Assembly (NCBI GenBank): GCA_963575745.1
Contig: CAUYUJ010000001.1
Location: 1 to 64,000, forward strand
Source of the DNA: Prorocentrum cordatum
Taxonomy: Eukaryota
Length of the DNA stretch: 64,000 nucleotides
Direction: 5' to 3'
Shown here: positions 1 through 64,000 of the stretch, piece by piece
Layout: the number at the start of each line of letters is the position of its first letter
Numbering within the stretch: position 1 is the first letter of the stretch
Made by a program: the position numbers and the translations under genes
Notes under the pieces: model-generated
What the model saw: the letters and a program-made list of their open reading frames with translations, nothing else
The model's database searches: none
What the model was told of the DNA's origin: nothing

Positions 1-637
1 GACCAAGGCCACAAACAAGTTCCACGGCATCAGGCTAATTAGCTCCCTGAGAACCCGAGCCTTCCCTGAGCCCAAAGCGGTCCTGACTTCAACGTCTTGA
101 CCAGAGTCCATGCTTGCGCTCCCTCGTTCGAGAGGGGCGACGAGCCGGATGAACCCCTCCAGAGGGGCGCGGCAAGTTCGCGCCGTGGCGACGCCGGCGT
201 TAGTTTCTGACACCTCCCGGGGATCGCTCAGCCCTGAGCGATCGGCGGCCCTTCGATCGCCAGATCGTCCCATATTGGCCCGATTCTGGGCCACCCGCGG
301 ATTGCACCATCCAACGCCCGCGGCGGGGCCTTCGCCGCGGGGGAGTCCATCCATCTGTCCACGTCGCCCCCGACCGGCTCTGGCTCTGGAGCCGTGGTTC
401 GGCCCTCCCGTGGCCTTTTTCGGACGATCCGGCACGCCCAGAGCGCCCCCGCGGCGAGGCGCAGCTGCTGGAAGGCGCCCCGAGGCCAGAAAGTGGCCCC
501 CCGAACCGAGAGCGGACCTCCTCGTCCTCCTCCCCCTTCCTCCTCCTCCTCCTCCTCCTCCTCTTCCTCCTCTTCCTCCTCCCCCTCCTCCTCTTCCTCC
601 TCCTCCTCCTCCTCCCCCTCCTCCTCCTCCTCTTCAG

Positions 638-659
638 TCCGTAGCCATTTTGGCTCAAG
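638..659 (+). other. Dinoflagellate spliced leader (DinoSL), perfect 22-mer, at the 5' end of a LINE
   Basis: TCCGTAGCCATTTTGGCTCAAG matches the DinoSL consensus DCCGTAGCCATTTTGGCTCAAG and directly follows a (CCT)n tract. Confidence 0.97.
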
Positions 660-823
660 ATGTTTGGTGCCCCTGGGGGCCACACGGATACCGCTAGTCC
701 GCGGCCAGACCACAATTGTTCGCCTTCACCGTGGGAGTTGGGCACCCACCACCAGGCCTGCAGCCCCGCCTGCGAGGCTACGGCGTCTCGCCTCCAGCTG
801 GACCTGCGCGGCCAGCTCGCAGC

Positions 824-1892
824 ATGGCGCCGCAGCATTACCGCTCGGAGCAAAGCAGGCGGCAATGGCACTGCAAGAGCTGCGTCGGGCCCAAGGGCCT
901 CCCGTGGTTCAATTACGCCGACGCGACGTCATGCTCCAAGTGCAAGCTGGGCAAGGGACTCTGCTTCAAGGAGTATCGGGCCTCTCCGGTGCCGTCGCTT
1001 CGCAGGCCAGGCAGATCCTTCTCAGCTTGGGCAGACTCGGTGCAGGTCCAGAAGCTCAAGCAGGAGTTGGCGGCTGCCAACGCGAAGCTCAAGCGCGCCG
1101 AGGCCCCGCCCGCGGAAGCCGAGGAGGAGCTCAGCGGGTCAGACAAGGACAAGCAGAGGCTGCGGGAGCTGGGCGAGCTGCTCAAGACCGTCGAGGGCAG
1201 TGCCGACCCCCACCTGGCGAGGGCCAAGGCGGCGTACGTCCAGGAGCAGGCCGAGCTCAAGGCGAAGCTGGCGGCGGCGCGCCCGCTGGGACAGAGGCTG
1301 CGCGACCTCGGGGCCCAGATCAGCAGGCAGCAGAAGTTGCAGGAGGACCAGCAGCGGCGGCTTGCGGGTGTCCGCGAGAAGCTGGCGCTGCTGCAGGAGC
1401 AGGAGAAGGCGGCGCTGCAACAGCTCGCGGCGCTCGACACGCAGATGCTGGACTTGCAGGAGCAGCAGCGGCAGCTCCAGAGCCAAGCACCGCTGCCGCC
1501 GCAGCCAGAGCGCGGCAAGGGGCCTTTGGACGAGCCGATCGTCGGGCTCGGCCAAACGTTGTCGGGGCTGGACCAGGTGCTCAACTCCCCTGGCGCCGAG
1601 CACGGTCTGGCGGAGCGCCTCAAGGAGGACCTGGAGCGCCTCGAGCAGCTCAGCGAGGAGACCAGGGCCAAGCAGCAGCGGGAGCGGGACGAAGCGGCTG
1701 CTGCCGCTGCGGAGTCCCAGCGGACGCCTGACGGCGGCCCCCCTTTCCGAAGCTGACGCGATGGAGCAGGACGAGGCCGACAGCGCCGAGTTCGTTGAGG
1801 AGATCGCCAGCGCTGGAGGCGACAAGCGCAGGATCGAGGAGATCATGGCCAAGCACGGGTGCAAGCGGCACAAGGCGGTCGTCGCCTGCTGA
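824..1892 (+). CDS. LINE ORF1: RanBP2-like zinc finger plus long coiled coil (probable 1-nt frameshift near 1740)
   Basis: ATG at 824 gives MAPQHY...WHCKSC...WFNYADATSCSKC followed by heptad-rich Q/E/L/K sequence. The frame stops at 1756. Removing one C from the C6 run at 1738-1743 continues it into an acidic tail (EADAMEQDEADSAEFVEEIASAGGDKRRIEEIMAKH) ending at 1892. Confidence 0.8.
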
Positions 1893-1941
1893 GGCCCTTG
1901 CCTTACGTGTACTGCTGTGGCTGTGTTTCTCGTCCATCGCA

Positions 1942-4900
1942 ATGGCTAACTCCATCGGCGTAACCACTATCAATGTCTCGTCAGGCGGCCCCCTGATCGG
2001 CTACCTGGCCAACTGTTCCAGCATGTGCGTCGCTGTGCAGGAGCATCATGCACCGCCTGGGGCCCTGGCAAGGGCCCAGCAGGACGCGCTCGCCGAGGCC
2101 TACCACGGCGTCTGGGAGGCGGCGCTTCCAGGACATGGCTCTGGCAGTCAGGGTGGCGTGGCGGTCCTGGTGCCGAGACGGGTGCTCATCACAGCGCCCC
2201 CTGCGCTGGAGGGGCCGACCTTGGAGCCAGGGCGCATGGTGGCGGCGCATGTCAACTGCGGCGGCAAGGGAGGATTCGTCATGATCTCTCTGTACATGCG
2301 GGTTGACGAGCTGCTGTCGCCAGAGAACCTCGATGCAGATGCCGTGGATCGTGGGCGGGGATTTCAACATGGAGCTCAAGCAGATGGGCCCGCTGTCGTG
2401 GCTGCACTCCGTCAATGGCGTGACGGTGGTGCCGTCGGTGCCAACTTGCATCCAGGCCCTCCCTGGGCGCACGATCGACTTCTTTTTCGTGGCGTGCCAG
2501 GTCATGCCGAGGATTGGCCATCCTGCAGTCGGCGAGGCAGACACGTGGCCGCACCTGCCTGTCACGGTCACGCTGTCCGCCCAGCCGCAGGTGATGTGGA
2601 CGCGACAGCTGGTGCAGTCCAAGGGCTTCACCAAGGCGCCGAAGATCGGCTGCGCCAGGCCGCCACCAGACTGGGACCCGTTCCTCGACCAGGCTAGGCA
2701 GGCGACCTCGCCAGAGCAGCTGGCGGACGTGTGGGACCAGCTGCTGCTCGGCATCGAGTTCGAGCTGCAGGGGCGGCGCGATGTTGTCGGGCCGCAGGCC
2801 ACGAAGTTTACGTCCAAGCCGACGGCGCCCATGTTCGAGTGGATTAGGTTCGACCCCGACGAGAGACAGTCTTGGAAGAGGAAGGCGCCCGACGTCGCAG
2901 CGTGGCTGGCAGCAGCGCGCTGGGCGCGGCAGTTTCGACGTGTACGTACTGCTCTCGTATCGTCCATCATGAAGCTGTCAGACCCTCCTACTTTCGTGTT
3001 GCCTGGTCTGGGATGCTCTGGAACGGTGGCACCTTCGGCACCCACGGCTACGGCTGCTACGTCGGCGGAGGTGCCCCGTGGCGCGGCGGCGGCTGCGGCT
3101 GGATCGGCGTCCTGGTCTCCTTCGGCGTCCTCCCCAGCGGCCCCCTCTCCACCCCTGGCACCCGCCACTGTTGCCAGAGGCCCCCCAATGGGGGATAACG
3201 GAAGGGGAACTGCCGCCGCCGTGGGCGTACAGCAGGCGCCCGATACTGGTGAACGCCCCCCGAGGAGGGAGTACTGCAGCAAGCTGTGCGACAAGACGGC
3301 GAGGCACATCTTCGAATTTCAGTGTTTCTTGAGAAGGATTGCAGCTCGCTCTGATGTCTGGCCGCACCTTGACAAGTTGGTTGTCGATTTCTTCGCATGT
3401 GGGCTCCTGGCGTTCGTACAGGAGGACTTCGACCAGCAGGTCGAGCGCATCATTGTCAAAGCAGATGGTATGCAGCGGGCGCACGAGAGGAAGGTAGCCG
3501 CCAGTTGGCATGCGTGGGCCGAGGCGTCGTTCGAGGGGGGCGCCAGCCGAGCACACAAGTGTTCCAAGCCGCTGGCGCTCCAGGAGGTAGTCGACTACGG
3601 CGCAGGGGTCCAACGTGCGTACCAGCTGGCCGATCGCAAGGTGCAGCACTGGTGCCAGTACTGGCAGAGGCACGATGACGGGCTGATCGTGCTGCCCAGC
3701 GACCACCAGGAGTGGGACCAGCTGCCGCCACTCAGTGGAAGTGACCTTCGTCGGGCTATTCGCGCCTTCAGCTGGACAACGGGTACGGGGCAAGTTAAGA
3801 TCGTCCCGCGGGCGCTGGGCCACCTATCCGATGCTGCCCTGGATGCGATGGCCGCCCTGTTCTGTCGGTGCGAGCAGTTGCCCATCTGGCCCCAGTCTCG
3901 GTTCATGACGAAGCTCGTTCGCCTACCCAAGCCTGGAGGAGGGGAGCGCCTGGTCGCTCTCCTCAACACGCTCATTCGAGTGTGGGGGAGGGCCCGTCGG
4001 CCTGTGTCTGCCCAGTGGGAGGTGGACAACGCCAGCGAGGAGTTCTGGGGGCACACGGGGGGCAGGTCGTCCACTGATGCTGCCTTCGACCTGGCCCTCG
4101 AGAAGGAGACGGCCCACCTCACGGGCGACCACGCCCTGATCGTGCTGCTGGACATGCTCAAGTGCTACGAGATGGTTCGGCACCAGGCGCTGCTCGATGA
4201 GTGCAGGGCCAACCAGTATCCCATGAGGCTGGCGTACATGCTCGTGCTGCTCTACCAGCAGGAGCGCACGATCTTCGCTTACAACTCTTTCTCGGAGGCG
4301 AAGCAGGCCTGCCAGGGCATCCTGGCTGGGTGCACTCATGCCACGACGCTGCTGATGGTACTGTTGACACGTGCCCTACGCATGATTGCTCGGATCGCGC
4401 CTGAGGTCCGACCACGTGGCTTGGTGGACGACGTGGCGCTGTCCTGGACGGGTGCCGATGCCCGAGGTGCCCGCATGCTGGCGTCCGCCACGCGAGTGTT
4501 CTGCGAGGCGGTCAAACCACTCGGTCTTCTGCTGCAGCTGGACAAGTCTGGGCACCTGGCAGTCACGCGGCAGTCGAAGTATCATTTCCGCCAGTTTGCC
4601 AAGATGCTCAAGATTGGAGGCAAGCGTCACATGCGCTACCTGGGCCACGACCTCGCCGCCAGTGCTGCCGTGCGCAATGTCCAGAAGGACCGCCTCAAGA
4701 AGATGGATGCTCGGCGCCCTCGGCTGAAGGCGTTGCAGAAGGGTGCTGGACGTTGGCGTTCGGCGCGCCTTTGGACTACGGGTGCGCTGCCGTCGGTCGG
4801 CCACGGAGCGGCGGTCAGCGGCATCAACGACGGCGAGCTGAAGCAGATGCGCAGTGTTGCTGGCAGTTTCTGTGGCTTCAGTGGCAGCGGCTCTCTTACT

Positions 4901-6959
4901 CTGTACCTGGCGGTTCAGAAGCAGCGCAATTTCGACCCGATCTACCATGCCACCTGCAGCCTGTTGCAGCAGTACTCGGTCTGGGTGTGGGCAGCGTGCG
5001 GCTCTCTCGCCAGGTTGCAGAGGGCCTGGATGGCGCTGAAGGACCAGTTCGAGGCTGCTCGCGGCGCGGTCACTTGGGCCAGCGCTCGAGGTCCGATCTC
5101 GGCCCTCTGGCTGACTCTGCGCAGGGTCGGGTGGGACATGGCCAGTGCCACGGTCCTCGTGGACGACACGGGCGTTGGCATCGACTTGCTCAGGGTCAGC
5201 CCCAGCGAAGTGCTGCACTACATGTACCTGAGCCTCGAGCGCTGGCAAAGCCATCGTATTTCGGACCACCTGCCTGGTGCCCCTGCTCGGCAGCCTGACG
5301 GTAGCCGACGGCATATCTGGATGCGAGCCCTCCGTCGTGGTCATCTGCAGAGGCTTTCAAGCGGGTTGCGAGGTGCGTTGGCCAAGCTCCAGTCAGATGG
5401 CATGTGGACGCCCGCTCGTAGGTGCGAGGCGGGTTACACGGACAATGCTGTATGTGGTTTCTGCGGTCACTCGCCTGCGGACCTCGAGCACGAGATGTTC
5501 TTCTGCTCGGTGCACGAGGCGCAGGAGGGCGAGGAGCAGGGCCCATGCCCTGACGACGTGCTGCAGGTCAGGAAAGACATCTGGGAGCAGGGCCAGACGG
5601 GTGCTGGCGCCGAGTGGGACCTCGCCACGGTCGACCTGCTCTACGCGCTGCCGATGCGCCCTGAGTTTCGGCCTCCTGAGCCCAGCCTGCTGCCTGTCAA
5701 AGAGTGGGGGGCCCGCGATGCCCCGTGGCCGTCCAAAGTTTTCGGAGACGGGTCTTGTTTCGATAGTGATTTCCCTTGAGGCCAGGCGGTGTGGTTGGGC
5801 GGTGGTGGCCCTCACGCCGAATCTTTTGCCGTTCAAGGCTATCTTTGGAGGCCTCGGAGGCCCTATTCAGACCGTGCCCAGGGCCGAAAGGTTTGCCGCT
5901 CTCCGAGGCCTCGAATTGGCGTCCAGGCCGTCTGTGTTTGTCACGGATCACTTAGCTCTGGCGCAAGAAGGGGAGTTGTGGTTTGGCAGGCATGCTCGAC
6001 CTACAGCACCTCATGCTAGCGTCTGGAGGCGACTGCACGCTCTGTACGAAAGTGATCTGGATCGTTTGCCCCGGTTTTCCTGGACTCGTTCTCACAGGTC
6101 TGTGGATGAGGGCATTGCGTCGTGCTGTTCCTCGGGCGAACCCTTGGAGAATTTGTTCGGTAATATGTGGGCCGATTGTTTCGCGAAGATGGCCGCGCTT
6201 GAGCTGTCGGGCTCATCCTCGGTCATCCGTGCACATAAGTTTGAGATGGAGCAGGCCAAGCAGCGGATGCGTTGTCTGGCGTTCGCTGCCCATAGAGTGG
6301 CCTCTTTGGCGTCGCCCGTCGTCTATCGGCCGCTACCGCCCGCCCCTAGAGCCCCACGTCGACGAAAGCCGACCACCCACGCGTTTGCCCTGTTTCCTGC
6401 GGGCGCTATTGGGTGCAAGGCTTGTTGGCGCCAGGCCTCGACCCCGTCTTCCTTGAAGTCCCTCGCCTCCCGCTTGTGTGATCCCCAGGTTGTCGGCCCT
6501 GGACACCTGATCCAGGTTTGTGATCGAGTGCTGATTTGCACGCGCTGTGGGGCCCACACAGTGCGACCGCAGAGGCTCTCAGTGGGCCTCACGCGAGCCT
6601 GCCTTGTCAAGGATGAGGGAGTTCGGTCGGGAGCGGGGGCGTGTGGGACGCGGGGGGAGAGAGTCCAGAAAATGTTGCAACAGGCCCAGCGTGGCCGCCA
6701 CCCCAAGACGGGAGAGGCGATCGGCCCGCTGCTCCTAGCCCCGATTGCCCCTGAGGCCGCGTTGCGCTCGCTGGCTTACGTCGGGACGGGGGTGGCGGAC
6801 GGGGGGGGCGGTGTCGGTCGTGGTGTCGAGGAGGAGGAGCGGCGGAGCACGGCGCCGCAGGCCTCTGCCGAGGGGCAGCGCAGGCCCGCGCCCACGGCTC
6901 CCCCCTCCCCCTCGGCCTCTGCGCCCCAGCAACAGCCCGAGTCTGGGGACTCGGACTAG
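1942..6959 (+). pseudogene. LINE ORF2 (APE endonuclease, reverse transcriptase, CCHC finger, RNase H, C-terminal Cys/His motifs) with two frame disruptions
   Basis: APE motifs: TINV, VAVQEHH, GGVAVL, PWIVGGDFN, RTIDFF, HLPV. RT motifs: LPKPGGGERLVALL, LLDMLKCYE, QGILAGC, GLVDDV, RYLGH. Finger: CGFC...LEHEMFFC. RNase H: VFGDGS, QTVPRAE, FVTDH, RSH, GNMWAD. Breaks near 2330 (apparent deletion) and at 5776-5777 (extra T: ttccct[t]gag restores FPEARRCGW). Confidence 0.9.
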
Positions 6960-7053
6960 CTGTGGCCCCACCTCGGGCGCGTGCCTGCGCCCTTTCCTTT
7001 CGCTCCGAGGCCCAGTCGGGATTCCCCTCTGCGCCCTCGGCCATTGCCCATTG

Positions 7054-7440
7054 CTCCTCCTCCTCCTCCTCCTCCTCCCCCGCCTCCTCCTTCTCCTCCT
7101 ACCCCTCCTCCTCCTCCTCCTCTTCCTCCTCCTCCTCCTCCTCCTCCTCCTCCCTCCTCCTCCTCCTCCTCCTCCTCCCCCGCCTCCTCCTTCTCCTCCT
7201 AATTACCCCTCCTCCTCCCCCCCCTCCTTCCTCCTCCCTCCTCCTCCCCTCTCCTCCTCTCCTCCTCCTCCTCCTCCTCCTCCCTCCCTCCTCCCTCCTC
7301 CCTCCTCCCTCCTTCCCTCCTCCTCCTCCTCCTCCTCCTCCTCCTCCCTTCCTCCTCCTCCTCCTCCTCCTCCTCCTCCTCTCCTCCCTCTTCCCTCCTC
7401 CTCCTTCTCCTCCTCCTCCTCCTCCTCCTCCTCCTCCTCC
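7054..7440. repeat. (CCT)n microsatellite tract at the LINE 3' junction
   Basis: Near-pure CCT repeats. Similar GAG/CCT tracts lie near 7925-8092, 16490-16890, 17020-17430, 21000-21500, 34515-34715, 34990-35300, 37486-37700, 42652-42775 and 62780-63460. Confidence 0.97.
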
Positions 7441-9771
7441 GTGACTGTCGGCCACACGCTCGGGGAGCGATCTGACCCCTGAGCCGCCCGCCCCGTCCTG
7501 GGTCTCCTTCGGCCGCGTCCTCCCCTCGCTCCTCCTCCTGCACGGTGGCACACTTCGCTCCAGCGGCATCCCCGTTTCGGCCTCTCATCGCCGGCGCAGT
7601 CGCCCTCTGCCTATCCGCCGACGCAAAAGTGTTGATTGTCGGGGGCACAGTCACCGGCGCCGCCGTCTATCCGGCGCAGTCACCCTCTGCCTATCCGCCG
7701 ACGCAAAAGTGTTGACTATCCGCCGCCATCTATCTGGCGCAGTCACCCTCTGTGTTGATTGTCGGGGGCGCAGCTCTCCCAGTCCGTGGCCGGTCGGTGA
7801 GGCGGCGACCCGGCGGTCGCTGCAGGGGGGGGGGGGGGGGCGGGCCTCGCTCGGGGGGGGCGGCCTTGGAACACTGCGCCGCGTAGAGTGGTGGCACTCG
7901 CGCGCGAGGGCTGCGCCCCTCCGGAGGCGGAGGAGGAGGAGGAGGAGGAGAGAGGAGGAGGAGGAGGAGGAGGAGGAGGAGGAGGAGGAGGAGGAGGGAG
8001 GAGGAGGAGGAGGAGGAGGAGGAGGAGGAGGAGGAGGAGGGGTGAGGAGGAGGAGGAGGAGGAGGAGGAGGAGGAGGAGGAGGAGGAGGAGGAACAGGTA
8101 CCCACACCGCTACCCAGCCCTCGTTTTTGCCTTTTTGGGGGCCTCCTTGGGGGGCCCCCGTCGCCACTGCTGGATTCGCCTCGAGATGATGGTCAGAACG
8201 CACCTCAGGAGAGGTCTGGGGAGTAGCGGTCCAGTCACCTTCGGGTTTCCCCCGGAGGAGGATCGGTGGTCCATGATTGCCCCCGCTCTCCTCCTCTCTC
8301 CTTTCCTCCCCCTCAGAGGCACAGCGATTGCTCCGTTGCGCGCGTGCGCGTTCAGGCGACTGCACTGTAGCGTCGCCCGTTTACGGGTCAACCCATGTGG
8401 TTTGACCGGGCCTCTGTCTCTGTCTGGTCATGTTCCTTCGCATTACCTTTTGCTTTTCATTCATGCGCCCCTCCACCGACCGGCGGGAGGGTTCGAGGGC
8501 ATCGGGGCGATCGCTCGACACTGTCTGCATCACCGAATCGCTGAGGATCGGTGGTTCAAAGATCGGGCCCCGAGGGATGAGGTCCTAAGGATAGGAAGGG
8601 GTCCAAGGGTGAATCTGCACTGTCTGAGGTTCCGCGTCCTTGAAGCCACATCCCTCAGGACCTTGTCGTTGAACCTCCGAGAGGAGGTTCGAGCGTCAGA
8701 CCTCCGCCTTCTCTTCCTCTCTCCCCCCCACCTGGGAAGGCGCAACGGTTGCTTTCCCGTGCGCACGTGCGCGCTCCGCGCGCCAGGATAATAATTTGTG
8801 TTTTTGTCTTTCGGCGCAAAGTAGGGAGCGCCTTTTCGCTCCTCGTGGAGGAGGAGGGGGAGGGTGAGGAGGAGGGATAAGGAGGAAGAGGAGGGAAATG
8901 CTTGCGCTTCTGGCCCGCCGCAGCTCGCAGCGCATGATGTGTCCGTCCTTTGGGCGCTCATGTTGTCAGAGCAAATGTCTTGCTGCGCAATAGTCTCGCT
9001 ATGGTCGCTGTGCTGGGCTGCTTGAACTCGCCACGGTTGGCAAGTTTTGTTCCAGTGATTTGCATTGCCTCCTCTCGTGGCTCTCGGTAGCTCTGGTGGA
9101 AAGGCATGGCATGCAAACAAAGAGTTGGTGGCATGTCCTGAGAGCTCGTGACATGCCTTTTGCCGATGCAAGTGTGGGGTAGCCCTGGGGCTCCCCAGGA
9201 TAACCCGCGACATACTGAAAGCATTGAGCACCCGTTGATTTCATGCCCCCTCACTACCGCAATGGTTCGGCACGTCTCAGGCTTAGCAGCGTGCGCGTTT
9301 TCCCGCTGCCTCAGCTCGCCATGAATGGCGGGCAATTCTTGCCGCCTCGCGGGATCCACACCAGCCCGGTGCCTGAAGCTGCCTGCGCGCTCCTTGTTGC
9401 GTAGATGGTCTATGTTTGAGACCTCCCTGGGGGAACGAACGCTGACATAAACATAGAAAAACTCGGAGGTCCGCGCGGATTTCTCGGATCGGCGCTGGAC
9501 TCCCCTCCCTGGCGCGCACAGCGCGCCAAGGGCGGCGCCGGAGGCGCCGCCAAAGAAATCCGCGCGGGTCTCCAAGCTTTTGTGTTTGTGTCATTGTTCG
9601 TTCCCCTGCTCCCCCTTCGTTCCTCCCCTGCGGCCGCCCTCTTCTTTTCCACGTCTCCCAGCGTGCCAGGAGCTCTGGCGCGGCCCATCGAGCGAACGAG
9701 CGAGCAAGCGCGCCCCATACGGAGGGACTGGCCCCAAATCAGTGGTCGGCGGTAGGCTGCGGTAGGCTTAA

Positions 9772-9935
9772 GTCGGGCCTATCCCTCTACAGGAGGAACA
9801 GTCAAACATACTCAAAACATAGCCCTCTGGACTATTTTTTTTGTATTTCTGTTGGTATGTTTTGGCTACTCTTGAGCATTTTGGGGGTATGTTTCATTTT
9901 CGTCCAAAATCCGCCTGTAGGGGGACATGCCCGAC
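9772..9935. mobile_element. MITE family A (TIR GTCGGGCCTGTCCCTCTACAGG), copy 1
   Basis: About 22-bp imperfect terminal inverted repeats around an AT-rich core. Six copies occur in the window. Flanks are TTA/TRA-like, possibly PIF/Harbinger type (inference). Confidence 0.8.
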
Positions 9936-12900
9936 CCAACGGTAGGCACGGCCCATCGGTTACTCGAACAATGTAGCGGCCGCTCTCACGGTTGACACCA
10001 AGCACCAGCCCATCCAGGAATTATTATTTGACACCGCTGTGTTCTAGAGCTCAGACCTCTTAACTTTCGTCGTCATTCGTTCGTTCGCTCGTCGTTCGTC
10101 CTCCCCCCCGGCCACAGAAGGAAAGTCCTGGAGGAAGGAAGCGAACGGCTCCTGTCCCTCGCAGCTCCGTGGTGGAAGAGCCAGGGCACGCGTGCCACTT
10201 GCTTCTTTGTATAGATGAGGGGGCATCGGCAAGCAGTAGCGAAGCATGGAGACCAGCAGTGGTAAAGTCAGGGACCTCGGGGAGCATCTGGAAGCTGCCG
10301 TGGGGCCATGTTGGATGTGCTTGGGGCTCACCTGGAGCCCCCTTGGGATCCTTCTTGGGGTGATCATGAAGGCCATCAATCACAGAAGGGGGTAGCGCTT
10401 TTTTAGGACCCCGCGTCGGGGCCCTCAACATCGCCTCTCGGGGCGCCATCTGGGCGATTCTGGGGCGCCCTTGGAGCCGTGTGAGAGCCCTTACTGGTCC
10501 TTGTTGGAGCTCTCTTGGGCCGTATTGGAGCCATCTTGAGGCAGAAGGCCTGACGATGCGAAAAGGCGAGAAGACGAGCGTTTTTTTGAATTCCTCGTTG
10601 GAAGAATCATTGGCCACTCGGAGCCGTCTTGGGACGGCAGTGGGGCTTCTTGGAGGCATCTTGGCAGCCATATCGAGCCATCGCGTGCCATCTTGGTGGC
10701 ACGACTGGAGCATCTCGGACCACCACGGCGCCATCGTGGGGCACTCTGGGACCTTCTTGGGCGCCGCCCAAGAGTCCGGGGCCCCAGACTTGGTTCGCCC
10801 AGGGGTCGGCGGGGAGAAGCGAGCCCCCGCGCCCCCTCTCCTTCAATCGGCGGCGCGCCCGGGGGGGGGGGAGAAGGAGAAGGCCTCCTCAGAAGGTTCG
10901 GAGGAGGCTTCCTCAGAAGGAGAAGGCTCCCTCGGACGGAGAAGGCTTCCTCAGAAGGCGTCCTCTGAGAAGTTCTCTGAGTCTTCCCCGAAGACACAGG
11001 ACAGCTCTCGGAAGGCTGGGGGGCCTTCTGGGAGGTTCCGCCGTCTCCTGATGAGGCCTTCTCCTTTTCACTTCCCCCCTCGCTCGCCGCCGATTCGAGG
11101 CTGTCTGGTAATTTGACCAGCCGATCCTCCAAAGCTCTCGAGGCTGCCGAGGGCCCCCTGCCGTGTTGACGCGTCGCGCACGTACTCCTGACAGCCTGTG
11201 CAGAAATAATGCCAAGGCGAGTTTCGGTGGCGAGCGAGGTGGGGGAGGAAATGAGAAGGACGTGGCCACTCAGAAGGCGGCGGGACTTCTCGTTCGGAAG
11301 CCCTCACGCCTCCTGAGAGGTGCTCGCTGTCTTTGTCGAGGAAGGCTCAGAACACTTCCCCCAGATAGCCGGGGGTCCCGAGCTTTCCGGGAAGGGCCGC
11401 CCCTGCTCATTCCCCCCCTTGCTCGCCGCCAAGAGTTGCCTTGATCGGGGAAGTGTACAGTGGAGGTGTATGCCAAGAGACACCCTGCTTGCCTCCAGGG
11501 TGCCCTGGGTTTCTTGGGTTTCGGTCCTTTTGCTGTTGAAAGCGCCTGGGGTCCTGGACGTCCATGGACGTCCTGGGGTCTCAGGGTTGGGTTTCTTGTG
11601 GAAGGTTTCTTGTGGACTGGCCTCCACTGTAAACCGACATTGCAGCTGCAGATATCTCGGGAGGCGGCCTCTTGGAGGCTCAGCTGGTGCCTTTTCGGGG
11701 CTCGCCCGTACCAGTGTGGAAGCCTTTGGAGATCTGTTGAGGCCATGGGAGCCCTCTGGGGGTCGTATGGGAGTTCACCCGATGACAAGAGGCGCCAACA
11801 ATTTCCCCCCCCCCCACACTGTTAAAGCCCGAAGCCTCGATCTCCTCTTGGTGCTCTCTTGAGACGCTTTTGGGGCGCACTTGGGCGCTCTCGGGGCCGT
11901 TTTGGAGCCATGCCATCCTGGATCCCCCTTGGGTCTCTCTTGGGCGGCCCTGGAGCCATACTGAGGCCTCAGAAACCATGTTGGAAGTGAAACGGCGAGA
12001 AGGGACACCTCGTTTGGTTTTTTTTGTAAGCGCTTGTTGGCCTTTCGTGGGCGCCCTTGGGAGACTCCGTGCCCACTTGGAGCTGCCTTGTGGCGGTCGT
12101 GAGGCCTCCTAGCACCTTGGAGAATATCAGGCAATCTGGGACCTCCTTGGGCGCTGCTAAGGTTCGGGGCCTCGTCCGTCTAGGCCCAGGGGAGGGGGGA
12201 GGGACCCCTCCCCGAAGGGGGGAGGAGAGGGATGGATCACCGAACCCATGTACGCCCAAAAGGGCCGGCGGGATGAGAGGGAGCAGATGATCGACATCAG
12301 AGTGCAGAGGGCAGAGGGTGAAGACGACATGTCGGAACGAGAGGGCCGAAGGGTCTTGCATCGCCCGTGGGTGCGCTGCAGCAGAGTGATTCCGTGACGC
12401 GGATCCTTGTTGCTGTTTTGACGTCGTCGTCCCGCTCGCGATTCACCCGCGACCTACTCGTCGATCCACCCGCGACCCACCCGTGACCAGCCCACATTGT
12501 GTCAACGAGTTCGGCGATTGCGGTTGGCTCGCTGGGCAATGTGTTAAGCGTCGGCACTTGCGGCGGACCTCGTCACATTCGCAGTCGAGCCTCGCAGGAT
12601 GTCCACGACCCCCCCGCCCCTTCACTCCTATCCGCAACTGCGGGGGGGGGGGGGGCGATGTAAAAGAGCGAGCGGAGCAGGGTGCAGCATGTACATCCAA
12701 CAGCAGCGAGTGCAGAGCAGAGAGTAGAGATAGCTGAGGAGGTAGTAGAGGCGTTAAACGTAGGGAGTACAATTGGAGGAGGCAGACATGCCAGTGTTAC
12801 AAGGGGATACTATATAGTGTGAATGCATGTATAGGTGATGAATGCGGCACAGAGAGGGATATGTCGTCATCCCCTGCTTTGCACACCACCAGCACGCTGG

Positions 12901-13378
12901 GATATCATGGTGCGCGGGAACGATTCGATGGAGTGTTCTCCAGCATAGTGCGGGGTCATGCGTCGATGTTGCGTACCGCGCCATGTAACTGTTGCTAACG
13001 CGTTGTCCGTTGTCCTTGTTGTCGCGTGCCATACTGTCGCATCCGAAAAGCGATAGCTGCAAACGGCTCCTCACGGCAATTCCACACGTCCGCAACACGT
13101 CGTCGGCATATTGGCAGCGCGAGGTCGGTAATTTGTCACACCGATGTCAGTGTCCGTCCTCGATAGGCCCATGGCTCCTGGGCACGGGCGCCGCATGAAC
13201 GACGGGACCTCACCCCAGCACTCCAGCACGTCGCGGGGTATTGTAGATATTTTCGATCTCGCGACCCCTCTCCTCCCCTTCTTAGTTGTCCTCCGCCTCT
13301 CATCTCCCTCACCTTCCTCACGATCCTCCTCCAGGTTCTTCTTGTGCCCCCATTTCTCCTGCATCCTTCATCACCAAG

Positions 13379-13444
13379 GATCTAGTGGTGGACGACGTGC
13401 TGGCGGGCCGCAAGAACATCAGCCTGGCCATTTCTGAGCCCACG
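13379..13444 (+). CDS. Acyl-CoA dehydrogenase, exon a (DLVVDDVLAGRKNISLAISEPT)
   Basis: AG acceptor at 13377-78 and GC donor at 13445. Joins exon b to rebuild the ACAD motif LAISEPTAGSDV. Confidence 0.9.
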
Positions 13445-16400
13445 GCCCCGATGATCAGTCACGAAAAGTGCTCGAAAGGGAGAAGGAGTTGGAGAGACTG
13501 AGTAGGAGGAACATGTGGAGGAGGAACAGGATGGTGCTCGTCTGAGACGATATTGCGAAGGCCTTAAGGCCAGTGCCGCGGACCCTGGAGGGGGACGACG
13601 ACGACGGCGGCGGCGACGACGATGACGGCGACACTGACATGGGTCAGAGTCTTCATGGATGTATCTTGGGGTGTCTTCGGAGTTCTCTGGGGAAACTATG
13701 GGAGGCAGTTTGGGAGCCTTTCGGAGGCCCCATGGATGCCTTGCTGGAGCCTCTTGGGGGCCTCTTTGGGCTTCCCGGGGGCCTCCTGGGGGCCGCCTGG
13801 GGCCTCTTGAGAGGACTCTTGGGGCTCCTGGGAGCCTCTCGGGGCCGAGCGGCGGTCGACATGTCTGGTCGGGCCCCCCGTCTGGTCACCCTCTTGGAGC
13901 CGTCTTGGGGGCCTCTTGGGCCGTCTTAGAGGCCTCTTGGGTCATTCGGAGGCCCTCTTGGGCCCCTCTTGAGGCGATCTTCAGAAAGGTGTCTTGGGCC
14001 ACACGGGCGCCGCAATGCGCATGGGCCCAGTGCGCCGCGCGAGCCCATGGGCCCCCTGGGTCGTCAGGGCCGCGCTGGGCTTCTGGACCTTGGGAACCCA
14101 GCCGACCATGGCAGCCCCCTGTCAAGCAGTGGCGAAGCGTCCTGGCGTGCCCATAGATCTACCAAACAATGTTCTAAGAACCGTTTGTGGTTTCCACGAG
14201 ATGTCCTTAGAACATGCCTTGCTGGGATTGTCTTGTTTTAAGACATCGAGTTTATGTTCTAAGAACATTGTTGACGCTTCGCGTATCCCCACCAGCCCAT
14301 CCAGAAACGATGCTCAGGGGAGTTGAGGTGATCAGGGAAGTCGGGGAGCATGCAGAATAACAAAGGGCGGGGGAAGCTGTCACAGACCCCGAGAGGGGGA
14401 GGATGGAAGAGGAGTCGTCGTCGTCGTCGTCGTCGTCGGAGGAGGAGGAGGAGGAGGAGGGGGAAGAGGAGGAGGAGGAGGAGGAGGAGGAGGACGGAGA
14501 AGGAGGAAGAATCGGAGGAGGAGGAGGAGGAGGGGAAGGAGCTTCTTGGGGGTCTTTTGAGGGCCTCTTGGAGGGCTTTTTGGGCGCCTTGGGGCATCTT
14601 GGGCGCCTCTTGGGACCCTCTTGAGGCGCTCTGGGGAGCCTTCGGGGCGCTTTTGGGGCCATCTTGGAGGGAGTCGATCAAACAAGAGGGGGGGTTTAAT
14701 TAGCGCCCCCCCTCGGAAGCCCCTAAAATCGCCTCTTGGACCCCTCTTGGAACGCTCTTGGAGTGCTCTTGGGCGCTCTTGGGGCCGTCTTGGGGCTCTT
14801 TTGGGGCTCTCTTGGGGCCCTCTTGGGCCATCTTGGAGCCATCTCCAGGCCTCGGATGGCCATCGGAAGCGAAAAGGCGAGAAAGCAAAAATCATTGATT
14901 TTCCTTAGGTTTTGGGACGATTTTGGCCTCTTCGGGGCCTCCTTGGGGAGCTGTTTGGCCACTTGGAGTTATCTTGGGGCCGTCTTTGGGCTTCTTGGAA
15001 CCATCTTAGGAGCCATCGTGAGCGATCTTGCGCTATCTTGAGCCATCTTGGAGCTCATCTTGGGTTCTCTGAGGCGCTCTTGGAGCCGTCTTGGGCCATC
15101 TTGGACGCTCTAACTACCCGCGGCCCCCCCCGTCCAGGTCCAGGGGAGGGGGTAGGGGGAGGGGTAAACCCCTCCCCAAGGGGGAAGAGGGAGGGGTGGA
15201 AGAGGATCTGCTCTAGACCACCTACGCCCAGAGGGCTGGTGGGATTGTTTGGTTATTAGAACACTTGGGGTTCTAGGCATATTTCGTGGTAGACCTGTAG
15301 GAATGCCGAGACGGTCGGTCCTTGCTCAACCATGGGCCCTTGGGGCGCTATGAGCTCTATCGGGCGTTTTTTGTTAACCACGCGAGCCCCATGACGTGTG
15401 AACCTGGCGAACAACGCGAGCCACTTTGGGCTTTCCGGGCTCTCGCCTACACTTGTTGTTTCCTTCCGTCTTTTCCTGCGCGCTGCGCGATGTCTCCCTT
15501 TCCCCCCTTCCCCGCCCCCCCTGCGATTCCGAAGGCCAGGACGGGCTCACGCTGGCACGAAAAGCAATTCCGAGCTTGATGAAACAAGGACTTTCTTGGT
15601 GCAGCTGTCGGTTTTCTGTCTTTCCCAGCCCCCCGGATCAAAGGGAAGGGGTTCTTTTCGGTTCAACTAAGATGTTCCTTAACTTTCTCGTTCCTCAATT
15701 CCCGTGGGATTGGCGACGACGTTGACGACGTTGACGACGACGACGACGACGACGACGACTCAAACGGGAAAGCGTCTCACACGCGCCGAAGGGTTGGCGG
15801 AGTTTCGAAAAGGGTCGGTGGAAAGCACGGCGCCAACACTGCCAAAGCCAGGGCCCACCGTAAGTTGCACGAGACTACGCACCACAATGGTAAGACTAGG
15901 AGGAGAATGAGGATCAGGCGGGGGTGAGGATAAAAGAGAGAAACACGGGCAGGTGGAGGATCAAGTTACATATTGGGCCGGTCCAGGATGGCCGATCGCT
16001 TTAGACTATGGAGCAAGAAGTGTTCGGAGATATTATCACCCGCCCTCCTCTCCAAGATTCGGCGGCGCGCCCCAGGGATGGACTGCCGAAGGGCCTGCCT
16101 TCTCAGAAAGCGGCGGGGCTTCTCAGAGGCCCTCCCTCCTTCTGAAAAGTTGTCCGAGCCTTTCCGATGTCACAGACGGTTTCTTAGACAGCGGGAGGGT
16201 TTCTGAGAAACCCCGCCGCCGTCTGAGAAGGCCGATCCCCTCTACCTTCCCCCCAGGCGCGCCGCCGAATAGTGGTTGCACCAACATGTTCGTAAATGGC
16301 CTGCCACCACTGCGACGGTGATCAATGTGATTTATAGATCACGCCCCGCCCGCCCAGAACCGGTTCGGCCCGATGTTTGCACGACGTTGCGGTGCATTTT

Positions 16401-16522
16401 GGCACAGCCGATGTGGTTCGATTCCGACTCCGCGCCGATGCAGCCCGATCCAACGCACAGTTCGATTCGATCCAATTTCCCGACTGGAGGAGGAAAGGAG
16501 GGGGGAGGAGGAGGAGGGTGAG

Positions 16523-16556
<34 letters not shown>

Positions 16557-16929
16557 AGGAGGAGCAGGAGGTGGAGGAGGAGGAAGAAGAGGATCGCGCA
16601 GAGGATTTTGGAGGAGGAGGAGGAGGACAGAGAGGAGGAAGAGGAGGAGGAGGATGCGGATGAGGAGGAGGACAAGGAGGAGGAGGACAAGGAGGAGGAG
16701 GATAAGGAGGATGAGGACGAGGACGAGGAGGAGGACGAGGAGGAGGAGGAGGAGGAGGAGGAGGAGAAGAAGGAGGGGGAGGAGGAGGAGGAGAGGAGGA
16801 GGAGGAGGAGGAGGAGGAGGAGGAGGAGGAGAGGAGGAGGAGGAGGAGGAGGAGGAGGAGGAGGAGGAGGAGGAGGAGGAAGAGGAGGAACTCGATGCTG
16901 ACTGGTCCTCGTGGTCGCAGCCCCCGAAG

Positions 16930-16975
16930 GCTGGTTCGGACGTCGCCAACTTGCGCGCCACGGCCACGCGCGAAG
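16930..16975 (+). CDS. Acyl-CoA dehydrogenase, exon b (AGSDVANLRATATRE-G)
   Basis: AG acceptor and GT donor; ACAD signature region AGSDVxxLxxxA. Confidence 0.9.
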
Positions 16976-17579
16976 GTGGCGCGCGCCGCCGTCGCCGCCT
17001 CCTCCTCCTTGTCATGATCCTCCTATTCCTCCTCCCCCTCCTCCTCCTCCTCCTCTTCCTCCCCTCCTGCTCCTGCTCCTTCTCCTCCTCCTACTCCTCC
17101 TTCTGCTCCTCCGCATCCTCCTCGTCTTCCTCATCCTCCTCCTCCGCATCCTCCTCCTCCGCATCCTCCGCATTATCCGCCTCCTCCACCTCCACCTCCT
17201 CCTCCTCCTCCTCCTCCTCCTCCTCTTCCTCCTCCGCCTTGTCTTCCTCCTCCTCCTCCTCTCCTCCTGGTCCTCCTCCTCCTCCCTCCTCCTTCTCCTC
17301 CTCTTGCTCCTCCTCCTCCCCCTCCTCCTCCTCCTGCTCCTCCTCCTCCTCCTCCTCCTTCCCTCCCCCTATTCCTTCTCCTCATCCTCCTCATCCTCCT
17401 CCTCGTCCTCCTCGTCCTCCTCCTCCTACTCCCGATCCTTTTGTTAACACCCTCGCGGTGTTAACAAAAGGAGCCGTTTGGCAAAGGTTCGGCCTCTGGG
17501 GTGCCCCACTGTGCCGCAGGACCGTCAAATGATCCTGGCGAAGGGCCAAACATATCCAGTTGTGAATACCGCCGGTGTG

Positions 17580-17790
17580 AGAACTGCCTTCGGTGGAGCT
17601 CCCTATGGGCGCGAAGCGCGCGAAGGGTGCGCCGCCATGGGGCGGGGCCGCCATGCGGCCGCTGCCACTGGGGCCTTCGGTGGAGCTCCCTATGGGGCCA
17701 CGAAGCGTGCGAGGGGTGTGCCAATGTGGAGGGGGGCGGCATGCGAACCATGCCATTGGGGCCTTCGGTGGAGCTCCCTGTTCGGACCCC
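17580..17790. repeat. Dispersed/tandem repeat with core GCCTTCGGTGGAGCTCCCT (3 copies)
   Basis: The core recurs near 17586, 17673 and 17761. Confidence 0.85.
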
Positions 17791-18800
17791 TCACCCGACA
17801 CTTCCTGGCCCCCGAACCGACCCCGACCCGCCACCCTAACCTCTCTCCACGCTCCGGCATCCCAGCACTCTGGGCCTCTGTTCTTGGGACCCCCCACGCG
17901 ACAGTTCCTGGCCCGGAACCGGCCCCGACCCCGCACCCTAACTTCCCACCCCGCCCCGGCACTCGCCCACCCTCTGGACCTTGTTCTTCGCACCCCTCAC
18001 CCGAACCGACCACGATCCCCCACCCTGACACCCCACCACGCCCTGACACACCCACCCTCAGGACTTCTGTTCTTGGGACCCTCCACCCGGCAATTCCCGT
18101 CCCGGGAAAGACCCCGACCCCCCACCCTGACTCCTCGCCACGCCCCGGCTTCCCCACCCTCTGGACTTCAGTGTTCTTGGGACCCCCCATGCACCCGACA
18201 AGTCCTGGCCCGGAACCGACCCTCCGTTGTGACCCCTCAGCACGCCCCCGCGCCCACACCCTCTGAGCCTCTCTCCTTGGAACCCTCCACGCGACCCCCA
18301 CCCTACAAGTCTTAGCCTGGAACCGACCCCGACACCCCACTTTGCCCCCTCACCGCGCCCTGGCACCCCCACCCTCTGACGTCTGCTCCTGGGACTTTTG
18401 GCTCGGAGCCGACCCCGACCACCCGCCCTGACCCCTCACCGCGCCCCGGCCTCCCCATCCTCTGGGCGTCTCTTCTTGGGGCACGCCACTCGACAATCCC
18501 TCGCCCAGCACCGACCCCGACCCCGCACCCGGACCCCTCACCGCGCCCCCGGCACCCTCACCCGCTGGGTTCCCCGCAGCGCTCCAAACGCTACGAAACT
18601 TGTTTCTTATATATATATATATATATATACACATAATTTTTTATTTATTTTTAATATATATATATATATAATATATATATATATAAACAAAAAAAAAGGC
18701 GCCCCGGCACCCTCACCCTCTGGACCTCTGCTCTTGGGACCCGCCACCCGCCAAGGTCCTGCCCCAGAACCGGCCCCGGCCCCCCCCCCCACCCTGGCCC
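17790..18800. repeat. Degenerate C-rich satellite (CCCTCTGGACxTCTGTTCTTGGGACCC...GGAACCGACCCCGACCCC) interrupted by a (TA)n block
   Basis: About 8 diverged units of roughly 90-110 bp; (TA)n at about 18607-18685. Confidence 0.75.
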
Positions 18801-19109
18801 CTCGTGGCGCCCCGGCGGCCTGCGCCGCTTCTCGGCGCCGCGTCTTCCGATAATTACCCCGTGGCTACAACGCCGAAGAGTAAATTTGGAGCGTGAATTA
18901 CCTACCCCGCTTTCGCTTCCAGGCAAAACCAAGTCATACCACGCGCCTCCTCGTCAAGCGGCCTGACCAGTACAGGCCGTAGTTTGGCATCGCTTGGTAT
19001 CTTTTGGAAGCGAGGGTGGTCAAAAGCGAGGTAGGTTTGTTCGCCCCCTATAGATGCCCCCATGCGACCACCGCAGACAGACCTGTTTTGCGTCGGCGGC
19101 CAGGCTTAA

Positions 19110-19252
19110 GTCGGGCCTGTCCCTCTACAGGGGGAAGATTCAAAAATGGTCGAGACAAATATGGGGACAATGTTTTGACATGTTTTGAGCATATTCGGTG
19201 TATTGTTTTGCTTTTTTTCGCCCGAGATCCCCTGTAGGGGGACAGGCCCGAC
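19110..19252. mobile_element. MITE family A, copy 2
   Basis: GTCGGGCCTGTCCCTCTACAGG...CCTGTAGGGGGACAGGCCCGAC. Confidence 0.85.
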
Positions 19253-22200
19253 CTGAGGCTAGGCAGGGGACGTCTGCGCCGGCGATGGGATGCCTAAACG
19301 GGGATGCCTTGCGATGGCGAGCGGCTCAGGGGGGGCGTATCGCTCCCCGAGTGAGCGCACCGTTGACAGGCATGCAGCGGACTCCGCGCGGGAGTCCTCT
19401 TTGGGGTCGACGGCAGAGGCGGCAGCCTTTAAATTTTCAGGCGGGAAGCCCCCCGAACAGAGGTTCAGAGGTTGGGGGTGCGGGGGCGAGGTGGGGGTCA
19501 AGCCAGGGCTCCAGTCTGGTGAACGTGTTCTGTGACATGTTGTGTCTTCCGTGTTACCGCTGAAAGAACAGCCCACACGGAGAGTCAAGGGACATGAGGA
19601 GGCGTAGTGTCCGGTGAGAGAATATCCTACGCCTTTGGGGTCGGCGGATCACGCGTTGCTCTGCGATGAGAGCATTTTGCGTTATCGTGAAGGCCGCACG
19701 GCCAGTGCCGCCGTCCCTGAAAACGATGACGACGAGGACGACAAGGAGGATGAGGATAGAAGCGGTGGGTGGCAATAGCGCCTCTAATTGTATGTGGTGA
19801 CACATGTGCCTTGAGGTGGAGGTACGGGTCCCCCCCTACGGCCGTCTGCGTTGGCCGATGGACCGTAGGGGGGTCCTCGGTCCCCTCCAGTGCACATTGA
19901 CGGCAGACTTGAAGGTTGATTGGTGGGGGCGGGAACCCAAGCAGCCGCATTGATGGAACCTGCGAGGGGTGTGAGGCATTGACGGTCCTCACCGGCGAGG
20001 CCCATTGGCGGTCTTTGTCGAGGGGAGGAGGGGGAGGGGGTGTCATAAGCGACGATGCCGTCCGCAATACGTTCTGGTCCTGAAGCGGGAATTCCTGAAA
20101 AGGGAGGCACAGCACGAACGGCATACACAGTTTCGACTCCGAACTGAGTAGGCCCTGCGCACTCAGTATCCAACGGGGGGGGATAACGAGTGCGCACGCT
20201 CACGCTCTGGTGCCCGTTTGTTGTGCCCCCAGGGGCGGACGAAAGTGCCACCCCCCCCAGTGGCAAACCGGAGGCCTGGGGGGCAGCCGCGCCCCGCCAA
20301 GAACATGCCCAAGGAGGGGGAGTCATCCCCCGATTCAGAACCCAGAGGAAAAGGAAGAGGGAAAGGAAGGCGCACGCAGGGAGACGGGCGAGGGGGAGGA
20401 GCGGAGGAGGAGGAGAGGAGGTTGGGGCGCTCGTTCCTTTGATTCTCGCGCGGCCACGGCGATGGTAAGGTCCTGCGGCGGAGTCCTGAGAAGGGTCACC
20501 TGAACCTGATCATATTGCGGGGCGGAGGCGGGGGCGGTGGACCTGAAAACCCAAGGGGAGCCGAAGAACGGCACGGACGGACCCAGCACCGGAGCGAGAA
20601 CACGGCGGCCAGCAAAGGAAGACGACAGAAGGGGGCAGGACGAAGAAGCGACAACGCGAAAGAAACGACCAGGCCAGGGGGGAGCAATGCTTTGACAAAG
20701 GAGAAGCATCTGCGACCCAAAAGGTTCCTGGAGGTCGACCTTCACGATAGGTTGACGGGGATCGGGCCGGCCGCACGAGTGCCACTCTGGCACGGGTCGA
20801 ACCGTTACCCTTGGCGGGTGGCAAGAGGGACGTGACCGCATGAGTGCCAGAACGGCACGGATCGAGCCGTCACCCTTGGAGTGCGATGCGGGGGTGGCCA
20901 AAGTGCCAACAGGCACAACCAGTCAGCAGGGGGATCAAAACCGTTCACGGCCCGTGAGGAAAAGGAGGCGGAGGACGCGGTGGAGCAGCAGGAGGGGAAG
21001 GAGGACGATGCGGACAAGGATGATGAGGGGGAGCAGGATCAGGGGGAGGACGGGAGAGGAAGGAGCAGGAGGACAGAGAGAGTGGGAGTCGGAGGAGCAA
21101 GAGAAGACGGAGGACGCGGAGGAGGGGGAGGAGGAGGGGCAGGAAGAGGAGGATGGGAAGGACGAGGTCGAGGTAAGGTTCGGAGGGCGGGAAGAAGGGC
21201 ACACGAAGGAGGGGGGTGCATGAGGAGGAGGAGGAGGAGGAGGAGGAGGAGGAGAATAATGATCAGGAGGATGGGTATGATGAGGAGGAGGGGGATGCGA
21301 AGGAGAGGGATGAGGAGGAGGGAAAGGGTGAGGAACAGGAGGAAGAGCAGGAGGAACAGGAGGAGGAGGAGGACGCTGTGGAGCAGGAGGCAGAGGATGA
21401 GGAAGAGCATGCGGAGAAGGATGAGGAAGGGGAGTTGGAGCAAGAGGAGGTCGAGACGGGCAATGAGCAGATTGAAAACGAGGAGGAGAAGGATGAGGGT
21501 CATTAGCAGGGGGCGGAGAGGATGCTTGTCAGGGTCTCTTCGGAGCCCTTCGGGGGCCTCTGGTGCGCAGTTTGGGGCGTTCGGGGAGACCCTTCAGGGG
21601 CCTCTTCGGAGGCTCTTGGGGGCCCCCGGGGGCGTCCTGGGGGCTTGATGTTGATGGGGGCGTCTTGGAGGCCTCCTAGGGCCTCCTGAGAGCTTCTCGG
21701 GGGCGAGGGCTCGAGATATCCGTTCGGGTCCCCTGTCGGGGCACCCTCTCGAAGCCGTCTTGGGTGCATCTTTGTTTGTCTTGGAGGCGTCTCTGGCCGT
21801 CTTGGGGTTCTCTTGGGCCATGTTGGGAACCTCTTGGAGGACTTTGGGCCGTCTTGGAGCGATCTTAGGGGCCTCTGGGGCCTGCTCTGCGATGAGCACA
21901 GGTTGCGCTGTTTGCTGGCATTCGCGGGCCTAAACTCTGAACCCTAAACCCTAGATTGGTGCGATTTCTCATCTACAGGTCCCGCTTGCAAGGGACAGCG
22001 GATTGCCATGCTGGGCTCGTCTTGGGTCCCCCCTGGGGCCCGAGAAACTCATGCGGGGAGCCGCGAGGACCTCTGGGGGACGCCACGAGCCCCAGAAGAT
22101 TTGAGAATTTGGGCTCCGGGGCCCCGAAGAACCCTTAGGGTCGAGGACGGAGGCTCCGGGGATTATGCGAAGGACTGGAGGACACGCCCACTCCGTGCCC

Positions 22201-23304
22201 CAAGGCACGGTGGCGGATAGTTTTTTCCCCCTGCGAGCCCAGTGGACAACATGCGCGACGCCGTCGCAAGTGGCTAACCATGCCGAAGCACGTTGCCAGC
22301 GTGGGGCTGATCATGCCGATACATAGTGCCGTCTCAGAAAAAATAGGCATGCCTCCTCCTGTCCTCTCCGCGTTTCCAGAACAGGCCGCTGGTCTCGCTG
22401 CGTGTTGGGAGCCCGTGGTGTGAAAGACGTGTTCCCCAATGCTTTTGGCAGGGTCCGTCTCATCATCCTCCCTCTCCCCCTCATGTTCCCGTGAGACCCC
22501 AGAAGCGATAGAAGGTCGGAGACGATGAAGAGGAAGCATAAGATAATGAACATGAGGAGGTGTGGAAACGGGGTGCACACAACGCAGGGTGGGTTGGAAG
22601 GAGGGGGGCACGAAGTCTGGAATTCTTCTGCGTGCAAGAGGTGGGGAAGAGCAGCTGCGCAGCCGACTCGCCACCGCACCTGTGCTGCTCCTCTCTCTTT
22701 GGTCGACCAGAAAACAAACGACACCGCCCTACCTGCGGCCCTCCATGCTGCGCTGCTGTTCGTCGGGGTCCGGAGCGCATACCACGCATAAGCCCGCGCC
22801 AGATCTCCTGGTGCACGCTGAGCTCCGTGGGGCCTTCGATGGGGTGGTGGAGGGGGGCACCGGAGGAGGCCCGAACCGCTCGCGCTCTTCCCGCCCTCGC
22901 TTCTCCCTCCCGCAGTTCTCCCTTCGCCCGAGCGTCCCAAAACCCTTTGCGACGTCGTCTTATTCCCCACATCCAAAGTGGGGTTCTTGTTTTCTCTGGA
23001 CACCCCGCGCAGGAACAGGAACACACACACACACACACACACCCACTCACACTCACTCACACTCTCTCATCATCAACCTCATCAGCATCATCGATGATGC
23101 TCTCTCACATGCTTAGTCACTCACATACTCATCATCATCATCACTCGCACTCTCTCACACGCTCACGATCATCATCATCATCATCATCGGCATCGGCATC
23201 ATCCTCATTCAAACATCATCATCGCCACCACCACTCACAATCAATCATCATCCTCTTCACCACTCATCTTCACCACCACTCATCATCCTCATCCTCATCA
23301 TCGT

Positions 23305-24060
23305 TGAGTAAATTGTGAGGAAGTCTCAGGCGGGAGCCCCCTCCCTATGGGGCCCGCAGATCATGTTGGTAATCCGAGCGGGTCATCGGAACCCTGTAAC
23401 TGTCGTCACTTTTGGGCTCCCAGGCTTGAAAATGGAGGAAGTCTCAGGCGGGAGCCTCGTCTGTGAGTGAATTGGGAGGAAGGTCTCAGGCGGGAGCTCC
23501 CTCCCTATGGGGCCCGCAGATCATGTTGGTAATCCGAGCGGGTCATCGGAACCTTGTAACTGTCGTCACTTCTGGGCTCCTCAAGCCTGAATTTGGAGGA
23601 AGTCTCAGGCGGGAGCCTCGTCTGTGAGTGAATTCTGAGGAAGGCTCAGGCGGGAGCCCCCTCCCTATGGGGCCCGCAGATCATGTTGGTAATCCGAGCG
23701 GGTCATCGGAACCCTGTAACTGTCGTCACTTTTGGGCTCGTCAAGCCTGAATTTGGAGGAAGTCTCAGGCGGGAGCCTCGTCTCTGAGTGAATTGTGAGG
23801 AAGTCTCAGGCGGGAGCCCCCTCCCTATGGGGCCCGCAGATCATGTTGGTAATCCGAGCGGGTCATCGGAAACCTGTAACTGTCGTCACTTTTGGGCTCC
23901 TCAAGCCTGAATATGGAGGAAGTCTCAGGCGGGAGCCTCGTCTGTGAGTGAACTGCGAGGAAGTCTCAGGCGGGAGCCCCCTCCCTATGGGGCCCGCAGA
24001 TCATGTTGGTAATCCGAGCGGGTCATCCAAAACCTGTAACTGTCGTCAATTTTGGGTTCT
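23305..24060. repeat. Tandem repeat, ~160-bp unit, ~4.7 copies
   Basis: Units start at 23305, 23464, 23625, 23785 and 23945. Each contains two copies of GAGGAAGTCTCAGGCGGGAGCC. Confidence 0.95.
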
Positions 24061-24120
24061 CGCGCTGCCAGAACGCAGCTCCCAGGCCACATTTTGGACG
24101 CAACAAGGAAGTTTTTGGGC

Positions 24121-24610
24121 TCCTCAGGTCGCCGAGGTGCTGCGACAGGGCGCCGAAGGCGCCGACGACGACGGCCAGGCCGAGGCGCGGGCGCGGAGCT
24201 TGCTGATGTTCAGGCCCAGCGAAAGGGAGTTCACATGGCAGAGCTCGGGGGCGCACAGCGTGCGCCGCTCGGGGTTCACCCTGACGCACGCGTCCTACCT
24301 GACCTCCACGCTGTCGCAGGGCCAGACGCTGCGCAAGGGCGTCACCATCGACTGCGCGAGAGACGAGGACGCTGGCCGCACGGGCATGTCGGACGAGCAG
24401 TGGTGGCTGCACCTCTACGTCATGTTCTCCCGCGCCACGTGCATGCGGAACATGCTGATCCTGCGGCCGCCGCCGCGAGAGTTCCTGGAGTGCGGGCCGC
24501 CGGCGTCCCTGCGGAAGGCGCTCCTGGAGTTCGACAAGAGAGCGGTTTTGTCCAGGGCGGAGGCGAAGCAGCTCGCGGCAGAGCTGGGCTTCGTGCTGCC
24601 TTCCGCCTGA
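24121..24610 (+). pseudogene. PIF1-family (Helitron RepHel-like) helicase C-terminal fragment
   Basis: VRRSGFTLTHASYLTSTLSQGQTL and LYVMFSRAT match SF1B/PIF1 helicase motifs V and VI. GC3-rich coding bias; 5' truncated; stop at 24608-24610. Confidence 0.8.
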
Positions 24611-25154
24611 GCGCGGCTGCGCCTCGCTCGAAGCCCGCGGGGTTGTCCCAACGGCTTGGTCTTGCGCGCCAACGGCTCGCGGGGTTGTCCCGACAGCCTG
24701 GCCCGCGGGGTTGTCCCAACGGCTGCGCGACGTGACCAGTAGAGAACGCGCCTGCGCTGGCCGTGGCGGCGACGGCGCCGAGGAACATCGACATGCGCGC
24801 TCATGCAACAGGAAGGGGAGGAGGTGGCGGGGCGCGGAACAAACAGGGGGGCGAGGATGGGGACAACGTAAGGAGTGGAAGGGGGGCCCGCGCCAAGGCG
24901 AGAGGAAATATACGCAGAAGAGACAGCCAGGACGCCTCACCAACCACGAGGACGACGGTGGTGGTTTTTTTCCAGATTCGCCCAGAGGGTTCTTATGTGG
25001 GGTTCTTCCGTCGGAGTAATTGATTTTTGGGGTGGTAAGACGAAGAGAACGAGGAGGAGGAGGACGAGGAGGAGGAGGAGAGGGAGGTGGTGGAGGAGGA
25101 GGCGGAGGAGGAGGAGGAGGAAAAGCAGGAATGGGGACGAGGAAGAGGAGGACT

Positions 25155-27980
<2,826 letters not shown>

Positions 27981-29050
27981 ATTACTATCTCTTCTCGTTC
28001 TCTTCCTCCTCCTCCCCCTTCTCCTCCTCCACGTCCTCAGTATCCTTCTCCTGCTTCTCCGCCTCCTCCTCCCCCTCCCCTTTATCGCTACGCGATCAGG
28101 CAGAGACTCCAGAGACTCCTACCCCTCCTCCTCTCCCTTTCCTTTTCCCTTTTATAAATCACGCTTCCCTGTCGCACCCCGCGGCCAGATGCCAAGGTGG
28201 GCCAGGCGTTTGAAGAGAGACTTCATCATCTATGACCCTGAAATTGAGAGATTGGCAACAGCTTCACAGATGGAGGGCGGGTCGTTTTGAAAATGTGGCT
28301 ATCGCCTTAGCGCCGCGCGCATTGGTTTTTTGGTTGAACAAATTGCAAGAGATTCGCGGATTGAGGGCGGGTTCTCGCTTTGGCGCCTCGCACAGCCGTC
28401 TAATAAAATTTCAGAGCCTCACGGAATGAGGGCAGCCCGTTTCAACATGTGGTTGTCGCCTTAGCGCCGCGCACACACGCACATTCGTTTTAGATTATTG
28501 CAGAAGTTTCGCGAGTTCCCATGATCAACGCACAAGACACGGCGCCTCTGAAGGATTCAGGATTATGAGGCGCAACAACAGTTATGTTGCCTCGCGGTTT
28601 TGAAGTCCCAGGAATGGCGCTTTGGCACGGTTCATGATCGTCAAAATGCAACAGTCCGTCTGATTCGCGGTGTTGGAATCCCGGGAACAATGTCTCGGCA
28701 GGCTTCATGGTGTTCGAACGGATGTTTTCCAACGAGGCAGTTCTTTCAGTGGAATGAACCGTTGTAGGAGCCTTTTGAAGAGGGAGTTTGCATGGGGGGT
28801 GTGCTAACATCGTTGACGACCCTTGGGTTTACACTGGTCCTCCTCCTCCTCTTTTTCCTTCTTCTCTTCTTCCCCCTGTTAAATGCCGTGTTGCGCTCAG
28901 GGAGTGCTGCAACAGCATGCTTTAGAAACGGCCAAATGTTGTTGCGAGCCAGGTTGTTCGCTTCTTGAGATCCGCCCCGAGGGGGGCATCATATAGTTGC
29001 TCTCTAGTGGGGCACATCACCACGGTTTCCTTTTGGCAGTTCTTGGCGCC

Positions 29051-29416
29051 ATGAGCGATTTCAGTTGGGACCGCATGGGGAAGGCACCGTGGCAGACAAG
29101 ACCGCGCCGTTGGGGGTCCTACACGAGACCTCCAGTTCAGGACCGCGGGCAGAATGAGTCCCACGATTGGCACGCGAGAGATGGGTGGTACACCGTGTCC
29201 AGCTCCAGAGGCCAGATTCTTTGTCACCGCTGCAGCTGCCGAAATAATCCCAGAGGAGATCTGCGCTGCAAGCAGTGTGGTGCTAGCTTGAGATCAACTC
29301 CGCAGGAGTCTACTGACAGAAGCACGGTGCCCAGCCAGGTTACCAGCGACACCAATGGTGGCAACGGTGGGCGCAAGGGTGATGGCAAAGCGAGTGGAGG
29401 CAAAGGGCCCACATGA
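29051..29416 (+). pseudogene. Decayed LINE ORF1-like fragment (zinc finger and Gly/Lys-rich stretch)
   Basis: CHRCSCRNNPRGDLRCKQC resembles the fingers of the two SL-capped elements; GGRKGDGKASGGKG follows. Downstream sequence to about 30480 looks like degraded coiled-coil coding DNA. Confidence 0.45.
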
Positions 29417-30721
29417 GGTAAGCCAAACGATCCCGATTCACGGTTTGGCCCGATCCCTGCCATGGCCTTTGAAAAGGCCCAGGCGTTGCAGCGCCTTGCG
29501 CAGGAAGCGGGCGACGGGGACGGTGCAAAGAGGCATGGCGCATAGGCAGTTCGGCAGTCCCCAAGGCCACCTGAGCCAACAGCGCGACAGCGTCTCAACC
29601 AGGCTGAACTTAAGCAGGAGCATTTCGAACAAAAAACTCAAGCAATCGTTTCCTTGCTCATTGTTTTGCCAATCGGCGCGGGCCCTCGCACCCCCCCCCC
29701 CGGGGAGTAGATCTTGGCTGTTTGTGGCGCCTCTGTGAGGCAGGGGGAGTCTCCCCCATAGGACACACTATTGCAAACAGTCGCAGTAAGCAGAGGTCCG
29801 GAGCAAGACCCTTCCCCCCTCCCTTCCGCCCAATGTCGAAACGCCGAGTAAGAAAACGTATACCAACGCAGAGTAAGAGAAGCTCGGCAAATGGAGAGAA
29901 GCAGTGAGTGGCCCAGCTTACTACTACAATCGAGCACACCGAAAAGGGCATCCAGGAATCAGACAGGGAAGTCTGAGAGGCGCTTTGAGCTATGCAGCAG
30001 CAACAAAGAGTGTGCGATGGCTCTACCAAAGCTACGCCGCATATCAGTCTGCGACGGTTGGCGGAAGGTCAGGCAGACTTGGCTGCTACTCCTACTTGTG
30101 CAGATTTCATGGATGTCGAAGCCGCCAAACCAAACAGAGCTACGACGTGGACGAGACAGATGTTCAAGAGTTGGAGCAACGCAAAGCTGAGGCAGCCAAG
30201 CAAATTCAGGAAGTGTTCAAAATCTTGTCCAACAGCTGGATCGCACGGCGGCGAAATAGAGGAGAATCGACGGATAACCTAAAGGAGACAAGGAGGCAAA
30301 GGAAGCTTTTTCCACGCAGGCTGCGGCAGCACCAGCGGCTCGGCCTTAGTCTGACATACGTTCCCGCGTGGCAGCAGACGAGTCAACCCAAGCAGCATCG
30401 CAATCTCTTTAGCATCTACAAGGCAACATGGTCAGCTCGCAGCCCCTTCTCAGATGCAGGCTATGTACATGGTGAAGTTCGGTTTGACAAAGTCTGGCAT
30501 CGCGAAGCTTGTGTCGGAGGCCTCCCTCCTCCCTCCCCCCTTGCGCCACTCCCTCCCTCCCTTCTCCGTGTCCCCCTCCCCTCCCCCCTCCCTTCCCCCC
30601 CCTCCCCCTTGCCCACTCCGCCCTCCCTCGCCCTCCCCTCACCCGCCCCTTGCCTTGCCGGCGGTGTCGACGCCGTCTGCCGCGGCGCCCCCCGCGCGCG
30701 GCCGCCTCGCCCCGCCGAGAG

Positions 30722-30819
30722 GGGGAGCGTACCGCGTCAGCGGGCAGAAGAAGTGGATCACGGGCGGCCACGTGGCCGACTTCCTGACCCTGGCGGTGCG
30801 CACCGGCGCGGGGAGCAAG
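30722..30819 (+). CDS. Acyl-CoA dehydrogenase, exon c (GAYRVSGQKKWITGGHVADFLTLAVRTGAGSK)
   Basis: ACAD motif GxKxWITGGxxAD; AG acceptor and GC donor; in phase with exons b and d. Confidence 0.93.
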
Positions 30820-31208
30820 GCCCCTGGGCGCCCTCCGCTCGGGGGCAGCGGGGAGGGGGGATGCATCGACCGCGGCACAGGATTGGATATGGGGGGGGGG
30901 CACGGCACAGCATAGTTGGGGGGGGGCACGAGCGGCCACGTGGCCGGTGCCCTGGCCCTGGAGGTGCCCCGGGCGTCGAGTTTCTGGGCAGGTGCGATAC
31001 ACACGGGGGGGTGAGGAGGGGTGCACCTCGTGTGCCCTCAGGGCCCCCCTGAGGCCCGAAAGCGGGCACGAAGGGTGCACGTTTCCCTCCCCCCCCCGCA
31101 CCTTCATTTATCGCCCCCAATAGCTAACGCCCTAGGTGAGCACGGGCGCCGGGAGCGAGGCTTGGGCGCCCTCCGCTGAGGGACCACGATAGGAGGGCAT
31201 CGGCCTGG

Positions 31209-31358
31209 GTCGGGCATGTCCTTCTACAGAAGAAGTATTCAAACATGGTAAAAAATAGTCGGGGGACGATCGTTCTTCTACTTTCGGCTGTGTTTGGATC
31301 TTTGGGGGCTATTCTTTGTTTTCCCTCCGGGACCCGCCCGTAGGAGGACGTGCCCGAC
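31209..31358. mobile_element. MITE family A, copy 3 (diverged)
   Basis: GTCGGGCATGTCCTTCTAC...GTAGGAGGACGTGCCCGAC. Confidence 0.75.
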
Positions 31359-34300
31359 CCGAGCAGAGGCTCAACGGGGCCGGGGGGGGAGGCATGGACC
31401 CCGAGTCGCGCCTGGATCGCCGAGGGGGGTCGGAGGGCCCCGTCCCCGCCCAGGAGCGCGCGGAGGCGCCGTCGGGGGCCTGTCGCCCGCCGCTCTGCGG
31501 CGTCAGGCGATCGCAGGCATGCAGGCAGTGGCGAGGCGTCCCGGCTCGCCTGTAGGCCTACGAGACCCCTGATGGTCCGCTACCGAAAATTTCCGGTAGC
31601 GCTCCGCAGAGATCGGTCGCTACCGAAATACCGAAATGTAGCGCCCAATACCGGTATCAGACCGTTCTGAAATCCGCTATTTCAACGCCCTCAAACGAAG
31701 ATCCGGTCGCTACCGAAATTCGGGGTGCGTCGAAATCGCTACCGAAAATTTCCGGTACCAGACCATCTGGGACGTGAAAACGACCACAGCCACTGCTTCT
31801 CTTCTGTTGCCGCCTTCCAGCCAGCAGAAACAAAGCAGTGGTTGTGGTCATTTTCGTTAAGCTCGGCACCAGGGAGATGACCACAACCACTGCATTTTTT
31901 CGGCCGGCTGGAAGGCGGCGGAAACAAGAAGCAGTGGTTGTGGTAATTTTCCCGTCCCGCAAGGTCTACCAAGCAATGTTCTAAGAACCTTTTGTGGCTT
32001 CCACGAAGTTGTCCTCAGGACATTCCTGGCTGGGACTCCTTTGCTTTCACACAAGGGGCTTACGTTCTAAGAACAGTGTTTTGGTTCTTAGAACATTTTT
32101 GGGTTCGAAGCACATCTCGTGGTGGGCCTAGAGGAATGCCAGGACTGTCGGTCCCTGCTCAGAAGATGGATCAAGTGGGCGTGGATTAGCGACGGGTCCC
32201 GATCCCACGGGACATCGCGGGTTTCCGCCGTCGAACGAGGCGGCACCGGCAGCATTTGGGGAGGGCGCCTCCCCCGATCCATGAATGTGGCGACCGCGCG
32301 CCAAATCCACGGATCGCGAATGCATGTTTGCGCGCCCCCGATGGTGGGCGGGCGACGCATCGCCGAGTCCAGGTCGACGTGCCCCCCCGGAGTATGCTTC
32401 CCGTCCCCCCTACCAATCGGCCGTCGAGAGTAGGTATTTTTGGATTCCCAGATTCCTAGCTACTTTCAGCGCCTTCCTACTTCAAGCAAGTATCGGGTGG
32501 CTGCTCCTCTTCCGTCCTCCTCAGGGGGCGGGCGGAGACCCAATCCACTTTCAACTCCTTCCTACGTCATGTTTCCAGCTACTTCTTCCGACCGATGGGT
32601 ATCATTGCTCCTCAGCCCTGCGCCGCCGCAGAGTTACTCCTCGGCAGTGTTCGGGCGTTCTCAGAAAGGGTTCTCGCCGGCCGCCTTCCCTGGCGCCGTC
32701 TGTCCGTTTGGGGGGCCGTCTCTGGAGGCTTCTCGTCGCCACGGCTGGATCCGTCTCGAATGAACTTGGCCAGGATGGTCCCTCGGAGGGATCTGGGGAC
32801 CGATTTTCAGCGGATTTGGTCCTCCGGGGGGGTGTCGAGAATTTTTTTGGGAGTGTTGGAGAAGTTTCCGAGGCCTGGGCTGGTTCCCATCGGCTGCGCC
32901 TCGGCTGGGAGCGTTCCGGCAGCGCCGGAATCGTCCCGAACCGCCGCCGGGTGCCCGAGACATGGTCCGAAGGTGCGAGGAGGGGAAACTTCACACAGAC
33001 CTAATCAAGTGTCGGCTCCCAGTAAAACATGGAAAATACGAGGAACCTTTGTATTTGTGTCTATTTATTTGCGTGCCCCTGGTTCCCTTTACAGTGAGGA
33101 AGCGCAAGGTCAGGGGCAACGCTTGGGGAGCGGTGAACTCAATGGAAGGCGCAGCGACCCCGATCGCCCATACATCACCGATGCAGCTGGTACGATGGTC
33201 AAGAACAATCCTGGGTTTGGGGGGTACCCTGATGTTCTTCGCCTTTGGGCTCTCCACCATGTAATGCGATTCGTTTGGGATACCTCCATCGGGCCCTGGG
33301 GTCTCGGCGAAGGGGCCCATGCTCTTGATCCACGTTCTTGTGACCTTGCCTCGACTGTAGGGGCCCGATGGCCCAACCACGCCCAGGAGCGTGCAGATTC
33401 GCTATCGGGGGCCTCTCGGCGATGTCTCGCCGATTCGAGCCCGATGCCTCCCTAAGCTGGTCCCCCCTTGTCGTTCCCCCCTTGAGGAGGATGAGCAGCA
33501 GCAGCAACGCCAACGCCGCTAGGGCTGCTTCAACTATAAACTTAACTACATCGTACCTCCCTCCCAGGTGAAACGAAGACACTGGCGCAGGAGAGAGGGG
33601 AGCAGAGGACGAGGCAGCGGAGGACGGCCCCGTGGCAGGACAGCCTGCCGATTCCGCAGTCGCATCTCTGCCGTCGGCATCGACGCCGTTGCGCTGTTGA
33701 AAGCGTATAGTCTAGACGCTGAAATCAGAACCACTTTGAGTTCGCAAGGGGCAAGCTGCTCCTTCGTTCATTCCGTAATTGTTCCTCTCGCCCTCCTCGT
33801 CCACCCAGGTTCTCATGGTGCCAAAAAGCAGCGTTATTCCCTGTGTAGATGTTCCTTGCTGCAGCAGCTTGACTATATGAGGCAGTGGAGGACGGTCCCG
33901 CTGCAGGACACCCTGCCGACTCCGCAGTCAGGTCTCCGACGTCGGCATTGATGCCGTTGCGTTGATGGGGTCAGATTAGGCCTACTGTAGGTTCGCGTCG
34001 CGTCGACCAGCGGCTGCCCCGCCGCTGGCATTCAACGTTGAGTGCCGCCAGCGACCCAGAACCGGTCGATATTGAGCGATCTGACGTTTCGGAAACGGCC
34101 GACCGTTCCAGGTTGCACGACCCCCGCGGTGTCCGGATCAAATGCTGCGGTCGTCACGACACGGATTTGCGGCAGTTGCAGGAGCGGGCTAACCTCGGGG
34201 GCGAGCCCGGGGGTAAGTGAGAGGGGGGCGGGCCTTCTCAGGCTCGGAGGTCCCCCGGCCTTCGGAGAAGCTCTCTGAGCCTGCTTCGAAGACGCAGGAA

Positions 34301-34756
34301 GCCTCGCAGAGGGCGCGAGGGCTTCTGAGAAGTCCCGCCGCCTTCTGCGAAGGCCTCCTCCTCGCTTCCCTCCCCCTCGCTCGCCGCCGGAAGCCACACG
34401 GCAGACCGACGGCGGGAGCCCGGCCGATGCCAGGAGCGGGGGCCCCGAGAGGCGGGCTTAAGCGCGATCCCTCGGGCGGGGCCCCGGCGACCCTGCCCGC
34501 TCCCCCCCAAGGGAGGGAGGAGGGGGGAGGAGGAGGGGAGGAGGAGGAGGAGGAGGAGGAGGAGGAGGAGGAGGAGGAGGAGGGAGGAGGAGGAGGAGGG
34601 AGGAGGGAGGAGGAGGAGGAGGAGGAGGAGGGGGAGGAGGAGGGAGGAGGAGGAGGAGGAGGAGGAGGAGGAGGAGGGAGGAGGGAGGAGGGAGGAGGGA
34701 GGAGGGAGGAGGGAGCCCCTTGGGCGCCGCGCCGGCGGCCGCCGTCCCCGGGGGAG

Positions 34757-34806
34757 GGGATCTCCCTGCTCCTGGCGGACACCAGTGCCCCAGGGATCGA
34801 GATCAG
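34757..34806 (+). CDS. Acyl-CoA dehydrogenase, exon d (GISLLLADTSAPGIEI-R)
   Basis: ACAD GISLLLxD...PG motif; AG acceptor and GA donor. Confidence 0.88.
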
Positions 34807-37800
34807 GACGGGCTTCTCGCGGGGGGCGAGGAGGGGGCGAGGGAGCCTGGGAGGGGGGGGGGGCGAGGGAGCTGCGCGAGGAAGAGGGCGAGGGCAGGAG
34901 CGGGGCGAGGGGGTGGGGAGGAGGATGGGGTGCGGGGAGAGGGAGGAGGAAGGAGGAACAGGATGGACGGATGGATGGAGGAGCAGGGGCGAGGAGGAGG
35001 AGGAGGCGGAGGAGGCGGAGGAGGAGGAGGAGGAGGAGGAGGAGGAGGGGGCGAGTTTTCCAACCCCGATGTTCGGAGTTCTGGGCCTACCCAGAGGGGC
35101 AGGGAGACGGAGGAGCAGGGCGGGGGGGTTGGAGCGAGGAGCAGGCGAGGAGCAGGTGCATGAGGAGGAGGAGCAAGAGCGTAGAGGCGACGAGGATGCG
35201 GGGGGTAGAGAGCGGAGGTTGTAAGGGGAAGACGCGGTGGAGTAGAAGGAGGAAGAAGAGGAGAAGGAGGAGGAGCGTGAAGACACGGAGGAGGAGGAGG
35301 TCAAGGTCAAGGTCATCCGCATGAGAGGGGGTCAACGCCAACACCTACAAAGGAATTGCGCGTGCGACTAGCAAAATCCCCCGCATGAGTAGTATGCAGC
35401 TAGGACCCGACAGCCCTTCGACATCGTATCGAAGTCCCTGCCAGGGCCTGCGCAGGGGCGGTCACGCGGCCTTCCCTCCACTCCCTCCCCCCTCCCCACG
35501 CCTCCACCACAGGCTAGCGTGCGGCCCGTTCACATGGAGTCCTGTGTCACCAGTCAGTAGATCTCCGATGAAACCAAGGGGTGCGGCACCGCTGGCACTG
35601 TGCTGCCAATGGCCGTACGAGCGCGGGCCTGCACAAAGAGGAGGGTTTCCTGAACCCCACTCGCGAGCCATATTCCTTTCTGTATCCTGCGGAGAAGAGG
35701 ACCGAAGACGAGAGACCAAGAGACGAGAGGGGGAACACTGGGCGAGAAGGCCTGCACCCCGAGATGCCCTCGCTAGTGCGTGCGGCTCTCCCTTCGAGGC
35801 AAATTCAGTATTCTCCTCCGCGCATGTGCTTTCCCATTCTGAAAGGGCGGAATTATCACGGGGCAGCCGTTGTGTACGTGTCCCCCATGCTGGCAAGAAT
35901 TCCAATACTTTCCCAGTCCGAAAGGGCGAATTCCACGAGCGAATTCCACCTCTGGCAGAGTGCGAACTGTGCCGTTAGAAGCCAATCGGTGCCGTAATTC
36001 ATCTGCAGAAATGGTGGCCAATGTTGTTCCACATGATGGCATAGATGTCGTCCAAAGTTCGTCCGCTGCGCGTCGGTATCCGCTCTTCGATGACAGACCC
36101 TTCAACTCTTGTGTCTTTGATCACTAAGGGGTCAGAGGGAGCCCCCGTTGGGAAATGTTGCGGGTCCCTTTGCCTCAGTTTCTGACTCCTTCTCCACCTC
36201 TTCCACAACCGCACAATCCCTGTGTGAATCAACAATCCCGGCACTTCAACAACATATCCAGTGGGCATTCCTTTTTCCGTGCACAGTGTCTGCAAAATGC
36301 CCTTTGTGTTTTTTTCGTGGGTCGTTGTAGAACTTAAGAATCCCAGAAGCGTTGCGATCTCTGGGTCATCATTAGGGAGCATGGGTTTTCGCAGTCCGCC
36401 ATCGGCACCAGTCGGTGGCCTCTGAACCTCGGGGCCTCAATCTTCCCAGACCTCCTTCGCTCTCCTGCGAACAAACGAGGCGACTTCCAGCAACAACATT
36501 TCCAGATAATCGGGTTGGTCTCCATCTTTCCAGACCTCCTTCTCGTCCGTCTCACCGCTGGAGTCCATGGGTTTCCGAGGTCCATCATCGGCAGAAGCCG
36601 CTGGCCTCCGAACCTCGCGGCCTCCATCTTCCCTCTTTGTTGCTTGCTTTCGTCTGTGCCGTGGCCACGAGGCTGTCTCTGCTCTTCTGGCGCTGCAGTG
36701 CTTCGATGCGGCGCCTCGGGGGGCGACTCGAGTGCAGCGGCCCCCTTGAGGGGGGAGCAGGTGGCTACGGTTGTCCAGCCTTGCCTCCAGCTTTGCTCGG
36801 CGGCGGACAAGCGAATGCGAAGCAGGGCCAATCGGATTCCACTGGCGGAACTGATCTTCGATCTCCTGCGATAACGTTTCCAATCTGGAAGATCCGCAAG
36901 TCGTTGAGACGGGCTGCACCTGGGCCCGTGCGGGCGCAGGCGCTGAGGGGAGCCGAGGCCGCTCTGCAAACTCCCCCGGCAGCTCTTTCCCCTGGGCCCC
37001 ACAGGACGCAGGACGGGGTGGGGAGCCGAGCAAGCTCTACAAATTCACCCGCTGCCGCATGCCCTCTCCTTTTTCGTCTACCTTGCTGTAGTTCGCCTCG
37101 ATGTCCGTTCCCTGGACTTGAGCACCCATCTGTTCACAGATTGCAATCCTGGCATGCTGGCATTTCCGCGCGTGGGTGCGGCGGATCCGTTCTCTGCGTC
37201 CTTGCTCGTCTTTTTTTCCAGGTCACATTCCAATCTGCCAAAGATTGGAAAGATGCGGCACAAGAGAAATCCACCTTTGATTCCCGACCCAGACACTGGG
37301 AAAGGTCGCAAAGAGGTACGGTTTCGAAAGTGCTGCAGAGATTGTTATGTTTGTTTTTCTCCTTCTTCCCCTGGCCCCGGCAGATCAACCTTTGTGGCTG
37401 TCAGAGTCCGTAAGTCGTGTGAGTGAGTTTCTGTGAAAACTTCCCCCTGTCGGGGCTCCAAGTGCATGTACCTCCAGCGCCGACTAGGAGGAGGAGGAGG
37501 AGGAGGAGGAGGAGGAAGAGGAGGGAGGAGGAGGAGGAGGACAGGGAGGACAGGGAGGGCAGGGCAGAAGATGCGGGGGGGAGGGGGCGGAGGTGGTAAT
37601 TAGGGGAAGACGCGGAGGAGGAGGAGGAGGAGGAAGAGGAGGAGAAGGAGGAGAAGGAGGAGGAGGAGGAGCATATGAGGAGGAGGAGGAGGAGGACAGG
37701 GAAGGCGGAGGATGCTGGGGGAGAGGGCGGAGGATGCGGGGGAGAGGGGGCGGAGGTGGTGGCGGGAAGGCGCTCGCCTCCCTCTCTCCTTGCCTTGCCG

Positions 37801-38883
37801 TCGCTGCTCCTTAAGCTGATATCCACATGTCACCACCCAGCGACACCAGTCGCCCCGCTTCGCAGGCGATTTCTCTCCCCCAATCCCCGACTTCCGCCAG
37901 AAAAGTTTGGTCGCTCAGAAAAGGGGAGGAATCTTGGGATACATCCCGAGGGGGCTATTCGGACGCACTGTCGAGGATGGACGCCCCCCCCTCGTATATC
38001 CCAGGGTTGGGCCCCAAATTGTTGATCCTCTCGAAAACCTCACGGAGCCTGGGATAGGGGTCGACGCATCCCCTGTTACCGCTCTCGGACGTGGCTAGGA
38101 CGAGGATAGATCCTGTCCGGAGCGTTGTGGAACGCTCTCACGGCGTTCCGGAACGCTCTGATGAGGCCGCGGCGCCCGATGCATCCCCCCGAGCCGACAG
38201 ATCTCAGAGAGTCTCGATTCAACTTCAGCCGCCTCTTCCTGGCCTGGCCCCGCTCAATGGTCTGAGCAACCCCCCCTCTAGGCCGACCAGTCCTGGGGAG
38301 GGGTGGCTACGTCGGACGACTCTGTAACCTTCAGTGTCTCAGGGCCTCAATGGGGGATGAGGAGGAGGAGGAGGAGGAAGAAGACGAGGAATAATACTAA
38401 TAAGACGAATAATACGACTACTAACAAGACTAATCATAACCAAAAGAAGAAGACGAATAAGAGTAATGATAATAATAATAATAATGCGAAGAAGAAATAG
38501 AAGGAGAAACAGAAGAAGAAGAAGAGGAGAAGGAGGAGGAGGAGGAGGAGGAAGGAGGACTGGAGAGAGTAGTCGGGAGAGGAAGGGGAGCGGAGGGAGG
38601 GTGAGTGGGGGAGGGATGATGGCGGACGACGAGTGTCGAAGGTCGGCGAGGAGGGACCGTGTGATCAGTGACAGCCAGACGTGCGGAATGCGTCAGGAGC
38701 TCGAGGGACGGCGATGGATGAGGGCGAAAGACGATGTAAAGGTGGGGCGGGGCAACAGAAAAGAGATTTGATTCATAATCTGAGCCCTTTCCTCGTCTGC
38801 CTTCTGCTCTCTACTCTGCCTCCCTGTCCTCATTTGTCCCGCCCTCTGGCTATTAGTTTCCCTCTGCCTGCTATTCCTCTCTT

Positions 38884-38919
<36 letters not shown>

Positions 38920-39234
38920 GATTCCCCTCTTCCCTTCGTGGTACCGTCCTGGTCCGACACTGACTTGGAACCCCAGGGGGTCGCAGGATACGTCAGCACG
39001 TGCGAATGAGAGACCCTGTCAAGACCGAGGGGGCTGTTACATGAAGACATCCAGACCCTATGATACCGTGCCTGGCTGGACATCCCCCATCTAGCTTCCA
39101 TAGCTCGTCCTTACCGATCTTCCGATCGAGCTCGTCCGCGTCTGTTTGTCCATCATTATTGTTGCGTCCTCCCGCTCTTCCTTCATCGTCGTTATTATCC
39201 TCGTCCTGACGTTGCCGTTCCGACGTGCCCAAAG

Positions 39235-39335
39235 GAAAATGGAGACCCAGTTTGACACTTGCCACGGGACAACGTTCATTACATTGGACAACGTGCTGAT
39301 ACCAGAGGAGAACCTCATCGGAAAGGAGGGCGCAG
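39235..39335 (+). CDS. Acyl-CoA dehydrogenase, exon e (KMETQFDTCHGTTFITLDNVLIPEENLIGKEGA-G)
   Basis: ACAD T..I..DNV.IP.ENLIG.EG.G motif; AG acceptor and GA donor. Confidence 0.93.
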
Positions 39336-39662
39336 GAATTTCCAGCGGGGCAGGGCCAGAATTGGGAATGGTGGGGGGGGAGAGGATGCGGAGGACAGGG
39401 TGGTGGTGGTCACTGCATAAGGGAAACAGAATCCCGAGCAGAGCAACACGCACCACGACCACGACGACGCCGACGACGACGACGGAGACGAGGCGCGCTT
39501 ACGATCCGCACCGAAGCACGGATTTGGGAAAGGGCCCACCCTGCAGGTTCGGTTAAACAGCGCATCGTTGAGCGGTGCTGCAGCCTCCCCTGAGCACAGG
39601 CCCCTCCAGAGCATCAGCCAGACAAGTCGGGTTTGCACCCTCATGCCTTGCTGGACTCTGGG

Positions 39663-39734
39663 CGCGTTTCGGCACCCTCTCCCCCAACCTCGTCAGGGCC
39701 ACCGACAAGGGAGAGGGCGGCGATGGCCGACGCG
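39663..39734 (-). ncRNA. Type III hammerhead ribozyme, copy 1
   Basis: Core CUGACGA, GAAA and GUC intact; one C->U change in stem I gives a G-U pair. Confidence 0.85.
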
Positions 39735-40105
39735 TCCCCGAGCTAAGAAGCTCAAAGCGCCGCGGCTCAGAGAGCCGGGAAGGCAGACAGACAGACGGAC
39801 GGACGGACAGCCAGGCGGCGCGCAATGCCTGGCAAGCCAAGTGGGTGGTCACTGCATAAGGGAAACAGAATCCCAAGCAGAGCAACACGCACCACGACCA
39901 CGACGACGCCGACGACGACGACGACGACGGAGACGAGGCGCGCTTACGATCCGCACCGAAGCACGGATTTGGGAGAGAGCCCACCCTGCAGGTCCGGTTA
40001 AACAGCACATCGTTGAGCGGTGCTGCAGCCTCCCTTGAGCACAGGCCCCCCCGGAAAATCAGCCAGGCAAGTCGGGTTTGCACCCTCATGCCTTGCTGGA
40101 CTCTG

Positions 40106-40177
40106 GGCGTTTCGGCACCCTCTTCCCCAACCTCGTCAGGGCCACCGACAAGGGAGAGGGCGGCGGTGGCCGACGCG
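40106..40177 (-). ncRNA. Type III hammerhead ribozyme, copy 2
   Basis: Core intact; a 2-nt loss shortens stem III and there is one loop-II change. Confidence 0.8.
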
Positions 40178-40547
40178 TCCCCGAGCAAAGAAGCTCAAAG
40201 CGTCGCGGCTCAGAGAGCCGGGAAGACAGACAGACGGACGGACGGACGGACAGCCAGGCGGCGCGCAACGCCTGGCAAGCCAAGTGGGTGGTCACTGCAT
40301 AAGGGAAACAGAATCCCGAGCAGAGCAACACGCACCACGACCACGACGACGCCGACGACGACGACGACGGAGACGAGGCGCGCTTACGATCCGCAGCGAA
40401 GCACGGATTTTGGAAAAGGCCCACCCTGCAGGTTCGGTTAAACAGCACATCGTTGAGCGGTGCTGCAGCCTCCCCTGAACACAGGCCCCCCCGGAGCATC
40501 AGCCAGACAAGTCGGGTTTGCACCCTCATGCCTTGCTGGCTTCTGGG

Positions 40548-40619
40548 CGCGTTTCGGCACCCTCCCCCCCAACCTCGTCAGGGCCACCGACAAGGGAGAG
40601 GGCGGCGGTGGCCGACGCG
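40548..40619 (-). ncRNA. Type III hammerhead ribozyme, copy 3
   Basis: Core and stems intact; one A->G change in loop II. Confidence 0.87.
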
Positions 40620-40990
40620 TCCCCGAGCTAAGAAGCTCAAAGCGCCGCGGCTCAGAGAGCCGGGAAGACAGACAGACAGACGGACGGACGGACAGCCAGG
40701 CGGCGCGCAATGCCTGGCAAGCCAAGTGGGTGGTCACTGCATAAGGGAAACAGAATCCCGAGCAGAGCAACACGCACCACGACCACGACGACGCCGACGA
40801 CGACGACGACGGAGACGAGGCGCGCTTACGATCCGCACCGAAGCACGGATTTGTGAAAAGGGCCCGCCCTGCAGGTTCGGTTAAACAGCGCATTGTTGAG
40901 CGGTGCTGCAGCCTCCCTTGAACACAGGCCCCCCCAGAGCATCAGCCAGACAAGTCAAGTTTGCACCCTCATGCCTTGCTGGACTCTGGG

Positions 40991-41062
40991 CGCGTTTCGG
41001 CACCCTCTCCCCCAACCTCGCCAGGGCCACCGACAAGGGAGAGGGCGGCGGTGGCCGACGCG
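40991..41062 (-). ncRNA. Type III hammerhead ribozyme, copy 4 (core mutant CUGGCGA)
   Basis: The plus strand reads CTCGCCAG instead of CTCGTCAG; probably inactive. Confidence 0.8.
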
Positions 41063-41424
41063 TCCCCGAGCTAAGAAGCTCAAAGCGCCGCGGCTCAGAG
41101 AGCCGGGAAAACAGACGGACGGACGGACAGCCAGGCGGCGCGCAATGCCTGGCAAGCCAAGTGGGTGGTCACTGCATAAGGGAAACAGAATCCCGAGCAG
41201 AGCAACACGCACCACGACCACGACGACGCCGACGACGACGACGACGGAGACGAGGCGCGCTTACGATCCGCACCGAAGCACGGATTTGGGAAAGGGCCCA
41301 CCCTGCAGGTTCGGTTAAACAGCACATCGTTGAGCGGTGCTGCAGCCTCCCCTGAACACAGGCCCCCCCAGAGCATCAGCCAGACAAGTCAAGTTTGCAC
41401 CCTCATGCCTTGCTGGACTCTGGG

Positions 41425-41496
41425 CGCGTTTCGGCACCCTCTCCCCCGACCTCGTCAGGGCCACCGACAAGGGAGAGGGCGGCGGTGGCCGACGCG
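41425..41496 (-). ncRNA. Type III hammerhead ribozyme, copy 5
   Basis: Core and stems intact. Confidence 0.87.
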
Positions 41497-41866
41497 TCCC
41501 CGAGCTAAGAAGCTCAAAGCGCCGCGGCTCAGAGAGCCGGGAAGACAGACAGACAGACGGACGGACGGACAGCCAGGCGGCGCGCAACGCCTTGCAAGCC
41601 AAGTGGGTGGTCACTGCATAAGGGAAACAGAATCCCGAGCAGAGCAACACGCACCACGACCACGACGACGCCGACGACGACGACGACGGAGACGAGGCGC
41701 GCTTACGATCCGCACCGAAGCACGGATTTGGGAAAGGGCCCACCCTGCAGGTTCGGTTAAACAGCACATCGTTGAGCGGTGCTGCAGCCTCCCCTGAGCA
41801 CAGGCCCCCCCAGAGCATCAGCCAGACAAGTCGGGTTTGCACCCTCATGCCTTGCTGGACTCTGGG

Positions 41867-41938
41867 CGCGTTTCGGCACCCTCTCCCCCAACCTCGTCAG
41901 GGCCACCGACAAGGGAGAGGGCGGCGGTGGCCGACGCG
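41867..41938 (-). ncRNA. Type III hammerhead ribozyme, copy 6 (consensus)
   Basis: Minus strand: CGCGUC^GGCCACCG-ccgcccucucccuugu-CGGUGGCC-CUGACGA-GGU-ugggggagagggu-GCC-GAAA-CGCG. Confidence 0.9.
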
Positions 41939-42311
41939 TCCCCGAGCTAAGAAGCTCAAAGCGCCGCGGCTCAGAGAGCCGGGAAGACAGACAGACAGAC
42001 GGACGGACGGACAGCCAGGCGGCGCGCAATGCCTGGCAAGCCAAGTGGGTGGTCACTGCATAAGGGAAACAGAATCCCGAGCAGAGCAACACGCACCACG
42101 ACCACGACGACGCCGACGACGACGACGACGACGGAGACGAGGCGCGCTTACGATCCGCAGCGAAGCACGAATTTGGGAAAGGGCCCACCCTGCAGGTTCG
42201 GTTAAGCAGCACATCGTTGAGCGGTGCTGCAGCCTCCCCTGAGCACAGGCCCCCCCAGAGCATCAGCCAGACAACTCCGGTTTGCACCCTCATGCCTTGC
42301 TGGACTCTGGG

Positions 42312-42383
42312 CGCGTTTCGGCACCCTCTCCCCCAACCTCGCCAGGGCCACCGACAAGGGAGAGGGCGGCGGTGGCCGACGCG
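42312..42383 (-). ncRNA. Type III hammerhead ribozyme, copy 7 (core mutant CUGGCGA)
   Basis: Same core substitution as copy 4. Confidence 0.8.
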
Positions 42384-43165
42384 TCCCCGAGCTAAGAAGC
42401 TCAAAGCGCCGCGGCTCAGAGAGCCGGGAAGACAGACAGACGGACGGACGGACGGACAGCCAGGCGGCGCGCAATGCCTGGCAATCCAAGTGGGTGGTCA
42501 TTTCATAAGGGAAACAGAATCCCGAGCTGAGCAACACGCACCACGACCACGACGACGCCGCCGACGACGACGACGGAGACGAGGCGCGCTTACGATCCGC
42601 ACCGAAGCACGGATTTGGGAAAGGGCCCACCCTGCAGGTTCGGTTAAACAGGGAGAAGGAAGAGGAGGAGGAGGAAGAACAGGAGGAGGAGGACAAGGAG
42701 GAGGGCATGGAGGAGGAAGAGCAGGAGGAGGACAGGGAGGAGGAAGAACAGGAGTAGGAGGAGGCTCGGAGGAGGACGGGCAAGCACTGACGCCATCAGA
42801 CCGCAGTCCCCAGGAGAACGGGAAGAGGGGGTGGAGAAGGAGTTAGCGAGAACGATGCGGTGGAGAGGGAGCTGGGGAGGGAAAGTGAGAGAGAGAGAGA
42901 GGGAGACCGGGAGGCAGAGATAATGATGGTGCGAGAGAGGGAGAGAAAGAGAGAGAGCGAGAGCGAAACACAAAAAAAAACATGTGACACGCAGCCAACG
43001 TTTTCCGCCGCAGTGCGGCAGAGGCAATCCTCGCGCGCGCTCCTGTGGGCCAGGCGATGGCAGGCACTAGTTGCCCAGCGGCAAGAGGGGGGGACAAAGG
43101 CGGAGAGCGCGGCCGCGGAGGGGGGCAGAGGAGGGAGGACACTCACAGCGCGAGGGTATTCTTAA

Positions 43166-43317
43166 GCCGGGCCTGTCCCTCTACAGGGGGAATATTCAAA
43201 AGTAACCACACACACAAAATGGGGACGACTTTGTTCCATTGTTTTTGTATGTTTAAGGGTTTTTTCCCACATTTCTAATTTTTCCCAAAAATCAGCCTGT
43301 AGGGGAACAGGCCCGAC
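43166..43317. mobile_element. MITE family A, copy 4
   Basis: GCCGGGCCTGTCCCTCTACAGG...CCTGTAGGGGAACAGGCCCGAC. Confidence 0.85.
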
Positions 43318-43996
43318 CTAAGGGCATTCGACTGGAGTGGTCGGGCGGCCAATCTGTGCTGACGCTGCCTGGCAGCGGACGCTGGCCAGCATCGTGGCCA
43401 CACCCAGGGGCTATGGCGCAGGCTGCAGTTCAGGAGCGAAAGAAGGACGTACACGTACATGAATCCACGCTGGTTTCGAGAGTACGGACTGCCCGAATGT
43501 TCGTGTCACGCGGCCAGTCTCGCGGACCGATGGAGCCGTTTAATTGTACATAGGTGGGCGCGTACGTCCTTTGTGGGGTCCCTGGCAGTATGCGAAAGAG
43601 GACCAACTCGCACCAGCAACTGCAAGAGGAGGAGGAGGAGGAGGAGGAGGAGGAGGAGCGGTGAGCGAGCCCACACAGGCGGCATCCAAGTGTGCCGCGA
43701 CGGCCGAGCAGGCTCTGCTGCTTGGGCGGGCTGGCGGATGCGGGAAGGCCCATGCTTCAAGGGGGGGGGCAGGAACGCGATAGCTCGCGGCAGCAGCATG
43801 CTGCAAGAGCCCCGCCGAGCTGCTGAGAAGCGGGCAGTGAGGCTGCTGCGCTGCCAGGGAGAGCGCAACGTGTGCCAGAGACTGCACCAGAGATTGTTGA
43901 GCTGCCGATGCCACCAGCCGGTGCGACGCAACACCAGGCCCAGCAGCAAGGCCAGGTGGCGCCCGGCGGGGGCGCGGAGATGGGGCGGCTGATCGA

Positions 43997-44190
43997 AGAA
44001 GACAAAACCACATAAACATAATTGTTTGGCGTTCCGCGCGGACTTCTTGGATCTGCGCTAGGGCCCGCTGGAGGCGCCTCCGGCGCCGCCCCTGGCGCGC
44101 TCCGCGCGCCAGGGAGGGGGGTCCAGCGCGGATCCAAGGAAACCGCGCGCAGCGCCGACAATTTATGTTTATGTGGTTTTGTGTTTGTTC
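43997..44190. repeat. Palindromic MITE-like repeat family B (AAACCACATAAACATAA...TTATGTTTATGTGGTTT)
   Basis: Terminal inverted repeats and a GC-rich near-palindromic core; related copies at about 9440-9600 and 52560-52730. Confidence 0.75.
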
Positions 44191-44651
44191 TACCGGCGGG
44201 GGCGCAGAGAGCTGGCGGGGGCAGCCACCAGGGCCACACGGCAGGGCTGCTGGCAGAGGCACCCACGAGGCGACCAGCGCCGGTTGCTTCGGGGGGCGGG
44301 CCAGCTGCGGGAGAGAGCGCGCTGGCGGCGCGGCGCGGTGCTGCGAATCGCGCGGGGGGGGGGGGGCAGCGAAGGCGCGAGCGGGAAAGAGTCAAGCAGC
44401 TGCGAAGCGCCCCGGTTTGCTCATGTCAAGGGACATAAAAACATAGACACAAGTACTCGTCGATTTCCAAGGAAATCTCAGAAAAAAATGGACAGCCGTG
44501 GGGGAGACGAAAACCCAGATGCACACACATATGTATAGTCGTAGACGTGAATACCCCAACAGGCCCCTCCTCGCCCGTGCTTGTAAATGCTGACCCCCCG
44601 CAACTGCGGTGGCTCAAAGTCTGAGAGGCCCCCAGCCGCGGCGGCCCCTGC

Positions 44652-45131
44652 ATGGACGGAGGGGCGCCTCCGCTGTGGGCGACACTGCTCACGGCGTGGG
44701 GGGCGACCTGGAGCGCCTGCTGGAGTTGGGGCTGGGGCGGAGTCACCACCCAGGCGGCTCACGCGGCGCCGTTCGCGACCTCCGGCCACTGCCAGGAGGA
44801 CTCTGAGCGCTGCTCCTGCGACTGGGAGCTGCGCGAGATCATCGACCTCCAGCAGGAGGTCGGCCTCCTCCAGTCGGAGGTGTGGGCGCTGCGGTGCCTG
44901 CTGCTGGCCGGGCTTCTGCTGCTCGGCGCTGTGGCCTCTGGTGCTGGCACGCTGGGCTTCCTGGTGGGGGCCTGCCGGCGCTGTCGCTGCGGCGGGCGCG
45001 AGCGCGCGCCGGGCCGGGCGGCCGAGCCCGGCGCCCAACCGGCCGCGGCCTCGAGGGCGGCGGCGGTAGAGGGGCTGGCGTGCCCTCAGCCGGGCCGAGG
45101 GCCCTCGACGCCGAGCCGCCGGCAGCTGTAG
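44652..45131 (+). CDS. Extra 5' ORF of the YR element: 159-aa putative membrane protein
   Basis: ATG lies just after repeat A1. Hydrophobic Trp-rich N-terminus, heptad LREIIDLQQEVGLLQSEV, hydrophobic LLLAGLLLLGAVASGAGTLGFLVGA, then CRRCRC. The stop is 4 nt before the next ATG. Confidence 0.6.
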   Translation: MDGGAPPLWATLLTAWGATWSACWSWGWGGVTTQAAHAAPFATSGHCQEDSERCSCDWELREIIDLQQEVGLLQSEVWALRCLLLAGLLLLGAVASGAGTLGFLVGACRRCRCGGRERAPGRAAEPGAQPAAASRAAAVEGLACPQPGRGPSTPSRRQL

Positions 45132-45135
45132 CCCG

Positions 45136-46383
45136 ATGGCAGACGTGCTGACGCTGGACATCGGCGACCCGCAGATCCTGGTCCACTACCCGGACGACGA
45201 GAACGGCTTCCTCTGGCACCACAGAGTGTTGCTCTTCAGGGTGTCGGACGACATCTGGATCAGCTTGACCCCTGATCTCGCCCTGGTGCGCTTGAAGCTG
45301 CTGGACATCCGGCACGAGGTGCTGGAGAGGCGAGCCCCGTTCCCTGCCCACCTGGGCAACCAGGTCTATGCCCACGACCCCATCGCCGCCGCCGCCCTGG
45401 CGGGCTTCCGTCGCCGTGCGAAGATCCAGGGGCAGCTGCTGGGTGTGGGCCAGGTGGACGTGGTCGAGAGGATGATCTGGGTGGTGGCCGAGCCCCGGTC
45501 GGCGAAGTTCGGCGAGATGATCGACTCGGCCATCATGGACGACGACGCCCGCGGCACGGGCTTCGACGCGAAGGGGGCGGCGGTCGTGGACGGAGAGGAG
45601 ATTTTCGTGCAGAAGATCGCGGCCAGCAAGCTCGACGACTTCAAGAAGGAGACCAAGGCGGACCTCGGAGACGTGCGCGCGCTCGGGGACCACCTCGACG
45701 ATGCTGGGCAGCGCTGTCTGAGGCTCTCGGAGGCGGTCGCGCTGATGAGAGACACGGATCAGCCGAACTTCCCGCTCGCCGGCGTGAGGAGCGTGAAGGA
45801 GTTCCTCGAGTCGGTGGCCTCCGGGCCTGGCAACATGACGTCGTACCAGGCGGAGCGGGAGCGGCTCAGCGGAGTCGGTGAGGGATCGGCAGTCAACCAT
45901 GTGCACCGCAACTTGTGCGAGGTGATTCGGCTCATGCACTCCTGGGACCAGGTCGACGCCTCCATGTTGGCCTCTGCGGAGCTGATCGTGCGCTGGCTGG
46001 TTCAAACGGAGATAGCGGTAGAGCGCAACCCGCGCCACCCTGACTACAGCGGGCTGGACATAGTGATCTCGGCCCCGGTGAATGCAGCGGGCCGCGCGAC
46101 GACGAACAAGTTCAACTCCTGGGTCACTGACAAGCTCAAGGAGAGGGCGCAGATCTGGAAGCAGGAGCGCCTGTACCGCGAGGAGCAGAAGACGAACCTG
46201 AAGGAGGGCAAGGACGGCGACGGCTACGACCCGTCCAAGAAGAAGCTGAAGAAGAGAGGGGGCAAGGCCGGCGCCGAGGGCGCCGGCGAGGGAGGACGAC
46301 GCCTCTCGGGGCTGTGGGGGAGCCGGCGCTGGCAGCCCGGGCGCCGAGAGAGCCCCCCCACAGCCGACGCAGACGTGGGCTAG
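45136..46383 (+). CDS. Gag-like ORF1 of the YR retrotransposon
   Basis: 415-aa ORF with strong GC3 bias and a Lys/Gly-rich C-terminus. It precedes and overlaps the RT ORF; the gag call rests on position. Confidence 0.75.
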   Translation: MADVLTLDIGDPQILVHYPDDENGFLWHHRVLLFRVSDDIWISLTPDLALVRLKLLDIRHEVLERRAPFPAHLGNQVYAHDPIAAAALAGFRRRAKIQGQLLGVGQVDVVERMIWVVAEPRSAKFGEMIDSAIMDDDARGTGFDAKGAAVVDGEEIFVQKIAASKLDDFKKETKADLGDVRALGDHLDDAGQRCLRLSEAVALMRDTDQPNFPLAGVRSVKEFLESVASGPGNMTSYQAERERLSGVGEGSAVNHVHRNLCEVIRLMHSWDQVDASMLASAELIVRWLVQTEIAVERNPRHPDYSGLDIVISAPVNAAGRATTNKFNSWVTDKLKERAQIWKQERLYREEQKTNLKEGKDGDGYDPSKKKLKKRGGKAGAEGAGEGGRRLSGLWGSRRWQPGRRESPPTADADVG

Positions 46384-49300
46384 CCCCCTCTATTCCTGGA
46401 GGGATCCGGTCACGAGATCGACGGCATGGAGACCCCTTTCCTCTGCCCTGCGATCCGAGTGGCCTCGGCTCTGCATGCAGCTCTGCGCGGCAACGGCAAG
46501 TTTTTGACACGGTTCAGGCCCTGAACCAGCTTGCCGCCGCCAACGTGAATTCACGTCGCGCCCAGGGGCACGACCGCGCACCAGAAGGGCACCTCCGGCC
46601 GACCGCCGTGCAGCAGTGGATGATCCAGAATGTCGCCCGGCGTGTACTGGCGCATGGGGATTGCCCCACTGACCTCACAGAGGAGTCATCGTTGCACGAG
46701 ATCCTCGACTCGAGAGACCACTACGGGATGGAGCCCAAGAACTTGGCCAGCTTCGACTTCGACAAGGTCAAGATCCTGCACAGGAAGGTCCACGTTCGGC
46801 CGATGCGCCGGGAGTTGCCCGCGTCGGCCGCTGGCTACCTGCGGCACGCTTCCGACTTGATCGAGATGGACGAAGCGGAGCTTGAGAGAGATCGTGCCGA
46901 GGGAGTGTGTGTCACGCCATACTGGGACCCCCTCCTCCGGCGCTCGCGAGACCTTCGGAAGCGACTGTACCAGCGCCTGGACCAGCAGGGCCTGCTGACT
47001 TGGCGTCGGCGGCTGAAGGGGCATGCGGGCATCTTCGTGGTCAAGAAAAAGGATGGGCTCCAGAGGTTGATCATCGACGCCCGAGCGGCCAATCGGGCGC
47101 ATCGGCCACCTCCCACTACTCGGCTAGGCTCCTCGCGATGCATGGCCGACCTCGACCTCTCCGACCCCCGCCTGAAGGCATCGGGCTTCGGGGGCCTCGG
47201 CTCCGGGGCCTTCAGCCCAGCTGGCCGCGAGGGAGACGTCGGGGACTGTTTCTACAACTTCACCATCCCCGAGCTGGCGAGCTGGTTCGGCTTCGCAGAC
47301 CAGTTCGGCACCCACGAGCTGACGGAGATGGGCTGCCTGCCGGACTCGATCTGGGACGACGCCGAGGGGGCCGAGACCAAGGTCGTGGACGGCGAGCAGC
47401 TCTACCCCTGCATGTGCGCGGTGTGCATGGGCTGGTCCTGGGCGCTCTACTTCGCCAACGAGGCCGTGACCTACCGCGTCCAGCGGGCGCTGCCCGACGG
47501 GGCCGAGAAGGTGATGAGGGAGATGCAGCCTGCCCCGACCATCGAGCCCGGCAAGTGCGTTGCCGGAGTGTACGTGGACAACGTGCAGGTGATCGGAGGC
47601 CGCGAGGCTGACGCCAACACTCAGATGAATGAAATCGAGAATCTTTTTCGAGAGGACCGTATACCTTTCGACGTGGAGCCGGGGGACAGCTTGGAGATGC
47701 AGCCCCTCGGCCTGGTGTACCACTGGCAGGAGCGTCGCCTGAGGCATGTGGCTCGGCGCGTCTGGCGGACGTACATGGCCGGACACGCCCTTTTGAGACG
47801 CCGCAAGCTCCACGGGCACGCGCTCCAGCGCTGGCTGGGGCACGTCGTGAACCTGAACCAGCTCTGCCCCGAGGCGATGTCCGCGCTGAACGCCTGCTAC
47901 CGCTTCATCGAGGAGTCGCTGGAGTCGCCCAAGCGGGTCTGGCCCTCCGTGAAGTCCGAGACCCGTTGCTCGATGAACTTGCTCTTCCTGATGGAGGCGG
48001 ACTTGGGCGCGACCTACTCGGACCAGGTGTACTGCGGGGACTCGTCCGGCCGCGGCTACGCACTCCACGTGACGACCGCCGAGCCGACCGAGCTCCGAGA
48101 AGCCTGGAGGTGGAGAGAACGCTGGCGGTACCGCGACGTCCCGACGGTGACGGGCCACGTCAGCAGCGGGCTCGACTACGTGCGCGGCGGCACGCCCGGC
48201 ACCGCCACTGGCCCGAGGACCGCCTTCGGCCAGTCCCTGCTGAGTCAGGCGGAGGCGCCGGAGGATGCGAGCGGCCTGGCTCCCTCTCCGGCCCGAGGCC
48301 GCGCTGCGAAGCCGGCTCGAGGCCGCACCCGGCTGCATCTTGACTCGGGCATCCCCGCCTTGGAGGACAGCTGGGTGGCCAGGCGCCGCTACAAGCTGGT
48401 CGCCGCGGACCGCTGGCGCTGGCAGGACGAGCACATCAACCTCAAGGAGGCGAGGGTCGCCTTCATGGGCACAAAGCTGCTCTCGATCAGCGACAGCCAG
48501 GTCACCGTCGGGGCCTTCGAGAAGGGCCGCTCCAGCGCGGGCCTGCAGGCCCTCTGCAGGCGCGCAGCCGCCGACCGCCTGGGCGGGCAGATCTCCTGGC
48601 GGCTCAGGTACATCGAGACTGACCGTAACCCGAGCGACGAGGACTCCCGGCGCTGGGACCTGAAGAAGCCGGCTGGGCTGAACCGGGGGCCCGAGCGTCG
48701 AGACGCCGCCCCGAGCCTGTCCGCTCCAGCTGCGAGTTACACGACCTCCTCCTCTTCTCGGTCACCTCCGTCGGCATCCTCAGCATCTGTTGTACGCCCG
48801 TCAATTCAGAGCGAGCCTGGTAAATCAGTTTTTTGTATGGAGCTCTTCGGTGGAAAGGGGGAGCTGACTCGAGCTTGCCTGGCGGAGGGGCTTCCCTTCG
48901 CGGATTCAGTTGATATCAGAGACGGCTGGGAATTTGATCTTTCTCGTCGCAGTACACAAGAGTATATCCTGAGGCTGGCCCGAGAAGGGCGTTTGATATA
49001 TGTGCACCTGGGAACGCCTTGTCAGGTTTGGAGTATCGCTCGGAGGGGGATCCGAAACCATGTTCGAGCCAGGGCCCGGGAACGTCTGGGCATCGAGTTC
49101 GCACTGTTTACGGCTACGTTGTGTCATATCCTATCACGTCGTGGGTGTTATTGGAGTGTGGAAAACCCCCGGACTTCGAGACTCTGGAACTTCGACCCGA
49201 TCGCTCGCCTTCATGGACTCGCGGACGTCGTCGAGGTAAACTTCGATATGAGCATGTATGGCACGGCCTATCGGGAACCTACTCGAATCCTGACAAACCT

Positions 49301-50696
49301 GAGAGCGTTACAGTCCCTGGGAGATCGACCTCGCATTCGACATAAACACTCGGTCTTGCTACACGGTCATCTCACACCACTTGCCGCCGCCTACCCGCCA
49401 GCATTGGGCTCGTGTTGGGCCAGGCTCCTTTCTTCGGCCCTGCCGGGCGACATACGCCCGGGCCAGCGAGCCTTCGACCCCAGCGAGGTCCGCCATGGCC
49501 TCCAGCGGGCCGCGGGCCGTCGCCCGGCGGCTCGAGGAGCAGCGGTTCACGGTGAGGTCGATGAACCCCGTGAGCCAGCCTGCCAGGCCGCCGACTCGTT
49601 CCTCGAGCACGACCCGATCATCCAGTTCGGCCAGGACGAGCGGCCCCGGCGCTGGAGGGCCCACCCGGACTGGGCGGCAGCCGCCACCGGGGAAGGGCCG
49701 ACCGCGGCAGCCTACAGGCCCCCGGCGGGCAGGCCCCATCACCGCCCCGCGGAAGGACTCGCTGATCATGGCGACGGTGACCGGAGGCACGCTGGAGAGG
49801 TACGCGACGGCGGTCCACGAGTTCGAGACCTACGCGAAGGAGAGGCGCCTGCCGCTGCAGCCGCTAGCACGCCTGGACGACAGCCTCTCCCTCTACTTCG
49901 TGGACCTGTTCGACGACGGCTTCGGGGTCTGGGAGGGGCGCAACGCCTTCTACGGGCACAAGCTGCTGAAGCTCAGGACGACGGGCAAGGTCGACCTCCC
50001 AAAGGCGCTGGCCTCCCTGAAGGGTTGGACGAAGCGGGCGCCCGGGAGGATGCGTCTGCCGCTGCCCGACATCATCGTGGACGACATCGCGCTGGACCTG
50101 GTGGAGCACGGGGACCCCCTGATGGGGGCCGCGGTGGTGATCCAGACAGACACCTACACGCGGCCCTCCGAGGTGGTGGGGCTGAGGCAGGGCCAGATCT
50201 TGCCGCCGGCGCCGGTCGCGAAGCTCGGCGCGCACTATGGCATCGTCATCGCGCCCTCGGAGTGGCACGAGACCACGAAGACGGGCGGCCAGGGCGACAG
50301 CCTGCTCGTGGGCGACGTGGCGAGGCCCTGGCTCACGAGCGTGCTGCGGCTGCTCCACAAGCCCGACGTGTCGGACAAGAAGAAGATCTTCGACTTCACC
50401 CTCGGCGACTACGAGCGCAAGGTGAAGAAGTCGGCATGCCGCCTGGGCTACACCTCCCTGGGCGTTTGCCCGCGCGTCTTCCGGCACTCGGGCGCCAGCA
50501 ACGACAAGGCGCACTCCCGGAGGACGTTGAAAGAGGTTCAGAAGCGCGGACGATGGGCATCGTCCGCGTCGGTGGCTCGCTACGAGAAGGGGGCCCTGAT
50601 CTTGCAGCAGTTGCGCAAGGTTCCCTTGGCCAAGCAGAGGAAGGCGGCGGAGCGCAGCAAGCGCCTGCCGCAGGTCCTCCTTCAAAAGATTCGTGA
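46314..50696 (+). CDS. Polyprotein: reverse transcriptase, RNase H and C5 cytosine DNA methyltransferase
   Basis: RT: IFVVKKKDGLQRLIIDAR, GDVGDCFY, MGWSWA, YVDN. RNase H: CGDSS, HINLKE, SDSQV, NPSD. DNMT (about 48828-49430): ELFGGKG, VD...FDL, HLGTPCQVWS, SVENP, MYG..YREPT, AYP. The start is uncertain. The part beyond about 49650 overlaps the YR frame and may not be functional protein. Confidence 0.92.
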   Translation: MGEPALAARAPREPPHSRRRRGLAPSIPGGIRSRDRRHGDPFPLPCDPSGLGSACSSARQRQVFDTVQALNQLAAANVNSRRAQGHDRAPEGHLRPTAVQQWMIQNVARRVLAHGDCPTDLTEESSLHEILDSRDHYGMEPKNLASFDFDKVKILHRKVHVRPMRRELPASAAGYLRHASDLIEMDEAELERDRAEGVCVTPYWDPLLRRSRDLRKRLYQRLDQQGLLTWRRRLKGHAGIFVVKKKDGLQRLIIDARAANRAHRPPPTTRLGSSRCMADLDLSDPRLKASGFGGLGSGAFSPAGREGDVGDCFYNFTIPELASWFGFADQFGTHELTEMGCLPDSIWDDAEGAETKVVDGEQLYPCMCAVCMGWSWALYFANEAVTYRVQRALPDGAEKVMREMQPAPTIEPGKCVAGVYVDNVQVIGGREADANTQMNEIENLFREDRIPFDVEPGDSLEMQPLGLVYHWQERRLRHVARRVWRTYMAGHALLRRRKLHGHALQRWLGHVVNLNQLCPEAMSALNACYRFIEESLESPKRVWPSVKSETRCSMNLLFLMEADLGATYSDQVYCGDSSGRGYALHVTTAEPTELREAWRWRERWRYRDVPTVTGHVSSGLDYVRGGTPGTATGPRTAFGQSLLSQAEAPEDASGLAPSPARGRAAKPARGRTRLHLDSGIPALEDSWVARRRYKLVAADRWRWQDEHINLKEARVAFMGTKLLSISDSQVTVGAFEKGRSSAGLQALCRRAAADRLGGQISWRLRYIETDRNPSDEDSRRWDLKKPAGLNRGPERRDAAPSLSAPAASYTTSSSSRSPPSASSASVVRPSIQSEPGKSVFCMELFGGKGELTRACLAEGLPFADSVDIRDGWEFDLSRRSTQEYILRLAREGRLIYVHLGTPCQVWSIARRGIRNHVRARARERLGIEFALFTATLCHILSRRGCYWSVENPRTSRLWNFDPIARLHGLADVVEVNFDMSMYGTAYREPTRILTNLRALQSLGDRPRIRHKHSVLLHGHLTPLAAAYPPALGSCWARLLSSALPGDIRPGQRAFDPSEVRHGLQRAAGRRPAARGAAVHGEVDEPREPACQAADSFLEHDPIIQFGQDERPRRWRAHPDWAAAATGEGPTAAAYRPPAGRPHHRPAEGLADHGDGDRRHAGEVRDGGPRVRDLREGEAPAAAAASTPGRQPLPLLRGPVRRRLRGLGGAQRLLRAQAAEAQDDGQGRPPKGAGLPEGLDEAGAREDASAAARHHRGRHRAGPGGARGPPDGGRGGDPDRHLHAALRGGGAEAGPDLAAGAGREARRALWHRHRALGVARDHEDGRPGRQPARGRRGEALAHERAAAAPQARRVGQEEDLRLHPRRLRAQGEEVGMPPGLHLPGRLPARLPALGRQQRQGALPEDVERGSEARTMGIVRVGGSLREGGPDLAAVAQGSLGQAEEGGGAQQAPAAGPPSKDS

Positions 50697-50703
50697 AATG
50701 TAG
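49495..50703 (+). CDS. Tyrosine recombinase (integrase) of the retrotransposon
   Basis: YTRPSE (Arg), TKTG (Lys), PRVFRHSGAS (HxxR box with His replaced by Arg), RGRW and VARY (Tyr). The start codon is uncertain. Confidence 0.92.
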   Translation: MASSGPRAVARRLEEQRFTVRSMNPVSQPARPPTRSSSTTRSSSSARTSGPGAGGPTRTGRQPPPGKGRPRQPTGPRRAGPITAPRKDSLIMATVTGGTLERYATAVHEFETYAKERRLPLQPLARLDDSLSLYFVDLFDDGFGVWEGRNAFYGHKLLKLRTTGKVDLPKALASLKGWTKRAPGRMRLPLPDIIVDDIALDLVEHGDPLMGAAVVIQTDTYTRPSEVVGLRQGQILPPAPVAKLGAHYGIVIAPSEWHETTKTGGQGDSLLVGDVARPWLTSVLRLLHKPDVSDKKKIFDFTLGDYERKVKKSACRLGYTSLGVCPRVFRHSGASNDKAHSRRTLKEVQKRGRWASSASVARYEKGALILQQLRKVPLAKQRKAAERSKRLPQVLLQKIREM

Positions 50704-51898
50704 CGGCCACCAGTTCATGATATGGGTATGGGCGAAAGAGGGGCCGTCCAAGATGACAGCCCGACGATGTTCGACAAATTATCTCGTCTCAGGCCTGAGC
50801 TTCGATTGGATTACCTTGTCAGAGAGTGCGTGTGAAAGGTGATCCAAACTATATCGCACAGCTTCGCTGGATATGCATGTCTGGGCGAGGTTTTTAGGCC
50901 ATCTAGGGGTGTGTACAGTCGTAGACGTGAATGCCCCAACAGGCCCCTCCTCGCCCGTGCTTGTAAATGCTGACCCCCCGCAACTGCGGTGGCTCAAAGT
51001 CTGCCCGCCCTCAGCCACCCTCGAGCTCAGCATGCCTCGCTCGTAATTCAATGCTTTTTCCGCTGGGCGAAAGAGGGGCCGTCCAAGATGACAGCCCGAC
51101 GATGTTCGACAAATTATCTCGTCTCAGGCCTGAGCTTCGATTGGATTACCTTGTCAGAGAGTGCGTGTGAAAGGTGATCCAAACTATATCGCACAGCTTC
51201 GCTGGATATGCATGTCTGGGCGAGGTTTTTAGGCCATCTAGTGGTGTATATATATATATATATATACAGGGGGGGGGGAGAATTTGGGGGTTTGTGTGTA
51301 TTTATTTGTGTGTCCGAGGGCCCCTTTTTTATCATGGGCTTACCACAACATGTTCTAAAAACCTTTTTTAAGGTCGGCATGACATATTCTTAGAACATAT
51401 TTCGCCGACGCTGCTTTGCTTTCACACGTCGGGCTTATGTTATACGAACATAGTTGTTGTTGGAACCTTTCTGGGGTTCTAAGAGCATGTCGTGGTGGGC
51501 CTATGGGAATGCCAGGGCGGTCGGCCCCTGCTCAAAAGAGGGGCAAAAAGCTAGACCCAGCCAGCCCACGCAGCACAGCCGGGCGCAGCGAGGCCCCCCC
51601 GCCAAGGGGCCAGCGAGGCGCCTCGCGGCAGGCACAGCTCTGGAGGGGAAGAACACACACAGATACAATGAATCGTCGCTCCCCAGGAATATATACGAAA
51701 ATGTAGGCAGTGGGGGGGGAAGACGAAAATCCAGGAAGTACGAGGACATATCGGGAATATTGGTATTTGCGTGCATTTGTTTGTGTGTCCCCGGGCCCCG
51801 TCAACAGCAGGGCGGGGCGGAAAAGGGCGCCCTCACGGCCGGCGCAAGCGACACAGCAGGGAGGGCGCGGAGCCGCCGCGTCGCGAAACCAGCGTTAA

Positions 51899-51948
51899 GT
51901 CGGGCCTGTCCCTCTACAGGAGGAATATATATATATATATACACACAC

Positions 51949-51980
<32 letters not shown>

Positions 51981-52113
51981 GTGAATTCTAAAGTAGTCCA
52001 AACATAGTCCGAGGCCGAGTTGGGGCTTATTGTATTGCTATCTAGGATTATGCTTTGACGATTTGTCACTGTTCCTCTCTTCCAGACTTCGCGTTTAGGA
52101 GGGCACTCCCGAC
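51899..52113. mobile_element. MITE family A, copy 5, with internal (TA)n expansion
   Basis: Left TIR perfect; right TIR diverged (TAGGAGGGCACTCCCGAC). Confidence 0.75.
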
Positions 52114-54124
52114 CTGAAGCCAGCGGGCGCGGAGACCGGCGGAGGGGCGGCGGCAAGAGCGGGAGCCCCCTTTGGAGCGCCAGCCGGAGGTTCCGAGAGG
52201 CCCATACGGCGGAAGGAGGGCGGCACAGGGACGGGCCAGCCGGAGAGGGGCGGAGGCACCGCCAAGGGCCCTCTGTCGAGCAGTGGCGAAGCGTCTTGGC
52301 TCGCCAACATCAGCCGATCGCAAATCTTTTCCCGTCAGCGGCGAGGCGGCGAACTCCGTTCCAGCGAGAAGCTAGAAAGGGGCACTAACTAGCGAATTGG
52401 CCGGCGGGCAAAAACGGGGGGGGGGACGGCCGAAAAGAGGAAGGGACGCTCAGACGTCGAAGACTTCGACGATGAACAGCCGGGGGGGCAGCAGCAACCA
52501 GGCGCGCAGGGCCAGAGCGCGGTGGGCGGCCGTGGCAAACCACGATCCCAACATTCGAAGAAGAAAAACGAAAACGACATAAACATCAGTTGTTGGCGCT
52601 CCGCGCGGGTTTCTTGGATCCGCGCTGGACCTCCCGGCGGCGCCTCCGGCGGTGCCCTTGTCGCGCTCCGCGCGCCCGGGAGGGGTTCCACGCGGAGCGC
52701 CAAAAGTTTATGTGTATGTTTTTGTTGTGCAAAACGTGGGTCAAGGTGGTGTGGATTAGCGACGGGTCCCGTTTCTTAAGGGGAAATCGCGTGTTTCCGC
52801 TGCCGAGCGAGGCGGCAACGGCCGCACGTTTGGGAGGGCACCTCCCCCGATCCATGGATTCGGCGACCGCGCGCCAAATCTATGGATCGTTAATCCATAT
52901 TTGCGCGCCCCCGAACCACCCTCAGCCAAGCGCTCATCCCGACGCTCAGCCATACCCAACCAAGCGCCACGCCCACGGCGACGACCAGTCCGCCCAGGAC
53001 TGTTCGGCTGGGAATCCCCACGTTGTGGCCCGAGGCACCAGGGACCTGGCACCGGCGATCGAGGCTTACGAACGAAAGGCCATGCATTCAGGGTGGGAGT
53101 GCCTCACGGTTTGCATTATCAACCTGAGGCACCAAGGCAGGCGAGATTGCCAGCTCGATGCCAATCCCGACGGTAAGCCCGAATGCCAACCCCAATGTAC
53201 ACGGCAACATGCGCTCTACCCAACAGGGAATCAAGTTTTGTCGAGTTCAGGATGTATTTGTCCATTCGGGATACACGCAAGGCCAGACGCTCCAGCTGGA
53301 AAGTTGCAGACAAGAAGCAAGACATTCAGTTTTTGGAAATGCCCAGGTCCCCACCCACCCTCTTCCCCCTCCCTTCCATTCCATACCGTGAAGTATGATG
53401 GTTCCCCACGCGCGGTCACTTGCAGCCCAGGCTAAGCCGCAGGTCCGTGTTACCAACCGAGGGTACGTCGTGTACTTCCCGGCGTTATTGCATGATCGCG
53501 TGTGGGTGCCATCGCGCGTGCGTGTGTATGCCCAGTCTTCCATTGTTTGTTTGTTTGTCTTCCCCCCTTTCGTTCTCCCCCTCCCTCTTCAATCCGTGCC
53601 GTTGCATCGGAAGGGAGCCCCGGCCACGCAGCGAAGCCGCCGCACCCAGTGTATCGAATTGGACACCGTACTGCCACACGTACGGGACCATCCGTGGGGA
53701 GGAGTTCCGCCCTCGCATGCTGCCATCCCTCCGCCCTCCCTTTTTCTCTATTCTCCCCTTCCCTGGCCCGGGCCGGACGAAAAGGGGGGGATTAGGAAAG
53801 GGGGGGTTACGAAATCTGCTGCATGCAGCTGGTTTCGGCCCAACCGAGGGGCCCATTCCTCGATACATAGCCGCCTCTGGCGCCAGGAAGCGCAGGGAAA
53901 ATCAGCTACGCAAGCTGATTCTCCAACCCCCCCTGTGCAATCCCCCCCTTTCGCCCGGCCCGACTGGCCCTCCTTCATCACCCGCTTCATCCTCTATCTT
54001 ATGTTTCCTTATGCCCCTTCCCATAATTCATCATCACCCTCTTCGTATGCGTCGCAGCTTCCTCATCACCACCATGTGGCCATGGGAATATTCCCCCTGC
54101 CCATCGTGTTTGTGATCCGTCGAG

Positions 54125-54213
54125 GGTTCAACTATCTCCTGCTCAACTTTAACCACGAGCGGCTGGTGATCTCCGTGTCCACTTGCCGATTCGCCCGCCT
54201 GTGCTACACTGAG
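54125..54213 (+). CDS. Acyl-CoA dehydrogenase, exon f (GFNYLLLNFNHERLVISVSTCRFARLCYTE)
   Basis: ACAD GF..L..NFNHER motif; AG acceptor and GC donor. Confidence 0.93.
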
Positions 54214-54244
54214 GCTCGGTCATTATGTTCGTTCGCTCTGCAGC

Positions 54245-55417
54245 GTTTACAGTCTGTCGCGACACATCTGAACACACATTCGGTTTATGAAATTTCCTCT
54301 CCTCTCCCCTATTCCTCTTTTCCTGCTCGTACGTTTTTCTTTGCCCCACCGACAGGTTGCCACATGTGCTCCCGTGGCTGCCCACGCGTCCATCTGGATG
54401 CTTGTGTTTGAACAGGTATTGCGCCATTGCGCCTCAGAATGCGTTGTTGCCCCTCGAACTACCCCAACAACGGCTCCCGCCCGATACTTCTTGTCAGCCT
54501 GTTCAGAATCGCGCTCTGGCGCGGGATGTCCTTCCAGTGTATCTTGAAATCGCGATTTCGCGTGTGGCTTCCTCCAAAAGTTCCGTGCGCCGCGCCCACG
54601 TCATTCAGGAATCAGGCTCTGGCTGTGCCTTTTCTTACGGTTCACTTGGGCATCGCGCTGATGCTCGAGTCTTCTTCGCGATCCGTGCAGGACTTGCGCT
54701 TCAGTGACCCGGCCGCCTGGGCCCGCCCGCCCGGCCCGGCCGCTGGGGTCGGCCCGCCCGATCTGCCCGTGTGGCTCGTCCGTGTGTTTGTTTTCTGCTT
54801 CTACGGGTGCGAGCCCCGGGAAAGGCACGTCAGCTCAAAAAGCACAAGGTGCACCGGACGGGTGGATCAACAATATCTATCGGGCGGGAAGTATCTGGCG
54901 GGAGCCGTTGTTGGGGTAGTTGGAGGGTCAACAACGCATTCTGAGGCGCACTGGCGCAATGCTTTCTCCTGTGAGTACAGGGTGCGAGCCCTGGGAAAGG
55001 CACGTCAACTGAAAAAGCACAAGGTGCACCGGAAGGGGGGATCAGCAATACTTATTCTTCGGGTGTTGCTAGAAGTGCCCCTGGCCCAAGGTACCCCCAG
55101 GATTCTCGGGGTGGCCCAGGCGGCCTCCAGAGCACCCCTCACGAGGCCCAGAGGGCTGGCTGCAGGGGCTCCAACATTGAGCGAAAAGCAAGGGGCACCT
55201 TGGGCCAGGGGCACTTCTAGCAACACCCGAATTCTTTCGAAACGGAAATTCAGCAAAGACAAGCATCCGGATGGACGGGTGGGCAGCCACGAGAGCGCAT
55301 GTGGCAATTTGACGACGGGGCAGGGAAAAACGCATGAGCAGGAAGAGGAATAGGGAGGACCAGAGGAAGTGTCATACTCCGAATGTGTGTTCAGATGTGT
55401 TGCGACAGATTGTAAAC
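54245..55417. repeat. Nested inverted-repeat (foldback) element
   Basis: Outer IR 54245-54410 / 55254-55417. Inner IR about 54418-54490 / 54888-54960. A 174-bp MITE with 34-bp perfect TIRs at 55058-55231. Confidence 0.85.
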
Positions 55418-56077
55418 TCCCCTCTCTTGCGAAATTCTCTCGTGCGCCATTCTTCTTTCTCCCCCTTGCCCCTTCCATCCTATCTCTGCTCCCCTGTTTC
55501 AAGGACAACGCCAACAACACTTGGCAGGTAAGGAAGGTGGGCACCCAATGGGGGGTATGATCGAAGACGAAGAAGGCATGTATTGGTGTCTTGAGATTTG
55601 CGTATTGAATGGCACGCAAATCAGATAAGAGCGAACAGTCTTAAATTGATCGTTTTTGTTGTCACTGCAGTGTCTGCGGCCATTGCTTGGACAAAGCTGA
55701 GTTATGAGGGCCTCGTCATTCCATTCACACTCGTTTGTGATAGCTAGTTTCAGGGAGCGTACATTAGACTGATCCCCAGGATGGAATGCTTACTTGGTTG
55801 ATCCATTTATATAGGATACATCGAGCTTCGTGCTGCGGACAGGGCTAGCAATGGCGGCAGAAGATTGACGACTACAATGATTGAGCAGGGCAGAAGATTG
55901 ACGACTGCAATGATTGGGCACCGTGGAGCTGACTACCAGCAGTTCACAGAGTCGAGGCGAGGCTGTGGATATTGTTTTTCTCAGGGTGACTTGGTCAGAG
56001 CAGGGGGCCGAACGGTCGTGCATGGTCCCTGGGCTCGTGGCTGAATTGAGATTTTGCGGTGCGGATTGTTGTTGTAA

Positions 56078-59000
56078 TTGTTGTTGCGTTGTTGTTGTTG
56101 GTGGTGGTGGTGTTGTTCTTGCTGTTGCTGTTGCTGTTGCTGTTGTTGGTGTTGGTGTTGTGGTTGTGGTTGTGATTGTGGTTGTGGCGTGGTTGTGATT
56201 GTGGTTGTGCTGTTGTGGTTGGGGGGGTTGTTGCTGTTGAGTCCTCACTACTGAAGAAAACTCATTGTTGATCCCCCCTCCGGTGACCATTGTGTTTTTT
56301 CAATTGAGGTGTTTCCCTGGGGCTCGCACCTTGATTTTTCGTCAGGGAAAGTCAAGGGGCTCAAACTGGGCCACGGTTTCCGCCAGACACCTCCTCACAA
56401 TTTATTCCCGAATCGCGTTCTCGCGCGGGACGTCCTCACACTCCATGTACGCATCGCGCTCTCGCGTGGGACTCCCTCGCCGTTCGTTCGGACGATGCGC
56501 CCTCGGCGCTCAGGGATCACGCTCTCGCTCTGGCTTTTCTCCGTGTCCCACTCTGCTACTTTTTCCAAGCTCGGCGGTCGCCGCAGTGCAATAGAGAGCG
56601 TGGCAGAACTACTACCACTAGCTCTTGCAGCCTTTTCCCCAAATCAGTGTATGATTATGTATTGATCGACTGTTTCGGATCGTACGTTAGGCTGCAGGCG
56701 CCGCCCTGGGGGCCTGTGAGCGGCCTCTCTGCTGCTGCTCACTGGTGGAGCAGCTTGAGTGAAATGGCAGCGGAGACGATGAGACGATAGGGTGACAGCC
56801 TAAAGCGAAATTTTGCCGTAACGGCGGTGCCGGCCGACGGGGCGAAAGCACAGAAGCGCGATTATCTGCACGCGGCCTCGGCGCAAAAGCAAAACCCCAA
56901 ATCTGTCGTAACGGCGGCGCCGGCGTCTGTGCATGCCAGAGGTTATAGGCATGCCTGCACGAAGATTAAATTAGATGTTCCCACCTACCTACCCCAAACG
57001 AGACCAGCCATGATCTTAGAAAATCTGCTGCCACTGCCTGATCAGTTGCGCCAGGTTCGGCCGTGAGCTTTTCCACGACACTTTGAACTCAAGGCGTTTC
57101 TGGAAAATGCTCCTGTCGTTGCATCCCCAGCGGTCCCAAACCTCATGCATACGGTCAGCAGTTCTAGCTCGGGACAGTAAGGGGTGGAAAGGGAGAACAA
57201 GCCACACTTTGCTACCGCGATCCTCGGGCTCACGTTTTCGGGAGCGGGGCAAAATGCTATACAGAGGGGGCGCAGGCTCGGGGATACCGAACTCACGGAG
57301 AATACACGTCTTATGGTGTACAGCTTCACGGAAGCTACGTGCAGTACTGGATCTTCTTCGCAGCCGGTCCAGCTCGGCTCCAGGCCACGCTGCGTGCACG
57401 GCCTTGCTGTGGCTCGAGCTTGATGCCAATGGTGCTTTAATTTCGCCTGGCTTGAAATATGGTGTCCAAGATATTCTGCCGCACGGCTCTTGGTGCAGCA
57501 TCACATCCAAGTACGGTATTTGGTCGTATGCCATTTCGCTCATTTCACTTTGTACGTGCATGCACATTTACGGCGGATGAAGGCCATTACCATGACCCAG
57601 CAATATCTGTTTTTGCAGAGGAACAAAATGTCGTCGCGGTAGCGGCCGTAGAAAATTATACCAAATTTTGCCTTTCGCTGCAACAGATCCACTTCCACGA
57701 GCTCTGCACAGTTTACGTCGGCAATGTCGCCAGAACACGGGAGGCCCATGCCAGCGCCCGCACATACGCGCCAGTATCGATCATGCCAAAGTTTGTTCCC
57801 GACGTACTGGTTAGTCAACATGCCGTACAATATAATTTCATTGATGTTTCGTGGGTGCCAAATTTTCTCGCACACACGTTTGCACATTTGTTCGTGCTCT
57901 CCGTTCAGATAAAAATCCTTCATGTCGCAGCTGGCCAACATGCTTTTCCCATCGGTTCGAATCTGTGATAGGGCTTTGAGTATTCCGTCAGTAGAGTCAT
58001 AGATATGGACGTATTCGGTACGAATGAAATTCCTGAGGTAACCGCTATCCCATCGAGCTATGTTGGAAAACGCGTGGCCGCTGCACGAATGTATAATCCT
58101 CAACCCATTTTGCCCTGGTTCCTTGTGGGTTTTGATCGTAAATTGAATTCTACTGATGACGTTGCGTGCGCTTCCTGCACGCTTCCAAAGTTCGACCGAA
58201 AGTTTCTTGTCGAAGCCTTCGCCCACGTGTCGAATCATTGATCTGTGCACATCGTGCACCCCTTGCTCATTGACCCAACTGACTTCCGAATAGCATTGTT
58301 TAGCCATCGCTTCGTCTACCAGTACACGGAGCGAGCTTTCGGGGACAAGGCAAAATCCTCCATGCTTGTTCGTTGGTACTATCGCATACCTCGTCGTTTT
58401 GATCCAACGTATGGCCGCATGGACCCAAGGATACACGTTTGAAAACGATCTGCTTGTCCCCCTACAACTCTTGATAGCTCCGCTGCACAAGTCTGCGACT
58501 TGAAACTTCATGGCGTTCAAACTAGATGCAACCTGGTGTGGGAGTTTGCCACCAGCCCTCGGTGGCTCAGCCTCAGTATAAGGAGTAACCTTATTCTTAC
58601 CCAAATGCTTTCTCCACCACCTCGCAGGTTCAGAGTCCCTCTGGAACTTCCAACGCCATTTGACTGTATGTACAAAGCCTTGCACAGCACAAGAGACGGG
58701 TTCTTGATTAGGTTCGCTTCCACCACAGAAGATATGCTTCCTTGAGAAGCAAGTGAGACACAGCACGATCGGCCAAGGGATTTGCGCGGCCCGCGCCGTT
58801 ACGACGGAACGGCTGTCCAAATCGAACAAGTATAATTGGCCCAACAGTTTATCGTAATCCCAAAGTTTGTTGAGAATCCAAGCATCACTGTTTCCAAGCA
58901 TATTCCAAGACTTCTTGTTGTTGCGTTGTTGTTGTTGGTGGTGGTGTTGTTGTTCTTGTTGTTGCTGTTGTTGTTGCTGTTGTTGGTGTTGGTGTTGTGG

Positions 59001-59405
59001 TTGTGGTTGTGATTGTGGTTGTGGCGTGGTTGTGGTTGTGGTTGTGTTGTTGTGGTTGGGGGGGGTTGTTGCTGTTGAGTCCTCACTACTGAAGAAAAAT
59101 CATTGTTGATCCCCCCTCCGGTGACCATTGTGTTTTTTCAATTGAGGTGCTTCCCTGGGGCTCGCACCTTGATTTTTCGTCAGGGAAAGTCAAGGGGCTC
59201 AAACTGGGCCCCGCCGCCAGTTTACGTGCATCAACAACGGTTTCCGCCGGACACCTCCTCACAATCTATTCCCGACTCGCGCTCTCGCGCGGGAAGTCCT
59301 CACAGGCCATGTGCGCATCGCGCTCTCGCGTGGGACTCCCTCGCCGTTCCTTCAGACGATGCGCCCTCGGCGCTCAGGGATCACGCTCTCGCTCTGGCTT
59401 TTCTC
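56078..59405 (-). mobile_element. Penelope-like element flanked by ~470-bp direct repeats
   Basis: Direct repeats at 56078-56541 and 58915-59405, each with a (GTT/GTG)n block, flank a PLE-type RT. Confidence 0.75.
57016..58901 (-). pseudogene. Penelope-like reverse transcriptase, no endonuclease visible, 1-nt frameshift near 57544
   Basis: IVPTNKHGG, IKTHK, LRIIHS, SCDMKDFY, GAGMGLPCSGDIAD, RYRDDI, IPYLDV, YFKP, SSSH and LVLPFHP fit PLE RT and thumb motifs. Adding one base to the T3 run at 57543-57545 fuses the two ORFs. Confidence 0.88.
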
Positions 59406-59564
59406 GCGATTCACTTGGGCATCGCGCACCTCCTCGCGATCCGTGCAGGACGCGCGCCTCGGCAGCCCGCCTGCTCGACCTGGCCGCACTGGGGGCCCGC
59501 CTCGCCGGCCCTGCCCGCCGTGGGTCTGCCCACAACCGATCTGCCCGCCGGGTTCTACCACGAA

Positions 59565-60110
59565 GCCGGGCCCGTCCCTCCTACGGGAGGAATGCAGTCG
59601 GGGCCCTGAAGAAGGAACCCTTCTCGTTGGGGAGGGGCTCCGCGTTCCTCAAGTGTTTCGCAGCTTGCCTCAGGCTTTCCTTCTGCTTTCGATCAGAAAT
59701 CGAAGTTCAACTTATGGGAAAATGGGGCCTCGTTCCTTATTTAGGGTTCCTTAGGTCAACGCCCCGACTGTAAAGTCAAAAACCCGAACAAGGACGCGCG
59801 ACTTTGCTTAGGGTACCCTTGCGTCCTTGCTCTTCCTTGCTCTTGCGGCTCGTCCTTGGCCTCTCTCGCTTGCCCGTTTGTCAGGGTACCCTTGGGGTTT
59901 TCGTCGTCCGCCGCCCCAGAAATCCCAACTTCGGCTTCCAAGGGTCTTGCGTCCTTACCGCGCGTCTTTATCAGGGTTTTTGACTGTATTCAAAAATAGC
60001 CAAACAATCGTCAGGGGACGATGTTTTGCATTTTTTTCAGCATTTGGGCGTACTTTTTGAGTAGTTTGGGTTTTCCGCTCCTAGTCCGCCTGTAGGGGGA
60101 CAGGCCCGAC
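59565..60110. mobile_element. MITE family A, copy 6, containing two nested CAGTC-ended MITEs
   Basis: Inserts 59595-59770 (CAGTCGGGG...CCCCGACTG) and 59773-59986 (AAGTCAAAAACCC...GGGTTTTTGACTG) are separated and followed by TA. Confidence 0.8.
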
Positions 60111-60362
60111 CTGATTCTACCACTTGTGTTCTGCTCCTTGCCCCCCTCCCTGCCAGTGTCTCTCGTGCTCCATTCTTCTCCCTCCCTCTTCCACCCGCCT
60201 TCTCTTCCCTTGTTTCAGGGGTTGCGCTACATGCACGTGGCAGGGAAGGAAGATATACCCCCAAGGGAGTACGATCGAAGACGACGAGGGCGGGTACCGA
60301 GGGTTTCGGATATACGTATTGTTTGGCACGTGAGCGGATAGGAGCGAACAGTTGTAACATGA

Positions 60363-60395
<33 letters not shown>

Positions 60396-62112
60396 CTCTT
60401 GTTGTTGCGGTGTCGTCCTCGCCGCCTCGCCCGCGACCCACCCCGCGACCCAACCCTTGACCCACCGGACGACCTACCTGAGACCCACCCCGCGACCCAA
60501 CCCGAGACCCATTTGGCGACCCACCCGCGACCCACCCACATCATTTCAATGACAAAATCAACGCTTGCGAGGGACTCGTTGTAGAATTTGTAAAATTCAG
60601 CGTCGGCGGGCTTCTTCATAGCCTCGTAGATTGCCGAACACCCCGCCGCCTCCTCACTCTTGTCCAGAACTGCTGGGTGCTTCGCATCGTAGCTATTTTC
60701 GCATGTCTATATATAATATGTGTAGAAATAAGTATAGAGATAACTGTATATATATGTATGTATATATATATATATATATATACGTAGGTATATCCCCCTC
60801 GAAGCTAGTAGCAAAAGCTCATCTCAACTAGAAGAGATCAGGAAAGGCACGGCCGTGGGCCAGCCTCAGGAACGGAGCGTGAACGGTAGGCGAAAAGAAA
60901 GGGGTAGGCGAGATGGGAAGATCTGGGAAGTGGGGGGGGGGGGGGGGGGAAACAGATATCCAGAAAATAAGGAGAACAAATGGGAATTATGTTATTTGTG
61001 TCTGTGTACTTATGTGTCCTAGGGCCCCTTCAGGCACAATTGATGTTCAGGAAGAAAAAGCACAGGCACAATGAATCGCCGATTCTCCAGAAAAGATGGG
61101 CAGATATGGGATGTGTGGGGGAAGACAGAAACGCTGAAAATATAGGAGGAAAACATGGGGGAATATGTTATGTGTGTCTATGTATGTGTGTGTCCCAGGG
61201 CCCCCGTCCAGAAACCCAGAAAATAAGGGAAGACAGAAACCCAGGGGGGAAAACAGAAACCCAGAAAATAAGGGACAAACATTGGAATTATGTTATTAGT
61301 GTCTATGCACTTCTGTGTCCCAGGGCCCCCGTCAGTTTTGCGCCCTCACCGCCCGCCAGTACACGTGTTCACTGCATTCGCGCCTCGCGGTTCGGCTCCG
61401 CTTCCTCCCCATCTCTTTGTTCTCCCTTGGGAGGCGGCGCGGGAGCGCGAAGTGATTCGTGTTTCGCGCAGCGCGGGCGCGGGCCGCTGGCGTGCGCAGT
61501 TCGGGGGGTGCTACAGTGTCAGGAGCGAAAAAAGGACGTGCACGTGCATGAATCCGCGCTGGTCTCGAGGGTGCGCACAGCGCAAGTGTTCGTATCACGC
61601 GGCCAGTCTGTACATAGCTTGGCGCGCGTTCATGTACATAGCTGGGCGCGTACGTCCTTTGTGGGTTCCCTATACAGGTCTTGGCCCAAGGTCGGGTATT
61701 GCCAGGAACCCGGCTAAGGGGCGCCGTTTAGAGACAGGGCCCCGAGGTCCAAACTATGGACTGGAGTCACTAGACCAGGTCTACAGTCCGGCAGTTCCAC
61801 TTCGTGGGATTGGGCGGGGGGGCGTCCCGCGGTGCACATCACTCAACCAGGCCCCACGAAGCCTTGCCCTGCCAACGCCCGACAAGGTGCCCCCCAGCTT
61901 TGCGCACCGTTTTGGAGCCCCTGGGGCCCTCTGGGCCTCGTGAGGGATGCTCCTCGGGGTCTCCCTGGATTTCCTTGGGGGCACCTTACAGGCCAGGGGC
62001 ACCTCCTGGCCACACCCGAGCAGTGGGCGCGGGGGCAGGCCGGTCTTGCTCGCGCCGCCCTCTCGCTCGTCTCCCTTCTCGTCCCCTTCCCTCTCCGATC
62101 ACCCCTTTCTCG

Positions 62113-62330
62113 AGCAGTGGCGAAGCGTCCTGGCGTGCCAAGCAATGTTCTCAGAACCCTTTCTGTGGTTTCCACGAAATGTTCTGAGAACATTTCTGGC
62201 TGAGACTGTCTTGTTTGAACGCATCGGGCGTATGTTCTAAGAACATTGCTTTTGTTATTAGAACAGCTTGGGGTTCTGAGAAAATTTCGTAGTAGGTTTA
62301 TAGGAAGGCCGGGACGGTCGGTCCTTGCTC
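62113..62330. repeat. Dispersed repeat family with internal GTTCTAAGAAC palindromes
   Basis: Related copies at about 14127-14270, 31970-32160 and 51350-51540. Confidence 0.75.
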
Positions 62331-62445
62331 AATTTTCTCCGTGGTGCAGCACTGTGCCGTGGAGGGTGGAAGAGCACAGAAGCAGCAGAAAAATCCTCCC
62401 AGTGGGTGCGGGAAGCGGGCGGGCATCCCCCCGGCTTCCCGAGAG

Positions 62446-62544
62446 GCGCTGCGGTACTCGATGCGGCGGAAGACGTTCGGAAAGCCGCTCTCCGAGCACC
62501 AAATGATCCGATGGAAGTTGGCCGAGATGTTGCGGCAGGTCGAG
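62446..62544 (+). CDS. Acyl-CoA dehydrogenase, exon g (ALRYSMRRKTFGKPLSEHQMIRWKLAEMLRQVE)
   Basis: ACAD FAD-binding motif R..FGKPL..HQ.I..KLAEM; AG acceptor and GC donor. The gene continues beyond this exon. Confidence 0.95.
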
Positions 62545-63460
62545 GCGCGCTCGCAGGGCACGGTCGGACCGAGGTATAAGATCGAGGTCGCTTCTGGGAG
62601 GGTACTCTAATGTGTTTCGTGATTGTTGGATGTTTTTGTGCACCTTTGGGGGGGGGCTCGAATTTTCTTCGGCTTGGCCGGCGGAGGGTCTCGTGTTCTC
62701 GGACGGATGTTTTTCTGTCTGTGGTCCGGTTGTGGGAACGAGTGTCGCCGTGAAGGAGGAGCGGGTTTGGCAGGAGGACGAGGAGGAGGAGAAGGGAGGA
62801 GGGAGGAGCGTGTTTTTTTGGAGAGGGGGAGGAGGAAGAGGGAGGAGGAGGAGGGAGGAGGAGGGGAGGAGGAGAAGGAGGAGGAGGAGGAGGCGGAGGA
62901 GGAGGAGTACGAGGGGGTCCGGCAGAAAAGAGGCCGCGATGGTTTTTTGACCGTCTCTGGGCTCCCAGGGTCCGCCCCCAGTCCAGGGGCCACGAAATAG
63001 CCAGCCCGAGGCGAGAAGTCCGCCTCGGGGAAAGCCGCAAGGTCCAGGACACGTTCTCCCATCATGAGGTCCTCCTCCTCCCTCCACCTCCTCCTCCTCC
63101 TCCTCCTCCTCCTCCGCATCCTCCTCCTTTTGCTCCTCCTCTTCCTCCTCCTCCTCCTGCTCCTCCTCCTCCTCCTCCCTTCTCCCTCCTCCCTCCCCTC
63201 CTCATCCTCCTCCATCTCCTCCTCCTCCTCCTCCTTCTCCTCTTCCTCCCTCCTCCTCCCTCCTGCTCCTCCTCTCCTCCTCCTCCTCCTCCTCCTCCTC
63301 CTCCTCCTCCTCCTCCTCCTCCTCCTCCTCCTCCTCCTCCTCCTCCTCCCTCCTCCTCCTCCCTCCTCCTCCCTCCTCCTCCTCCCTCCTCCTCCTCCTC
63401 CTCCTCCCTCCTCCTCCTCCTCCTTCCTCCTCCTCCCTCCTCCCTCCTCCTCCCTCCTCC

Positions 63461-63482
63461 TCCGTAGCCATTTTGGCTCAAG
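63461..63482 (+). other. Dinoflagellate spliced leader (DinoSL), perfect 22-mer, second copy
   Basis: TCCGTAGCCATTTTGGCTCAAG, in phase with the preceding (TCC)n tract. Confidence 0.97.
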
Positions 63483-63792
63483 GCTTTTGGGTGCAGGTAT
63501 CCAGGATACCTGCGAAGCCTCGCGGGACTCGGCGGCCATACGTGCTCGCCCGCGCCGCCCTTGCTGGTGGCGTGCGGGCCGGCCGTGCTGCTGTGCTGTG
63601 GCGTGCGCCGCCCCCAGGGTGGGCGGGCGCACGACGGCGCCGGCGCCCGCAGTGCGCAGGGCGCGGCGCCGGCTGCGCGTGCGCGAGCCCGCCTGGCATA
63701 GGCGCGCTCGCGAGCGGCGCACGCAGTCGCGCACCTTGCTGCGCGTCGCCGCGGCAGCGGCGAGGTTGCGCGTGCACCACAGCAGCGGGATC

Positions 63793-64000
63793 ATGTCTGG
63801 CCGTGCTGGAGGTTATGGCAGCAAGGGCGGCGGCCAGGGCCGCAAGGGCGGCGGCAAGGGCAGCGCGGGCAGCGGCCACAGCGGGCAGAGTGGCAGCACT
63901 CCACCGTGGGCTGTGCCGCCGCCGCCACCAGGATGGTGGTGCCCGACGTGCGGAGGCCTCAATGGCCCGTCGGACCTGCTCTGCCGCACGTGCATGCCCC
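63793..64000 (+). CDS. 5' part of a probable LINE ORF1 (Gly/Lys-rich, then RanBP2-type zinc finger), running off the window
   Basis: MSGRAGGYGSKGGGQGRKGGGKG...WWCPTCGGLNGPSDLLCRTC (W-x-C-x2-C-x3-N-x6-C-x2-C), 310 nt after the SL. Not in the supplied ORF track because it has no stop in the window. Confidence 0.75.
   Translation, partial: MSGRAGGYGSKGGGQGRKGGGKGSAGSGHSGQSGSTPPWAVPPPPPGWWCPTCGGLNGPSDLLCRTCMP

What the first reader, a model, noticed from the sequence alone, without database searches (positions are those of the whole stretch)
41867..41938. Hammerhead loops I and II are complementary over 9+ bp (long kissing pseudoknot)
Seen: loop I contains CCCUCUCCC and loop II contains GGGAGAGGG, giving 9 Watson-Crick pairs that extend to about 13 with G-U pairs. 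Established: natural hammerheads need loop I/II tertiary contacts for fast cleavage, usually non-canonical contacts or short pseudoknots. Inference: this long pairing makes a chance match very unlikely, may offset the weak 3-bp stem II, and could define a new structural variant.
Basis: partly seen in the sequence, partly recalled or inferred. Interest (0 to 1): 0.75.

Follow-up and report, generated by a model that had tools for sequence, protein, structure and literature searches.

The report
Hammerhead ribozyme in a tandem repeat
The flagged bases are a convincing self-cutting hammerhead RNA that recurs once per unit of a 442-base tandem repeat in a marine eukaryote. Its two unusually long loops really can pair over nine bases, a long version of a known trick, but whether that pairing helps or blocks cutting is untested.

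Summary
Window 41867-41938 encodes a type III hammerhead with a full consensus core, a GUC cleavage site, an 8-bp stem I, a 3-bp stem II and a stem III of 5 bp or more. Loop I (16 nt) holds CCCUCUCCC and loop II (13 nt) holds GGGAGAGGG. That gives 9 Watson-Crick pairs, or 13 counting G-U, with a chance probability of about 0.1-0.4%.

The ribozyme recurs once per unit in a 442-bp, 7.4-unit tandem array (39405-42651). Five of the 7 copies have an intact core. Public marine DNA runs and runs labelled or guessed RNA hold the unit. This fits a retrozyme-like or satellite repeat.

Watson-Crick pseudoknots between loops I and II are already known, in about 40% of hammerheads, with 4-6 bp tested. So this is a long variant, not a new principle.

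- **For the pseudoknot:** stem II alone is unstable (+0.1 kcal/mol), and the linker lengths allow about 9 bp, though not 13.
- **Against it:** the predicted minimum-energy fold is a different hairpin that buries the catalytic core (-55 against -33 kcal/mol). Rfam models do not detect the motif. I found no covariation, and no relatives in the metagenome or viral collections.

Verdict: a real ribozyme. The pseudoknot is plausible but unproven and may be one state of an on/off switch. Moderate interest.

The parts
39405..42651 (-). Tandem array, 442-bp unit, 7.4 copies, 95% matches, with one hammerhead per unit. The array starts at unit position 169 and ends at unit position 327, not at a cleavage site.
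   Evidence: TRF; repeats; blastn of the unit against the window; unit alignment
41857..41949 (-). The flagged hammerhead with its extended stem III (outer pairs GCUC/GAGU and GGG/CCC)
41934..41938 (-). Stem III 5' strand CGCGU (U16.1 at 41934)
   Evidence: pair list
41933..41933 (-). C17. The predicted cleavage falls between 41933 and 41932 (GUC|G).
   Evidence: and sequence reading
41925..41932 (-). Stem I 5' strand GGCCACCG
   Evidence: stem I = 8 bp
41909..41924 (-). Loop I, 16 nt, CCGCCCUCUCCCUUGU. The pyrimidine tract CCCUCUCCC is at 41913-41921.
41901..41908 (-). Stem I 3' strand CGGUGGCC
41894..41900 (-). Catalytic core C3-A9, CUGACGA
41891..41893 (-). Stem II 5' strand GGU
41878..41890 (-). 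Loop II, 13 nt, UGGGGGAGAGGGU. The purine tract GGGAGAGGG is at 41879-41887.
41875..41877 (-). Stem II 3' strand GCC
41867..41874 (-). Core G12 A13 A14 (41874-41872), then stem III 3' strand ACGCG (A15.1 at 41871)
41425..41496 (-). Hammerhead copy with an intact core. Loop II first U is C, which would turn a G-U into G-C in the extended loop pairing.
40548..40619 (-). Hammerhead copy with an intact core. Loop II has A->G, which changes an A-U of the loop pairing to G-U.
40106..40177 (-). Hammerhead copy with an intact core. Loop II has G->A, which breaks a central C-G of the loop pairing. A 2-nt deletion shortens stem III.
39663..39734 (-). Hammerhead copy with an intact core. Stem I has C->U, which changes a C-G pair to U-G (a G-U wobble).
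42312..42383 (-). Hammerhead copy with core CUGGCGA (A6->G), presumed inactive
   Evidence: not matched
40991..41062 (-). Hammerhead copy with core CUGGCGA (A6->G), presumed inactive
   Evidence: not matched

Best explanation
The minus strand encodes a genuine type III hammerhead ribozyme, present once per unit in a 442-bp tandem repeat of a GC-rich marine eukaryote.

Inferred by analogy with retrozymes and hammerhead satellites: a multimeric minus-sense transcript cuts itself after C17 (between 41933 and 41932, and at the same place in the other intact units). This releases 442-nt monomers with 5'-OH and 2',3'-cyclic phosphate ends, which a host RNA ligase could circularise.

Inferred from sequence, energetics and precedent, not shown: in the active fold the pyrimidine tract of loop I pairs with the purine tract of loop II over up to about 9 Watson-Crick pairs. 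This pseudoknot helix stacks on the 3-bp stem II, which is unstable on its own. It holds stem II beside stem I and replaces the non-canonical loop-loop contact of ordinary type III hammerheads. The 13-pair version cannot form.

The same segments, together with a 9-pair complementarity between the 3' part of loop I and the CUGACGAGG core, can also form a long non-catalytic hairpin. That hairpin is probably the resting state of the processed RNA.
For: - **Motif.** All conserved hammerhead positions and three helices are present. My own type III descriptor finds only the 5 intact copies in 64 kb on both strands. In 100 dinucleotide shuffles it gave a mean of 0.04 hits, with 4 shuffles giving one hit each. 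The pattern CTGANGAG..CGAAAC occurs 5 times against 0.07 expected.
- **Context.** There is one ribozyme per unit of a 442-bp array. This is the classical eukaryotic setting (PMC7229834, PMC5680766, PMC7761336 passages).
- **Public runs.** Twenty runs from 14 studies hold the unit, 6 of them on record as RNA. A 472-nt contig (442 + 30, the size expected for a cyclic unitig at k = 31; that value of k is recalled, not reported by the tool) occurs without differences in run X1, which the tool only guesses to be RNA, and in DNA run X5.
- **Conservation.** A diverged 174-nt contig from seawater RNA-seq carries 3 substitutions and 4 indel places, 7 differences in all (the tool's own count is 3 other letters and 6 gaps). 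All lie outside the 74-nt hammerhead part. P = 0.018 if they were spread evenly.
- **Loop pairing.** It is non-random.
- **Weak stem II.** The stem II hairpin alone scores +0.1 kcal/mol, and the two long loops cost +6.5 and +5.9. Without a loop-loop helix the ribozyme fold is poor (-32.8 kcal/mol).
- **Energetics with the pseudoknot.** Adding the -18.1 kcal/mol (9 bp) to -23.0 kcal/mol (12 pairs of the 13-nt tracts) duplex energy gives roughly -51 to -56. That is level with the rival hairpin at -55.1. This is my simple addition and ignores loop entropy.
- **Linkers.** There are 3 nt on the 5' side and 1 nt on the 3' side of the tract in loop II, and 3 nt and 4 nt in loop I. A 3-nt linker can just span the 21-25 Å across 9-10 levels of an A-form deep groove.
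- **Precedent.** About 40% of hammerheads have such pseudoknots. Stem II can be as short as 1-2 bp, and compensatory mutants restore activity (PMC3088659). A 6-bp pseudoknot helix takes the place of helix II in a crystal structure (PMC11300833).
Against: - No Rfam hammerhead family matches, either at gathering score in the whole window or at E <= 10 on the local stretches.
- The minimum-energy fold of the 96-nt region is not a hammerhead. It is a hairpin of -55.1 kcal/mol (z = -3.8) that pairs the catalytic core. A second nested hairpin containing the 9-bp helix scores -50.4. The nested hammerhead fold scores only -31 to -34. A 60-nt 5' prefix already prefers the core-burying hairpin.
- There is no compensatory change. 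Of 3 loop II variants in the array, 2 keep pairing through wobble or G-C and 1 breaks it, which is what chance would give.
- Within the array the hammerhead is not significantly better conserved than the rest of the unit: 10 differences in 558 cells against 52 in 2101, p = 0.43.
- Two of the 7 copies carry A6->G in the core.
- The runs were contigs only. No RNA ends, RNA strand or circles could be shown, and contigs in RNA-seq run X16 and in X1 (guessed RNA) run across the cleavage site.
- The 9-bp helix leaves a taut linker. Its geometry relative to stem I (8 bp against 3 bp) differs from the 2-bp stem-length difference that usually goes with pseudoknots in type III hammerheads (PMC3088659, legend of Figure S4).
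Confidence: 0.5

Rival explanations
1. The loop complementarity exists mainly to build the inactive hairpin, not a pseudoknot. The hammerhead cuts during a short co-transcriptional window, or only weakly. The tracts then lock the monomer or circle into a rod-like arm that hides the core. This protects the RNA from re-cleavage, as in viroid-like RNAs.
For: The minimum-energy fold of the 96-nt region and of the circular 442-nt unit both show this hairpin. It is 21-24 kcal/mol better than the nested hammerhead fold. The extra 9-pair match between CCUUGUCGG and the CUGACGAGG core is itself unlikely, at 0.9% with loop I shuffled, and the pseudoknot model does not explain it.
Against: The minimum-energy hairpin uses the tracts in a shifted, imperfect register (5 + 1 + 3 pairs with internal loops). 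The perfect 9-bp register is the pseudoknot one. Without some loop-loop helix, stem II has no stability and the ribozyme would hardly fold at all. The two roles do not exclude each other.
Confidence: 0.25
2. A decaying satellite. The hammerhead is a relic, or a weakly active one. The polypurine/polypyrimidine complementarity is a by-product of the GGA/CCT-rich low-complexity sequence of this genome and has no role.
For: Two of 7 cores are mutated, and there is no extra conservation of the hammerhead within the array. The flanks are CCT/GGA microsatellites. GGGAGAGGG occurs 4 times elsewhere in the window. DNA run X5 shows a single contig at modest depth (12.5), which would fit a low copy number, although the tool warns that contig depth is no copy number.
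Against: The loop pairing is rare even against this window's own composition, at 0.09%. The hammerhead is unchanged in a diverged contig from another sample. The unit is found in runs on record as RNA. A perfect core with 8-, 3- and 5-bp helices is far from chance.
Confidence: 0.15
3. The 72-nt imperfect palindrome is a small-RNA precursor (a Dicer-type hairpin) or a DNA-level cruciform or triplex element, and its resemblance to a hammerhead is incidental.
For: There is a long, stable hairpin. The only weak Rfam matches are generic microRNA-precursor models at 17-18 bits, far below their gathering scores of 58-80. Both tracts are mirror repeats (sequence reading).
Against: Those Rfam scores are at chance level (E = 1.7-5). 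All conserved hammerhead core positions are present in the right order between three helices, which a generic hairpin does not need.
Confidence: 0.05

Closest known systems
Hammerhead ribozymes with a Watson-Crick pseudoknot between loops I and II (Perreault et al. 2011, PMC3088659; type III examples from Drosophila pseudoobscura and toad/termite HDV-like circles, PMC7936874)
   Same: The core and three-helix junction are the same. Stem II is short. Complementary loop sequences are proposed to hold stems I and II side by side. The topology is type III.
   Different: The reported or tested pseudoknots are 4-6 bp (GCCR/YGGC in the HDV-like ones). Here there are 9 contiguous Watson-Crick pairs, in loops of 16 and 13 nt. 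The stem lengths are 8 and 3 bp. Rfam models do not detect this motif.
Pseudoknot hammerhead of the crystal structure (Zhan et al. 2024, PMC11300833)
   Same: A pseudoknot helix does the structural job of helix II and lies beside helix I.
   Different: There the 6-bp pseudoknot forms with a separate stem-loop (helix IV), giving a pistol-like connectivity. Here it would form between the terminal loops of helices I and II.
Non-LTR retrozymes and hammerhead satellite repeats of animals (Cervera and de la Pena 2020, PMC7229834)
   Same: Short tandem repeats of 150-450 bp with one hammerhead per unit. [quoted passage not shown]
   Different: Those carry type I hammerheads and have low GC (below 50%). 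This unit has a type III hammerhead in a window of about 53-68% GC (one (TAC)n bin at 39%), in a marine protist-like genome. Circles are not shown here.
Plant LTR retrozymes (Cervera et al. 2016, PMC4918200; reviews PMC5680766 and PMC7761336)
   Same: Type III hammerhead and high GC. The review notes tandem hammerhead copies in algae and oomycetes as putative relatives.
   Different: Plant elements have two LTR-borne ribozymes 600-1000 bp apart, a tRNA-Met PBS and a PPT. I found no PBS-like site (up to 3 mismatches to a recalled 12-mer), and no purine tract other than loop II. A canonical plant hammerhead has a 6-bp helix I with a 6-8-nt loop, and a 4-bp helix II with a 4-nt loop (PMC7936874).
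Hammerhead viroids and viroid-like satellite RNAs
   Same: A unit-length RNA of a few hundred nt, a type III ribozyme, and a stable alternative fold that hides the ribozyme.
   Different: Those replicate as RNA and carry ribozymes in both polarities. Here the unit is DNA-encoded, and only the minus strand has a ribozyme.

Membership tests
Hammerhead ribozyme (any type) | Conserved core: C3 U4 G5 A6 N7 G8 A9, G12 A13 A14, and the A15.1-U16.1 pair, with position 17 not G | tested here: met
   CUGACGA ... GAA-A ... U-C in 5 of 7 copies. The other 2 copies have A6->G.
Hammerhead ribozyme (any type) | Three helices around the core, with a G10.1-C11.1 pair | tested here: met
   Stem I 8 bp, stem II 3 bp (G-C, G-C, U-G), stem III 5 bp plus 3 and 4 outer pairs
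Hammerhead ribozyme (any type) | Recognition by the curated Rfam covariance models | tested here: not met
   No hammerhead family at gathering score in the window or at E <= 10 locally. The long loops are the likely reason, but this is my inference.
Hammerhead ribozyme (any type) | Site-specific self-cleavage giving 5'-OH and 2',3'-cyclic phosphate ends | not testable with these tools
   Only contigs were available, so RNA ends are not visible.
Type III topology | Helices I and II closed by loops, helix III open | tested here: met
   The order on the strand is III-5', I hairpin, core, II hairpin, GAAA, III-3'.
Pseudoknot-stabilised hammerheads (Perreault 2011) | 4 or more Watson-Crick pairs possible between loop I and loop II (or its tail) | tested here: met
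   9 Watson-Crick pairs, chance 0.1-0.2%
Pseudoknot-stabilised hammerheads (Perreault 2011) | The pairing is supported by covariation or by compensatory mutants | tested here: inconclusive
   7 copies and 4 runs give no double change. There are 3 single changes, of which 2 are compatible and 1 is disruptive. No relatives were found.
Non-LTR retrozyme / hammerhead satellite | Tandem units of a few hundred bp, each with one hammerhead | tested here: met
   442 bp x 7.4 units, 7 ribozyme copies
Non-LTR retrozyme / hammerhead satellite | Type I hammerhead and low GC | tested here: not met
   Type III hammerhead. The window's 2-kb bins are mostly 53-68% GC, with one (TAC)n bin at 39%.
Non-LTR retrozyme / hammerhead satellite | Unit-length linear and circular RNA in cells | tested here: inconclusive
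   The unit is present in runs on record as RNA. A 472-nt cyclic-type contig occurs in X1 (guessed RNA), but the same contig occurs in DNA run X5, so a tandem array explains it equally well.
Plant LTR retrozyme | LTRs, a PBS for tRNA-Met, a PPT and a 4-bp TSD | tested here: not met
   A simple head-to-tail array with no PBS-like site and no separate purine tract. There is only a doubtful 6-bp CCCTGT repeat at the two ends.

The most novel reading that the evidence does not exclude
The purine and pyrimidine tracts make a built-in two-state ribozyme. In one state a 9-bp loop-loop pseudoknot switches on cleavage and, by rigidly docking stems I and II, possibly protein-free re-ligation into a 442-nt circle. 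In the other state a shifted register of the same tracts, plus a core-masking helix, switches the ribozyme off in the finished RNA. This would be a natural hammerhead with a far longer tertiary helix than any characterised one. It would also define a lineage of type III tandem-repeat circle-forming elements in marine protists that current covariance models miss.
Probability: 0.2. Interest if true: 0.65.

Novelty: new variant of a known kind. Interest (0 to 1): 0.4.

Why it matters
If the 9-bp helix forms and is needed, it extends the known range of hammerhead tertiary stabilisers. It would also give a simple, designable Watson-Crick handle for tuning cleavage against ligation. In addition, it would show that retrozyme-like, possibly circle-forming repeats with type III hammerheads exist in marine planktonic eukaryotes and escape Rfam-based annotation. 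If instead the pairing only builds the inactive hairpin, the element is one more example of the ribozyme masking known from viroid-like RNAs.

Tried and rejected
- **Rfam.** The whole window at gathering score gave 0 matches. Searches at E <= 10 on 41700-42100 and 41380-41960 gave only chance-level microRNA, lncRNA and frameshift models and no ribozyme family.
- **Own genome.** Not held, so no genome-wide copy survey was possible.
- **Metagenome scan.** The pattern GGCCCTGANGAGGN{8,22}CCGAAAC returned 109 loci. With the 2 viral loci that made 111 loci held; I screened all of them and 12 passed my type III descriptor. None belongs to this family. L050 and L094 look like ordinary short-loop type III hammerheads, and the rest are unrelated or doubtful.
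- **Viral contigs.** Three patterns gave 2 unrelated loci, then 0, then 0.
- **Earlier findings of this scan.** Nothing for this genome or this sequence. The word search gave only phage hammerheads from other genomes.
- **Read laying.** All 4 runs were contigs. No molecule ends were listed, no joint could tell a circle from a tandem array, and there were no variants inside the hammerhead. Positions 41491-41582 were skipped as repeat, and I draw nothing from that hole.
- **Circular fold of the unit.** -203 kcal/mol, 67% paired, z = -1.9 against mononucleotide shuffles, so it is not clearly more structured than chance.
- **Pfam.** Across 69 long ORFs (7, 62) there was only one sub-threshold RVT_1 match, so the array has no coding context that I could name.
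- **PBS/PPT search.** Negative.
- **Literature.** Searches found no paper describing this motif or a hammerhead in haptophytes or similar marine algae. The held, truncated supplements of PMC3088659 do not contain the tract sequences. De la Pena and Garcia-Robles 2010 (PMC2941103) is not held. It may list algal tandem hammerheads that I could not see.

Full report
**Observation**

The flagged 72 bases read as a hammerhead only on the minus strand. From 41938 down to 41867 the RNA is:

CGCGU-C|GGCCACCG-[CCGCCCUCUCCCUUGU]-CGGUGGCC-CUGACGA-GGU-[UGGGGGAGAGGGU]-GCC-GAA-ACGCG

- Every position that defines the hammerhead core is present: C3 U4 G5 A6 N7 G8 A9, G12 A13 A14, the A15.1-U16.1 pair, the G10.1-C11.1 pair, and a GUC cleavage triplet.
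- Helix I has 8 pairs, helix II has 3 (G-C, G-C, U-G), and helix III has 5, plus two further blocks of 3 and 4 pairs.
- Helices I and II are closed by loops and helix III is open, so the topology is type III.
- The longest contiguous antiparallel match between the loops is 9 Watson-Crick pairs, or 13 with G-U.
- In 100,000 trials each, 9 or more Watson-Crick pairs arose in 0.22% of shuffles that kept each loop's own composition, and in 0.09% of random 18-nt and 13-nt pieces of this window.

**Is the hammerhead itself more than chance?**

- A simple type III descriptor of my own (core, helix I of 4 or more pairs, II of 2 or more, III of 3 or more) finds only these copies in both strands of the 64 kb. 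One hundred dinucleotide-preserving shuffles gave a mean of 0.04 hits, with 4 shuffles giving one hit each.
- The pattern CTGANGAG...CGAAAC occurs 5 times against 0.07 expected.
- Against this, Rfam does not see it. No family reaches gathering score anywhere in the window, and no hammerhead model appears even at E <= 10 on the local stretches. I attribute this to the two long loops, but that is inference.

**Context**

The ribozyme is not solitary. It recurs once per unit in a head-to-tail array of 442-bp units at 39405-42651, with 7.4 units and 95% matches.

- Five of the 7 ribozyme copies have an intact core. Two carry CUGGCGA, an A6->G change at an invariant position.
- The array begins at unit position 169 and ends at position 327, so it does not start or stop at a cleavage site.
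- It sits in CCT/GGA-rich low-complexity DNA. The two ends share a doubtful 6-bp CCCTGT.
- There is no LTR, no tRNA-Met-type primer site (up to 3 mismatches to a recalled 12-mer), and no purine tract other than loop II.
- Only the minus strand carries a ribozyme, and no other ribozyme family is detected in the unit.
- The window is eukaryotic in character. It has long microsatellites and a LINE-like reverse-transcriptase ORF at 2285-5776.

**Public runs**

- The unit is held by 20 public runs from 14 studies. Most are marine metagenomes or coded organisms A-C, and 6 are on record as RNA.
- Laid on 41491-41960, run X1 (which the tool only guesses to be RNA) and DNA run X5 both contain a 472-nt contig without differences. 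That is 442 + 30, the size expected when a circle or a tandem repeat collapses in a k = 31 graph (the value k = 31 is recalled, not stated by the tool). It therefore cannot tell a circle from the array.
- A 174-nt contig from seawater RNA-seq (X16, depth 80) is a diverged copy. By my count it has 3 substitutions and 4 indel places, 7 differences in all (the tool lists 3 other letters and 6 gaps). All fall in the 96 nt outside the hammerhead and none in the 74 nt inside. P = 0.018 if they were spread evenly.
- Within the window's own array the hammerhead is not significantly better conserved than the rest of the unit: 10 differences in 558 cells against 52 in 2101, p = 0.43.
- No molecule ends, strand or circular junctions could be read, because all four runs are kept as contigs.

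**What the loop complementarity does: the case for a pseudoknot**

- Stem II with its 13-nt loop has no stability of its own (+0.1 kcal/mol). The two long loops cost +6.5 and +5.9 kcal/mol, and the nested hammerhead fold reaches only -31 to -34 kcal/mol.
- The ordinary type III design is a 6-bp helix I with a 6-8-nt loop touching a 4-nt loop on a 4-bp helix II (PMC7936874 passages). These loops are far longer and make little sense unless they pair.
- The tracts are flanked by 3 nt (5') and 1 nt (3') in loop II, and by 3 and 4 nt in loop I.
- Using recalled A-form fibre parameters, the 3-nt linker must span about 21-25 Å across the deep groove for a 9-10-level helix. That is possible but taut. 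Twelve or 13 pairs would need 31-34 Å with no linker left and are excluded.
- The free duplex energies are -18.1 kcal/mol (9 bp) and -23.0 kcal/mol (12 pairs formed by the 13-nt tracts). Adding them to the nested fold gives about -51 to -56 kcal/mol. This is my addition and ignores loop entropy.
- Perreault et al. estimated that about 40% of hammerheads use a Watson-Crick pseudoknot between stems I and II. They found stem II as short as 1-2 bp. Trimming a 6-bp pseudoknot to 4 bp cost about 20-fold in rate, and compensatory mutation restored it (PMC3088659 passages).
- A crystal structure shows a 6-bp pseudoknot helix doing the job of helix II beside helix I (PMC11300833 passages).

**The case against: a rival hairpin**

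- The minimum-energy fold of the 96-nt region is a long hairpin of -55.1 kcal/mol (z = -3.8). In it CCUUGUCGG, made of the 3' part of loop I and the start of the helix I 3' strand, pairs with the CUGACGAGG core. The two tracts pair in a shifted, imperfect register.
- That core-masking match is itself uncommon, at 0.9% with loop I shuffled.
- A nested hairpin that contains the perfect 9-bp helix scores -50.4 kcal/mol.
- A 60-nt 5' prefix already prefers the core-masking hairpin to helix I.
- The circular 442-nt unit also folds with this hairpin.

The same complementarity could therefore switch the ribozyme off. The two roles are compatible. The pseudoknot would make the active fold competitive during or just after transcription, and the hairpin would be the resting state of the processed RNA, as in viroid-like RNAs.

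**Covariation**

- The array gives three single changes in loop II. U->C improves a G-U to G-C in the extended pairing. A->G keeps an A-U as G-U. G->A breaks a central C-G, in a copy that also has a shortened helix III.
- There is one change in helix I, where a C-G pair becomes a U-G (G-U wobble) pair.
- None of these is a double change, and the split is what transitions give by chance.
- The four runs show no variant inside the hammerhead.
- The window's genome is not held.
- A metagenome scan returned 109 loci. Screened together with the 2 viral loci (111 in all), 12 passed my descriptor and none is of this family. Three viral scans gave nothing related.

**Comparison with what is known**

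- Hammerheads in tandem repeats are a long-known eukaryotic theme.
- Animal non-LTR retrozymes and satellites have type I ribozymes in 150-450-bp low-GC units and give linear and circular monomers that an RtcB-type ligase closes (PMC7229834 passages).
- Plant retrozymes have type III ribozymes in LTRs, with a PBS and a PPT (PMC5680766 and PMC7761336 passages).
- The present element mixes these features: a simple tandem array like the animal elements, but type III and GC-rich like the plant ones, in a marine eukaryote.
- My literature searches found no description of this motif, nor of hammerheads in haptophyte-like marine algae. The tract sequences are absent from the held, truncated supplements of PMC3088659.
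- A 2026 preprint linking animal retrozymes to Penelope-like elements was seen only as a search listing.
- Craig et al. report that most Chlamys/Naiad Penelope-like elements lack canonical hammerheads and insert into microsatellites (PMC8557442 passages). The only retroelement ORF I saw in the window is LINE-like, 35 kb away, and no link to the array is shown.

**Verdict**

- The ribozyme is real by sequence criteria (about 0.9).
- The tandem-repeat, retrozyme-like reading is likely (about 0.75) but rests on analogy.
- The loop-loop helix as a functional pseudoknot of up to 9 bp is the best single explanation (about 0.5).
- Its main rival is an inactive-hairpin role (0.25). The two may coexist as a switch.
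- It is a long variant of a known kind of tertiary contact, not a new principle.
- Interest is moderate.

Noticed in passing
window 23305-24056: A second tandem array with a 160-bp unit, 4.7 copies and 94% matches. It has no ribozyme or other Rfam family at E <= 1, apart from chance-level snoRNA models at its edge, and my type III descriptor gives no hit.
   Followed up: partly
window 25181-27932: A 2.75-kb degenerate (TAC)n microsatellite (917 copies, 74% matches). It explains the local drop to 39% GC and the strong negative GC skew.
   Followed up: no
window 2285-5776 (+): An 1164-aa open frame with a sub-threshold RVT_1 match (27.5 bits against a cutoff of 29.6). Its nearest Atlas clusters are eukaryotic LINE-like reverse transcriptases with Exo_endo_phos endonuclease domains. 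No link to the hammerhead array is shown.
   Followed up: partly
window 39393-39404 and 42652-42660 (array ends): Both ends of the array abut CCT-rich low-complexity DNA and share CCCTGT next to the junction. This may be a 6-bp target-site duplication, or it may be chance, because CCCTGTCCTCC recurs in the flank.
   Followed up: partly
window 41906-41914 with 41892-41900 (minus strand): CCUUGUCGG, made of the 3' part of loop I and the start of the helix I 3' strand, is complementary over 9 pairs to the CUGACGAGG core. The chance of this is 0.9% with loop I shuffled. It looks like a built-in mask of the catalytic core.
   Followed up: partly
window 43999-44185: An inverted repeat with 71-nt arms, 79% complementary, separated by 45 nt, just outside the array.
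   Followed up: no
L050 (contig Ga0115008_10057988) and L094: Two metagenome loci caught by the scan look like ordinary short-loop type III hammerheads (helices of 9/4/8 and 7/3/4 pairs). They are unrelated to the window's element.
   Followed up: no
window 7054-7440, 16486-17432, 63070-63463: Long CTC/GGA/CCT/TCC trinucleotide microsatellites (127-146 copies each). They give many long spurious open frames, and across only 1 of the 69 long ORFs scanned had any Pfam match (RVT_1, below its cutoff).
   Followed up: no
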